Source: Basidiobolus meristosporus CBS 931.73 (lineage: Eukaryota; Fungi; Basidiobolomycota). From it: a DNA stretch of 64,000 bases. Below, one piece after another: positions 1 to 64,000 of the stretch (its first letter is position 1; each line of letters starts with the position of its first letter). The notes under the pieces were generated by a model that worked only from the letters and a program-made list of their open reading frames with translations, was not told the origin of the DNA and ran no database searches. The stretch covers positions 124,001 to 188,000 of the forward strand of contig MCFE01000059.1 of NCBI GenBank assembly GCA_002104905.1, in the 5' to 3' direction. The position numbers were made by a program, and so were the translations under genes.

Positions 1-462
1 TCTAATGGATTCCAATTGTAAGCCTAGAACCCCGCTAATTAATCGCGGCTCAATTAAGCCACTTTCGATCTGCGCTGAGAATTTCCCTTGATTTAGAACC
101 CTCTGCCCTAGATGGCCCAATTTTCTATCAGAAATTCGTTAGAATGAAATGAATTGAAACGCTAGCAATTCATTTTTAGAAAGCCAATCTATATTTGGGA
201 TTCCAAGTCAAATAACGCTGAGTTCAATATAAGTACCGCCACCGCCGCCGCATATTCCACTTCACTAGCCCTGATAAACCCTTCTTTTTAGTTTTTTTGC
301 TCACTTTCTACAACTTTATTCAATTCGTTACATCCTCTAATTTTGACCAACACCTAAATCGATCGCTAGTTGTGTTTTACTCCTCCGGAAGTACTTCACT
401 CTACCGTCCTATAGCATAAATATTTTTAGTAAAGTTGAATACTTGTAAAAAGTGCGCATAAT

Positions 463-2165
463 ATGTCTGTCACCCAAGCGGAGTTACCGTTAAATGCAAG
501 CTGTCGGAAATCTTCGACATCCTCTTTGCGAGAAACAGTAGATTCTCCTGCAGCCTGGCTAGTCTTGTACTTCTTCTTCAACCTCGGCCTGACCCTATAC
601 AACAAAGCGGTGATGCAGCTATTCGACTTTGGCTTCCCCTGGACCCTCACCGGGATACACACTTTGTTCGGGGCTGTCGGCTCGTATCTCCTTTATCTAT
701 TCGGAGTGTTCAAGCCCAGGAAGCTAGGGGAGAGAGAGAGCACGGTGATGCTCGCCTTTTCAGTGCTATATACCCTCAACATTGCCATCAGCAATGTATC
801 ACTGTAAGTAGCAGTCCATGATTACTCATGCCCATTAGTGGAGTGTAGTGTAGTGTAGTGTAGAGGAGCATAGCTGGGGTGAGAGTGAGTGGTAGAGCGT
901 AGCGTTGGTGACGATGAATGCCAGCGTAGCAGAGCAATACATGTATATATGAGCAGTACTAACCAAGGGATATTCTCCTTTTCTATGACACCTCCGCTGA
1001 CGACAATCATGCAGCCATCTTGTCACAGTTCCGGTAGGTTCAAGTCCATGATACTCGCTGAATGCCAGGACTAGTGGAGTTGCTGGTTCGGCTTGAGTGA
1101 TGATGAGAGAAGCGAGTACTAAACGAGACCCGTTTGTTCATTTCGATTCTAGTTTCATCAAGTAGTCAGAGCAATGACACCACTGTTCACCATTGGATTG
1201 TCAGTAGCCTTCTTCAAGATCACCTACTCAAAGATGACCTATATCTCACTGTTGCCGGTAAGTGAATACTTTCTATGAACAGAGTATCGATGTAGGAAGA
1301 GAGAGAAGAGGGGGGGGAGGCTAATTTTGTGGCGAGGTGGTCTGAAGGGCCGAGCATTCTGATGGATGGGGAGAGGCGATTCTGACCACCAAGGCCACAT
1401 TGAAGACAGATTAGAAGCGATTGGATTGTTCATATGGTCATGGACTGACGAGAGACTTGTCTGGGCATTTGTAGGTGATTTTTGGCGTAGCGTTTGCCAC
1501 ATTCGGGGACTACTACTTCACTGGAATGGGATTCTTCCTGACGATACTCGGCACGTTGCTTGCAGCGATCAAGACGGTGGTCACCAACAAGGTACAGACG
1601 AGTGGACTGAAGTTGCATCCATTGGACCTGCTGTACCGGATGTCGCCCTTGGCCTGTATGCAGACCATCATGTATGCCTACATGACTGGCGAGCTGGAGG
1701 CGGTGAGCATCTTTGTCCGCACCGAGATGAGCTGGCCACTGGTGATTGCACTCGCGGTGAACGGAGTGATTGCCTTTTTCTTGAACGTGGTCAGCTTCAC
1801 TGCGAACAAGAAGACCTCGGCGTTGACCATGACGGTTGCAGGGAACGTGAAGCAAGTGTTGTCGATTGTGTTGGCCGTGACCATATTCAACCTTGACATC
1901 TCGGCGATGAATGGACTAGGGATCTTCTTGACACTGTTTGGAGGCTGTTGGTACACGTAAGTAGCCATGATATGGATAGCTGGGTGTGAGAGGGCTCGAG
2001 CAGGAGAGCATCGGACCAGATGAGTGAAACGCGAAGGCTAACTGTAATCCTGATATTTCTAGATATATCGAGTACAAGGAGAAGGAGCAAAAAGCGAAAT
2101 CTAGATCTCAACTTATCAACGAACAGCAACAACACTTCATTACAGTACGAACCGAGAAAATATGA
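463..2165 (+). CDS. Triose-phosphate/nucleotide-sugar transporter family protein (TPT/DMT superfamily), copy 1
   Basis: Hand-spliced exons 463-803, 1015-1033 (19-nt microexon), 1153-1257, 1475-1956, 2063-2165; all introns GT-AG and frame is continuous. Motifs include FNLGLTLYNKAV, NIAISNVSLHLVTVPFHQVVRAMTPLF and SFTANKKTSALTMTVAGNVKQV; the protein is hydrophobic and multi-TM. Confidence 0.88.
550..2071 (+). repeat. ~1.5 kb near-identical direct repeat, copy A (interior of transporter copy 1)
   Basis: Aligns by eye with 5605-7130, including all four introns, with about a dozen differences. Flanks are diverged. Confidence 0.95.
836..863 (+). repeat. (TAGTG)n microsatellite in intron 1
   Basis: TAGTG GAGTG (TAGTG)3 TAG here; the paralog at 5891-5923 has (TAGTG)4. 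Confidence 0.9.
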
Positions 2166-5100
2166 ACTTTTGGACCTGGAGCATTCAACCAACTTTAATC
2201 CTAAAACCAACTCTAAACGTTTTGCTATAATTCTCCCTGGCTCCTTAGTCGATCACTATGCTCTCGGACTTCTAAATTCTCAACACTTTTCGCAAGTGAC
2301 CCTGCTCTTTCAACAGATACACGTGCTGACCATCTAGTCGAACCTCAATCATCCTAAATTGAAACCTCATAACCATGAGCATGTGCCTTCTCTATTCGGC
2401 TCATCACATTGTTCTTTTGAATTTGCTTCGTTTCAATCATAATGTACCATAGTTTCACGGATTTCCATATTTGCTTTTCCCATTGTGCCTCTATTTTTAT
2501 TTTGTTCCACCATGATATCAATATAATGGTCTCTTCATAAGGTTAGGATTAACTCCTTGATAAACGGGACGAAATTCTCATCCATACCTACAATGACCGA
2601 TTACGCTATTCACGAGTAATACATTTTGAAGGTTCCTCTACCCTGTTATTGTGCGATTGGAAGGTTCCGTCGATTGTGCTGGCATGAGACATTCGGTCGC
2701 ATGCAGCAAGAAAATGGAATCTTGTCATATCCGAACTGAAACCCAACCAATTCCTTAACCAAATTATAAATAGTTGCGCAAATTAATTTTAGTAACATTG
2801 GGTCTCGAGGCCTTCCAATGGTATCCACATCAGGCGCAGGCTTAGTTTGGGACTGGACGCAAGGTTTGCCGCACGAGAATTGTGCACATTTGACATGCAA
2901 GTGGAAATTGGTGTAAATTGAATGCTAGACCTATATTCCCATCTTTTGACAGTCACGTTTGACTAAGTCGGGGAAGGTGGTTGCCTGCAGTCAGTGTTCA
3001 TGGCATCACTTGATTGCAGGTAACGAATTTTCTGGATCGCATGTTGATTGAATATCATAAAACGTTCTCTCCCACTTCCTTAACTGGACTCCCACCAGCT
3101 AGGCTACTGGTGGTGTGCGGCCAACTTAAGACTTGCCTATATGACTGTAAAACTCCTGATAATTCCTGAAGAGATGGTTGGGTGGGCTTTGATGTTTGTT
3201 GCTAAAGTGTCACCTAGCAACACGTTGATTCGACTCGAAGGTGTGTTGGCTAGTGCGCGTAAAATTTCTGAGACAACCACCTGTAGTCAATTGCTGGGTT
3301 GAGAATGGAACTATTCTTCTGCTCGTGATTTCCGACTGGATTTGATGGATGCAGGTACATGTATTACCATAACATAGGATATCAATATGTCGGCTACCTC
3401 CGTCGGGTGAGTCATTATGCTGGAGCGGCCACTGGAGTTTAGGATAATTATTCAACCACCTTTAGGTGCGCAAATCAAGCCCCCACAGGAGTAAGCAGCC
3501 TTCGTTGAAACGCCCATTTTGGTGTGGTGCATTCGACAAGGGCACACATTCGTGAAGTGATAAATCAATACAAATACATATTAACCACTTTTGGGTCTGG
3601 TTAGATTTATAATGCTGAATTAGGTGCATGGGTTGCTTTCTTTGGACTCAGAATGTATTGCTACCCTATGTCAGGTGAGTAGACAAGTCAATCATGGCTT
3701 TCTCTTCAAGTGGTAGTATGTTTTATTAGAACGAGGGGTGTACGGACTATATATCAGTGGCATATTGAAGCCATTACCTATATCGATGGATTCCAGTGAG
3801 TCGCAAATCCGAATATGTTGGTTTGACCACACCGATGTAACTTGAGGGAGATGGCCTCAGAGGACCATGATTTCCATGGATTGGGGCCTCCTTCCCCTCA
3901 TCCTTGTCATCCCCATGGGTAGAAGAGATGGATCTTTTGATCCGACATCTGCAATCCAACTTCAATCACCTCACATCTTCCTGATTCTCCATTCTAAGTA
4001 CCATTTGGCTAGCGAATCTGCAGAAAAGCAGTGAAGGCCCAATCCTGTCACCATCATTACTTTGGATCCGTACACACCGGGCAAACAAATACGGAATGTT
4101 GGGGCGAGCGCTGGAGTCAACATCTATTGCTCATCAAGGCGATGGCGAGCTTTCAATTCAGAAGAGAATGTACCACAGCATCCTGTAAATCATTACGTAA
4201 TAAGCATGCCAATAAGGTATCTAGATTCCAATTCGAATTAGGTACAGCGAATAGAGTAGCAGTCAATAGGAAACAGTTATTCAAAATAAGGAAATCAAAT
4301 CATACCAAAATCGAATAGATGAGCCTATAAGAAGCCACATTTGTATACCAAAACAGATGAGACTCCTTTATTACTAGCTTCCAGGTAGAGTACGGCTGGG
4401 ATGGCGCAGCGTGTTTACTGGTGGAAATAATAGTGCTGGAGATAGGACGCTTGACTGAAAATGTTATCTAGATCATGGGTAATTGGCAGTTGGTGGATAG
4501 CACCAGCAGCAGATTAACCTCTCAAATCAGATCGAGTTGCATGGAGTTTAAAACAATCGGAATGGAGGGCTCTGAATTAGTTTATCCCAAGCTCAAGCTG
4601 CTTCATCCTGCTTTCTCAGCCAGGCTGTGATTCGTTTGGGCGACGATGGAGCATCTGGTATAGCAAATAGAATTCCCAGAAAGCTCTCCTAACGGTTATA
4701 AGTTTGGCTGAGTGATGAATTGGGATACTGATTTACAAGTGCTCTGAATGTTGAGAAACGTTTGGGTGTAGGTCTACAGAGCTGGTGAGCCTGGAAAAAG
4801 CACAATCATGGTTACATTTGATTATAGATAGAAAGCTGGAAAGCTGGGGCCTGGATTCGTTGTTACACACATTTTCGATGGTGCAAATTTCGTTCAACGT
4901 TGGGTTATATTTGGGTGAGTTCAGGTAAGCTTAAATCACCCCCTGGCGAGTGAATTTCATTTTCAATAGCTGCCTTACTATTGCAGATGACATTCTTGAA
5001 TGGTCTATTTTATCTTAAATACCAAATTGGCACTTAACATCAACTATAATAGTTATCGGAAAGGGCTATTTTGGATGAGAAGTATTATATTTCAGGCTTT

Positions 5101-5514
5101 GTTTCCTAATATAGAGCAAAGAAATAGTACCAGAACAAAGTTCATTATTATGTCACATCCTTGAATGAATGGATAATAAACTCGGGTAATATAGATGTAG
5201 ATTTACCCCATGCTTGGTCAATACAGCACTAAAGTGAAAAAAAGCCAATAGATTAGATGGGGTTATTCTAAGAAAGGTATGTGTGAAATACCTATACAGA
5301 TTTTGTAACCATCTATATAAGACCCAATGTATTATCTTGAAACAAGTCGAGTACTGCGAGCAGTCAATTTCTCCTACCTTCATCTTTTCAGCTTCACCAT
5401 AGTGCGGCTTATTCTGTAGCAGGTCTTTAAAGAATTTTTCCAACCTAGAATAGGACTTTATAGTTCACTTTCGTACACAATTAAGTCAATTTGGCGCAAG
5501 CTTGAACACGGATA

Positions 5515-7224
5515 ATGGCTCTCACTCAAACAGAACTTCCTTTACACACTGGCCTTGCCAAACCTTCAACACTCTCCGTAATGAGGGCATTGATGGATTC
5601 ACCCGCAGCCTGGCTAGTCATGTACTTCTTCTTCAACCTCGGCCTGACCCTGTACAACAAAGCGGTGATGCAGCTATTCGACTTTGGCTTCCCCTGGACC
5701 CTCACCGGGATACACACTTTGTTCGGGGCTGTCGGCTCGTATCTCCTTTATCTATTCGGAGTGTTCAAGCCCAGGAAGCTAGGGGAGAGAGAGAGCACGG
5801 TGATGCTCGCCTTTTCAGTGCTATATACCCTCAACATTGCCATCAGCAATGTATCACTGTAAGTAGCAGTCCATGATTACTCGTGCCCATTAGTGGAGTG
5901 TAGTGTAGTGTAGTGTAGTGTAGAGGAGCATAGCTGGGGTGAGAGTGAGTGGTAGAGCGTAGCGTTGGTGACGATGAATGCCAGCGTAGCAGAGCAATAC
6001 ATGTATATATGAGCAGTACTAACCAAGGGATATTCTCCTTTTTTATGACACCTCCGCTGACGACGATCATGCAGCCATCTTGTCACAGTTCCGGTAGGTT
6101 CAAGTCCATGATACTCGCTGAATGCCAGGACTAGTGGAGTTGCTGATTCGGCTTGAGTGATGATGAGAGAAGCGAGTACTAAACGAGACCCGTTTGTTCA
6201 TTTCGATTCTAGTTTCATCAAGTAGTCAGAGCAATGACACCACTGTTCACCATTGGATTGTCAGTAGCCTTCTTCAAGATCACCTACTCAAAGATGACCT
6301 ATATCTCACTGTTGCCGGTAAGTGAATACTTTCTATGAACAGAGTATCGATGTAGGAAGAGAGAGAACAGGGGGGGAGGCTAATTTTGTGGCGAGGTGGT
6401 CTGAAGGGCCGAGCATTCTGATGGATGGGGAGAGGCGATTCTGACCACCAAGGCCACATTGAAGACAGATTAGAAGCGACTGGATTGTTCATATGGTCAT
6501 GGACTGACGAGAGACTTGTCTGGACATTTGTAGGTGATTTTTGGCGTAGCGTTTGCCACATTCGGGGACTACTACTTCACTGGAATGGGATTCTTCCTGA
6601 CGATACTCGGCACGTTGCTTGCAGCGATCAAGACGGTGGTCACCAACAAGGTACAGACGAGTGGACTGAAGTTGCATCCATTGGACCTGCTGTACCGGAT
6701 GTCGCCCTTGGCCTGTATGCAGACCATCATGTATGCCTACATGACTGGCGAGCTGGAGGCGGTGAGCATCTTTGTCCGCACCGAGATGAGCTGGCCACTG
6801 GTGATTGCACTCGCGGTGAACGGAGTGATTGCCTTTTTCTTGAACGTGGTCAGCTTCACTGCGAACAAGAAGACCTCGGCGTTGACCATGACGGTTGCAG
6901 GGAACGTGAAGCAAGTGTTGTCGATTGTGTTGGCCGTGACCATATTCAACCTTGACATCTCGGCGATGAATGGACTAGGGATCTTCTTGACACTGTTTGG
7001 AGGCTGTTGGTACACGTAAGTAGCCATGATGTGGATAGCTGGGTGTGAGAGGGCTCGAGCAGGAGAGCACCGGACCAGATGAGTGAAACGCGAAGGCTAA
7101 CTGTAATCCTGATATTTCTAGATATATCGAATACAAGGAGAAAGAACAGAAGGCATCAAATACTAACAAGATTGTCGCAAGTGAACCTCAACGTTTTTCA
7201 TCAATCCGCACTGAAAAAGTTTAG
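5515..7224 (+). CDS. Triose-phosphate/nucleotide-sugar transporter family protein, copy 2
   Basis: Exons 5515-5858, 6075-6093, 6213-6317, 6534-7015, 7122-7224. Same structure as copy 1, with diverged N- and C-termini. Confidence 0.88.
5605..7130 (+). repeat. ~1.5 kb near-identical direct repeat, copy B
   Basis: Near-identical to 550-2071. Confidence 0.95.
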
Positions 7225-8265
7225 GTGTATCTTTAGCGATAGTAACCCTTTTGGTGAAGGCTGTCTTCTAAATGATGTACGCGATGCTGGGGAATAGCGG
7301 TATTACTGCGTTCCATCATGTGTTGATTCATTAGATTTTCGCATTTTCACTGAATACTGTATTTCTCAAGTATTCCATCAAATTCCACCGCTGACTTTGT
7401 TCTAAACATTTTCCGAATGTTTTCCGAATGTTTTGTTACCCCAAAGTCCTTTATTGATTAATATTGTACTATAGCCGCCAATACTACAACCTGCTCTACC
7501 CAGTCATACCATACCATTAATTAAATCAGGCTACTTGTTAACCTTTAATTCATCGAATTATATCCATGATATTTGTTCAGTAAGGGAGTTGAACTATTGG
7601 AATCTGTAAACAAACATGCGGACGGTTGAGTAAGATTGATGTGTAGGCACAGTACAGTTTCTCGGTAATGTATGCTTTGTATTCAGACTATTTTGACTTG
7701 TTCTATTCCGGCTGTATTGTTGTAAAAACCAGGACTTTTTTCATTTCTTAAATCCTTTGCAATGCTGCCCCCGTCACCTCTGGTGGATTGTGCTAGCCAA
7801 GTCAGGGCAAACAATCCCTGTAAATCTATGGATTTTTGTATCGAATGGGCTCTTTAGGAATATGGTTCTTAAGATGGAGATTTGAAAGTACCAGCTACCC
7901 TGCTTCTAGCGTATACCACAAGGTAAACATATTTATACAGAAGCCCTGCTTAAACAGGATGGACTTAAATCGGTGGATTAAGGAGTTTTACTCCTGTAGC
8001 TGAGATACTTGAACTCATTGAAATATTTTGTCCCCTGGAATAACGGCAAGTTGGTTACTGCGTCAGTGCTCAGCTCTGAGTTAACCATTGTTACAGCAGC
8101 GCACGTAGTGCGAGATTGTCAACAAAGCTATGCTTAAACCATTACCATAGTAAATCATGTAATCCATTGCTAAGTATGTGGTTGATTCTATTCTGGATAT
8201 ATACTAAGAACATTTGGTGCGTGCTTTATTCATAAATCGATTGCTTATCTACTGAATTCACCATC

Positions 8266-9861
8266 CTATAGATCCATATAACGCCCATGGAACCCAAAAG
8301 GCACTACATGTTGTTGAGTGAAAGTGGCGCGAGCTATTTCGGTCAATTCCTTAGCATCTAATACCACCAAGAAACTTTTCCCTTTGTTGCCATCAAGGAT
8401 GACACTTAGCAATACTCCATCATCCTCTGCTGTTGCATTGGGACTGGGAATGAAGATGGGTTCCGAAGGAGTACACCCAGGGTGCTGCCAAACCCAGAAT
8501 CTTCCTTCGGGGCCATCCACTCCTTCCCGATTGTCCAAGTCGATCTTTAAGATCCGGTCAAACAGAGGGGTCTTGGTGTCTCTTGAATTGGATACGCCGT
8601 AGATGTACCGGTATGGCTTCGTTATCAGATGGGGACTAAATGTTGGTAATTCGATGTCCAGAGAATCTGGTGCTTTGAAGAGCAACTTGGCGGGGACTTT
8701 TTCCTCTGGATTCTGGGTGGAGGGCGAGTTCAGCTCAATTCGATACACAGACGGCAAGTATTTTGTTGATCCTGGACGGTAGTTTCGAAGTTTATCAATG
8801 TACAGCGTAGAGATTATTCCATTATCCTTGTATGCAGAAAAGTCCATTACGATATTGCCTTCAGCATCTTCCCATGAATTGAGCGAATGGAAGCAAAACA
8901 CAGGCTGGAAGGTGTACGTAGCAACATGCTCTTTCTTATTGCGGTCCACAACGTATATATGTGTCTTCGAGTTGGGATCCCAATGGTTGAAGGAGGCAAC
9001 TACATTCCGTTTCAGGAGAATGTTCAAGCCATTCATGCTATAGTAGCATGGCCATATGGCTAGGATGACATAGTTCTTGGTGACAAAAAAGCTATGAATG
9101 TAGGCGGGTGGCGCGTTGAGGGAGGCGAAGACCGTCACTTCAGGTTCAGAATCCACATCGGCAGCAGGTTTGATGCTAAAAAGATGGTAGGTCGCTTGTT
9201 TGCCAAACTCCAGGGTGAATCCAAATGTCTCGTGTGTATTGGGATCAAACTTTGTATGGGCTGGCGCTAGAGACCCACGTAGTTTCGCGTTGAGGGTGGT
9301 GTAATTGAAGATACTCACTGGCTCCAGGGTGACAGGGTCTAGTGATTGCAGAGCATTGGCGTCTGTCTTCACGACAAGATTCTGTACCGGCCCATCATTC
9401 ACATTGCTGACGCCTGGAAAGTTCAATGATACAGTGACACCAATGTTGGCCTCATCGGGCCTGCGATCTTTCGGCTGAAGCCCTGTTACCTCCTTGAAAA
9501 TGGTGAAGTACTTATCGAAGATTGTCTGACAGGGATCTTGTCCAAAGGTGATCTCATCCATTCCAAGGCCTTGTCGAAACTTCTCCTCTTTGCCTTTGGC
9601 GGTGTTCCGATTTCTGTATGCTACGTGTGAATCTCGGATTTCAAAGCGGTGGATCTGGGAGAGACCATCGAACCAGTGCTGAATGGAATACGGCTTGTCC
9701 GCCCCTGCAACAGGGATCTCATAAGTCCCGGGGCCAGCGCGATAGAGCACACCGTTCAACCAAGTGGGGATCTTGCCGGTGACCTCAAGTTCAATGGGTT
9801 CGAGGACCTCGGGGCAATTCTGAAGTCCTTGCTGATAAATGAAATCGGGCTCTGGTGCCAT
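8266..9861 (-). CDS. Carotenoid cleavage oxygenase (RPE65/CCD family; resembles fungal CarT/CAO-2/CarS-type enzymes)
   Basis: Intronless. Shows VTGKIPTWLNGVLYRAGPG, HWFDG and four Fe-ligand His (APAH, AYIHSF, CFHSLN, FGFHG), plus EPIFIP and EDDGVLLSV. Start is placed at ATG 9861 because a TATA-like gtatatatac (9931-9940) lies inside the longer ORF starting at 10023. Confidence 0.9.
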   Translation of the reverse strand: MAPEPDFIYQQGLQNCPEVLEPIELEVTGKIPTWLNGVLYRAGPGTYEIPVAGADKPYSIQHWFDGLSQIHRFEIRDSHVAYRNRNTAKGKEEKFRQGLGMDEITFGQDPCQTIFDKYFTIFKEVTGLQPKDRRPDEANIGVTVSLNFPGVSNVNDGPVQNLVVKTDANALQSLDPVTLEPVSIFNYTTLNAKLRGSLAPAHTKFDPNTHETFGFTLEFGKQATYHLFSIKPAADVDSEPEVTVFASLNAPPAYIHSFFVTKNYVILAIWPCYYSMNGLNILLKRNVVASFNHWDPNSKTHIYVVDRNKKEHVATYTFQPVFCFHSLNSWEDAEGNIVMDFSAYKDNGIISTLYIDKLRNYRPGSTKYLPSVYRIELNSPSTQNPEEKVPAKLLFKAPDSLDIELPTFSPHLITKPYRYIYGVSNSRDTKTPLFDRILKIDLDNREGVDGPEGRFWVWQHPGCTPSEPIFIPSPNATAEDDGVLLSVILDGNKGKSFLVVLDAKELTEIARATFTQQHVVPFGFHGRYMDL

Positions 9862-10376
9862 GTCACAACCGAAGATTAAGGAGGGATTGGTATGTGGATG
9901 GATTGTGGCTAACACCAACCTAGGTGGATTGTATATATACACAGAATTCGGCTGTATAGGAGACGCTTGGTAATCTACATTACTCAGATGAAACATATCA
10001 ACTCTGTAGTTGTCTTTGGCCAATCAGGTTGTGGTACATACAAGGCTAAGGTGGCTTCACAGCAGTTCACCTTTCCTGTAGGTTCATCAACTTGACAGCC
10101 ATTGGCTTACGAAAATCCCATACCTAGTGGCCGTTTTTACAATAAGGCTTAATGTATGTCTCAACCTGCTCACGAACTCCACTTAAAAATGCCTGGAATG
10201 CATTACAGGAGCACAATGAAAGTTGGAATGATGTATGGTGATCCTGCATTAGAGTCCACATTGACTACAATAAACACAATGGACAGGAGGATTGGAGTTG
10301 TGGTGCTCATCCGGTCTTGAGTTTGTATAAAGCCCATGTTCAGGTCAGCGTGTGGTACGTGATACCTCCTTTGCCA

Positions 10377-10910
10377 ATGCGAACTCCCTTAATTTTATTA
10401 AGTTGTATATTTATTCTCCACTCCACACAGCTTGTGGATGGTCTTCCGCAGTACCTAGACATCAAACCTGATGAGCACCCATCTCAGGACCATGACTCAC
10501 TGCGTGATTCATACAAATCTGTGGTGGATCTTAATCAGCATCATCGCTTCGAGAGCGAGCACGAATTGGTTGATCACAAGAAATACGACCTTGATGATGA
10601 GCTGTGGTTAGACGAGCTACAAAGGAATGGCACAGGTCACTCTTGGAACCCGCATCAAAACCCTCAAGGCTACGACAATCGTTCAGCAGCAGGTGAATCA
10701 CAATTTAGCGAGGTGTCTGGCCAACCCGAGGAATCCTTAGGTTCTCATGCATTTATCAAGCCTGACGAAGACTCTACAGATGCAGCTACGGAGGCGGCAA
10801 TCCACTACGAGGATGCTTCATGTCAAGAAATGGAAAGTTTAGTGTCCGCGAGCGAAGCAGAGCTTTGTGTTTCAACCCACCCGCCTATTGAGGAGATTCT
10901 CGAGGTTTAG
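10377..10910 (+). CDS. Putative secreted acidic His/Asp/Glu-rich protein, no recognised family
   Basis: ATG 10377 gives a signal-peptide-like MRTPLILLSCIFILHSTQLVDG-LP followed by a hydrophilic acidic mature region; 177 aa. Confidence 0.55.
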   Translation: MRTPLILLSCIFILHSTQLVDGLPQYLDIKPDEHPSQDHDSLRDSYKSVVDLNQHHRFESEHELVDHKKYDLDDELWLDELQRNGTGHSWNPHQNPQGYDNRSAAGESQFSEVSGQPEESLGSHAFIKPDEDSTDAATEAAIHYEDASCQEMESLVSASEAELCVSTHPPIEEILEV

Positions 10911-11494
10911 GGTCTTACTTTTCCTTCATCGTAATAACCGACATCATCTCCTACACTCTTGAATGATATGTATGTTTTGCACTGAAGCTGGCCTCAGGCT
11001 TAGTTAGGAATTCAAGTTTGTCTAGTTATTTGCTACACTCCATCTATGGAACATCTCTATTCTTTCCAAACCTCCAGGGTATCTCTGGCACTCATTGGGT
11101 GTGTGCCTCCAACCACCGGTGAGACCTCTCTCGATCTGATATTTGATGCTTTGCCAAGCATAATATGTATTAATTAAGACCTCAGCTGCATCCCATTTCG
11201 TAGCCACGGGATGAGTTTGATCCAGAACCTGCGTTTGCTCAGCGTATTCAAGGCTTCTCGTATTCATTCAGAAATCGAGCGAAATAAATTCTTGGGGCTC
11301 CATAGTGATTCTGGCCCATACGAATTCAATATTGAGGCACTAAGATTAGAATCAGGAATTAGAGCTAAGCCACAAGCGCATCCTTGGAGTGCGTGATGTT
11401 GTGATTTTAGCCAATATTTATTAGGTTAAATAAATAAATATCAGGAGGCATTATATCTAGCTGAATAAATATCTATGCAATCGTATGTGACATC

Positions 11495-13210
11495 CTAGCC
11501 ACATTCATCCTCCTGTTCAGAATACCCATCAGATTGATCATCCGAGTCGTATTCATCATCTGTGTAGTCAGAATCGTCCTCGCATTCGTCCTCTTCCTCA
11601 TCGTCTTCATCCCAATCCTCTTCACAGTCCGAACAGAACAGATTCCCTTTCGAGTCGTATGGATAATCTGTAGATCCCCTACGTTGTTGTTGCCATGTGC
11701 CACCAACCCTACTCTCCTCTGAGGGTCGCAAATATGAGCCGAGGTATTTCATGTGCTGCGAAGCAAATGCCTCTTTCCAACCGTCTCGCAAGTAGAAGCC
11801 CTTTGAATAGTCGGGGTACTTTCTGTGTTGTTTCTGAAACGCAATGGGATGCATTCTTGACGGGGCTTCAGAATAATCTGGCGGCGAGTAGTGGATGGAT
11901 TTCGGGGCGAAGCTGGAGGATCTTGGTGGCCTTAGCCCGGCTATCTTCCTAGCATTCCAGTTGTTGATCGGGCGATGGTACCGAATCTCACTGTTGAATC
12001 TCAGCCTTCGGTTTCTCCTTTTAGGCGCTAACCGTTGAGTCTTCGACGGTCTTAATTTGGGCCCCGATTGGTGCCACTTTCTCTGCTTGCTACTCTCCGG
12101 CAGTGGTGGATCCAGGAACTTGCAAGAGGGTTGCTTCGGATTTCTAGGATTTTGAATCCCTCGAATAGCACTCTTACAGTACTCCGAATCTGATGTCACG
12201 ACACATCCTGTACGGGGGTCACAATCGGCGTTTATTGGCCGCTCCCAGATCCTATCGTCAATATTCCCTAGTCCGTCTTTCTCATAACAAAAATCGCCTT
12301 CCTTGGTTCCATGACTAATGGTCTCTAGAGGGTCGCCATCATTTGGCATGCATTTTGCAACGCTCGCTCTACCTTTACGACTACACTTTAGCTCGGGGTT
12401 TCCACCTGTAATTGAAAGCAATGAACAAGAGTAGTAAACTCTTGTTTCGGAAGCTGAGAGAGCAACCCATTGTAGCACATATCTACCATAGGAGAGTGGT
12501 CAGTCCCAACGAAGAATGAGAACGCGGACCAACTCGAAACATACCTTCCATCCTTAAGGTTTGTCGGAATAGTGATCGTAGTATCATATCGCTCAGTGTC
12601 ATTTCTGTTTGACTGGTACTCACATCCTGGCCGAGCGTTGCAGGGGTGATCGCAATCGCCATACTGGAATTTGTTAGGACGCTCATCATGCCCATAACAC
12701 GTGAATTTCAAAACGTGACTGTAGAATGCAAGCTTAGGGACTGGCTATCTGGATTTGGCCCGAATGCTTATTACCTCTTGTATGCCTCTTCGTCATCAAT
12801 CTGGGACTCGGGAACTAAAGCTAGGCGAACAAAGCCTCCGCCATGATTGTTACTTGGCTACATGTATGTCCATATGTGGATTAGTGGTTGTACTTGTGAT
12901 TTGTCATCGGTCGCGATCACTCACCCATCCAACCTTGAGCCGTTCTCCTGCCTGGATAGGAGTTACTGGTCTCTTGCTACCCCTTACGGTTTCTTGGTTG
13001 TTGAAGAATAAGAGTTAATGCTTGTGTATCATTTCAAAAGGATCCAGACAAAAGTGGTATCATATACATACCACAAGGGCCGTCATCATAATACCCTCGC
13101 TCCGGATTGGGATCAAAGGAGCGCGGACAAGATAGCCAACTATGGGCATAAGTATACTGAAAGCAATGAAAAACCAGAAAAGCGCCAAGAGTGAAGATAA
13201 TATGTCTCAT
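11495..13210 (-). CDS. Secreted histidine-brace protein, AA11-like lytic polysaccharide monooxygenase with Cys-rich, basic and acidic C-terminal extensions
   Basis: Exons 13210-13072, 12992-12925, 12857-12775, 12718-12545, 12482-11495; GT-AG introns with consistent phases. The signal peptide ends TYA, so the mature protein starts His-Ser-Trp. Contains NNHGGGFVRLAL, TITIPTNLKDGRYVLQW and TRVYYSCSLLSITGG, which parallel AA11 HGGGSCQVSL, YTIP..GKYTLAW and REMYMNCAPLTVTG. Confidence 0.75.
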
Positions 13211-13937
13211 CTGGCAAAGGAGAGGCTCGAAGCACAACTTGGAAAGCTTCCTGCGGATCTTTGATTGCTATGCCTTACCCGATACGATAGAAGTGGTAAT
13301 GTGGGAATTCGATGCCAAGCAATTGGTTCTTCAACAATAGCGCCTGGTTTATTACAGAAAGTGGGAAAATGTTGGTCCATGGCGGCTACTTATACAATAG
13401 ACACCTCGTACTCGGAGATATCCATTGCAAAACCATCTCTTTCAAACGGATAAGAGGAATTAGGTTTCAAAAAGCCTTCACTAAATTCCTACGATTTCTT
13501 TCGGTTTTGGAGATGGCTCCCTGTGATAGCAGGGGAATTGGAGCAGCAAGAAAGTTCCGAGCCATGGCAACGTTTCGAGGACAGACCACTCCAGGGATTT
13601 TTCAGCGACAGTGATAGTATCCGGATAACCAATAGGAAAGTTGGCATGACAATGGGTCGTTAGATTGATCATCTTGTGCTCCGCGATTTCCGATACGTGG
13701 GCAAGCATACCTTGCATCCAACATGCTGAATGATGGGCCTAGCAAGCGCCACTACGTGAATGCCGGATCTCTGACAATTTCCTGGCTTTTATTGGTGGGG
13801 GTGTAGTATTAAGATTGATATATGACGCTAGATAAGTTTTAGGTTGCATCTAGTAGACAAGATAACGTATACAAAACTGTTGCCAGTGCGAATATAATGC
13901 GGACAGCTTAGTCTGCATTTGGTAATGGGTTGGCGTG

Positions 13938-15588
13938 TTATAAGGTGAAGCGGAAGGTGGGATTCTCGGCGATTTCGTCGACGATGATCCCGTGTGACTG
14001 ATCTCTATCAAATTTGTGATTCTCGCGCTTGAACAGAGTTCGTATGATCAGCGCCAAAATCACCGCCATGGTCAGAAAGCTAACGTTAATCATATGGCTA
14101 CGCAAGTATTGGGGCGCCTCATCGCCTCTATAGAACTGACCCGATATGGCCCCTTCGAATTCATCTTGGTAAGTATTGGCCACTGCGAATGGATGAAACA
14201 AGTATACAGACCTCCACAGTTCCCGAATGCTATGACCATTCCTGAGGCCGTAGCTGACTTGGTGGAGCCAACTGAATTGTTGGTGACCCACGATAACAGC
14301 ACCGGTACACATGCAAACGTACCCATTACGGTGATACATGCAGCAATGTACCTCCCTTTAAGATCGTCCAGGATGGCCAGGAGAACAAACCCCAAAATCC
14401 CCATACAGCCTGAACACACAAGGTGCACACAGCGCTCTTTAGTATGATCAGAGTGGATGGCGTATCCGATTGAGAAAATAAAAGCGAGAATATATGGCGG
14501 CGCTGTTAGCAGTTGTGCAATTAAATGCGTGAACCCAAGCCCTCGTATAATGGTGGGTAGCAGAAGCGCTAGCGAATAGACCGGCGTATTGATCCCAATA
14601 TACATGAACATGTATAGCCATGTCTTGGCATTGAGGACCGTCGCTAAAAATTGGCCTCGGTCAAAGCCATGGTCCGATTCAACTGTAACGGCGCTGTCGT
14701 AGCGGAGCCTTGACTCCGCCAGCTCTTTTTCAGACTCAGACAACCAACTTGAGGATTCTGGGTCATCAGGAAGATAGAACCAGACGACAATACCAATTAT
14801 GACTGTTGGAATACCTTCAAGAATAAAGATCCACTGCCACCCTCTCAACCCTCCTGTTCCCGATATTTGACTTATAAAGAAGGCCAACACTCCGCCAAAG
14901 GCGCCGGCCAATGAAGCTGACGCAAAGAATAATGCTACACGCGTGCATTGCTCGTCGCGGGTATACCAAAATGTCAGATAGAACACAATCCCTGGAAATA
15001 AACTACCTTTTCTATTACTTCCTGAGAGGCCGATTGTAAGTGATATCTTGCTAAAGCCTACCCAGCTTCCGCCACACCTAGAAAGAATCTAGTGGCCAGT
15101 AGGCCGGCGTAGCTTTTGACGCCGGCCATTGCAATGGTAACGCCTCCCCAGGTTACCATGATACGAGCTATCCACCGCGATGCTTTCCACTTTTTGAGCA
15201 TTAAATTTGACGGCACCTCAAATATAACGTAACCTAGATTGTATGTTGTCAGTTGAAGGAATTCCCTCCAATTTTGCATTGGACATACCAAAAAAGAATA
15301 TAGAGAGTGCCCAGGAATATTGCGAGCCGTCTATGTTTAGGTCCTCTTCTATGTTATCTAGCCGTGCATTGCCTAGATTTTATTATGTTTAATGGCGATC
15401 ATAGAGTGGTGTGAAAGTTCATTTTACTTACCGATATTAGTACGGTCAATAAAAGCACATAGATACAACAGGCTCACAAAGGGGATAATCCGTAGATCAA
15501 ATTTGCGACGGAGCTTCCTCTCTAGCTCCCTTCTATTCTCAGAGACGGACTCAACACGTATACTAGTTCTTTTCGTTACTGTGTCCAT
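13938..15588 (-). CDS. MFS transporter, anion:cation symporter (Dal5/Tna1-like) family
   Basis: Multi-exon. Motifs include RKFDLRIIP..FIDRTNIGNARL, FEVPSNLMLKK, RFFLGVAEAG, YLTFWYTRDEQ, GWQWIFILEGIPT and NPTFRFTL. Confidence 0.9.
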
Positions 15589-17218
15589 CGTTTACGGAAT
15601 CCCAGAAAAATGGGGGTGTCCTAGATTTAGAGTGGCCAGAATTCTTGGGAACTGGAATGGTTTTATACCTGGATACACTCCAGCTCTCCTTACCTTATCG
15701 ATCATTGGATTGGCCTCTTTATTTAAGCGGTATGGCCAGTTTGCTATTTAAACGGTGCGGCAGATCCAATGCTGTTGCTCTGAAATACTATAGCCTATGG
15801 TGTGATTGCATTGACTGCCCCTTCATTTCGGCCTGGCATTACATTAGTCTATGCCCTGCAACCACCGAATCAGAGACTGGATGGCAGAAACTACATGTAC
15901 TCATAGATGCAAACATAGATATTGATTTAGCATTCTCCCTGCACGAATACTTGTTTGGAGAATCAACCTTAGGATTTATGCACCTCGGCAGGCTTGATTA
16001 GTCCTATACATGAACTGCAGTTCAAGAACGCCCTACGTCATTACTCTGTTTATGTTCGACCAACACCATGTGACGATGTTTGTGAAGAGCGATCCACAAT
16101 ACGATATAGGCTCGTTTATTAATATAAACTTGAGGTCAACTTTGATGGTTGGGAATACCGTGCGAAAGCCTCGTCATCCACCCCATTTACTGGAGATCTG
16201 CATATCGCAGATACTAGGGTTCATTGATGTTTATCATCTCTCCTTTTCTTACAGCAACGGTACCAAGTGTTGCATACGGCTTGTTTGCGAATAGGCGATC
16301 CGTGTTTGTTTTTTGACGCTGTTATTGGGGCATGGCCCATGAAATGATCATGTCTATGTGATTCTAGGACAACATCATACGTGTATGGTTTGGGAGTACG
16401 GCAACCGATTAAGATGGATATTCCGGTATTCGTGGCTAATAGATACTGTCCATCTTTGAACATGCGCTCGAAAATCATTTTAGATTATGTAAGCGTTTTC
16501 TCCCAAATGTTAGTTGAATCTTCTCACTGGACAGGGAAGCGTGGGCAGGATTTTCAAGAGGAGCATTAACTTGGCACGTGGGTTCAGATTTAGTAAACGA
16601 ACCGATCTTATCAGGATACAAGGCGGTTCTACGTAGAGTTGAACCTTCAGCCGTAGATAAGGTTACTTCGAACATTCACCACCACCCTGCAATCACACCC
16701 AATTCAGCCGTTGATGCGCAGTTATTACCCACAATTAACACAGCGTACTTCAATGTAATGATAGTAACTTCGACGATAGATACTTGTTGGTAAATGATGT
16801 ATATACTTTTACAATCAAATACACCACCATAACTTCGTAGCTACATTGCTAATGTATATCGAAATGATCTCGGACCTAACCATGCCAAATTACATTCATG
16901 CTGCTATGGCTTAGTAACCGGGTGGAAGTGCTGTTTGACTCCCCTTGGTTAATCTTTAATTATTTGAACTGCGTTGCTCAGCTCCAGGTAGAGCAGTCAC
17001 GCAGGTCAATAGTATGCTTGACATGGTCTAGAAATTAGTCCCAAAAGATCCGTGTACATTAATGGAAAATTGTGGCACAAATCCGCTTCGGACCACAGAT
17101 GATGTTGAAATCCAATAGCATCGAATAGATGATTCGGAGCATCAATAATCATAAAAAACTTTTACTGTGAATGTAGATATTAGCTTTCTCTTGTGAGAAC
17201 GGGCAAACGTTGATTATC

Positions 17219-17662
17219 ATGTCTGCCAAAAAACCTGCTGCCACCGCATTTTTGAGAATCCTGGTCCCAGCTGGTAAGGCGTCCCCCTCACCTCCAGTTG
17301 GTCCCGCTTTGGGCCAGCGTGGTATCAAATCCATGGATTTTTGTAAGCAATTCAACGACCGTACGAAAGATATTGAGCCAGGCACCCCCATCCCCACGGT
17401 TATCACAGTTAAGCCAGACCGCACTTTCAGCTTTGTTACCAAGAGCCCGCCCACCTCTTGGCTACTCAAACGTGCAGCTGGTGTCGAGAAGGGAAGCTCT
17501 CAGCCCGGCAATCAAATCATAGGCAAGATCTCTCTAAAGCACGTCTATGAGATTGCTCTACGCAAGCAAAACGACGCCAACCTGGCTCATCAAGAATTGA
17601 AGAATATCTGTGGTTCGATTGTCGGCACCGCCAGATCCGTTGGTATCGAAGTCGTCCCCTAA
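17219..17662 (+). CDS. MRPL11: Mitochondrial ribosomal protein uL11m (yeast Mrpl19 homolog)
   Basis: Intronless. VPAGKASPSPPVGPALGQRGIKSMDFCKQFNDRT, PIPTVITVKPDRTFSF and GTARSVGIEV are uL11 signatures. Confidence 0.93.
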   Translation: MSAKKPAATAFLRILVPAGKASPSPPVGPALGQRGIKSMDFCKQFNDRTKDIEPGTPIPTVITVKPDRTFSFVTKSPPTSWLLKRAAGVEKGSSQPGNQIIGKISLKHVYEIALRKQNDANLAHQELKNICGSIVGTARSVGIEVVP

Positions 17663-18926
17663 ACTGCATTCGTATTCTTTAATAAACCTCATGTACTTAG
17701 TTAATATTTGACTGTAACGCTAGCTATATAGCGCGCAGTCAATCTATCAAATAGACTGAATAATTATTTGTCTGTTCGCTTGGCTCGATAGATGCTGTTC
17801 GACAGCAAGTATATTGTTATTCTGCGGCTGCACACCCTCGTGAGGGGGTGGATAGTTTGCGGTGCCACATAAGCATATGAATGGATAAACCACACCAAGT
17901 ATTCCCGTACTAAGCTCACTCCCAAAGTTCGAGAAGCTTCCGAACACATGTGATGTGACAAGTATACGGTTTGGCCTCCAAAGCCCGAAAGCCATCTCCT
18001 ATGCTGATGACAGCAATTTCTCGTCAGCCATGCAATATAAACAAACGATCACCGCAAAAAGATATGTCGGTCCATTGTGAATAGACCAGTATCCGATTAG
18101 TAGGAGCGTGCTTGCAACCTCGTGATCGTGTACGGTGGATATAATCAGGTGAATGGCTAGTGTCTTCGAATCGTCTCTGCGCACTAGGTCGAGTACATGC
18201 TAGGGGGATTGTTAGGAGTGCGCAATTTTAACTGGGCAGATTCAAAATCTAGACCAGTTTGGTAATCACGGTCTTGGTGGTTTCAAAAATGGAGGTTTAT
18301 CAATAAAACTCCGCGAAATTAAAGTTTTACCACTAGTCACTTGAAAAGCTCAATCAGTATTTCATGGAATGAGCAAACGGGAGTGATTGGTTTCAAGGAC
18401 ATGTTGGTGTATCTACCTGTACTATACACATCACAAGAAGTTGCAGAACGTGAAGGAAACCATGTGATTTACATATCCAAGGCCAAAGTCTGCACCTAGC
18501 AGGTTTCGTGATTTGAGTATTTCAGGTTTTCCGATATTTTCAACCGCTTTCAAGGCTCGGCATCATTGCACTATTGGTTGCTGGAGATTCGATCGAGAAG
18601 AGACACGCATTCAGTAGCTTGCCAAAGATGATGGCTTCTGCGTTGTTTTTCCCGGGAGAACGCTCTCAGATATGGAGTATAGGCATTCTGGGGAAATGTT
18701 AAGATCTGTGGTCTGTATAATTGGGTAGCTAAATTCAGTAATTCGCCATTAATGCTCGACTTTACATATTGTACACGTTTTATCAGGAAAATATGGGAAT
18801 TTCGAGATGTGGCAAGTCCTTGAGTGATCGTATTAATGAGCAAGTACTCCATTTAAGGCAACCATTAAATCATGTTCACACCACCATATATAAGGTCATC
18901 TTGGAGCTGCTTCGAGCGTATACCAA

Positions 18927-20264
18927 ATGAAACCCTCTTCCAGTCCGAGGCACATTGATGAAAGCTTTGCTGGAAAAAACAAGATACTGCTACGAGGCAC
19001 AATTGTTACTGGTAGAGACTTTTGGGCTTTAGGGGTGACCCTACTCTTGATTCATACTCCAGTGATTCTGTTCAGTGTATTTGTGTAAGTGGCATCCCTT
19101 TTAATCGTTTTGACAAAGTTTGAGATGGTGCCTGGCTTGTCCCCTCTTTAACATCGCTTTACCTTCTATATTTCAGTTGTCCTTTTGTATATATTAATAT
19201 CAGCCCAGCCGTCGTATTTGTTTTTGTATACCTTTACCTTCTATGCGTGTTCTCTTTGTTCAAAACATCTTGGACCGACCCAGGGGTAAGCCATAGCAAT
19301 AGACGCGACAGTTCTTCAGCCAACAAGTCACTTCTGTCTAACCTTGTTCTTTTTAAAGATCATTCCTCGAAATTTGGACCCAATCCAGCCCATGGCCACT
19401 TTAGGGGAGCCCTCAAGCTCCTCAGATTTAGTAGACCCGTCGTATTACCCTGTATCGACATATCCAGGAATGAAAGACGTCCTGATTAATGGAGTCTCAC
19501 TGAAACTCAAGTATTGCGACACGTGTCAACTCTATCGACCTCCTAGATGTAGCCACTGTCGACAGTGCGACAATTGCGTCGGTTAGTAAGCTGCTGAAAT
19601 AGTCAGACACTCGTTTCGCTGAACTAAACAGTTTTCAGAAAATGAGGACCATCACTGCATCTGGGTTAACAACTGCGTCGGTCGACGGAACTATCGTTAC
19701 TTCTTCACCTTCATATTTTCAACGTCGTTGCTGAGCTTGTACGTGCTTGGCTTCAGCCTTGGCCAACTTATACTTTATTGGAAGATGAAGAGAGAGGAGA
19801 GTCCGACCGGGATGTACTCTTTCCAGAAAGCCCTGGGTGAAAAGCCTGTCGGATATCCTTTTCTTGAAAGAGCTGCATTCCTCGAACCATGGTTTTCTCC
19901 ATCGTCCTTGACTAACAAACTCTAGTGTTGACAATCTACACGTTTGTATTTGGCTTTGTGCTGACAGCACTGACAGTGTATCACCTGTATCTGATATCCA
20001 AGAATATGACTACACACGAACAGGTAGAGTTTCTCAGCTATGCCTAGCGTACACCTATCCTAAAGCAACTCCGTTGTAGATACGCTCCTCGGTTAATATT
20101 CGGCGTGCTCCACACCCATTCAACTTGGGGAATTTTGCAAAGAACCTCATGCAGTTTATAGCACGACCCAAGCCGCCAAGGTACTCCATAAATATCCGTT
20201 CACAGCACATCGGTTAACCAAGACCTTTCTATCCAGTTATATAGAATGGAGAAAGATACATGAG
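18927..20264 (+). CDS. ERF2: DHHC palmitoyltransferase, Erf2/ZDHHC9-like
   Basis: Multi-exon. Contains [64 protein letters not shown] and NMTTHEQ. Confidence 0.85.
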
Positions 20265-20492
20265 CACTCCTCTCGAATGACCTCATTGCCTCGTTTCAAG
20301 CCTGCATTCCATCAAGAACAAGAACCAACCAACTTATAAACCATAATCGAGTGTGCCATATTTATTAATCTATCTATGATTTCTTTGGAATAAACGGACA
20401 TTCATGTTGCCCAGATTATGTCTGTTGGTTGCACTCCGATGTTATTTCCTGATGGATCGATATATGCTAGCCATGCTCCAGTAAGCGTATGT

Positions 20493-22275
20493 TTATTCGG
20501 CATTTTCTACTTCCTCGGGTTTTGCCTTTTTGGTTAAAGCATCCTCGCCTTCTACCTGCTTCCTCTTGATGTTTGCGAATACGATTTCTGGGGTGAGACG
20601 GAAAGAGGCACAATACATATCCTTGTTGGGGGCCACCGATCGGACGTGATGAATGATGGAGGTCTCGGCGTCCACTTTATATCCCATTATTTGGTGAATT
20701 CTCTGCGTTCAAATGTTAATAAGTGTGCTCATGGATAAGAATAACGTTCTCGTCATCTAACCTCCAAAATATCGGTCTTAGGATCTTCGCTTCGGGAGAA
20801 GCAATGGCAATGGACCATAGGGAGTTGGATAGAACGCTCCGCAAGCAAAGACTCTTTGCCGTGGAAAAGCCCAACAAATGCATCCAGAAACTCGATTGCG
20901 GTAGCCGGAAGGTTCATGACGTAGTGATTGAAGAATCGGAATGAGGAGCCATCTTTACAACTCTGGTTCAAAGTCTCAGTAGAGTTGCGGATGAAATCCC
21001 GACCGTCCATATTGAATGGAACACAAGTTTTGATTTTGTTCAGCTTAATGTTCTCGCAAAGCCATTTGTATGACTCAGGATTCAAATCGTTGGCGTATAC
21101 GGTGCACCCTTTCTTAGCGGCTGGCACGGCAAATGGACCAACACCGGCCATAACGTCGCCTAGAAAAGATGAGTTGCCTTAGTATGGATGTGATTTGAGA
21201 CGAGATGGGCTTGGAGAACCCTACATATATTCTCCTCCTTCTTGAACATCTGAACCAAGCGATCATGCTCTGTGTGAAGACGGGAGTTCCAATAAACCTT
21301 AGAGAAGTCGAACTTGAATTGACATCCGCTTTCGCGCTGAGATGACATTTGGTGAGTCTCGGATTGTGTGAATGCTATACATAAAGCTTGGCTACCATTT
21401 CGGCAATCATGTCGTTTTCGCCAGCAAGAACTTCCATCTTGAAGAAACGGAAGGTGGTATCAATAGAATCCAACTTGTTCACTACAGTTCGGATGTGCTT
21501 GGTTTTCTAGGGAGGGATTAGGATGCAACCAGATCATCGAATCTATAAATAGCGACATACGTCCAAAATGACTTCGCCAATAATCTTTTTGTACGGCAAA
21601 TACTCCTCACGCAAATTCATATGAGCTAAATCGCCTTGTTAGCTACCACAACCAAACACCTTCACTAGCTTAGATCACTAACCAATATGGCCAATGGTTT
21701 CATAAGAGGACTGAACAGGAAGCTCCTCAGGAAGGATAGCTCTCAAGATTTCCTCTTTAGAACTGTTAGCTTGGTGTATGTAAGAGAGGACTGGCAGACC
21801 TATTTACCCGTGTTCCAGTAGTCATACTTGACCGTGATTTGGTGCTCAACCAAATCCAACCCGTCAGCCTTGATCAAGCTTTTAACTTCCTCAGAAACGT
21901 TTTCAAGCTCTAAAATAGGCAACAAAACCCGGGATTAATTTCGAGACGCATGCAAAAACCTTCATTCCTATATGGTCACCTTTTGTCTGAGTATCCAGCT
22001 TCAACAACATTAATTTGGTGGTAGTAGAATCGTTATCCTCAACAATGTTGCGCATCCGGGGTTGATTCAAAAGCTCTCTATGACGCGCACTTCAGTTATA
22101 TTGTAGAGATAGAAAAACGAGGCAGGCGATGTTTTCATTTTTCTTACTTCGATAAAAGCTTCATGTACTTTCCAATGCTTTGGGTTGGAACTCTAATCGC
22201 GATCAACTTCAGGGTATTCTGGAAAACATCGCGGTTCAGCACGGTCATGGACCTTTGAAGTGGTGGGGCAATCAT
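20493..22275 (-). CDS. TRM5: tRNA (guanine37-N1)-methyltransferase Trm5
   Basis: Multi-exon. Contains FDFSKVYWNSRLHTEHDRL, MAGVGPFAVPAAKKGC.VYANDLNP, HYVMNLPATAIEFLDAF and VRSVAPNKDMYCASF. Start codon is approximate. Confidence 0.9.
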
Positions 22276-22709
22276 GTCTACACAGCGAAACCTCTAGAAA
22301 GGTAAACTGCAAACGAATGGATGCCATCACTCATATCTTCATCCGTCGATTTTTTTTGGACAAATATTCTTTTTGCGCTCTACTTGAATGATTTGCTTTT
22401 CCCAACCAATAACACTCGGGCAGATTATGGCGATACCTTGAGTGGACTGGTAAAATTCGAGGTCCACGTGATATGCTGGCATACATGTAAATCAGACCAA
22501 GCCTAATTTATTTGCAACAAGTAAAATATACGATTCCCTGAGTATTGGAGGAATATTTGTAGAGAATAGGTACAGTGAAAATAAGGATGTACTGGCTACC
22601 TTGACGAAATCATATATAACAACTGGAAATGAAATCACAAATATAGAATTCGTTGCAGAGCGATCGACTGTACCATCGTTATACCAGTTGAATACCAAGC
22701 ATCATTCCA

Positions 22710-24177
22710 TCAGAAGCTATTGCTACGAGACCAGCGTATTGCTTTGTTTTTAAGCTTTTGATCGAATGACTTGGTAAACCTGGCCATTTGAGCTTTGCAC
22801 TCAGACTTGAAATCCTTGTCATCCATCTCAATGTAGCTCTGGGGTACGCAATGAGCCTTACGAACGCTCTGGGCAAAGAAACTCCTGTATCCTCCGTCAA
22901 GCACATAGAGCTCTGGATAACTCAAATGAGGATAGTTGACAGCATTCAATTCTCGATCAAGGCTACGTAGATGATGAGCCCTAGAAATCATTCATAAGCG
23001 AGAGTTTCCAAGTTGAATTGATGAGGTCTTACATTCTTGGGGCTCGATGCGACGAATATTCACAATGAAATACAACTATCGTACGAGAATTCAATGTGGC
23101 TCGAGAATTTCCGAAGAAATGGCTCTCAAGCGACTCTTTGGTATTGAGATTGACAGCGTTCTGGATATGCCCTCCCTCATATTCGTACGGGAATCTACAG
23201 TCCACGACAATAAGCTTGTCGTAAGATCCTTCGTACTTCCCACTCAACACATCACAAAGCTGGGGAAAAGATGTTATTTGGTGCGCTGCAAGGTGAATGT
23301 AGTCAAGTACCTACAGTATTGGGAGAAATTCTTCGAAGAGCGTCTTTCTTGGTGGTAAAGCAAGGAAGTATGTATGACTCTCCATGGTTGTCGTCCATTT
23401 GACTTTTTGGTGAGTCCCCATATATAAACTCCTCTTGAATTTCACACATACTATGCATCTTTCGTAGTTTCGGTGGGGGTGGAGCTGCCTTACGACACAA
23501 CGCCAATCTGCTTGGCTGGCGAATAGGAGATAAAATGTCTTCATCAACCATAGCAAATGATATAGATTTCCTCAACTTGAAATCAAGAGGCATTCCAGAT
23601 ACCATCTGCGGACATCTGTATTGTTCGCGTTAGAAACATGGCCACAACCATACACACCATCGTGCTTACTTGTCCAATGGGCTCTCTAAGAAGTTGAGCA
23701 TTTTGGGAGGGGGTGATACCATGAGAGAGCTTTTGTGCTGAATACCAGATGGTGACTTGGTCTTGAATACATCATCATCCTCCAAAGCCACGTTGCATTC
23801 CATAGCTACTGGAGTATCACTTGACCTGAGTGAATCCAACAGACAACGTCTTGGTGTCTTCGAAATTGGACTACGCGCGAGAGATGGTTTTAGAATTCGA
23901 GAGAACTAATCGAGCAACAAGATAGGAAAAGTCCTAGATATACACCTTGGTTGGATGATAAGGTTCTGGTTCAAGTCAACCGCTAAAGAAGCCGGTGAAG
24001 GTACAGTAAAACTTCTCATAAATGAGGTACGGCGACAGGCCGAATCCGGGGATAAAAAACGTTTGCGTGGCAAATTGCATGGGGAGATGATATGACCAGC
24101 AGAACTCGTAATACTGACAGCTATGGCAGGGAAGGGCTTTAGTCAACACTGTGCAGCGAATTACTCATCCGAAACAT
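22710..24177 (-). CDS. CDC25: M-phase inducer phosphatase (Cdc25/Mih1), rhodanese fold
   Basis: Contains VDCRFPYEYEGGHI, catalytic HCEYSSHRAP (CX5R) and YPELYVLDGGYRSFF, with an SP/TP-rich N-terminal half. The 5' exon is tentative. Confidence 0.88.
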
Positions 24178-25689
24178 TGTATACCAGACATCTTAATACG
24201 GATTGACTTTAATACCGCTTGTTTTCACAGTAACGCTAGAGGGGGAAGAGAGAACGAGTCGGAAAGTTAGTAGGATGTGCTGAACAATTAGAGTTGGGTC
24301 AACCTCCTACTATATATGCCTTGATTTTTTTACGACTCGGTAACAGTACCAAGAATCGCGGGTCAGGTCAGATAGTTTGAATTGATCTCACTGTGTAATC
24401 GTAATCTGTGATATGAACTAATAATTGAGTACACTTGACGCGCATCTTCTTCGGACCTACCCAGTTGATCCTTAATATGGCCATTTTGCTGGTGATTCGA
24501 CGGGTCCACGCCAGAGAAAACCACACATCCTATTAGTGTATCTAATATTACACCAAACTTGGCTCAACCAGAACTTTACTGATTCACCTACCGAGTCTCT
24601 TCTATGAGCTAAAAGTTGCACCTCCCAGCGTGTGGTAATGACGACAACGAGGGATCATCAAGCGCCCAGTGTCGTCTTGACTTTCGTTATTGCCTGTACG
24701 CGTTTTAATGGCACTCAAAATGTCTATGTAATTCAGAGCTTCCCATTGGCTTAGTTTGTTTATATTTTCGATGATACCAAAAGTGATTGGTTGGTCAGTC
24801 AGGAATAATTAATATTAACATTCTATAGGGCAGTATAATTAATTCAACCCCAATGAGCTTCAATAGAATGTTTACCAAACAGGAGCAGTCCACTTGGAGC
24901 CGTCAGTGGTATATTATATCGATCATTCTATTACTAACCTGTGAATAATTGCCTCACTACTGAGATCAGATGGAGATACATTACGAAATTAGGTTTGACC
25001 AAGAAGCTTGCATTCCTGATGGCTTCAGGCGCAATGTCACTTTTTTGAGCCGCCAAGTGCTGATAATATCACCATGTTTGCTTGTCTTGCGGTGGCGACG
25101 CTTTGACAACAAGAGCACGGTGAAATGGCTGCAGTTTGACTATAGTCACTGTCTTCAGTGCAGTCGATCTACAAAGATTAACTAATTTTCTCAGATGAGT
25201 GTGATCTAAAACAAGTGCGGATTATTGTTTCGAGCATCGAGCAGTGCTATCATTTGCTACTCCCACCAAATAAGGGAAAAATTAATCACAGTGAATCGAC
25301 GGAGGGTGATCGACTCTTTTTTGTCTGTCCTATCTCTATACGATCACCATTGTGAAGTAGGGCCAGGATTCCTTATTTTCGGTACGCGAAGGGTGGTCTT
25401 CCTTTTGAGTGCGTGGCCATGTCATAATCATTCTACATATCGTATATGTCGCCGTGGTTCAATTGTTCAGCATCCGTCTAAAGGTCTCGGACGTCGAACT
25501 CACTTCAGCCTCACAAATCTCGATCGTCACCTCCAGAGTCAATCCGTCATCGAAAGGATCAATCACTCTTTCAAGATTGGCCAATGGCCAGGGGGGAGAA
25601 GAATGTTCCGCAGTTTTCATCATTATTGGTTCATTGCTTGTATATAACCAAGCACAACGGCAGCTACTCTTTCAATCCTCATCTGTAGC

Positions 25690-26370
25690 ATGGCCAAACG
25701 TGCAAATTCGGAGACTACATTATCACCACGATCCCAAAGAGCGAAAGTCTCAGATGAGAAAGCAGTAGAGCCTAAAGCTGTGATTGAGGAAGATGGAGTT
25801 GTCGAATACTACCCTCAATTGCTCGCCAAAGAGTTAAGCCGTAAGTTGTACTCGGACCTTGTTGGCCTAGAGTACTGGAATCGCCCCGAACTTAAGGTCT
25901 ATGGGCGAGTGAAGCCTCAATCCAGGCTGACTTGTGCCTTCGGCGATGATCCCAATGTGGTGTACAATTATTCAGGTACAACTGCCCTGGTGGCTTCGGA
26001 ATATCCAGCTGGTGTGATCGAAATCAAGACAAGGGTGGAGAAGTTGGTTGGGGTTCAATTCAATTTCTGTCTATTGAATTACTACAGTGATGGGAATGAG
26101 TACATTGGCGCCCACTCGGACAATCAGGCTGGCCTTGTGCCTGGTGCCCCAATTGCCGCAGTTAGCTTGGGGACAGAGAGATTTCTGGACTTCAAGCATA
26201 AGAAAAAGAACCTCAAGGTGAGAGTGACAATGGAAGACGGATCACTACTTGTAATGGGTGGGGACACTCAGACCTTTTGGAAACATATGATTCCTAAGCA
26301 GAAGAAAGTCAACAGCGGAAGAATCAGTCTAACATTTCGTGTGGTGAAGCCCACAAATCGCCAAGAATGA
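25690..26370 (+). CDS. ALKBH2: AlkB-family Fe(II)/2OG dioxygenase, ALKBH2/3-like DNA demethylase
   Basis: Intronless, 226 aa. Contains FNFCLLNYY, HSD (HxD), IAAVSLG, WKHMIPK and RISLTFR. Confidence 0.85.
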   Translation: MAKRANSETTLSPRSQRAKVSDEKAVEPKAVIEEDGVVEYYPQLLAKELSRKLYSDLVGLEYWNRPELKVYGRVKPQSRLTCAFGDDPNVVYNYSGTTALVASEYPAGVIEIKTRVEKLVGVQFNFCLLNYYSDGNEYIGAHSDNQAGLVPGAPIAAVSLGTERFLDFKHKKKNLKVRVTMEDGSLLVMGGDTQTFWKHMIPKQKKVNSGRISLTFRVVKPTNRQE

Positions 26371-27337
26371 GGTATACATGCTGGGGAGCAGTGCGATGCT
26401 GTAAATAATAAAATGGTTGCAACACCTGGATAGTCCGATGCATAATTCGTATGACTGTATTCTATATCCGCAGTATTGGTTACTGCTAATACAATACTAG
26501 CTCTTTTTCGGTTTATAATCAGGGCTATGTGAATTGGCAGTCATATACCATATGCAGCTTAGCCAACCATTGGATCTGGTTTCTTGAGCACGGAATCCAG
26601 CCGATATTGCAACATACTTCGTAATTTGACCATGATATCATTTGAGCCTTCAACATGCAGAGTTCCTGCTGACGAGTAGCTCACTTTCCATATTATGTAA
26701 TAGCCTGAGGCGCAGCACAAGAGATCAGCGAAGTGCTTATTAAAACATGCTTACAGATGTCAGATGCCCACGGTTGCCACTTTTTTGTCTTCACGGCATT
26801 TGTGGTCAAGTGCCAGTAGACATGGGAAATTTGTTTGTGCTGTCTGGACGTGCATATGCGAATTAGACGGCTCTATTCAATATATCTCTGCTCGACAAAG
26901 TAAGCCTGATTAAACCAGATGGATCCGGTTCGTCAACACATGTGATTTCTTTACGAGCACTGAGAGGAATCTAGATCCAACCTTCTTGCAGATGCCTTGA
27001 GAAAGGCCATCGAATAACCTTATTTTAGCATCTAGTCTAGAATATTGCTTGCCTTCTATCCGGAGTGAGGCCTCAACAACTCGTAAGTGTGCGTTCCACT
27101 TTGTGCTACCTCTTCCAATGAACAACAAATCACGACGACGCCAATATGGCTATTTTTTAATTCGTTTCAAAGCACGCTGACAACAGATGCCAAGCATGTT
27201 TAGCAAAGAGTTCAGGGCCTAATCATAATAGTACAAGGATGTTTACTTGGAAACGAGGCTAATCCAATTTGATGCTTGAGGTGCTCTTGACTGATGATTT
27301 GCAGTAATTAGTATTAAATATCATGGCAAAAAGAGGG

Positions 27338-28909
27338 CTATTCTTCGTCGCTGTCAAGGCCTAAGTCTGGCTCACGAAGGTCCTTTGAATACATTTTTCT
27401 ATTCGCCATCTCAAGAATGGCCACTGCGTCAGCATTTGTATCCATGGCGGATCTCTTTGGGGGCAATAGATTAGGATCCCTCTCGATTTCTCTTACACAG
27501 AATACTAGATAGGCAATGGGTTAGTCACTTGATACTTCGTGTATTCCATGTATAGAATAGGGACCTTCAACTTCGTCTATGTCAAAATACTCCGAGTGCG
27601 ATAGTTGAGGGCTGTTGTAGGTGGAGCAGAATGGGCCGGCTCTAGAGTGGCCCGTCTCGAAATCTGAGTTGATCCATAATCCGAAATATTCATATTGGCC
27701 GCCCATGCCAAACCCTAATAACTGCGATTAGTACAGACCTCTTGACTGGGATCAGTGTCCAACTTACCATTTGGCAATGTCTTGGTTCCAACGTTGAAGT
27801 ATTGGAAGTTCTCATTGTATCTGCTTGTGGAGTAAACTCTTAAGTTTGGGTTGATAGTAAACAAGAAATTGTCAGAGCATCCATAGAATCTTGGTTTGAC
27901 CTCCAAAGGCTCGTACACAAAGCCTCCGAATATGTTATTGCCTGCGCCCTTCTCCTTGATGATGATGAGTAACGATCCCATGCCCTCGATTCTGCTTTGG
28001 AAGGTGCTCCAGCTTTTCCCATCCGTTTTGCTCGAGAACAATAGATCCCAGCGCTGTCGACAATCTATAGGAATGTTCTGGTTTAAAAACCACATATCAC
28101 CTGGTTTCAAGAGGTGGCTTTTGGATGAGAGTTCAGGAATTACAAGGTTTTTGCCTCTAGTCTGTGCAATCAGGTCAGGAGAGCTACTAATGGATGAGTC
28201 GTGGATAAATATGGTTGATAGTGCTAAGTCCAGGAGCATCTGGAAAATGCCATTCTTCTTGAACCAAGAGCACAAAGATTCATATCCCAGAGAGCTGTCG
28301 GAGGATGTTAGCCAAGCAGTTTGCTCGGCGCTGTCCTCAGGTTCCCCGGTTTTAAGAAACGGGTACAGCAAAATATAATTGATAAAATGCTCAGGGGCCA
28401 GGCTGTCGGGGTTAGAGGCAAGAGATTTCTTTTGACTCCAGAAGTGTAAGGCTGTAACAGCAATTGACTGCACGAACGATCTGAGAGAAAGCTGCGAGCT
28501 GGATAGAATACTCTGTATGGCCTTGCATTTGTCATCAGTTGGCGAACGCAAAAGTTGATGAACGCCATTGATTAAACTAAATTGCGTGATAGTCCCCTTT
28601 TCTTTTTCCTTCAAATGAGAGTCGGTTTTGAAATACTCCGATAAGTATTCTTTAAGGGGGCTAGGGAGCAGTATGTTGGCATTCTAGTATGTTGGGTAAG
28701 ATGGTAAATATGACTCCCAGCTCGTTTTTAGACTTTTCTCTACTCGAAAAGGCTGAGGATTTTGTACTTACGTGATTATCTTGTAGGGATTGTCCTTGAG
28801 GGTCAACAATCTTCTCATAAATTGAGCTGAGTCGTTCACGCTCAGCAGCAGAAAACCCGGAGAGTTTCTCATGAAGCAATGCACTTTTCTTGCTGTTTTG
28901 GTTTCCCAT
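27338..28909 (-). CDS. TLDc-domain protein, Rtc5/MEAK7-like
   Basis: N-terminus MGNQNS is an N-myristoylation-type start. TLDc motifs are WDLLFSSKTDGKSWSTF, NIFGGF, FYGCSDNFLFTI, YFNVGTKTLPNG, GLWINSDFETGHS and TYNSPQLS. The last exon reads ..AVAILEMANRKMYSKDLRE. Confidence 0.85.
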
Positions 28910-31073
28910 AATTGAGAGCAATTCAAGGCAGTAAGAGTTACTAGGCAATGAGCGACAACTATATTATATTTCTAGAGTGGCAGTCAATGAGCCTTCGGTT
29001 TATATTTTACCTAAAATGACTCAATTGCATCCAATTTTAATTTGTTGATGTCAAACCAAGATTTGAGATTCAGAAACCACATGAATGATGATGATGATGA
29101 TACTGGTGATGAGGTGATGAGTGGTTGGTTTCTTGGGACCTTTGTGGCGAAATCGGCATATGGATAACCGTTATACCATTATACCATGAGAGCCATGACT
29201 TGTACTCTAACGCTGCCGATTTTTTTGGAGCTGCTGTTCTTATCTTTCCATCTTATCCTCGAAAGTTGTCTTGTACGCCTTTTACTAGTATAGTCAGCAT
29301 ACATGCATCTAGCCGCAGATGCTGCCTTCAAGGCCGGCAGAGAATTTTCCATATTTTTAGGGAGATAATATATGGCAATATTGATATTCATGTTGAGCGA
29401 GAAAATGAAAGGAACTTCGATTTCAGCCATGAAGGATAAATTGAGAGCCCATGAATTATGCAGAATCAGCATGCGCAACTTTATCGTCCATTCATTGATA
29501 TTTATTCAGCTATATTTTTTGTTGGGCGTGCTTCAGATTCAGGGGAGTTTTATTACATTTATCCGTCATGCATGCGTGAAGAGTCGCTGACCAGACCATC
29601 CAAGAAACTTGAGAGTTGTTGAATCGTGCACCTATACACTTCAAATGGGATATCGCTGGAGTTGCACGTCTTAGCGATTTACCACAGATCGACTTGTTGC
29701 TGTGGTCGCTCGTCGAGTTGAGGTTGCCTACGTGCTTGATTAGCATTGAGGCTATACATCAAGGCTATTTACCCATCTCCTCACGCTGCAGCTGCTCCCC
29801 AGTGTCCTCCACATCTCAGGGTGTAAACATTCATGCGATGTAAGCAACAAGCAGTCTCCAAGTGCTGATAATCGACTTCTGTTGCATTGTGCGAGTGTAG
29901 TGGTCTTTCCTGATTTATGATGGAGTAGATGGCTCAGAAATATATACCATGTTGGCCTGCGCCGATATTATTAATTGCACGTAGACCGCATATGAGGTCC
30001 CAGAAATCACCATCAGAAGATCAAGTTATTGGGCATGCAATCCACTTGTTGCATGATTGATATTAAGATGGCAATAGTTAATACTCTGCTGGATGTTCCT
30101 TTTGGTAACTGTATCAGTACACCAACGCGGAATCACGCTAAAGTTTATTGCGATTTCCTTATAAGAGTATCAGTTTAATGAATCAACCCGCTAGCCGAGG
30201 AGGCACCGTGGAAACCCGGTACCATAGTACATAGTAAGAAATTTGTATCCGCATCCCCCTTATCCAGATATACATAGGGATAGTAGACATGAGCCCACCG
30301 CTTAAAATATTGCTCTGAGCTGACTAGCTTGATCATGCTTGGCGCTCCTTTTGTGCTAGTGTGGCGAGGCACTTCAGAAACCTCGGATCTGGACTTTTTC
30401 ATCGCGTGTTTTCCAACTTGGATATTGTCTTACTAATTGCCCTCATCATGAGAATACGAACGATTTCTTTTATCATACAAGAGGGGGTTTATGACACCTC
30501 GATTGGTGGATGTTGGGTTACAACATTATTCTGGTTTGTCTTACGCTTCCTACCAAAATGGGTCCTTCAATGGCGAAGTGCCATTTTGGGATCCCTTGGT
30601 TTAGTCGAGCCACCCCACTTGGCCCATTTTTTCGAGCGAGTGAGTGCCCAAGCTCATTGGAGTTCGTGCACTTCTATGCTTTTGGTTCAGATCACGATGT
30701 GTCTTGTGCCACTCCGAACATTCAATCGGAAATGATATGCTGCAAAGGCACCGGCCGAGCTAATCCTATACTTGTGAATGTGCCAGTTATTATGTTGACC
30801 CTCCTAGGTGGTACAGTTCATTTTTCGAAGAAGCATTGGATCGGCGAGTTTGTTTGATATGTCATTTATTTCTTTTTCAAATCCAACCACACTGTCCCAA
30901 TTTGGGCTGATCCATCAAGTGGGACAGCTCTGGTGGGAATTTTTCATGAACCACTCTGATTGGTGGCTTTAGGGAGGACCGGGCGAGCTGTGACCTGGGC
31001 CGAATGCAAGTATAAAGGTCACCCGCTTGACAATCACGAGCAGTCATTTTCAGTACTTATGTTTCGCTAGATA

Positions 31074-32345
31074 ATGGAGGCTATTTGGATAACCTTGATA
31101 GCTTTCTGCGTGTGGTTTCTAATCACTATAGTCTCTCTCTACTTCTTCATTCAGTATCGCCATGAGCCGACAATCCAGCATCGCTCCGTCAGCCTGACAT
31201 GCGTGTTTGCATTGTTCAACACGATACTAATCGGCTATCTTCTGTACAAACTTGCCAAACCCATCACATCGTGCGTGGCTCGGCTGTGGGTCCCCTCTGT
31301 CGTCTTTCCGGCTCTTGGTCTCACCGTACTAGCTAAACTGATTCGCCTGACGTTTCTCGGCAAATATCACAAATCGATATACTTGGAAGCAAAGCTGGGT
31401 TCTGTAATGAAGGAGGACGAAATTGGCTATGAAATGGAGCTTTCGGAGGAATCCTTTGTCAGCACAAAGAATTACGGAAACCTCAGGGAAGCTTGGTACT
31501 ATAAATATCGCCACCTGTTCACCACATCGTACATTCTCCGCACACTGGCAGCTTTCATGCTTATGCATATCGGCGTAACGGCCATTGTGAATGCGATCTC
31601 TCCCATGACATCGGTACCAGGCCAAGAATGCCCACTTAGTTGGGAGTTCTATCCTTTTATCGGCTTCTTGGTCGTGTACATGTTTCTGGGGGTTCCGGTG
31701 CTGCTTTACTGGTTCTGGAGAATCGAAGACGTGTATGGAATTCGGAAAGAGCTAATATCGGTGGCTATCATTGCCATGGTGGGCTTCTTGCTCTATCTAA
31801 TATTTTTATTCCTTCCGTCCTTGCGTACCCTTGAGAAATCTTTTGCTGCCTACGTATGGGGAGTGATTGTACTAATTTTAACTCACACTCTTTTCGTCGT
31901 TTACCCCATCTACGAACTAAGAAAATCTCGACTGGTTCGAGCGAACTCTAACAATACCCATGTCTTTGATCAGATCTTGACCGACCCTACTCTCTTCGAG
32001 GATTTCAAAGCTTACACCATCAAGGATTTCAGCGTAGAAAACCCGCTATTCTATGAGCGCTGTAGGAAGCTGCGGGATACACAATCTCGGCTTCGCATCC
32101 CCGGAAAAGAATCCATCAACGCCAAGACCCGTAACGAGCTCCTCTCGATGTATGAGACTTTCATAAACCCAAAATCCGAATTTCAGGTGAACCTTTCCTC
32201 TGCAACTATCCTGGAGCTAACAAGACAGTTCGAGTCGGGTGAATTATCACTGAATATGTTTTCGCGAGCGGAGCGTGAAATTCATCTACTAATGTATCAA
32301 AACACATTCCCTCGGTACATCAGGTACACCAACATGAAGATTTAG
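31074..32345 (+). CDS. 7TM-RGS protein (GPCR-like transmembrane region plus C-terminal RGS domain; GprK/AtRGS1-type architecture)
   Basis: Intronless, 423 aa, with seven hydrophobic segments by eye. RGS motifs are FDQILTDPTLFEDFKAY..DFSVENPLFYE, YETFI.P.S.FQVNLS and LMYQNTFPRY. Confidence 0.85.
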   Translation: MEAIWITLIAFCVWFLITIVSLYFFIQYRHEPTIQHRSVSLTCVFALFNTILIGYLLYKLAKPITSCVARLWVPSVVFPALGLTVLAKLIRLTFLGKYHKSIYLEAKLGSVMKEDEIGYEMELSEESFVSTKNYGNLREAWYYKYRHLFTTSYILRTLAAFMLMHIGVTAIVNAISPMTSVPGQECPLSWEFYPFIGFLVVYMFLGVPVLLYWFWRIEDVYGIRKELISVAIIAMVGFLLYLIFLFLPSLRTLEKSFAAYVWGVIVLILTHTLFVVYPIYELRKSRLVRANSNNTHVFDQILTDPTLFEDFKAYTIKDFSVENPLFYERCRKLRDTQSRLRIPGKESINAKTRNELLSMYETFINPKSEFQVNLSSATILELTRQFESGELSLNMFSRAEREIHLLMYQNTFPRYIRYTNMKI

Positions 32346-33159
32346 TGCCGCTGAAAGCATACCGTGTATTGTAACTTAAGATGGTCTTATGAGGTAGTAA
32401 TATTCAGCCCTACTCCCCTCATCGCTGTATCTTGCAACCCATTTGGCATCAACCTTTCGTCATCCGTTTGTATAAATGTAAAGCATAGCTGGAATTATGA
32501 TTGGCCTACCCACCTCCTTCTCGTATCAGACAATAGTTAAGAAGTATTCGTCCCACTCCCCTATCTCAGGCATGAGTGATAATAGATTGAAAATACATTC
32601 CAAACTCGTGGAAAGGCGAAATACCCTGAATACGATTATATTTTTATCACGGAGAGCACAAGTCTCCGTGTCCTGATTGTAGTGACCTTCATTATGGTAG
32701 TTTCATCGTTCACAGGGTTTGTGTGAAGAGGAACAGGTAAATTCTCGTCTGCGGTCACCTGTTTCGAAAGGATTACTTGTCATCCAACACATCCTGGCCC
32801 GATTTGTAAGCATAGCTGAAAACCAGAGCTGTTCATCAAAGCTACCATTTTGACTACCAAAACAACCCATCTTGACATCCACTATACACCACTCTTTGGC
32901 GCCATAAGTAAATACATATATATGGTAGTACTCAAGCTGCTGCGAGCTGTAGCTCTCCTTGGACCGAACCATTTCAAATATTGCGTGACCCCATATGGGT
33001 TAGTCAAGCATCAAAATTGATTAAACCAGATTGACTGATTTATACCCACTTGGACTTACCATCGTTAAAGAACAATTCATAGATCACTCAATAAATATTA
33101 CATTAATCAGCAATTCGAAGTTTTCTAACCCGTCCTTGAACACACCCACTCACTACCCA

Positions 33160-35203
33160 ATGAAGCCCCTGGAGTTGGCTCAGCAGTTCAAAAGAAGAGG
33201 CGCTTTTGACGAAATACGGAAGTGTTTACTGAACGACTTCAAGAATCACGTAACCCAGCCTTTTGTTTGCCTTTCATTGTTTCCCGTGCTGACTTGTTCT
33301 TGGATTTCCACCAAACCGTCTACCCCCTAGGAGCGTGGAAAGAAGTTTCAAGAATCCGTGGTGAGAATGCTTACCGAGATCACCACCAGGGATCCTTCTT
33401 TATTTAAAAAGGATAGATTCGCCTTCCAAAACCTCATGATGAAGGAGATGGAAAAGTAAGCGTCGACGCCATCGTGTTTCTATCTTCCTCACAGACCACT
33501 CAAGAAACCTTCGTGTTAGAAAAATCTCGCTAGCTGAGGTCGAGCTGGAAACCAAAAGATTACTCGAGGAAGCCGGCACCTATACTTCTAAGATGGAGAG
33601 CGAGCTTCGCGCAATTCTCCAGGCTTCAACCAATCTTCCCAAAGGTACGAAGTCCCTTGCCATAACTAACGTCCCAAGTGATTTTCTCCTATACTAACGC
33701 CCCAGTTCTTTCTGAACACGAACATACGTAGACCATCAACAAGAGACGTCGCAGCTCAAAAAGCGAGTCAGCGAGGTGCAGAAAAGCAGCCTAGAGGATC
33801 CGTTGTCCTTGCTCGATTCGATACTCAGCTTCTCGAATACGGCCACCAACTCTGTCGATCGGATGAAAAAGAAATCTCTGGAGATTCAAGGAGACCTCAC
33901 CCGAAAACCCTCTAGTGGCGTGGAGCTGTCACGCCATGATAATTCCTCGCCCCGGAGAAGTGAATTTCCCAAAAACTCCACTCCACACGGATACTCACCA
34001 CCACATGCGAGAAAGCAATCCAAAGACGGAAGCACGCCGCGGGCTATCTTGGGTAGTGCCTCGGAGGACCAGTTCGGCGAAAGCGACAGTAAGTTAGACC
34101 TTGACCTCAACTAGATTTCCAGTGCTAAACCAATTGTGTATGGCAGGGTTCGTCGTCAGACGAAGGAGTTCAACCAAAGATGGTGAGCGATTAAGCTCAA
34201 GTGAAAAGGTAAAGCGGACTGGGCCAGCCTCCTGATATCTAGCCCTCCACAGAGGAGCTTACTGATGCCTGTACATCTAGTTGCGTTTCCAGATTGATCA
34301 ACGAGTTGCTGCATTCGTGCCGATCGATGGTGATGAACTTCAAGAGAAATGTTATATTGTGGTGGTTCGCAAATATGACCCCGCAACCGAGAAGTATGTC
34401 CTCTCGCATAGGTTTTGTCAATGTGGATATGGAGGCTTACATGATTCGGTTGCATCTAGGTATGTCGTTAGAGACCCGGAGGCGATTGCTGGAGAGAAAG
34501 ATACCTGGAAAGTTCCAGAGGACAAAATTTACGATTATAAGCGAAATAAAAAACTTGTAGAGCGAGGTGAAAACCCGTTTTCGGTCGGCGACAGAGTTTA
34601 TTCCTTATACAAAGATCGCGAAACGGATGAGACCAGTACAGAATTTTATGAAGCGGTGATCGAGAAGATTGGAAAGGTAGGTTTATCGAAGACGGCGTCG
34701 GTGGTCATTCATGCATGCATACTGAACGATCCACACTTTCGTTGAAGAGCACTGTCCTGGTGAAATTTCTAGATGATAGCGGTGATACCTCGCGACTGTA
34801 TTATGACGAGCTCTTCAAAGTGAATAAGGTTCGTCTTTGGCAATCCGATCGAATCTGAAATGGGATTGCTAAATTTGTAGGGCGTTTGTAGAAGAACATG
34901 TTGGCCTTCACTGGACAATCCAAGTACCCAAAAATCAAACTGAAAATCAAGAAAGAATCACCCAACAACAACATTTCTCGGGATCGAAACAATGTCACCA
35001 AAAAATTGACGAACGGGCCAAGCGAAGGGAATGAGCGCAGTGAATCTCCGATAGAAAATACACAAGATTCGAACGGGTCGTTCAGGAAACAAAAGAGGCG
35101 GCGGCTAGTTGCCCTCGTTGACGATGATGATGATGATGATGATGACGACAACGATGCTAATGATTCGGCAACGCACAATGAACAAGTCACCACCAATTGG
35201 TAG
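33160..35203 (+). CDS. COMPASS Shg1/BOD1-like N-terminal domain joined to SGF29-like tandem Tudor domains
   Basis: Hand-spliced continuous frame over about 9 exons. N-terminus is PLELAQQFKRRGAFDEIRKCLLNDF..TRDPSLFKKDR. Tudor region is YVVRDPE..WKVPEDKI, FSVGDRVYSLY..STEFYEAVI, VKFLDD. A poly-Asp tail comes from (GAT)n at ~35122-35144. Some acceptor sites are ambiguous. Confidence 0.7.
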
Positions 35204-37647
35204 AGCTATGAGATTCGGGTTTATGAAAGAGTCGGCACAATAGAGGTCCATCACTGCTGCTATTTTCAGTTTGCTTATCCCGACATCCCAAATCAAGATA
35301 TTGATTGCTGAATATCTTTTTGTAAAGTATCAAGTTTTTCCGTAAAGCATGCTTTGACTCGACTGCAAAGTAATAAACTGATTTAGAGATAACCAGTGCA
35401 TCTCCACTTCCTTCACTCTTCATTTCATGAAGATATGGGCTTCGCCATAGACCACTGTTGGGGCAGATTTTGATATAATTGACGGGACGACTTTGAAATG
35501 ATTACTTTCCCAAGTCTGACAGAATAATAGCTATGTTACTGCAGTTTTTCCTGCCATTTCCCGATTCCGTCAGGCGCAGAAGCACAAGCCTGGAGAAATC
35601 CCAGCTCAAGAAAGGGATGGTGCATTGAAAGTGGTATGGTGAAGTAACACCACGATTCTGATTGAGCCTACTTTTTGGAAACCAATTACTTGGTAACTAA
35701 TTGCTAGAAACCCAAGTGGGCGGAGGTGGGGTATGAAAGGTATTTTCTAATTAAACATGTTTCAAATTCTAGGAGACAAATCTACCGACCGAACCCCCAT
35801 TAGCCCATAACGGCAGAAGAGCCCAGCAAAGGGAGAACACCTATATCTTACTTTATTTGTGATATTATAGGAGAAGTCTATTTGGCCAAACTCGATAGAT
35901 TGAACGGAGCGGGGATAGGCTAGAGGTAATGGAGTAAGGAGTTGTGCATAGATTGATTGAAGCCGAAAGTACTGTAGGAGTCAGCTTAAGGAGTGTATGT
36001 AAGTGGTTTATGGTATCAAGACATTTAAAGCCCAAGTTCTGCCAAAGTTTTTAAACATCCGGACCCATCGTTCAGCTTTCATACACAACGCTCATACACT
36101 CCTATAAAGCACCGCTCTTTAGGTGTCGTGGTAGGGAGAATAAGGCTTGAGAGGACTGGTAAATGCAGGTCTAGGCTTCGTTACAACACCCAGCGTTACC
36201 AAGGTAAGAATACCATGTATACCGGATCGTATACGGTGGCATTCTTATCGAATGGATTTATTTGGAGATGGTTGTTAGCCAAACGACCGCTTTGTAATTT
36301 TGGATCGCTATCGTTAATCATATGGTTCAGTAACCCCTTAGCCCTCCAATTCATGGTGTTAGAACGGTTCTGTGTAGCTTGCGCTCCGTGGATCCTAGTA
36401 CACCGTATGACATCTCGCTCAATTCTTCTGAACATGATTACACCGAGCACTCCTCAAACGGTCATCCCAAGATGAATCCCAATCAGTGCAACAAGTGAAA
36501 TAATTTGTTATTATCCCTAGACATCCCCTATTTGTTCCTTTTCCCCGGTTTTTGATGCATAGAATGATACCATATATGTAGCCTACAAAATCCACCGAAT
36601 TACTTTATCCCTTATCGTGACGTGGAACTAGGAAATTAGCTTCTGCAACAAGCTATATATGTTTATCGTAGTCACTGCTGTGATCAATCACACAGGGAAG
36701 TGTTTCATTGAAGTCCATGCTCCCAGTACTAGTAACCTTGGTAGCCAGTCTAGTCGGGAGTTTATGGTGCCTGCAATCAAAGGACAAATAAGGAAGTTGG
36801 GGCTTTCACAAACCGATTGCGTCACCGTAAGAGAATCACTGGTAGAAATGGAGTCGGAGTGGTTGCTGTAGTGGATCTTGCCAAATATATGGGAATCTGA
36901 AAATTCCAGTCCACACAATCAACAATACGATCACGCACGATCGGTGACCGCTAATCATCACCTATCAAACTAAGCGTATTGATCAGGCTAGACCTCGAAC
37001 TGTATGAGCCCGCATCAACAGCTCAACCTCAGACTGACCAAACTGCTGCTCACCTGACATTCATCAGTGTTCTCCTTGTTCTGTGAGTTAGAGAAACCAC
37101 GGTGACACCTAACGATGGGATATGCCAGGAAAATACGACTTTTGTGCTGATCTGCACAGCCTGGAATACAGTCATCATGGGTAGAAGTTAATTCGAGTAT
37201 ACGGAGTTCCGGATGATGCCATATTATGGAGTTCAGCTAGGCCCAAGATTTTGTGGCTTTGCTGAAATTACTGCATTCCAACATTAGTATTACGATTCGA
37301 TCGATATGCTACAGGTTGATCTGATGGTGTATGGATTTCATACACATCCTTTGGAACTGGTAGTGCTCAGGCTCTAGGTATCCAGAAAGATCAAAGGTTT
37401 GTTATTTATTGCTATACAGCATCCGCTATGGAGGTGGACAGAGGATCATAGTAAGGAGCTGGGGAACATCCAATCCCCCAAAAATATATACATGTGGTAA
37501 ATCATTAAGCATTTCATAGCAAGGTTGAGCGCGTGGAAGAGAATCCAAAGGCTGATGTTTGCATGAAGTGATAACCACCTTGATGGAGTAAATACAACCT
37601 GATCTAAGGCTTTCTTGGTGCCCAAGTTGGGTGGAATTTCAAGGGAT

Positions 37648-38577
37648 TCAAGATGCTTTTTTATAGATTTCCCGGCACTTTTCCTCTACTTTGTAGTGTC
37701 GGTTTAGAGCGTCCGATCTTGGGAAGCTTTTGTAACATGCAATACATTCATAAGGACGGTTGCCTGTGTGCAAACGAGTGTGGCGCTGAAGGTCGTGCTT
37801 TCTAGCAAATGAGCGAGAACAGAACCCGCAGGAATGCGGGCGGAGATTGGAGTGGCTACGCATATGTGAAGTGAGATTGTACTGGCGACTAAACGATTTG
37901 GGGCAGCCTGGAAATGTGCATTTGAAGCTGTGTGTGGCGCTCAGCTCGCTACAACAGGTATTTTTGGAAGGTTTCTCCGGTAGAAAATCTTGGGCACATG
38001 CCTTCTTCGAGTGCAATGGAACAGATGTGGGTGCCATCTTAGGCCCTTTGGTGGAAGGTTCGTAAACTATGAACTTGATCTGCTCCAGGGCCTTGTGGGG
38101 CGGAACCATCTCAACATGGCTGTCAATTGTGTTCTCATTGAAATTCAGCGCTTTGAATACCAAGTTCTCCCAGTCATCGTTTGAGTGTGGAGATGGGTGA
38201 TTGCTCATCATCTGTGTGATGTCACAGTCTAAAAATAACCGACTCTCCCTAGTTGGGGTAATAGGTAAGGGGGTTAGCGATTCGCATTCCGAAATCTCGC
38301 TTCCAAAATGGTTGAACTCCAGGTCGAGCCCTATCTGCAATGGAGTTGTCAGCATGCCCTCCTCAGACGCAAAAGCCCCGTTACAAAACGAAGCGTCAGT
38401 GGAATATTTCAACTCCGAGAAAGGGTTGAACTCACACTCTAAGGAATCCGAAAAGCTGTATGAAATAGCATCCTCGATAAGGGGAGGCGTGTTTATGGCG
38501 GGTTGTAGTTGGCCAGGAAAGTAGCTAGAACTTAATATATAGTCACTCACAGAGTATTCATTATCAGGGATTGACAT
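37648..38577 (-). CDS. C2H2 zinc-finger transcription factor with Crz1-like three-finger DNA-binding domain
   Basis: Intronless. Fingers are CTFPGCPKSFSRQYNLTSHMRSH, CGFCSRSFARKHDLQRHTRLH and CIACYKSFPRSDALNRH; the N-terminal region is acidic and Ser-rich. Confidence 0.9.
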   Translation of the reverse strand: MSIPDNEYSVSDYILSSSYFPGQLQPAINTPPLIEDAISYSFSDSLECEFNPFSELKYSTDASFCNGAFASEEGMLTTPLQIGLDLEFNHFGSEISECESLTPLPITPTRESRLFLDCDITQMMSNHPSPHSNDDWENLVFKALNFNENTIDSHVEMVPPHKALEQIKFIVYEPSTKGPKMAPTSVPLHSKKACAQDFLPEKPSKNTCCSELSATHSFKCTFPGCPKSFSRQYNLTSHMRSHSNLRPHSCGFCSRSFARKHDLQRHTRLHTGNRPYECIACYKSFPRSDALNRHYKVEEKCREIYKKAS

Positions 38578-41500
38578 TTTGGTACTTTCAGAGCGCTTGG
38601 TGTATAGCTTGCCAGTACACTATCGATGGCTGTGATGGTTTTGTATAGGTAGCTGGGGATGTTGTTTATATATCCGTGCCCGCACACACTAGTTTCCGGA
38701 TGCTACGATGAAAAGCGACGTATGCTGGGAGATCTCGGGAAACGTGATTAGGATGAGCTAGGTAAGACAGGAGATGGTCATGGACGATAAACAAATCATA
38801 TATTTTACAATAGCCTCGAAAACATATCATCTCTCCACTGACACTTGAACTCAAAAATCTTAAGGAAAAGTAATTCAATTTTATGTGCAAGTCATGGAGT
38901 GTTCAATAACCGGTATTATGAGCATCTCGTATGTGGGCCAAGAACAGGGCTATTCCCGACCTTTTCGGAGCAGTTGTTATTTTATTGTATTGATACCTAC
39001 TGGAAATGGCTGATCCACCGCATGCATGATCATATAAAGCGGAGCGGTGGGCGAATAAGGAAAATCCCCTAGCAGGTTTTGTGGCGTGAATGGGTACTCT
39101 TTTGAATCAGCGTACGCATTTAGAAATAAGGTTAAGGCTTTGGTATGGACTACCATATCTGCGCGAGGTGGGTATGGGCTCCACCCTATACCACAATATT
39201 TGAATTGGGCAAACGAAACTCTTCCACAGCTAGGCGCCACAAGGGCTTGGGAACACCCCATCAAAAAAGGGAATAATTATCTGCGTTCAGATATGGGGAT
39301 TGTGTTGTATTTGGATGAATCGAGTTCTACAGGCGAATCGCTCTGGCAAGTACAATTGTGCACACTGTAAGGTACTGAATGAATCTGTAAACTATCCATC
39401 GTGAGGGTTTCCATTATGAATGGAGTATATTATCAATATCAGGGTCTGATATCCCTATGGGTTGACATTTCTACGTGGTTTCTAGCATGCTCTACCGGGT
39501 AGCCCGATTCTTACCCCATGGAGGGGATGTAGAATTACCAGGTTTCACTGAACACACAGCATTGGGTCTACCAGGTGAGATTCTTCATCTAAGCATATAC
39601 AGCCTAATTCGCGGCCGATACGTGTAATCGACAGTGCAGCATGCACGGTGTATTTGAGCGAGAAAACCGATATCTCTGGACCTTGCAACAGTGTTCCCCA
39701 CCCCCTAAACTATTTGGAAAGGTCAGATGGATGTGTTGAGTAAACCCATCGCTACTGATGCATTGGGCCTGAAAAGTAGCTCACTCAACAGCCAACCGGC
39801 CTGGTTGGCCAACGTAAGATTACTCAGTCCTTGATTCATATCCAAAAATTCAAAGCTCGGTAGATTCAATCAATTATAACAGCATGTTTTAGACTCGATT
39901 TAGGATGGATGGCTTCGACATTATCTCCTCTTTTGAGCATGGTGGCAACACTTCTTGACATCCAGGTTTCAATTCAGCTGAATGACATACTTGAGTCATC
40001 GAATGGTCCGACAAGAAAGCACCCTCAAGCTCCTTTAACTGCGTGAACAAATCCATTGGTATCATATGAAAGGCCCTTTCGAGAGTACCATGGATCAACT
40101 AGTGGTTTGCGGTAATTCCATTGACGGATTGTGTTGCATTTGGGGCGTATTGTTGATTGTACGTCGTTACTTCATGACGGTGACATGTATCGACTCGCTA
40201 TTCTGGGCAGCTACACTCAAAGATTGTCGATTCTGATAGGAAGCAGCAATGAGGTTCGCTCCATCTATCCCACCAACCATTCTACTCACGGCGGTCCGAA
40301 TGGGTATTTAATTGATCATTGGCATACCACGGCTCTATTGAACGTGGCTTGGGACAGCACTACGATATGCTGCGAAACTCCTCCATAACCCCGTATTACT
40401 CTTGGGCTTGCCTCCCACTCTTTGATTGGAAATGATGATCCATTATACTGAAGGGATTTTCCTAATATGTCCTTCCAACCTCGCCAATATATCCCGAATA
40501 AAGAGCCACTTGGTAAGAACTATTGCTGGGAACCCGGATCCGAACAACAGGTAATGTCTCAAGCTCACTCTTTACTTGCTTGTGTGATGATGACTGATGT
40601 TCCGTTTTGTGTAAATTCTGGGCAGTATCATAAAAGTAGTTTTGATTTCAGCCATACCTGGTGGCTTGTTGGACTTGCCAAGTTTGAAGACCTTACAAAG
40701 TGGTCTCATTTACGGAAGTGGAATAGGGTTCTGGAGTTTCAAATCCAAACTCTTCCTAAATTCCGATCTACCAGTGACCCAAACATATGATTGCCAACTC
40801 AGTGAAACTTCTATCGCACTGCACCAAGCATGTGGTCTGGAACCATTCCTGACTATGCACAAAGCCACATCTTGTGGCTAAGCTCAGTTATCTGGGTAAT
40901 TCGTCAATTCACATTATGGGTACTGTTGGAATGCGCCTTGTCTGTGGTACCGATCCTTTCACCTTGTAATTATCAATTGATATCACGAAGATAGCAGGAC
41001 TTTCCGTATCACTGGCTCTTAAAATTGAACTGATCTGTGAGACACAATCACAAATCGGTATAAGCTGCTCGGAGAAATGATCCACTTGGGACGATAGACA
41101 AGCACAGTCCAAATTACCAAACACATCCGGTAATGAGATAGAGTCTTGGATAGCCCGAGGTCCTAGACCCTGTCCAAAGATATTATCTTTGGCACACGCC
41201 TCTTAGTTACCAGCGCTGAAAAGAATGCCGAGGATTGTGCATCGTAATATATGAAATGATGTACCCGGCTGAGCCTGGCTTTGACTTCTTTTTGAGAAAT
41301 AACCTGGCAATAGTTTTCTTTACAAATCAATACGATATCTAGACAAGCGAACATGAAAATCACATTCGGAATTTATTCCAAGAGAAACACGTGCTAAAGC
41401 TTCAGTGAAAATAGGGTAAGTCCGACTCTAGGAGAATCCACGAGACCAGTTTATGCCATCTCTTCAAACTGAGATGCCGGCATGGGCAAAAACATTTCCC

Positions 41501-43567
41501 AGAGTATATTAAATCATTAGAACCTTGCAGCCAGACTGGCTGCTAGACATTGTCTAGATTACTCAGTCTCTGAAGCTCTTCACGAATCATGAATATGAGT
41601 GTTGGGCGAACGAACCTACAATGCATAATGGTCTCACCGTGAATGATTGATCTATCGTGTGACACGAACAGATTTCAGTCTCTAATAAGCTCTAATCGAT
41701 TCCACTCCGGTGATATGAGTTAAAACTACCCCAAGAGAGCCGTCATGCAAACATGCAGTCGGGTGGATGTGCTCTTACCCAAATGCTGCGTTAGTCATCA
41801 GTGAAAAATAATGCACACTGCAAACAAAATCAATTGGCTCTATGTCCAGGTATTCTCCCAGCCTGCATAGCAATAGTTCGAGAGTATGCGATGGGCTCAA
41901 CCAATATTTATGAGCACCCTTGTAGTCTGATTTCTACTACCACACTCGGCACAGAACGTCAAAGGTGATGGTGGCTCAAAGTCTTCAATAGAATGAATAT
42001 GGTCTCTGAATCGCGATCACAGGTGGAGGCTATACGCTATTATTGACCATGAAAATGATGAGCGTTATTGCGCTAATTGAAAGCCATGCGTCATGCCTTA
42101 AGTTTTAATGGCCTGACGTACACTCTGTCGGTATCATTTATAGGGTTACGTATCTCCGACAGATCATCTATACAAAAATTATGCTTTGAGCAAACGGACA
42201 GTATGTAGAAGGGATAGATGACCAAGTTTCATTAGCGATCGATGGAGGGCTGACGGACTTGGATGGTCTTCAGTATATTTAAGATTTCCCCGAAAATGAC
42301 CACAAACTATACCATTCCAGCTAGGCATCACGATGCTGGCCCTGAAGATTATCCAAGTTACTGACGGGCCTAGTCAAGCATAGTCATGCAATCAGCATGA
42401 CTAGTATCAATCTAGCTTTGGTGAAATCGTAAAAGTCCGTTACTGCTACAGCTGCTTTGAGCTGCCCTTAACGACAATGTGTGGGTGCCATTAATTGAGG
42501 GTAGGTGCCCTTTAGTAAGCATGAGCGCTTGATGACCTCATGTGAAACAGTAACACTTGCAACACTTCCCATTTCGATATTTCCACTGCGCCTTCTGTAA
42601 GAGATTCCATTTTTTGAACATCCAATCAAGAAAGGGAATTGGTGTACTTGGTGCCTTATTGGGAATGACTAAGAATAGATTTGCCACCAGGTCAAATTCA
42701 TCAAGTGAAAATGGGAATTCCTAGATGATTGATTGCGGCGAAGGCGGGCCTATTTCTCCATTCTCTAAGTACTGTATTATTTGATCAGATTATGTTGGGC
42801 AGGGATTGAACAGTACGTGCTTAGGCTTTGTAGACTTACACTGTTACCAAAGAGCCAGCACCGCATCTGGCGCCCAAGTAGCTATCCCAAACTTACCAAA
42901 GCTAGATATTATTTGCGATCACGATGAAGCTGGGAGAGGTGGTCGTTTTGGGATGGTGGGGAAGCCCATTCAAGCATCTGAAGTTGGATTAACCTTGTTC
43001 TGTGTCGGTTTATTTTGGAATACGCGATAATGGATCATACTCTCAGCCACTGTGCATTTGGAAAAGATCTTAATTAAAGTCAGTCAAGGGATATTTTTAT
43101 TCACGTCAAAAGCCGAAGCCCCCTATCAGAATCAATACGCTCATATCTCAAGTAAGACATCGCGCGTATGGGCTTGACTAATAGCAAGTTATTTTTGAAT
43201 ACTTGTCAATGTTGCGCCAAATGTTCATTTATCGCTGTTCCATATAGAAGTCGAATTTAAGTAGAGATGAATATAATTGCATTGGGCACACTTCTGATTG
43301 ATTGGTGGGCTTGGCCAATATAGGGTTACACTGTTTTTTTGTAAGTGTACCGAGTACTCCCCCACATCGTGCCTATGAATCATCTTTTCAATTTAAAAGC
43401 AGATGGGTTGATCCTTCCAAACCCATCTACGGCTGATTCGGTCCTCAACCCTGAATTAGCAGGAATTCTGCGTATTGTTGATATATATATATTGCCTGGT
43501 TAGAGCCTCTTTCCCCCTTACATTCCCTTCTACCCCATCGACCTGCTAGACAGTGTATTGTACCATT

Positions 43568-45206
43568 ATGAAGTCCTTACTTAACCGCCTCGCTGTTATC
43601 GCCACCACACTAGCAGCAGTTCAAGCCCAGATTGACAAAGAGGGTCAATGGGATTTAATCGGACACTCGGGCGTCTCGGCGATGCATATGGCTCTGACCC
43701 ACACCAACCATGTAATTATTCTCGACAGAGTGCAAAAAGCCTCCAAATTGTATCTTCCTAGCGGTGACTTCGCTTGGGGATCAGAGTACGACCTGGAAAC
43801 AAACACAGTCCGTCCTTTGGACTTGAAGAGTAATACCTTTTGCTCAGCCGGTGGATTTTTATCGGATGGGGTATGTGGTAATCAAAACGCACCTTCTGCA
43901 ACCGATACTAACCGTATTGCCTTTACAGACATTGATCAACGTATCCGGTTCTCAGGGTAGAAGAAAGATCAAGGAAGGGTTTAATGGTATCCGCTCGTTC
44001 AAGCCTTGTACAAATAAACTATGCGACTTCAACCAAGATTTCAACATTACACTCGAAAGCAAAAGATGGTATCCAACTGTTGAAGGACTTGCTGACGGAA
44101 GGCTGATTATCATCGGCGGTTCAACAACCACATGTGCCGTCAATACCGAAGAGATCAACGTTCCTACATTCGAGCTTTACCCCCAACTACCTGACGACCC
44201 GTTCAAAGGACAAAAAGAGCTCAATTTATTGAAAGAAACGCTTCCTAACAATTTATACCCTGCTGCACACTTACTGCCCAACGGCAATCTATTCATTTTT
44301 GCAAGCACCAAATCTGTGATTTTGAACACAAAGACATGGGAAGTAGAAAGAGAGCTTCCAGAAATCCCCGGCGGCGTTCGTACTTATCCACTTACTGGTG
44401 CCTCTATCCTGTTACCACTTTCCTCCGAAAACAAATATCAGGCTGAGGTGCTGATATGTGGCGGTAGTACAAAATACAACAGAAATAGCCCCGGTATAAC
44501 TTCCTGCGGTCGTATAAACCTAGATGATGAAAACCCACAATGGGAGATGGAAGAAATGCCAATCCCTCGAGTTATGCCCGACATGATGGCCCTCCCTGAT
44601 GGAAAGCTGATTATCTTGAATGGTGTACAAGTTGGCACCGCAGGATTTAATCGTGCCAGCAGCCCCGCCTTCTCACCAGTCATATATGATCCCAAAGCAC
44701 CCAAGGGAGAGCGCTTTACCACCTTAAGGCCTTCAACAATCCCTAGAGTTTATCATTCCACCGCCATCCTAATCCCCGATGGGCGTATATTTGTCGCTGG
44801 AAGCAATCCAAACACTGATGCCACCTTTGAGAAGGTCGATTATCCTACGGAGTATCGTATTGAGGCGTTTTCCCCACCATATTTGTTTGGCGAAACGCCA
44901 CGACCTGTCATCAATAAGGTTCCAGAGAAAATCACTTATGGCGAAAGCTTTGAATTAGATATCGGTTACTTCACAGAAAATCCAGAGATTAAGGTAGTGT
45001 TAATTCATACGGGCTTCGCCACACATAGCACACATATGAGTCATCGTCATGTTACTCTGGAACAGGTGAAGATCGAGGGAAACAAAATCACAGTGAGAGC
45101 ACCACTTAACGCCAACATTGCCCCACCCAAGCATTATATGGTGTTTGTACTAGAAAACAACATACCATCTATTGCCAAGTGGGTACAGGTGGTGAATAAG
45201 ATCTAA
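43568..45206 (+). CDS. Secreted copper-radical oxidase, glyoxal oxidase type (CAZy AA5_1)
   Basis: Exons 43568-43870 and 43929-45206, with a signal peptide. Contains GVSAMHM, NTFCSAG (Cys), RWYPT (Tyr), RVYHS (Tyr/His), FVAGSNPN and FATHS (His), plus a C-terminal DUF1929-like Ig domain. Confidence 0.92.
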
Positions 45207-45946
45207 ATTAAGGCAATCTTCTATTTTGAGACGAAAGCCCTTTTTGACCTACCATCGCTAGATACCCTCTCATTGTCTTTTTTAAATAAACACCGATAAT
45301 ATATTTCTAGATATCGCATTCATTCCATCTTATTATCACGCCTGCTTTCTCATTTGTACAACAATCTCCCTTCTAGTTGCTCTAAGGCTGGTGTCCCACA
45401 GTTGCAGTTATGCTTGGGCGTAATAAACTACCTATTCTATAAACGGGTTTCCTGACCCAGGAATCTATGTTGTGCCGTTGTGTCAATAGTGATAAGACCA
45501 GGGTTCATATAGCAATATCTCGTGTGACTCTAGAAATCAAGAAGCTCTATTAATCAGGAAATGCTGTGGCATATAGACTTTCATGAGTAGTCTGGAGTAA
45601 TACACCGTGCCGCGGTTCCCAACAGGCTTGGGAGACATTGGATATATATCCCTTAACTACTGGTGGCACAGTACCTATTGCCGCCCTTTTGCGTCGGACC
45701 TTTTTATCAATCAGTACCTGGAATTACCTTTACCTGATCTTCCAGTGTGCTTGTAGTTATGGGCGGCTAAGTTGCAAACGATTGCTTGGACTTCCAATAG
45801 CTCCTTGCTATTTCCTACAGTACTGAAAACACTTCTATTTAGCAAGCTACATGATTGCTCAAAGCAGAAGATTCGAAGACGGGCCCCATTGAACAAATTT
45901 ATTTTAGTTATCCCAAGGAGATAGAAATCAAGGTGCACGGATTTCA

Positions 45947-46927
45947 TTATTCGGCCTTTTTGAATTCAGGTTTGGCTGGGATTGTGAAAGGAATGAACCT
46001 TGGTACTGCCTTTTTGTAGATCTTGTAAAGTGGATACTTTTTCTGTGTCAACATTTCAGTCACCAGAGTGGAGGCTTGGAATAAGGCGGTCAGTGACAGC
46101 GTACCAATGCCTGTCCAATGGAACCAAGTTGCACCTTCCATACTTGAAATGCCAAACAAATAGATTCCCCACCAAAAGGCCATCTCTCCAACGTAATTGG
46201 GATGTCTTGAAATCCCGAAGAGACCACTTGATAAGAATCCTCGCTTATAATCGTCTTCAAGAACAGCATTGGTCCGGATTAAATGGTGCTTACGCTCTTG
46301 GAAATTCCACTGTTGTTGATCGGCAACGATTTCTAATAGGATAGAAGCTAGACAAATTCCAGCCGCTGCGGTGTCGAGCCAATTATATGCCACCTTGTTT
46401 CCAACTCGAAGCACCACATAGCCCGGGAAAACCAAAGCTAGCAGAAGAAGATTCTGCCAGATGGCGATGAAAACCACATTCAAGATCTGAAACAACACCG
46501 GATGGAGGAAAGATCGAATGACGGGCCAACGGTAATCTTCTCCTGCCCAAGTATATCCTCCTTTGCGATGGAAGTTATATGTAAGTCTGGCCCCCCATAT
46601 CGTGGTTAGATAAAGAACCAAGCGTACTCGAGTGATTTGTAGCATCTCTTGAATATCCCCCAATCCGAAGCACCATACCCACAGATAATACACCGGGAGT
46701 ATTGACCATAGTTTGTCAACTTGCGAATAGTTCCCACTGATAACAGAGAGCAACCAAGTCACAAACGTAGCAAAGCCGCATATTACCAACGCATAGACAA
46801 ATGGATCCGAGGCAGACAGGGCGACTATGTTCGGGTGCAAGTTGTCCAATCCCCAACCATTGTTACCTACTTGAAACCAAATAGATTCAAGGAATGAATA
46901 TGTTGCGTTCCATGTAGTGTAATCCAT
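45947..46927 (-). CDS. DUF1295 / steroid 5-alpha-reductase-like membrane protein
   Basis: Intronless. Contains NYSQVDKLWSILP, WGARLTYNFHRKGGY..EDYRW, ADQQQWNFQ and GLFGISRHPNYVGE. Confidence 0.9.
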   Translation of the reverse strand: MDYTTWNATYSFLESIWFQVGNNGWGLDNLHPNIVALSASDPFVYALVICGFATFVTWLLSVISGNYSQVDKLWSILPVYYLWVWCFGLGDIQEMLQITRVRLVLYLTTIWGARLTYNFHRKGGYTWAGEDYRWPVIRSFLHPVLFQILNVVFIAIWQNLLLLALVFPGYVVLRVGNKVAYNWLDTAAAGICLASILLEIVADQQQWNFQERKHHLIRTNAVLEDDYKRGFLSSGLFGISRHPNYVGEMAFWWGIYLFGISSMEGATWFHWTGIGTLSLTALFQASTLVTEMLTQKKYPLYKIYKKAVPRFIPFTIPAKPEFKKAE

Positions 46928-47297
46928 GCTTTAGTATCGGTGGTGAAAGTAGCAAACTTGAGACTTGTCTAAGCCACAAGTGAATACTCACGTTTCGAAG
47001 AATGAATAACGATAGCAAAAAGATTTGCTTTTTGGTGACTTTCTGGGACCCTAATCCTGGCCCCCAAAGCTGCATTGCGCAATCATCAATTTCCAGCACA
47101 AGCTACAATTATAATCGAGCATTTCACTGATGCGAATATAATTTGGTATTTATTTCTAGCATGCGTGGTTGCACAGATACACTCAAATTTAACTTGGATT
47201 TGGAATTGGTGTTCACGTAATGGAGGCATCGCGCCAAATCAATAAATAAATACATCCTCCTCTGGGTAGACAAGCGCTCCATTCTTTAAAACTACTG

Positions 47298-48710
47298 CTA
47301 TTTGTTCACAAAGGATTTTTTTAGTTGGGCGCTCGGGCACCATTGTGAAACTGGGCATTCTGAACATTTGGGCTTCACCCCCTTGCACATGATCTGTCCA
47401 AAGCCAACAAGCAAGGGGTTGATCCCCCTCCAGTATTCCTGAGGCAGCCAGTCTTCTAAAGCCTAATTAATATACACGTATGAGGGATATGGGGATATTC
47501 TCCAAGAGAAAATGCCACAGCTTTACCACTCTGGTGTCTTCTGGAGCCGTAGTTTTCACCCATCCTAGTCGGTTGGTAATACGATGGACATGAATATCAA
47601 CACCAATGCCAGTATTTCTAAGGGATTTCGGATCAGCACCAGTAGGAAAACAAGACAATATGGAAAAGCTCACTTGAACCAAGCACATTGCATCGTCAGA
47701 TAAGCCTAAGGGCGTATATCAGACTCCTAGTTCAAGAATACAAAGTACCAAAGCTCAATACCATCTTGGGGCCCACACCAGGGAGTTTGATCAAATCCTC
47801 TACATTATCTGGAATGTCGCCATCATATTGCTCGACGCATATTTTGGCGGAGCGTTGTATAAAGCTAGGTATGCGACGTCAATACAAAGGGACGCCAAAT
47901 ACACATGCATTGTTGAAAAAGCCTACCCTCTCTTGGACTGATGAAAGCCAACTTTACTGATGCATTGACCCAGCAATTCACCATCCATCTCGAGAACTGA
48001 CTTGGCGGAAATTTCCCCGAGTTGATTCAGCTTCTTGATAGCATCTGCCGTCACTTCGTCTTTGGTTCTTGAAGAAAGCATCAGCGCCAGAAGAGTTTGA
48101 AATCTAAAATTCTGCCTGGATTGTTGATATACTATACACTTCCGATATCAAATCAATTGGATCAAGTGCTCACCTTTGGGTTTGCTGCTGCATCACCCAA
48201 CCTCTCACATCCCATTGTATCGACAGCTGCAGTATGTGTTCGTCTATATTCAGCAATTTTGTCATACACCATCTTCCAATTTTCTGGCTCCTCGTTGAGT
48301 TCTCTTTTGTTCGCCTTGGAGCGGGTGAATACTTTGGGTAGCGTATCTAGATTTTTCTCTTTTTTCAAAGTGATCTTCTTTGTTGGCGTATCGAGAGGAA
48401 AGTATTTAAGCGAGGAGGAATCTGTGAGCGTATTCTCTTCTTTCTTGATTGGTTGAAAATCGACCTTCGAGGCGGCGGGATCACCGCTGGTCTTGGATGT
48501 TTTCGTGTATTTCCTGGGAACTTTCTGGCCCCCCAGGCGCGCCGCCTTCGAAATGGACTCTGGAGTGGTGTTTTCTTGCTTTACCAGGTTTTCACCTTCC
48601 GAAGAATTGGTGTCGGAGAAATCGCTGGGAACTGGGGTCAAACTCGAGTCCGAGCTGAAATCCACTTCTTTTTTGACTTTTGTGCTTCTGGAATTAGACC
48701 TTAGTTTCAT
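47298..48710 (-). CDS. NTH1: Endonuclease III homolog (NTH1/Ntg, HhH-GPD glycosylase/AP lyase with 4Fe-4S motif)
   Basis: Multi-exon. Contains [17 protein letters not shown] (catalytic Lys), [17 protein letters not shown] (Asp), [10 protein letters not shown] and [17 protein letters not shown] (CX6CX2CX5C). Confidence 0.92.
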
Positions 48711-49083
48711 GCTCGACAGGTGGACTACCTGGGACAGTGGAGCTGCGTAAAAGGGAATTGGGTGAGGAATTAAATTGGTAATGTTAATGTATGCTTTAAA
48801 AAAATTGCTCCGAAGATTCACCATCAATGGTCAGGAAATCTGGTCGCACCCATCAATTCAGGATTATATAGTGTGGGTTGACTGAGGTAATCAGATCGGT
48901 CGTCAATGTTCCTTCATTTGACTTCACCTACAAATACATCTGTTTACTTCATAAAATCAAAGCCACCAATCATCGAGGCGTGGCATCAACTATGAGTAGA
49001 CACTGACCTATGATTACGATCTAGGTGATGATTTTGTAATCGTGTTTAGCACAGTGACCTGTCTTACCCAAGACGCTTTCATT

Positions 49084-50474
49084 ATGTTTAAAACAGTTGC
49101 TCGATTACAGTTACATAATAATACGCGCTTCACGCGTTTGGCTCTCAGGAGTGGTCTCATACCCTCGAAACGATACTTCAGTGATGTTCCAGAGTTCACT
49201 GTCGATCATCTAGTCATTGGCGGGGGAGTGGTTGGCTTAGCAGTAGCCGAGAGACTGTCGAGGCATTCAGGAAGTTCTACCATTGTAGTTGAAAAGAACT
49301 CAAGAATCGGTGAGGAGACCAGGTTTGTTAAAAGATCCATTATCTTGGCCAGTCGTGTTTGACCAGTCTCAACAGAAGTGGTCTAATAGCTGATTCTACT
49401 TTGTAGTTCTCGTAACAGTGAAGTTATTCATGCCGGCCTTTACTACCCGGAGGACTCTTTAAAGACCAGCCTGTGTATTCGCGGAAAAAACATGTTATAT
49501 GATTTTTGTAACAAGCATGCTGTTCCTCATTCGCAAATCGGCAAGTGGGTTGTAGCCAAAAATGAGGAGCAAACAGACTATTTGTTACGATTGGAAGAGA
49601 AGGCGAAGCGCTTGAACATCCCAGCAGAGTTTATATCTTTGAAAGAGAGAGAGAGACTAGAGCCAGCAGTCAGAGCCAAAGAAGCTTTAGTAAGTCCAAC
49701 TACGGGAATCGTTGACTCCCACGCATTGATGGAACGCCTAGAATACATCATCACCGAGAACGGGGCTGATGTTGCATGTATGACCTCAGTAGAGGGAATA
49801 GTGAAGGCCGAGGGTGGTCAAGGATATATGGTGAAGGTGAACACCGATGGCGATGTAAGTTTCATCTTAGCCAAGACTGTTATCAATTGTGCTGGATTAT
49901 GGGCAGATCGTATCGCAGGCATGGTGATGGACCAGAACAGTCAAAGCTGGAAAGATTTGAAAATTCACTATGTGAAAGGACATTACTATGGCTACCGTGG
50001 CTTACCAAAGGTGTCTCGGCTGATATATCCTTGCCCCGAGAGAAACCTCGCTGGTCTAGGAACTCATTTAACTTTAGATCTGGCTGGCAAAATGAAGTTT
50101 GGCCCAGATGTTAAATATATCAAGGACCCCAGCGATTACCATATCGAAGAAGGTGAAAGGCTAGACGACTTTCTGAATGCCATTAGAGAGTACCTGCCAG
50201 AAGTCAGGCAGGAGGGCCTGTATGCGGACTACACCGGAATCAGGTAATTGAACAAACAATTTCACACCACTGTGCATTCCATTGATTCCGATTTCATGCA
50301 AGACCGAAGCTTCAAGCACCTGGTGACCCATTTAGGGATTTTGTTATCCGAGAAGAAATCGACAATAATCTGCCTGGCTTCGTCAACTGCGTAGGCATCG
50401 AAAGTCCCGGTTTGACCGCGTCGTTGGCCATCGGGGAGATGGTAGAGAGGATCCTTTATGGGAAGTCGCTTTAA
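49084..50474 (+). CDS. L2HGDH: Mitochondrial L-2-hydroxyglutarate dehydrogenase (FAD-dependent)
   Basis: Exons 49084-49322, 49407-50243, 50303-50474. Arg-rich presequence, then VIGGGVVGLA, ETSSRNSEVIHAGLYYP, GLGTHLTLDL, YTGIRPKL and GIESPGLTASLAIG. Confidence 0.92.
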
Positions 50475-50766
50475 ATGAAGTAAAATGCTCGCGATTTTTA
50501 TTGTATTCTGAATTTCAAGATACCGAGGGTTCACTCGCATTGTCTGGTGTTGCATCAATAAAGTTACCTCTGATACCCATAAACTGCAGATATAGGGAGC
50601 ATAAACTTGTTTCAAGGTTTCCAGCTTAAAACGTATTATGTGGAAGAGAGCGATGCGAAAAAGATGCTCTAAACTGGAAAGGGGAGGCGTATCATTAGGC
50701 TTGTGGTACTCTGGGTAAAGACTGAATCAAAATGCTTGGTGATGGGAATGTCTATTTGGAGCAGAA

Positions 50767-53654
50767 TCAATAGGAATTTTTTAAACGATGGTTTTCCTCC
50801 CGTAATTGCTCCAGTTCTTCTTCCATTTTCTGGGTTTGGCTTGCTTGGCTTTCAAGCCAGTCTTCACGCATTTCCTCCTGATTAAACTGGTTAGATATCC
50901 AAGAGCTCCGCCGAGAAAGTCTTTCGCACAATAATGCAAGATTCTTACCTGCTGAATAAACATTTGCCGGACCATTTCCAATTGCATGGCTCTAATTTCT
51001 TCTCGAATTGAGGCTTGAACCTCACTAACATAATCTCTGAGGCACTCTTGCACCACTTGCTGAACCACCTGGACCTGAGTTTCTGAGAAATGCCCTGCCA
51101 TATCTCCAGCATCCCGATGCAGCATATGGTCATTGATTCTGGATGATATTCCTAACGAATCGGCTCCTGGTGTACTAGCTTGGGCCAGTAAGCCCCGTCC
51201 GTTCGGTTTGGGGGTTCCATTAGAAGTAATGCGAGAATGGGTCGTATGATGCCGGATAGCGCCACTTGGGGTCTGAATGAAGAATCGTTAGTATCGGAAG
51301 TCTGTGAAAATCACTAAGGTGGCGACGAAATCATACCTCTCCCGAGTACAATTTAGTAGGCGAATACGGGCTTTTCAGGTTGCTTGAAGCAACGCTACCT
51401 AGAGTTCTTGGGGAATTCGTCAAGCCAATGGGGGTGCTGTACAACACATCTGTATGTCGTGAAGTATTTGTGGGCGTAATAGGCCCACCGGTGACGGACA
51501 AACTTCGTTGGCGAACCTCCTCTCTATCCTGGCTAGGTATCTCCGGATTTACACTGCTACCAGTCACAATCATTGATTTTGGTCGAGTAGCATGACGGCT
51601 ACCAATGCTACGCGTAGAAGGAGTGTTCGTGTTAGGAGATATAAGTGACTCTAGTACACAGGCGTTAGACTTGAAAAGGGATGTCTGACTATCGTTTGTA
51701 GCAAAAGGAATACCTAGTTGCTGTTTACCTCGGATAGGGGAGTATCCGATGGTGCTATCTAAAGTGAATCGTCGCGTATCAGGGGAAATTGATTCGTCCG
51801 CTGAACAATATATCAATAAACGGATCTGATCACACGGACTTGGACAAGGATATACATACCCAACCGATAGGTTGGCTTTGTTTGGAACTTGGACTCCTCT
51901 ATCGATGAATCAAGATCCTCAGCGCCAGGCAAAGTTGGGCCGGTTCGATGATGCGCTATATAGAAGCATTAACCTCAAACCAAACAGAGATCTTGCTATC
52001 ATACAAATGAGACGTCTGTATCTTACGTTCATGAAGCAGTGATGGCGAGCTAAAATCTACGCTTGGCGAGCTAAATAGCGGGCTATTGGGCGAATTTACC
52101 CCAGGCATACTGAATCGCGCTGTGTTGCCAGCGATCCGAGCAATACCAGGGTTTCGTTTGGCACGAGGAGTTTTCACCGGAGCGCCGGTCTAGCAGTGAG
52201 GTTAATACATAAATAAGGGCATTTCAAATGGCTGATTACCGTACGTACTTGATATAGAACGGTCCGAACTCGCTCCCCTTCGATTTGTGTTGTTTTAATA
52301 GGCTCCTTTAAATCCAATTTGTAGGCAAATATTACACCTGAGGGAACGATGCGGGAAAAAACGCTTAATCTCAAGCTTCGAGTTGACCTCTGATAAGGAG
52401 TTACCTTGATTCGTCCCCACAATGAATATTGGGGATTCTGCCGTGCAAGCCAAAGCGGTTAGAGGGGCCGAAGCGGTCCATGTACGAACAGCCCTTTTTC
52501 GCGCGTTACAAAGAGTAATTAGGCCTTTGCCGAATGCTTTGACAATGTCGAATCCCAATGTGATAATTACCTTTTGCGATCCACGTCAAAAACGAAGATC
52601 TTTCTATCTAAACCAACTGAGCACAGCATCATATGATTGAAGGGAGAAAACTGCAATCCAGTAATAGGCGCATGATGTGCGTTCCGCTCAACATGGACTG
52701 TACGCGGAAGCTCTTGAGTGTTCCAGAAGTAGATGTGTCCGTCATCGCCGGCAGCCACCAAGTGGGAACGTTTGGTCGAAAACTCAAGATGAACAAGCCG
52801 CTAAATATGGCTCAGTTAGCTTGGTCCACAGCTCGTGGCATATTAATACACTTTACTTCTGAGGCGTCATGAATCAATTTAGTAGCAGTGTTCTTCATAA
52901 GATTGTGTAGATAGAGAACATTGTCAGCATCTAATGAAGCTAGGAAGCTATCATCGCTATTAATAGCAATAGCTGCAATTGGCCCATTATGCTCTTGCTA
53001 AAAAACCATTAGATTTCCTTCTGGGTGAAAAGGGAAGCTGCGTAAATACCTCCACTCGATCGACAAATTCTCGAGTATTGCAATCCAAGCATCGAAGGAC
53101 GCCGGCGCTTCCACCTATCCAGAGTCGACCAGAACGTGGAGCAAATCGAATTGCTTGTACATTTTCTTGCAACTGGACTTAAAGGTGAGTGCTAGAGATA
53201 AAGTACCAAGAATGTCATTTCACGTACACGTTGTTTGTCCCATAGATCCCATAAAACATATCCATCATTATCTTGATGGTACAGAGAGATAGAATGCTGC
53301 ACATCCAAAATAGCAAGCATAGAGTCTGTTAAATTGAAGGGTTGAGGAAAACATTCAATCGAAGTGCAGTGCATGTCAACTATATATCATCATGGGCGGC
53401 AACTCAAAAAAGATACTCTCAGGATTCCAGCAAACCATAACTGCCTCTGCTTGCAACGGTACAGAGTTGGTTAGGTCCATCTCAGACGCTCTGTTCCACC
53501 AAGTGATATCGGTCTTGGAACCCGTTTCAGGAATAGCCAAGCTGTAAGTGATCAGAGATTTCGAACCGACAAGCAAGGTTCCGCGAGTTAGGGAACTTGT
53601 ACCATTAGCAACACCCATACTGGGAGTATTGGTGTTGGAGGGAATTCTAGACAT
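50767..53654 (-). CDS. NEDD1: NEDD1/GCP-WD-like gamma-tubulin ring complex targeting factor (WD40 propeller plus C-terminal helix)
   Basis: Multi-exon WD40 region: AAGDDGHIYFWN, AHHAPITGLQFSPFNHMMLCSVGLDRKIFVFD, TWTASAPLTALA. A Ser/Pro-rich linker follows. The C-terminal FSETQVQVVQQVVQECL..EIRAMQLEMVRQMFIQQ..LREENHRLK matches the NEDD1 gamma-tubulin-binding helix pattern. Start is tentative. Confidence 0.78.
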
Positions 53655-55847
53655 ATTCCTAGTACTGTTATTGGAAAAGCGCTTTGACAATCAATCGAGG
53701 TAATGTTTCCACAAAATTGCTTTAGTAGGCGGTAATATTTAAAGGATTCTATGTCTACACGGGTAGATATATGAAAATTGAAGTAGCACCCAAGTAAAAT
53801 GCAAGAATAAATAAGTTGGATTGTCAAGGAAACGCAACAAAAGCCAAGTGAATACTATTCAAAATACAACCAATATGTTTGTATTGCCCAACCTCTGACC
53901 TGATATTCATCAAATGCTTGGATTCCTATTTACTTGGATTTCCCAAGCAGATTTCTCGTTTGTATTCTCCAATAATACATCCTATTTAGTGCCTAAACGT
54001 ATTCTATTTTTTTCTCGTTTGTTTTGATAATAAAATTCTTTGCCTTATAGTTAAATTGCCTAGATCTAATTAATGAAAGGTTACCTAAACTATGCGAGTG
54101 TCACGTGCGCCTGAACTCATCAAGGGTAACCCTACCCATCATGTTAATGCTCTTATTTATTGCTAAAATTTCCAACAACAGCGTATGGTGCACTTTTTGC
54201 GAACTGGGCGTATTCGTGAACTCAGCTTCAATATAGGTCTGGAAGGGTTGTGAAAAAGTTTGAGATTCAGCGAGGTCTTTTCATTAATATACTAATGCAC
54301 ACCTCCATGACCTGGTCAGCTTGTTGTGTATTATTGACTCAAGGAGTGCATTGGTTTGGAAAGCAAGGTGCGCGATATTCAGTCGAAATGGCTGGCTAGA
54401 GAATATACAAAATTACATCTTCTTGAGCAAGGTTTCGGCATTCTTGTTTGCATATCGATAGGCTATCGATGGAAAGACGAATTGGCAGGCGAACTTGACA
54501 TCATGCAGCCGGATAACTTTTCTTTTGGAGCCTGTTATCAGGCTATACGTCTCTAAATACAGCCCTTTAGAATTGAAAAATCGTCATGCAAATAAGGAGA
54601 ATAGAAACCATTCATTATTTTCCAGAGCAAGTCGTCGCACATACATTCCAGGATACACATGGCAGGCGTAGATATCTCAATCCGTTTATGAAAACTGTTT
54701 AAAACTCTATTGAGAGTATTCAATGACCCTATTCAACTAATAACCAAACTAGCTACTTATTTACGTAAAGATATGAGGATGGAAGTATATTTCCTCCCCA
54801 TTTTCCTTATTTTTCCATAACATATGGTGGATAAGCTTGTCGTATAATGGTTCATATCCCCCTTCCTCGATAGCCTTGTAAGAGTTGAGGGTAGAGCTCC
54901 TGTAACATTTGTTGAGTTCAAGGTGCGGGAAATACAACTATTGTAGGTAAATACCCGGTTTGATATACATTTGAGAAGCATCTGTCTGGGCTAAAACGTG
55001 CCATACTTCATGTCAGTGTTTGCAAGGGCTTGAACGGATAATGTAACAAGTATTTAAGCCGGAGGGGGTGTTGAATCATCACGTTCTCTATGAAACACAT
55101 CTCACTAAGCAATAGCTAATCAACTTTACCATCATTGTCGAAGCTGCATCCCCATGATATGAGGGATTGGGGCCACAAATCAACTGCGACACTCATTACG
55201 TGTGAGAAGCCCAGGATTAACTCATATTCCAGTGATGATTGTGATTGTGGAAAGACGCCATACAACCTTCCCCTCGCTGAGTACGCAAATGTGACCAAAA
55301 CCCCACAGACCAGAATGAGTTGGATAGTATCATTCTGTCCACCTCTGATGCGTATTCTCACGCTGAATCATTGAATATATCCAAGTTCAGCTACCGATGA
55401 CATTAATGACTGTGGTGGAGGGAACACTCATCAGCAGCACCTGGATGCTACTTTGTATACGCAGAAGTGAAGCTACGAGCATGACAATGCCCCCAAATCA
55501 GATGATCCAATGTACCATTTTATAGAGGATACGTCAGCCTCCTCACTTAAATTAACATTGACATGTATTGTGGATTTTATACAGGCCTCTATTACAAATC
55601 GATGGACATGGTCGATATCCTGGCGAGTTTGCCTTCATGGATGATACGGCCTGGCCTTACCAATATCACAATCTATTATTCTCCAACAATAACTGGGGTT
55701 AAAAATAAGTCATACATCAGTGGTTGTGATTAATGAATGTTCATCATTGTAATCAATCAATCCAACGTGTCAGATATCGCTCATTCTAGTATATAAAACA
55801 GTCCACTGTTGGGGTTTGCTCATCAGCATTCCACATTCCAAATCATT

Positions 55848-56371
55848 ATGAAGGCCCAAAGCGTATACTTGTGTGTACTACTGTTGTGCATTTCCAATAC
55901 TTGCCTGGTTCAAGGTATGTTCTTAGTATCTGATTTTTTGTGCAGGAACGAAACGGTTAACCCCGTAGCTAAGCTCAATCAAGCACCTCGCAGCCTCCAG
56001 CCGAATCTCCGAGCAACAACAAAGAAATCACTAAAGTAATTGAAAGCACATCCATACAATCATCGCAAGGTGCGCAACAAACTCAAGGGAGCATGAACCA
56101 AGGAGGCCCTCAGAATCCACGGAATACAGGGAGTGGAGCCACCCCGACTGGCACGGGAGCAGGCCAAAATCAAACTATAACAAGTACCCAGTCATCCAAC
56201 AACTCGGCGACAGCAACAACACGACCACCCATTGATTATCCTACACCATCAACACATGCAACTGCCTATTTCCCAAATGTGTACAAAAACCCTAACCAGG
56301 GAAATACTCTATATAGTGCAGAATTAACGGCGATTTCTCTTATAATAGGGGTATTTCATTTTATGTGCTGA
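55848..56371 (+). CDS. Small secreted Ser/Thr/Gln-rich protein with GPI-signal-like C-terminus
   Basis: Exon 1 (signal peptide MKAQSVYLCVLLLCISNTCLVQ) is spliced at GTATGT..TAAG to a long exon AQSSTSQPPAESPS..NQGNTLYSAELTAISLIIGVFHFMC. TATAAA lies at ~55791. Confidence 0.7.
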
Positions 56372-56900
56372 ATCCTAAATCACCATGCGGACATACAATC
56401 ATTATAGCATATCCTACACAATACAACGCTGCATGTACCTAAACCGCCATTGTCAAATTGGCTAGATAATTGATTGACTAAGCAATCAATAAATCGAGGT
56501 TAGCCCTTTAATCAGTGAATACACGGTCAATAATGAATCAACTGGAATTTTCCAAGGCTTGGCTGGTGGCACCCATCATGGTACGCTTGTGCATAATGGA
56601 CATAACAATGAGCACGAACATATACCAGCATATGAGAAAACATATTTCTAGAAGAGTAGTACCAAGTATTTATTACCATTAGTATTATCCCAAACTCACA
56701 GCTTATTTCTGCTATATCTCTGCGACACTGCTGTAGCATTCCTCTGAGAGTTTACAGGTGTTTTAGGAGGCACTAAGTCCGCCATAGCTTTGAAGGGTTG
56801 AATTGTATCCTGTTAGCTCTAGCCTACCTGGACACTATTTTCCTTTTATGTATATCCTCCGACCTCCAATGAAAGTGCATACACACTAATGATTTAATCA

Positions 56901-58841
56901 ATCAGATAACCCAGCAAAAGTCAAGGTACTGCTACTCAGATATAATACCGTAATTAGCTTGACTTGTAGAATTTTTCACACAGTATGGTAGCATCTGAAA
57001 ACCTCAGACAAATGGTATATGCGCAGGGCTCAGTGCAAAAGTGTTACTCTGATTGAGAATAGGAAGTGCTCCAAGTCTAATTGATGATGAGGCCTACCTA
57101 TGATACTATGTGGTGAAGGGTTAGCTGTGCATTTATCTATGCAGACCATCTCTACGATATAGCTGGGATATAATTAAGCACATCTTTATATATCATAGAC
57201 CTATTTTGTGGAGAGTTTGTGGTATATACTACTGATTCATATCCTATCTGTCACATGGAGTCTTATCATTCATCTTGTGTACCAGAGCGAAAAATCCCCG
57301 CATCATTTTGCTTACCATTGATATGATATGATCCAAGATTACTTCGCATTTCGGTAGTGAGGAACTGCCACAAGCCGAGCCAGAATATTCAATACTTTTC
57401 TATACGACCATTTTCGTCAAAATGCCTATTCTTGCTGGAGTGAATGTCTGGAATCCCAATGAGATCAACATGGATCACTGATATCCGGTCATATTTCGGC
57501 ACTCCTGGAATGCTGAAAACCACTTCGGTGTAGCCGCCAATCTGATAAAACCTATTATAACGATACAGTTGGAATTGTAAATATCGATTTCTCACAATGT
57601 TACATCATGTGTCCTTTTGGAATTTCCAATAGAATTAAACTTCTCCTTTATAATCAGTTGATCATTTCATCATGGTTGTGCGTGATCACATCTTTTTCCA
57701 ACGAGCACAATCTATTAGTTGGTTTAACATTTTATATTAGTTGACTTTGAATAGCGTAGTAGCACCCAATTACATCGGGAAAAATATAGCGTCTTGGAAA
57801 CCATCCTGACTGGAAACCCTGGATAGGGAAATCTTTTCTGATTATGCTTTACAAAAATACCTTCCAGCCCAATCGTTTTTTTCTGTGGCAACCTTCTAAT
57901 TCATTAACACTATTGATCCCTCATTCATTAGTCTCGACTTCGTTGTTCTTTTTATAAATAGATCAGATTGAGTAAAAGAATCAAGTTTTTCACATATCAG
58001 ATCTTTCCCGAATGTTATTACAAGGGATCCATATTTATATTATTCTTTGATATATTTCTATAGAATCAACCCCGCGTAATTCCTCCATGGAAAATTCACA
58101 CCGTCAATTTATCCTAACCAACAGCTGACCAAGAATCTTGACACCAGGAAGCCTACTTCAATCAATGAAAGTTTTACAGTATATCAGTTGGGTATTGTCC
58201 ATGGGCTTAGAACGATCTATGAGTTGTGACTACAGGTATTTTTATTGACGGCTTACTATATCAATCATGAATTCATACCTTTATATCACTTCTCAGTTAT
58301 CAGATCTCAAATCACCCCATATATTAGACTCTAGAAGAAATACCCAGAGGAGATAAAAGCCTTGTATTACGGTGAACACCATTAGTTAATGCAAAGGTAT
58401 ACGAAAATATTTTCAGGTCTATTTATGGTAATTACAATGTCAAAAGTTCGCACAGATTGTAACTAATGGTGATATGGTTTATAAAGAGCTATTTTGCATT
58501 TCATGCTTCGCTAATGAAAAGTAAACTAGATGAGGCGGAGCCCTAAACCATACAATATTGAAGGCTTCTAGATCGCTTTTTTGTAATTATATCGTGAAGT
58601 CCTACAACATCAAATTTGATTGCAGTACTTATCAGATTGGATGTAAGAAAGAATATATCTGATTGGCGAGTTACTATATAACATTCAGTTACTACAATCA
58701 GATAACATCCACCTCACCATGCTATCTGATTCACATTCAGCAAAGATCTGATTAATGGAAATATTTTTATTGGATGAACATTCCGTGAATGAAGCTTGTA
58801 AAACATATTCAACGAATTATAACCTTTAGAATTTATCAGAT
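56901..58841. promoter_or_regulatory. Cluster of ATCWGATAA iron-responsive GATA-factor (SreA/Fep1/Sfu1-type) sites upstream of the heme oxygenase
   Basis: Exact matches: 56901-56909 (+), 57540-57548 (+), 58297-58305 (-), 58629-58637 (-), 58697-58705 (+), 58833-58841 (-). ATCWGATAT variants at 57994-58002 (-) and 58655-58663 (-); an ATCAGATAG variant at 58722-58730 (-). Confidence 0.75.
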
Positions 58842-59240
58842 GAACCGTGTTAGGAATTTCTCGTGTTGATGGATACAAGTAGGTTTAATCAATTTTAGTA
58901 CAGAAAGTGAGACCATACATTTCTTAAGATTTCAATTTTTCCTGTATAAGCGGAGAAGCAACACACGTTTTCAACGGATTCCTATTGTAGTACAGATTCC
59001 CTTTAATATCAATTGACTCATATTACTTGCAAATCAACCCAGTTGGAGCATCTCAATAGCAAAAAATACATATTTTTGAGTAATTCGCATTTTTGGCGCC
59101 AATAGGCTCCTTCTAGTTTGGGAGAGAAAAAGTATTTAAAGATGATGAGTTGCGACAAATGTACTTTCATTTGATAAAGCATCTCTGATCTAATCCGAAT
59201 AACCGCCCATTAACAATCAAAACCAAACTCATAATAAATC

Positions 59241-62186
59241 ATGGCTCCGAAAGAGGTTGAAGGACTGGTAAACACTTATGAAGATCCTGCTCAATGCCCC
59301 GCATTTCAAAACGGCTGTCCTTATGCAGGCCTCTCCGTTGAGCTAGCTAATGTCAAGGCAACTGAACAATGGTAAGTAAAGCTGACTACACTTTCTATTT
59401 ACGATGCTTACTAAAAGCACCGTTCCATTCTTTTGTTGATTCACATAGCCCCGCTTTCAAAGATGGTAAGGAAAATTAGCACCTCACATGAATGTCACAC
59501 AAATTAACACGAAGTTAGGCTGCCCCTTCACCAACAAAAGTCCTGAAGAGATCAAAGAATTGTTGGAATCAATCCCTAAATCCCACAAACAGTGCCCTGC
59601 TTTTACTTCTGAAGGTATTGATTATGCGACAGCCTTGAGCTAACCTCAATCATTAATGCTTTTTAAATATTAATTAGGTCAAGTGAAGCTTAACGTATGC
59701 ACCGAGGGAAGCTCGTTGTTTGAGGCTTTGAGAGAGTTGAGAACTGATCTCTTCTTACAAGAAGGTTAGTCATCATGAAGGGCTAGCGGGAATACATTTG
59801 TAAGCTTGTTAACACATAAATCTACATTAATAGATGCAGTGATCTTGGCAGAGGAATTGAAGAAGGGTACCCACTCTGTCCACAGACTCGCCGAGCGTTC
59901 GGCTTTCATCAAGTATGCATGGCCCGAATGCTTATTTTGTCTTGGCCTGGTACTAACGCTATAAATAGGCGCTATATGAAAGCCGAGATTGACAGAGAAA
60001 CCTACAAGAAGTTCTTGGTATCCCTATACTTTGTCTATTCGTAGGTGTTACCATGCCAGGAGATGAACATAGAGTGTCAATTAACATCATTTAATATAGC
60101 GCATTGGAGGAAGCGCTTCAGAATTGCGCCGGAAACCCATGCGTATCATTGGTTCATTTCCCAAAGGAATTGGAGAGAAAGGGCTCCTTGATAGCAGGTA
60201 ATTTCTAATCCTAAATCGTATTGAAAGATAGTATTAATACGGGGATCTCTAGATCTGAAATATTTTGGTGTTGAGTCATTGCAAGATCTCAAACCATCAC
60301 CTGCTGTCCAAAAGTATTGTTCCGCCATCAGTGACGCAGCACAGAGCAACCCCGCTCTATTAATTGCCCACAGCTACACCAGATATCTTGGTGATCTCTC
60401 AGGTGGCCAGATCCTATCCAAAAGAATTCAGAAGTCCTTGGCCTTGCCTGGGAACGAGGGAACTAAATTCTATAGCTTCGAACATATCAAGGATCATAAA
60501 GAGTTCAAAGAACTCTATCGTAGCAGATTGAATCAAGTTCATGCTGATAAGACTTTGAAAGGTGAGTGAGCCCCACAGAAATACGTGACCACGCTTATGC
60601 TGATCCCCTGCAATTTAGATCAAATCGTTCAAGAGGCAATTCGTTCTTTTGAATTGAACATCAATATGTTTGCTGAATTCGATCATGTGGTGACTAACCC
60701 TGTCGTAAATGGTATTCACATTTCTAATGAGCATATCGAGTTAAAATGGGCCCTAATTTGTTTCACTATAGATCAGGTTTCTCTTGCGAAGTTGATGCGA
60801 GAGGGTACACACAAGGTCCATCGCCTTGCTGAGAGCTCTCCTTTCATCAAGCAATACATGCGTGGCCATGTAACTGCCGAAGTCTACGGCCGGTTTTTGG
60901 TTTCACTGTATCATGTTTATCAGGCTTTGGAAGAGGAGCTTACACGACATGCATCTGTCGAACCGGTTGCATTAATTCATTTCCCCAACGAGTTGAATAG
61001 AACTGAGGCACTCATCAAAGATTTGCAATTCTACAACGGCTCTGATTGGGCATCCAAATTGGATGTCACTCCCGCGACCCGCCGCTATGTTGAAGGGATT
61101 CGTGATGCATCTGAGCGTAATCCCGCTCTACTTATCGCTCATAGTTATACTCGTTACTTGGGGGATTTGTCAGGTGGTCAAATCCTGGGCAAGAAGACTC
61201 AAAAATCCCTTAATTTGCCACTTGATAACACCGGTATCCAATTCTATACATTCAGTAATATTGAAGACCTGAACGCTTTCAAGAACATGTATCGCGAAAG
61301 ACTGGATATGGTTGAGTCGGACGAGAGCTTAAGAAATGCCATCATTGCAGAGTGCATTCGCTCGTTTGAATACAACATTGGAATATTTTCGGAGTTCGAT
61401 CATACCGTCAAGGAAGAGTCTGAGGAGGAAAAAGGTCTCGCCACTGCTTTGAAACAGGGTACAATGGCTGTTCACAGATTGGCCGAGAACTGTGATTTCA
61501 TAAAGCGTTACATGAAGGGTGAAGTTGATACGGAATCTTATGGGAAATTCCTTTTCTCCCTATACCATGTATATAAGACATTGGAAGAAGAACTACGTAA
61601 GAACGCGCTCAACGAACACATTTCCTTGATCCATTTCCCTGAGGAGCTTGAAAGAACTCCTGCCATCATTCAGGACTTGGAGCATTTCCATGGACCAAAC
61701 TGGAAAGCAAATAGCATCCCAAGCCCAGCAACTCAGGCCTATATGGATGCTATAAAAAAGCTTAGTGCTACAGACCCCGTTTTGTTGGTTGCACATAGCT
61801 ATACGCGCTATCTTGGAGATCTTTCAGGTGGCCAAATACTCCTCAAGAAGATCCAAAAAAGCCTGAATTTGCCAGATGACGCTGGCACCCGATTCTATAG
61901 ATTCCCAAGAGTTAACAATATGAACGACTTCAAGAATTTCTACCGAGAGAGATTGAATGCCATATCCGTAGACCAAAGAACAAAGAATGCTTTGGTTTCT
62001 GAGGCTGGCCGGGCATTTGAGTTGAATATTGGAATCTTTTCTGAGCTTGACCAAGTTCAAGAGTCAAAGAGCAAATCGAGGATGGAATTAGGAAACGTTG
62101 TTCTTGTTCTTGCCTGGATTGTCCTTATTATATCGTATCTGTACAAATTTGGTTACTTGAGCAATTTGACATCGTCTGCCTTTTAG
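59241..62186 (+). CDS. HMX1: Heme oxygenase with three tandem HO domains, N-terminal Cys-Pro repeats and C-terminal TM anchor (~798 aa)
   Basis: Exons 59241-59371, 59449-59465, 59519-59614, 59678-59764, 59834-59912, 59969-60040, 60100-60197, 60253-60561, 60619-60711, 60772-62186 sum to 2397 nt (798 aa plus stop); all introns GT-AG. Three copies each of VHRLAE, HFP.EL.R, AHSYTRYLGDLSGGQIL and FK..YR.RL. Confidence 0.93.
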
Positions 62187-64000
62187 AACAACAATAGGCA
62201 ATTCCAGTCACAACCATTTTGTTTGTAAATGACCCCAGATAACACTTCCTCATGCAATTAAGAATATCATGTATTTAAACAAGTATAATCTGAAGTCTTT
62301 CCGATTATCAAATACCCCAACTCACCAACCCCTCCAATATATTCCGTAGTGATTGAAGTTTCTAGCCATAAATTCGCGTTTTCTTGAAGATTACCGGCAT
62401 GCGCCAGAATGTGTTTAGAGATCTTACAAAGTCTTGGATTGAGAAGTAGCTGGATCGCCATGACTAAAAAAAGAGAATGTTTCGAGTTCGAAAGTGGAGA
62501 TAGCTGATTTGTTAAATGACTCGTTGCTTCTTAAGTAGCAACGTCTTCTTTTATTGATGGCTTATAAAATTGTGCTCAACAACGCCAAACTTCGCAAATA
62601 CGGAACCAGAGAACTGTTGTTACTCGTTGCGTTATGGATCAAGCATCCTTCAATCCTTTCTCACCCTTCTGCTCTAGAACCCATGGCGTGTGTGTTGGTT
62701 GCTAATCGATAATATATTTACATTATTCAAATACCAACCAAATGTTGAAGTATCGGATGCTATTAGGTAAGCATAGAGGCCAAAATAGATGGAAGGCATT
62801 GCTGATCAATGAAACGTTACGTATGTGATTAGGTAAGCTTGGTAAGTTGAGCAGATTTGTCATTTAATGAAGATTGGGTAAGAACGAATGATTAATGAAT
62901 CATTGATATGAATCATAACAACATCGCAACTCCGTCTTTACTAAATGCGCGATGCATGGGGGTACTACTTTGCAGTGCGATGTTTCAAGTCTCTGAGAGT
63001 TTCCAACAAGTATTTGTTCCCCTCTCCTGCCTCAAGAACATCCTTTCATCACCTAATAACCCCCAGAGATTGCTATAATATTACATTACCAAGTATCATC
63101 AATATATTAAACCATGTTTAGGGCATCTGATCTCCCCCTGGGCCAAGGTTATATAGCCCACGAATTGACAGTAGTTTCAGTTGGGTAGTCGATGTCTTAT
63201 CGATCAAAAATCATGAACAGTAATAGGACGAATCAGAGGCTATCAATTCAACTATATTGTGAATAGTGCACAGTACGATATTGTACCCCGCAGTGTCTAT
63301 TGGCCTGACCATTTACTGAATCGAGGGTATGTCTACTGTATGACTTTGATAATGTCTTTCTAATCCAAACCTCGCATGGACATCAATCTTCAACTCTCTA
63401 TTGAAATTCCGATGAGCACAGGCATGGATCGAAGGCTGATAAGCTATACAAGTATAGTTAGTCAAGCCCCCGCCATACTTGCATTGATTGGGCGTGATTT
63501 ATAATCACGCATTGTTGATGAGGCTACATGAGCGCAAAGACTAATATATATCACCGGTTCATTGAACATACCATTACAAAGGTAATGTCTCAAGTAACAC
63601 ATATCGGCAGGGTAATCTCATCCAGAATTGCCACAGTTTCCTTAAGCGGCTACTGCCTATAGGTACTAGAACAATTATTGGGGCGTTTGAATCAGTCAGG
63701 GATTCAAGAAAGAGAGAGAATACTCAGGCATGCCTCAGTTTCGTGGAACGTCGGACCAAACTGATCGATATTTCTAGACTTCAAAGCATATACCAAGCAG
63801 GTGACATCGAGTCAATAGATGAAAACCATCAGTGACTCCTCACTCATGGCAAGTCTCCTCTGATGTATAGTTGGTTTGGGCGGTATTGGATTAGTCTCAG
63901 GGATATGGCAACTGTTGCACGAGGCTAGTTTGCAATATTTTTTGGTTCCCGATTTGGTTTTCACTTGTAATAGCTGGATCGAATAAATGTGCCAGTTTTC

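Follow-up and report, generated by a model that had tools for sequence, protein, structure and literature searches.

The upstream region of the heme oxygenase (HO) gene of Basidiobolus meristosporus CBS 931.73 contains a dense array of ATCWGATAA sites, six of which are exact, together with five further sites that retain the palindromic core ATCWGAT. It is likely that this array is a real cis-regulatory module composed of SreA-type iron-repressor sites, by which the HO gene is kept off in the presence of iron and is derepressed when iron is scarce. The sites are far too many to be explained by chance, a second Basidiobolus species retains sites in place, and the same word recurs before a subset of HO paralogs in the Mucorales. 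The HO gene is thus probably on under iron scarcity, and this would be a known circuit reaching into an early-diverging fungus and not a new kind of system.

The DNA analyzed was a 64-kb stretch of contig MCFE01000059.1, referred to here as the window, and positions are those of the window unless another locus is named. The HO gene (K493DRAFT_386863, protein P0001) is located at 59241–62186 on the plus strand, is spliced, and encodes a protein of 818 aa with three Pfam Heme_oxygenase domains. HO frees iron from heme, and this domain content fits a role for the target gene in iron acquisition or handling.

A pattern search recovered all six of the exact sites that had been reported on both strands in the original prediction. 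They consist of ATCAGATAA at 56901–56909 (plus strand; the most distal site, −2340 from the ATG at 59241), ATCTGATAA at 57540–57548 (plus strand, −1701, with CCA before it as CCAATCTGATAA), ATCTGATAA at 58297–58305 (minus strand, −944), ATCTGATAA at 58629–58637 (minus strand, −612, overlapping an ATTGG), ATCAGATAA at 58697–58705 (plus strand, −544), and ATCTGATAA at 58833–58841 (minus strand, −408, the most proximal site). The distance to the ATG, previously given as 0.4–2.3 kb, was measured at 400–2340 bp. The five additional sites with the ATCWGAT core are a core-only ATCAGAT at 57962–57968 and the variants ATCTGATAT at 57994–58002 (minus strand, within the block TATCAGATCTTTCC), ATCAGATAT at 58655–58663 (minus strand), ATCAGATAG at 58722–58730 (minus strand), and ATCTGATTA at 58746–58754 (plus strand). 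The three one-off variants mentioned earlier were an undercount, as eight one-mismatch matches to ATCWGATAA are present between 56993 and 59177, four of them with the ATCWGAT core (57994, 58655, 58722, and 58746).

The clustering of these sites is far above background. Seven exact copies of ATCWGATAA were found in the whole window, compared to 2.10 +/- 1.52 expected from dinucleotide-preserving shuffles of the window, and six of the seven are packed into 1.94 kb. The seventh copy, at 8622 on the minus strand, is inside a 585-aa minus-strand ORF, and the single other match noted by eye within a CDS is indeed the only one. The palindromic core follows the same pattern, with 11 of its 26 window occurrences falling within the 2.4 kb from 56800 to 59240. 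One-mismatch matches to ATCWGATAA are not enriched in the window as a whole (40 observed vs 50 expected), and the shorter GATA word HGATAR showed no enrichment beyond the composite ATCWGATAA sites. When the window and eleven further fetched loci were pooled with the HO promoters excluded, the 157.8 kb contained 7 sites, a background rate of 0.044 per kb, which fits the rough expectation of 0.03–0.1 site per 2 kb that had been offered. At this rate, the Poisson probability of six or more sites in 2.5 kb is ~2e-9, so that the upstream extended sites, six exact and five core, stand above background.

The original prediction would not have held if the motif were part of a repeat. The repeat families detected in the window are only 14–29 nt in length, several of them are anchored on the ATCWGATAA motif itself, and a tandem-repeat scan found no tandem repeats. 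A repeat origin was rejected, as each site is a short word on its own and no copy of a longer unit.

The HO promoter of a second species, Basidiobolus ranarum, was used for comparison, as the original prediction had proposed for orthologous promoters in general, and the motif proved to be conserved there. The B. ranarum ortholog (P0002) is 78% identical to P0001 and is located on locus L002 with its ATG at 5845. Its promoter contains 7 exact matches at six places, compared to 0.71 expected, and these are found at L002 3940, 4501/4503 (a full palindrome), 4804, 5186, 5269, and 5411. All of them are 0.43–1.9 kb before the ATG, and none was found elsewhere in the 14.5 kb of the locus. The two promoters align weakly, with 56–60% identity in ungapped columns. 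Of the nine B. meristosporus cores in the alignment, six (57996, 58299, 58697, 58724, 58746, and 58835) are nevertheless identical in place, while 7.1% of other 7-mers are conserved in this way; the corresponding binomial P value is ~9e-6, and this in-place conservation may be somewhat inflated if MAFFT anchored on the motifs.

In terms of individual sites, the variant at 57994 and the exact site at 58297 have in-place matches at L002 4441 and 4804, respectively. The 58697 site lies in AATCAGATAAC, which is identical in B. ranarum (L002 5269), and the most proximal site lies in ATTTATCAGATG, which is also identical (L002 5411). The variants at 58722 and 58746 are matched in place by CTATCTGAT (L002 5299) and GATCTGATTA (L002 5322). 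For the cores at 57540 and 58631, a B. ranarum site is present a few alignment columns away, namely ATCAGATAA at L002 3940 and TTATCAGAT at L002 5186. The first of these pairs, within ~15 columns but misregistered by MAFFT, is probably orthologous. At the 58655 variant B. ranarum keeps only the CTGATTGGC part, the core-only site at 57962 is not conserved, and for the most distal site at 56901 no B. ranarum counterpart was identified. The conserved variant sites keep the ATC half, or ATCWGAT, even though the terminal AA is lost. Purifying selection on the sites is indicated by these in-place cores together with the recurrence of the word in four Mucorales genera described below.

Two features of the array count against an iron switch: a distance of up to 2.3 kb from the ATG is large for sites in a fungal promoter, and the most distal of them lacks the B. 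ranarum counterpart. The nearest annotated gene upstream is a minus-strand WD40 gene that ends ~5.6 kb away, leaving 5.6 kb (53655–59240) with no annotated or conserved gene and with a lower G+C content of 0.37–0.41. For intergenic DNA of a fungus, this is a long stretch. The distal sites (56901 and 57540) could be imagined to serve an unannotated transcript within the gap, or the cluster could be a product of chance or of repeats. The unusual length of the gap, a 92-aa low-complexity ORF at 56093–56371, and the isolated 56901 site would all suit such an explanation. The ORF, however, matched nothing in Pfam and is without a counterpart in B. ranarum, where no gene is called over at least 5.8 kb at the corresponding place. 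When the 107 stop-free frames of 30 aa or more in the gap were all used as tblastn queries against the B. ranarum upstream region, no conserved coding sequence was found; the short, weak matches obtained fall on noncoding conserved blocks. Scans of the 5.6-kb region for Rfam families and tRNAs were also negative. A hidden upstream gene was rejected on the basis of these results, and the sites probably act on the HO gene, since no conserved coding sequence, RNA family, or tRNA is present upstream. As for chance, nothing seen supports it in view of the P value given above, the conservation in two species, and the recurrence in four other genera. Taken as a whole, an explanation by a separate transcript, chance, or repeats is very improbable.

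The promoter also contains other conserved elements. The original prediction placed ATTGG, the complement of CCAAT, over two of the sites, at 58636 and 58662. Both overlaps are present, a third at 57537 (CCAATCTGATAA) had been missed, and of the three only the 58662 box is kept in B. ranarum. This CCAAT box, GCCAATCAG at 58659–58667 on the minus strand, overlaps the 58655 variant, is identical in B. ranarum, and is a candidate site for the CCAAT-binding complex. In the Mucorales, the sites have CAATC and lack CCAAT. A CCAAT/GATA composite was rejected as a general rule, since a single box is conserved and the Mucorales sites are without CCAAT. Downstream of the proximal cluster, a TATA-like block ~290 bp from the ATG, CTGTATAAGCGGA at 58942–58954 on the plus strand, is shared without change by B. 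ranarum and is a candidate core promoter. Two further promoter blocks are identical between the species: the non-GATA block AGTGAGACCAT (58906–58916), and TTGACTCAT, which includes an AP-1/Gcn4-type TGACTCA (59014–59020).

The comparison with Basidiobolus covered ten HO loci, drawn from Mucorales, Umbelopsis, and Mortierella. In the HO tree, a divergent 'B' clade of Mucorales HO is set apart from the main 'A' group. The promoters of the B-clade genes contained three to five exact sites within 1.3 kb of the ATG: four in Mucor circinelloides (−714, −655, −114, and −59), four in Backusella (−723, −126, −92, and −44), five in Cokeromyces (−1205, −1137, −545, −481, and −69), and three in Helicostylum (−646, −112, and −71). 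Each of two Lichtheimia HO loci has one proximal exact site, at −99 and −139. The A copy of Mucorales HO belongs to a conserved BPL-HO-DUF7719 arrangement and its promoter is very short. No exact site was found in the short promoters belonging to the A-type HO genes of Mucor and Rhizopus; a site at −920 of the A-type Mucor gene falls inside the coding sequence of the neighboring gene. The Mortierella and Umbelopsis HO genes have no exact site within 2.5 kb upstream. The distribution of sites among the paralogs suggests that in Mucorales the B clade is the iron-regulated copy and the A group the housekeeping copy.

When all 7-, 8-, and 9-mers were ranked by the number of the six site-bearing HO promoters that hold each of them, the top shared k-mers were only pieces of RATCTGATAAR, i.e. 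(A/G)ATCTGATAA(A/G). The motif was therefore recovered without being presupposed. A purine occupies position −1 in 22 of the 27 sites compared across species. In M. circinelloides, the site-bearing HO is preceded by a gene (locus L004, 1335–3539) for a 579-aa MFS transporter with TRI12/MFS_1 matches, a profile that is common among siderophore transporters. No sites were seen before this transporter gene within the locus.

The extended word has a well-described regulatory counterpart, as the original prediction stated. ATCWGATAA is over-represented in the SreA regulon of Aspergillus fumigatus, from which Schrettl et al. (2008) deduced it, and they noted that it also describes the sites used in vivo by Urbs1 and Fep1 (PMC2610380). 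In Histoplasma, every gene of the siderophore cluster is preceded by (G/A)ATC(T/A)GATAA, and Sre1 binds this word in vitro (Hwang et al. 2008; PMC2275787). The −1 purine preference observed here agrees with the Histoplasma Sre1 consensus. In Candida albicans, deletion of SFU1 results in the over-expression of iron-uptake genes, and the measured set includes the HO gene HMX1 (PMC5717023). In Lichtheimia corymbifera, one of two HO genes (LCor09772.1) is strongly induced by iron limitation. An in-silico SreA site has been published for the Mucor rfs promoter (PMC9226013), and a study of Rhizopus microsporus describes the GATA factors Znf4 and Znf8 as SreA homologs with DAP-seq data (PMC12638772). 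An SreA-like regulon in an early-diverging fungus is less new than first implied, because the Rhizopus homologs and the Mucor site were already in print. A literature search on iron regulation in Basidiobolus returned nothing.

The identity of the binding protein is a point on which a different explanation can be offered, namely that the sites are functional and are bound by another GATA factor (AreA-type, white-collar, or lineage-specific), in which case nitrogen, light, or development would control the gene in place of iron. The GATA core is common to GATA fingers. A regular-expression search of six-frame translations found no GATA finger in the window or the fetched loci. The Rhizopus study reports that the GATA factors all bound similar regions in DAP-seq and that the family is expanded in Mucoromycota, Mortierellomycota, and some Chytridiomycota (PMC12638772); because of the shared binding, the word alone cannot name the factor. 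Selection here is nevertheless on the whole composite ATCWGAT(AA) and not on HGATAR, and with the −1 purine included the extended word is identical to the Sre1/SreA consensus. A two-finger factor fits better than a single-finger AreA-type factor because the variants keep ATCWGAT without the AA and HGATAR by itself is unenriched. The iron regulation of HO in Lichtheimia and Candida also argues against a response of another kind.

A response to light deserves separate mention because of the gene that follows HO in both Basidiobolus species. This gene encodes an intronless GAF-HisKA-HATPase-REC hybrid histidine kinase of 561/566 aa (L001 14845–16530, 85 bases past the window end, and L002 11703–13403), and biliverdin, the product of HO, is a photoreceptor chromophore. 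The GAF domain is, however, generic, PAS and PHY domains are absent, and among solved GAF structures the best match is to a diguanylate cyclase. The proposal that HO feeds a neighboring phytochrome was downgraded to a weak rival for these reasons. As the fungus is rich in introns, the lack of introns in the kinase gene hints that it came from bacteria. Overall, it is unlikely that a GATA factor responding to a signal other than iron accounts for the array.

Our data are thus most consistent with an SreA-type iron switch, for which the following mechanism can be proposed. The copies of (A/G)ATC(A/T)GATAA, six exact and five core-variant, would represent the composite site of the two-finger iron-sensing GATA repressors (SreA, Sre1, Fep1, Urbs1, and Sfu1). 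If iron is sufficient, then a putative Basidiobolus SreA-type repressor, loaded with iron, would occupy the array and the HO gene would be off. When iron becomes scarce, the repressor would leave the DNA and HO would be transcribed, possibly with the help of the conserved CCAAT box and the TATA-like block downstream of the proximal cluster. Expression of HO would then allow the cell to free iron from heme, and the role of the enzyme would be the release of iron from heme and not housekeeping.

It may also be that the iron control is real and that the main role of the enzyme is something other than scavenging iron from external heme, such as the recycling of iron from the cell's own heme during starvation, the detoxification of heme in the animal gut, or the production of biliverdin or CO signals. 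Regulatory evidence indicates when a gene is on and not how its product is used. Residues 1–85 of P0001 (window 59241–59620) contain repeated QCPAF-x2-GCP(Y/F) motifs that resemble heme-regulatory CP motifs, and these N-terminal paired CPAF-x2-GCP(Y/F) motifs suggest that the protein may sense heme. The paired motif is conserved in the A-type Mucorales and Umbelopsis HO proteins, is degenerate in the Mucor B paralog, and is absent from the Lichtheimia ornata and Mortierella proteins. In addition, no heme receptor or importer gene was seen among the neighbors of the HO gene, and the synteny with the GAF kinase is conserved. On the other hand, the iron-repressed HO of Candida serves the use of hemoglobin iron (PMC5717023), and the separation of a site-bearing paralog from a site-free one in Mucorales fits an iron-specialized copy. 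The roles listed and iron scavenging are also not mutually exclusive. A main role apart from scavenging is rated as improbable.

The evidence obtained is comparative, not experimental, and it indicates that selection acts on the ATCWGATAA code of Ascomycota and Basidiomycota in the promoters of Basidiobolus and the Mucorales as well. This suggests that HO is an old target of the iron-repressor code. It is possible, and we propose it tentatively, that the SreA-type switch, with an unchanged 10-bp specificity and with HO among its targets, is older than the divergence of Basidiobolus, Mucoromycota, and Dikarya, and that in Basidiobolus it acts through unusually dense arrays. If this is true, and if the regulon also extends beyond classic iron genes, then the gut-associated Basidiobolus would be a natural model in which an expanded iron regulon is combined with an amplified, three-domain enzyme for the extraction of heme iron. 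The results also predict which Mucorales HO paralog is iron-regulated, namely the B copy, and Mucor is genetically tractable. They bear on the use of heme iron by the agents of mucormycosis and basidiobolomycosis, and they provide a functional hint for an odd three-domain enzyme. The step is an incremental one, as an iron-induced HO in Mucorales and the SreA homologs of Rhizopus had already been published.

Among the known systems, the Rhizopus Znf4 and Znf8 proteins (PMC12638772) provide an example of DNA-binding SreA-type factors in an early-diverging fungus, one that belongs to a different phylum-level lineage than Basidiobolus. The HO genes of Lichtheimia and the Mucorales B clade are from early-diverging fungi as well, and their promoters have one proximal site in Lichtheimia and three to five exact sites in the B clade. 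The Lichtheimia paper describes no promoter motif, and the induced LCor09772.1 may or may not be one of the two Lichtheimia loci examined here. The array is similar to the A. fumigatus SreA regulon and the Histoplasma Sre1 cluster in that the same extended word is present in several copies and on both strands. In those fungi the sites precede iron-acquisition genes, and the −1 purine preference is common to the Basidiobolus sites. In contrast to the A. fumigatus and Histoplasma promoters, the Basidiobolus array is denser and longer, with six exact and five core sites over 2.3 kb; the host is outside the Dikarya, and the target is an HO and not a siderophore gene. The HMX1 gene of C. albicans, controlled by the Sfu1/Hap43 circuit, is also an HO gene that iron starvation induces and that is over-expressed after deletion of the SreA-family repressor, although HMX1 is a single-domain enzyme while the Basidiobolus protein has three HO domains and N-terminal CP motifs.

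What the first reader, a model, noticed from the sequence alone, without database searches (positions are those of the whole stretch)
59241..62186. A single polypeptide with three tandem, apparently active heme oxygenase domains
Seen: the spliced 798-aa protein has HO domains at ~59834-60711, ~60772-61410 and ~61430-62060. Each keeps the proximal His (THSVHRLAE, THKVHRLAE, TMAVHRLAE) and an identical distal helix AHSYTRYLGDLSGGQIL (HO-1 Gly139/Asp140/Gly143 equivalents). Each also keeps the propionate-binding FK..YR (Lys179/Arg183 equivalents), and one C-terminal TM anchor follows. The DNA encoding the identical helices differs at most third positions, so this is an old duplication under purifying selection and not an assembly artefact. 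Established: HO-1, HO-2, Hmx1 and HmuO are single-domain. With the CP repeats and the iron-GATA promoter, this looks like an undescribed high-capacity heme-to-iron machine. It might pool three active sites on one reductase-docking anchor, pass heme or electrons between domains, or use some domains as heme stores.
Basis: partly seen in the sequence, partly recalled or inferred. Interest (0 to 1): 0.92.

Follow-up and report, generated by a model that had tools for sequence, protein, structure and literature searches.

The report
Three-domain heme oxygenase of Basidiobolus
A gut-associated fungus (Basidiobolus meristosporus) makes one membrane-anchored protein carrying three complete, apparently working copies of the heme-degrading enzyme heme oxygenase; the gene is real, transcribed as one mRNA and probably switched on by iron shortage, but it is an unusual variant of a well-known enzyme, not a new kind of machine.

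Summary
Window 59241-62186 (+) is one 10-exon gene of Basidiobolus meristosporus CBS 931.73.

- **Transcript:** The public 818-aa model wrongly keeps in-frame intron 9.
- **Architecture:** a disordered N-terminal module with five Cys-Pro motifs, three Pfam Heme_oxygenase domains, and one C-terminal tail anchor.
- **Catalytic residues:** all three domains keep every HO-1 heme-binding and catalytic residue checked.
- **Selection:** the domains are about 55% identical to each other. B. ranarum has the same three domains, each about 82% identical to its orthologue, with pN about 0.1 against saturated pS. The triplication is therefore old and all three copies are constrained.
- **Regulation:** six of the window's seven ATCWGATAA (SreA-type iron-GATA) boxes lie within 2.4 kb upstream. 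B. ranarum has seven of seven boxes upstream.
- **Structure:** AlphaFold gives three confident HO folds on short flexible linkers, with no confident inter-domain packing.

The architecture is not unique. A chiton has four tandem HO domains and cartilaginous and early ray-finned fishes have two or three, each arising independently. I found no paper on any of them.

Verdict: a new variant of a known kind. It is most likely an iron-starvation-induced HO with three active sites. Cooperation between domains is untested.

The parts
56901..58841 (.). Cluster of six ATCWGATAA (SreA/Fep1-type iron-GATA) boxes, 408-2340 bp upstream of the ATG
   Evidence: 6 of the 7 sites in the 64-kb window lie here (2.1 expected in the whole window). 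Poisson P about 3e-10. B. ranarum has 7 of 7 sites within 1.9 kb upstream of its orthologue.
59185..62238 (+). Transcribed region seen in cDNA-like contigs (5' UTR from 59185, 3' UTR to 62238)
   Evidence: two intron-free contigs of run X1 cover 59185-60492 and about 60506-62238. A 13-nt gap between them lies inside exon 8.
59241..62186 (+). Coding gene, 10 exons, 798 aa, stop codon at 62184-62186
   Evidence: exon threading. (all nine GT..AG introns spliced). (the same nine introns in B. ranarum).
59241..59760 (+). N-terminal Cys-Pro module (aa 1-109, exons 1-4): two CPAFxxGCP(Y/F) units plus a third CPAF; HRM-like
   Evidence: CP positions. (C19, F22, C26, P27, C44, F47, G50, C51, P52 and F53 are at least 90% conserved in 28 zygomycete HOs). 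(no Pfam family). (pLDDT 29-68).
59449..59465 (+). 17-nt micro-exon encoding part of the second CPAFKDG unit
   Evidence: 16 letters lie between the joint 59371 to 59518. (conserved in B. ranarum and in Syncephalis, L002:3547-3563).
59834..60711 (+). HO domain 1 (aa 110-327; exons 5-9, four internal introns); proximal His127, Asp241
   Evidence: pLDDT above 90; TM 0.95, rmsd 1.0 A to human HO-2 5uc8.
60712..60771 (+). Intron 9 (60 nt, in frame, no stop), retained in the public 818-aa model
   Evidence: spliced in cDNA. (the orthologous intron is 67 nt in B. ranarum, so it cannot be read through)..
60772..61409 (+). HO domain 2 (aa 328-540); proximal His344, Asp459
   Evidence: pLDDT mostly above 90.
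61434..62060 (+). HO domain 3 (aa 549-757); proximal His562, Asp677
   Evidence: E 5.6e-54 to human HO-2..
62091..62159 (+). Single C-terminal transmembrane tail anchor (aa 768-790)
   Evidence: the only Kyte-Doolittle peak above 1.6. (helix 766-785 in the orthologue model).

Best explanation
This is one gene and one mRNA encoding a 798-aa tail-anchored protein that faces the cytosol from the ER membrane. Three canonical HO-1/HO-2-type heme oxygenase domains are strung on 4-8-residue flexible linkers behind a disordered N-terminal module of five Cys-Pro motifs.

Shown here:
- the three domains sit in a single transcript;
- every heme-binding and oxygen-activating residue checked is intact in all three;
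- purifying selection is strong and equal on all three;
- the triplication happened inside the Basidiobolus lineage, before B. meristosporus and B. ranarum split;
- a cluster of iron-GATA boxes lies upstream and is conserved between the two species.

Inferred:
- Each domain independently binds heme and, with electrons from NADPH-cytochrome P450 reductase, cleaves it to biliverdin, CO and Fe2+. One membrane anchor would then carry three active sites.
- This may act as a covalent stand-in for the oligomers that stabilise mammalian HO-1.
- The gene is repressed by an SreA/Fep1-type GATA factor when iron is plentiful and induced in iron starvation. It would then release iron from scavenged or endogenous heme.
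- The Cys-Pro module, inherited from a single-domain zygomycete ancestor, binds extra heme or acts as a thiol/disulfide switch, like the HRMs of HO-2.
For: - **Pfam:** three Heme_oxygenase stretches, 650 bits, two of them in one uninterrupted exon.
- **Single transcript:** cDNA-like contigs splice all nine introns. They link the N-module to D1, and the C-terminus of D1 to D2, D3 and the TM.
- **Orthologue:** the same architecture and the same nine introns occur in B. ranarum.
- **Residues:** H25, E29, Y58, Y134, T135, R136, G139, D140, S142, G143, G144, K149, K153, K179, R183, F207, N210 and F214 equivalents are present in all six Basidiobolus domains.
- **Selection:** pN is 0.09-0.11 and pS 0.7-0.9 in each domain. 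The identical distal helices differ synonymously at 10-13 of 17 codons.
- **Origin:** the six domains form one clade (92/92) with three orthologue pairs at 100/99.
- **Fold:** E 1e-52 to 1e-54 to solved HO-1 and HO-2. The D1 model has TM 0.95 to HO-2. All three domains have high pLDDT.
- **Anchor:** a single C-terminal TM.
- **Regulation:** the GATA-box cluster is significant and conserved. ATCWGATAA is the SreA consensus (PMC2610380, found).
- **HRM analogy:** HO-2 HRMs bind a second heme and form a redox switch (PMC11900463). HO-2 motifs read KCPYYA and GCPCH, against fungal GCPYA and GCPFT.
- **Oligomer analogy:** HO-1 oligomerisation matters for stability and function (Hwang 2009, cited in PMC9277552).
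- **Paralogues:** no single-domain Basidiobolus HO appeared among the best hits.
Against: - No biochemical data exist; activity of each domain is inferred from sequence alone.
- No single cDNA contig spans the whole CDS. A 13-nt gap lies inside exon 8.
- Run X1 is labelled 'DNA?'. Its RNA origin is inferred only from the absence of introns.
- There are no expression data under iron or heme regimes, and an SreA orthologue in this genome was not looked for.
- Very short linkers could sterically prevent all three domains from docking the reductase at once.
- The position equivalent to HO-1 Lys22 is His, His and Met in the three domains.
- AlphaFold gives no confident domain arrangement (pTM 0.49).
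Confidence: 0.7

Rival explanations
1. Only one or two of the domains turn over heme in vivo. The others act as heme buffers, chaperones or regulatory sensors, as HO-2 has been proposed to buffer labile heme.
For: HO-2 binds and buffers heme (PMC8808069, listed). Short linkers may limit reductase access to the inner domains. Position 22 differs between domains: His, His and Met.
Against: A store would need only the proximal His and the pocket. Yet the oxygen-activating distal helix (G139, D140, S142, G143, G144) and the Y58/R136/N210 network are identical in all three domains of both species. This holds despite saturated synonymous change. Constraint is equal across domains.
Confidence: 0.13
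2. The main role is not iron acquisition. It is heme detoxification in a heme-rich gut or dung habitat, or supply of biliverdin or CO for signalling or photoreception.
For: Cys-Pro motifs are typical heme sensors. In B. ranarum a GAF-histidine kinase gene lies 2.9 kb downstream. Basidiobolus lives in animal guts (general knowledge).
Against: The conserved cluster of iron-repressor boxes in both species points to control by iron, not heme. The neighbouring kinase has no PAS_2 or PHY phytochrome domains on record. Synteny could not be checked because the window ends.
Confidence: 0.12
3. The polypeptide is a precursor that is cut in the linkers into single-domain enzymes, of which only the last stays membrane-bound.
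For: The linkers are the only low-confidence stretches between the domains. Mammalian HO-1 is known to be proteolytically released from its anchor (PMC9277552).
Against: The linkers are only 4-8 residues and show no recognisable processing motif. There is no precedent for a cytosolic HO polyprotein.
Confidence: 0.04
4. Artefact: separate tandem genes fused by gene prediction, or an assembly collapse or expansion.
For: The public model contains one error, a retained intron.
Against: One continuous ORF (60585-62186) already joins the end of D1 to D2, D3 and the TM. cDNA contigs cross every junction. An independent assembly of another species has the same architecture. The domains are 55% identical, so they are not collapsed repeats.
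Confidence: 0.01

Closest known systems
Mammalian HO-1 / HO-2 (EC 1.14.14.18, Pfam PF01126)
   Same: Each domain is 38-45% identical to HO-1/HO-2. All catalytic and heme-contact residues checked are shared. The D1 model has the same fold (TM 0.95). The C-terminal tail anchor is shared. Cys-Pro motifs of the CP(Y/F) type occur as in HO-2.
   Different: There are three catalytic domains per chain instead of one. The Cys-Pro motifs are N-terminal and number five; in HO-2 there are two or three, lying between the core and the anchor. The tether from the last domain to the membrane is about 10 residues, against about 40 in HO-1.
Single-domain zygomycete HOs with the N-terminal CPAFxxGCP(Y/F) module (Mucor, Apophysomyces, Cunninghamella, Circinella, Bifiguratus, Syncephalis)
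   Same: The N-terminal module, the HO core, the tail anchor and several intron positions are shared, including the 17-nt micro-exon. These proteins represent the ancestral architecture.
   Different: They have one HO domain. In Basidiobolus the domain is triplicated, and D2 plus D3 lie in one intron-free exon.
Predicted multi-domain HOs: chiton Liolophura sinensis (4 domains, XP_064613781.1); 'heme oxygenase 1a' of sharks, rays, eels, bonytongues and bowfin (2-3 domains)
   Same: Tandem canonical HO domains followed by one C-terminal anchor. None was found described in the literature.
   Different: They have independent origins, forming separate clades. They lack a Cys-Pro module and have longer linkers. 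Their domains are much more alike: 64-76% in the chiton and 91-99% in fishes, against 55% here.
Fungal iron-regulated HOs (S. cerevisiae Hmx1, C. albicans Hmx1)
   Same: ER-anchored heme-degrading enzymes induced by iron deprivation to reuse heme iron (general knowledge, not tested here). This is the same predicted physiological logic.
   Different: They are single-domain and much more divergent from HO-1. Regulation in yeast is by Aft1, not by an SreA-type GATA repressor.

Membership tests
Canonical heme oxygenase (Pfam PF01126; HO-1/HO-2/HmuO type) | Full-length match to the Heme_oxygenase profile above the gathering score | tested here: met
   three stretches, 650.6 bits against a cut-off of 23; the best-scoring stretch covers profile positions 2-204 of 204. 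One search agrees.
Canonical heme oxygenase (Pfam PF01126; HO-1/HO-2/HmuO type) | Proximal His ligand (HO-1 His25) with Glu29 | tested here: met
   His127, His344 and His562, with Glu present in all three domains of both species.
Canonical heme oxygenase (Pfam PF01126; HO-1/HO-2/HmuO type) | Distal helix G139-D140-x-S142-G143-G144 and the Y58/R136/N210 hydrogen-bond network | tested here: met
   identical in all three domains.
Canonical heme oxygenase (Pfam PF01126; HO-1/HO-2/HmuO type) | Propionate anchors K18, Y134, K179 and R183 | tested here: met
   K or R at position 18; Y, K and R conserved in all three. Position 22 varies (His, His, Met).
Canonical heme oxygenase (Pfam PF01126; HO-1/HO-2/HmuO type) | All-helical HO fold | tested here: met
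   the D1 model has TM 0.95 and rmsd 1.0 A to 5uc8. D1-D3 pLDDT is mostly 84-98.
Canonical heme oxygenase (Pfam PF01126; HO-1/HO-2/HmuO type) | Heme cleavage to biliverdin, CO and iron, with reductase-supplied electrons | not testable with these tools
   Needs enzyme assays.
Heme regulatory motif (HRM) as in HO-2, ALAS, Bach1 | Cys-Pro dipeptide followed by a hydrophobic residue, in a flexible region | tested here: met
   five CP(A/Y/F) motifs; pLDDT 29-68. Cys and Pro are at least 90% conserved.
Heme regulatory motif (HRM) as in HO-2, ALAS, Bach1 | Binds ferric heme through the Cys thiolate, or forms a redox-switch disulfide | not testable with these tools
   A Cys4 metal site (two CX6C pairs) is not excluded.
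SreA/Fep1-type iron-GATA regulon | Clustered ATCWGATAA boxes in the promoter | tested here: met
   6 and 7 boxes in the two species, P about 3e-10 and 2e-11.
SreA/Fep1-type iron-GATA regulon | Iron-dependent repression by a GATA factor encoded in the genome | not tested
   No expression data under iron regimes were available, and the regulator was not searched for.
Tail-anchored ER membrane protein | Single TM within about 30 residues of the C-terminus and no signal peptide | tested here: met
   the only hydrophobic peak is aa 763-791 of 798. The N-terminus is hydrophilic.

The most novel reading that the evidence does not exclude
Concatenating HO domains may be a convergent way to build a high-flux heme-to-iron line. 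In Basidiobolus the N-terminal Cys-Pro module would capture heme and hand it to three tethered active sites, which would share one reductase encounter at the membrane. The chain would then behave cooperatively, with more than three hemes bound and non-additive kinetics. The independent 4-domain version in a magnetite-mineralising chiton would reflect the same pressure for iron.
Probability: 0.15. Interest if true: 0.8.

Novelty: new variant of a known kind. Interest (0 to 1): 0.55.

Why it matters
Heme oxygenases are textbook single-domain enzymes. Their stoichiometry with the reductase, their oligomerisation and the role of Cys-Pro motifs are still debated.

A natural chain with three diverged but fully conserved active sites, kept for a long time in a fungal genus that includes an agent of human gut and skin disease, offers a ready-made system for several questions:
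- whether neighbouring HO sites cooperate;
- how many reductase contacts are needed;
- what N-terminal HRM-like modules do.

The iron-box promoter makes it a candidate heme-iron acquisition gene. The independent chiton and fish versions suggest a recurrent selective advantage to concatenation that nobody has examined.

Tried and rejected
- **RNA runs:** a search for RNA runs listed none. The 'any' search gave runs labelled 'DNA?', of which X1 proved cDNA-like.
- **N-terminal module:** Pfam at E up to 10 and the ESM-Atlas feature and structure searches gave no family. The only weak lead was the HRM-bearing ALAS presequence.
- **Domain packing:** full-length AlphaFold was run to see packing, but pTM 0.49 gave no usable arrangement. 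The alignment placed all single-domain homologues on D2, so D1 and D3 had shallow depth.
- **dS and dN/dS:** dS was saturated between the species and between the paralogues, so only pN and pS are reported.
- **Literature:** searches for tandem, multi-domain or Basidiobolus HOs and for chiton HO found nothing relevant.
- **Phytochrome-supply idea:** considered because of the GAF kinase next to the B. ranarum gene, but set aside. No PAS_2 or PHY domains are on record and synteny is not checkable.
- **Genome-contig scan:** not used, because that collection holds only bacteria and archaea.
Full report
**Identity and gene model.** The window is from Basidiobolus meristosporus CBS 931.73. The best database hit of the last exon is the organism's own protein ORY02253.1 (P0001, 818 aa, 100% identical). 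The public 818-aa model differs only by keeping intron 9 (60712-60771; 60 nt, in frame, no stop).

**Transcript evidence.** Laying public runs on 58700-62700 showed that run X1, labelled 'DNA?', holds two contigs that lack all nine introns.
- They use exactly the predicted junctions, including the 17-nt micro-exon 59449-59465 and intron 9.
- One contig covers 59185-60492, that is the 5' UTR, the N-module and most of D1.
- The other covers about 60506-62238, that is the end of exon 8, exon 9, D2, D3, the TM and the 3' UTR.
- The only gap is 13 nt inside exon 8, in the middle of domain 1.
- The mechanical ORF 60585-62186 already joins the last helix of D1 to D2, D3 and the anchor.

The locus is therefore one mRNA and the 798-aa model is the right one. 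B. ranarum (P0002, 796 aa, 81% identical) has the same nine introns. Its intron 9 is 67 nt, so it cannot be read through.

**The three domains.** Pfam finds three full Heme_oxygenase stretches in both species. D2 and D3 match solved HO-1 and HO-2 at E 1e-52 to 1e-54. I aligned the six Basidiobolus domains to a mammalian HO-1 with the standard numbering. Every residue I checked is kept in all six:
- H25, E29 and Y58;
- Y134, T135 and R136;
- G139, D140, S142, G143 and G144;
- K149 and K153;
- K179 and R183;
- F207, N210 and F214;
- K or R at position 18.

Only position 22 varies (His, His, Met). The proximal histidines are H127, H344 and H562, and the Asp140 equivalents are D241, D459 and D677.

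AlphaFold models give the following.
- pLDDT is mostly above 90 for D1 and D2 and 83-96 for D3.
- The D1 model superposes on human HO-2 with TM 0.95 and rmsd 1.0 A.
- The linkers (about 7 and 4 residues) and the 8 residues before the TM helix are low-confidence.
- The whole-chain pTM is 0.49, so the picture is beads on a short string with no confident packing.
- A single hydrophobic segment (aa 763-791 of 798) makes it a tail-anchored protein like HO-1.

**Age and selection.** The domains are 54.5-55% identical to one another. The identical 17-residue distal helix is encoded by sequences differing at 10-13 of 17 codons, all synonymously. Between the two species each domain is about 82% identical, with pN 0.09-0.11 and pS 0.7-0.9, which is saturated. 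Constraint is equally strong on all three.

In a maximum-likelihood tree of 39 HO domains:
- the six Basidiobolus domains form one clade (92/92) made of three orthologue pairs (100/99 each);
- this clade sits among zygomycete HOs;
- the stems leading to each pair (0.31-0.36) are longer than the species split (0.18-0.22 path).

The triplication therefore happened within the Basidiobolus lineage, well before the two species separated.

The intron map adds a detail. The N-module and D1 keep introns shared with the single-domain HO of Syncephalis plumigaleata. D2 and D3 lie in one intron-free 1415-nt exon. Introns 4 and 9 are both phase 1 in the Asp codon that opens D1 and D2. This fits duplication of a unit bounded by that intron, followed by intron loss or a processed-copy origin for D2 and D3. 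That last step is my inference.

**The N-terminal module.** Residues 1-109 carry CP at C19, C26, C44, C51 and C75, arranged as two CPAFxxGCP(Y/F) units and a third CPAF.
- The same module precedes a single HO domain in Mucorales, Bifiguratus and Syncephalis.
- C19, F22, C26, P27, C44, F47, G50, C51, P52 and F53 are at least 90% conserved across 28 proteins. It is therefore ancestral, not part of the novelty of the triplication.
- It has no Pfam family and is predicted disordered.
- The motifs resemble the HO-2 HRMs: KCPYYA and GCPCH in the HO-2 sequences retrieved, against GCPYA and GCPFT here.
- In HO-2 these motifs bind a second heme, form a thiol/disulfide switch and lie near the reductase (PMC11900463).

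I take an HRM-like role as the leading hypothesis. A Cys4 metal site formed by the two CX6C pairs is not excluded.

**Regulation.**
- Six of the seven matches in the 64-kb window lie 408-2340 bp upstream of the ATG. Only 2.1 are expected in the whole window, giving Poisson P about 3e-10.
- In B. ranarum all seven matches in 14.5 kb lie 434-1905 bp upstream of the orthologue, P about 2e-11.
- ATCWGATAA is the consensus of the iron-responsive GATA repressor SreA (PMC2610380).

Iron-repressed expression is thus a well-founded prediction, but no expression data under iron regimes were available.

No other canonical HO of Basidiobolus appeared among the best 120 hits, either of the two-domain search or of a D1-only search. 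This may therefore be the genus's main HO, though the check is not exhaustive.

**How unusual is it?** A HMMER scan of 1.84 billion cluster representatives with the whole protein gave only four clusters scoring as multi-domain.
- **Basidiobolus:** three domains, about 55% identical to each other.
- **Chiton Liolophura sinensis:** 985-987 aa with four tandem HO domains and a TM, as an uninterrupted ORF on a 5-kb contig. Its domains are 64-76% identical.
- **Fishes, two clusters:** the word-index search shows two-domain 'heme oxygenase 1a' models in sharks, rays, eels, tarpon, bonytongues and bowfin, and a three-domain one in Pristis. Their domains are 91-99% identical and group by species.

The tree places the chiton, fish and fungal sets in separate clades, so the architecture arose at least three times. 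The Basidiobolus domains are the most diverged from one another. Five literature searches found no description of any such protein.

**Mechanism and verdict.** The best-supported reading is an iron-starvation-induced, ER tail-anchored enzyme with three independently active HO sites and an inherited HRM-like heme-binding or redox module.
- **Why three sites?** The likeliest benefit is more catalytic capacity and stability per inserted anchor. This would be a covalent analogue of the HO-1 oligomers reported to be needed for stability and function (Hwang et al. 2009, cited in PMC9277552).
- **Cooperation:** passing of heme or electrons between domains is possible but has no support from the model or the sequence.
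- **Storage-only domains:** these are disfavoured because the oxygen-activating residues are as conserved as the heme ligands.
- **Fusion artefact:** this is excluded.

I rate it a new variant of a known kind, with moderate interest.

Noticed in passing
L003:948-3905 (Logan contig of SRR26493809); P0121/P0262 = XP_064613781.1: The chiton Liolophura sinensis encodes a 985-987 aa protein with four tandem canonical HO domains and a C-terminal TM. The domains are 64-76% identical and form their own clade. Chitons mineralise magnetite teeth; a link to iron demand is untested.
   Followed up: partly
P0003-P0023 (fish 'heme oxygenase 1a' models): Sharks, rays and early-branching ray-finned fishes have HO-1a models with two HO domains (Pristis has three). 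The domains are 91-99% identical within a protein and cluster by species. This suggests concerted evolution or repeated recent duplication.
   Followed up: partly
window 60712-60771: The public protein model ORY02253.1 (818 aa) retains in-frame intron 9. cDNA contigs and the B. ranarum orthologue support 798 aa.
   Followed up: yes
window 59449-59465; L001:6044-6060; L002:3547-3563: A 17-nt micro-exon inside the second CPAFxxGCPF unit is conserved from Basidiobolus to Syncephalis plumigaleata.
   Followed up: yes
window 59765-59833 and 60712-60771 versus 60772-62186: Introns 4 and 9 are both phase 1 in the Asp codon that opens D1 and D2. D1 keeps ancestral introns, while D2 and D3 sit in one intron-free exon. 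This hints at how the triplication arose.
   Followed up: partly
L001:11703-13403 (B. ranarum): A GAF-HisKA-HATPase_c-Response_reg hybrid kinase gene lies 2.9 kb downstream of the B. ranarum triple HO. No phytochrome PAS_2 or PHY domains are on record. The equivalent position in B. meristosporus is beyond the window's end.
   Followed up: no
window 52000-59200 and 62200-64000: No ORF of note flanks the gene. Earlier notes of the scan place telomere-associated retroelements 2.4-6 kb beyond the window's end, so the gene appears subtelomeric.
   Followed up: no
A1 (28 zygomycete HOs), aa 1-109 of the window protein: The N-terminal CPAFxxGCP(Y/F) x2 module is widely conserved in Mucorales, Bifiguratus and Syncephalis HOs. 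It has no Pfam family, and I found no description of it.
   Followed up: partly
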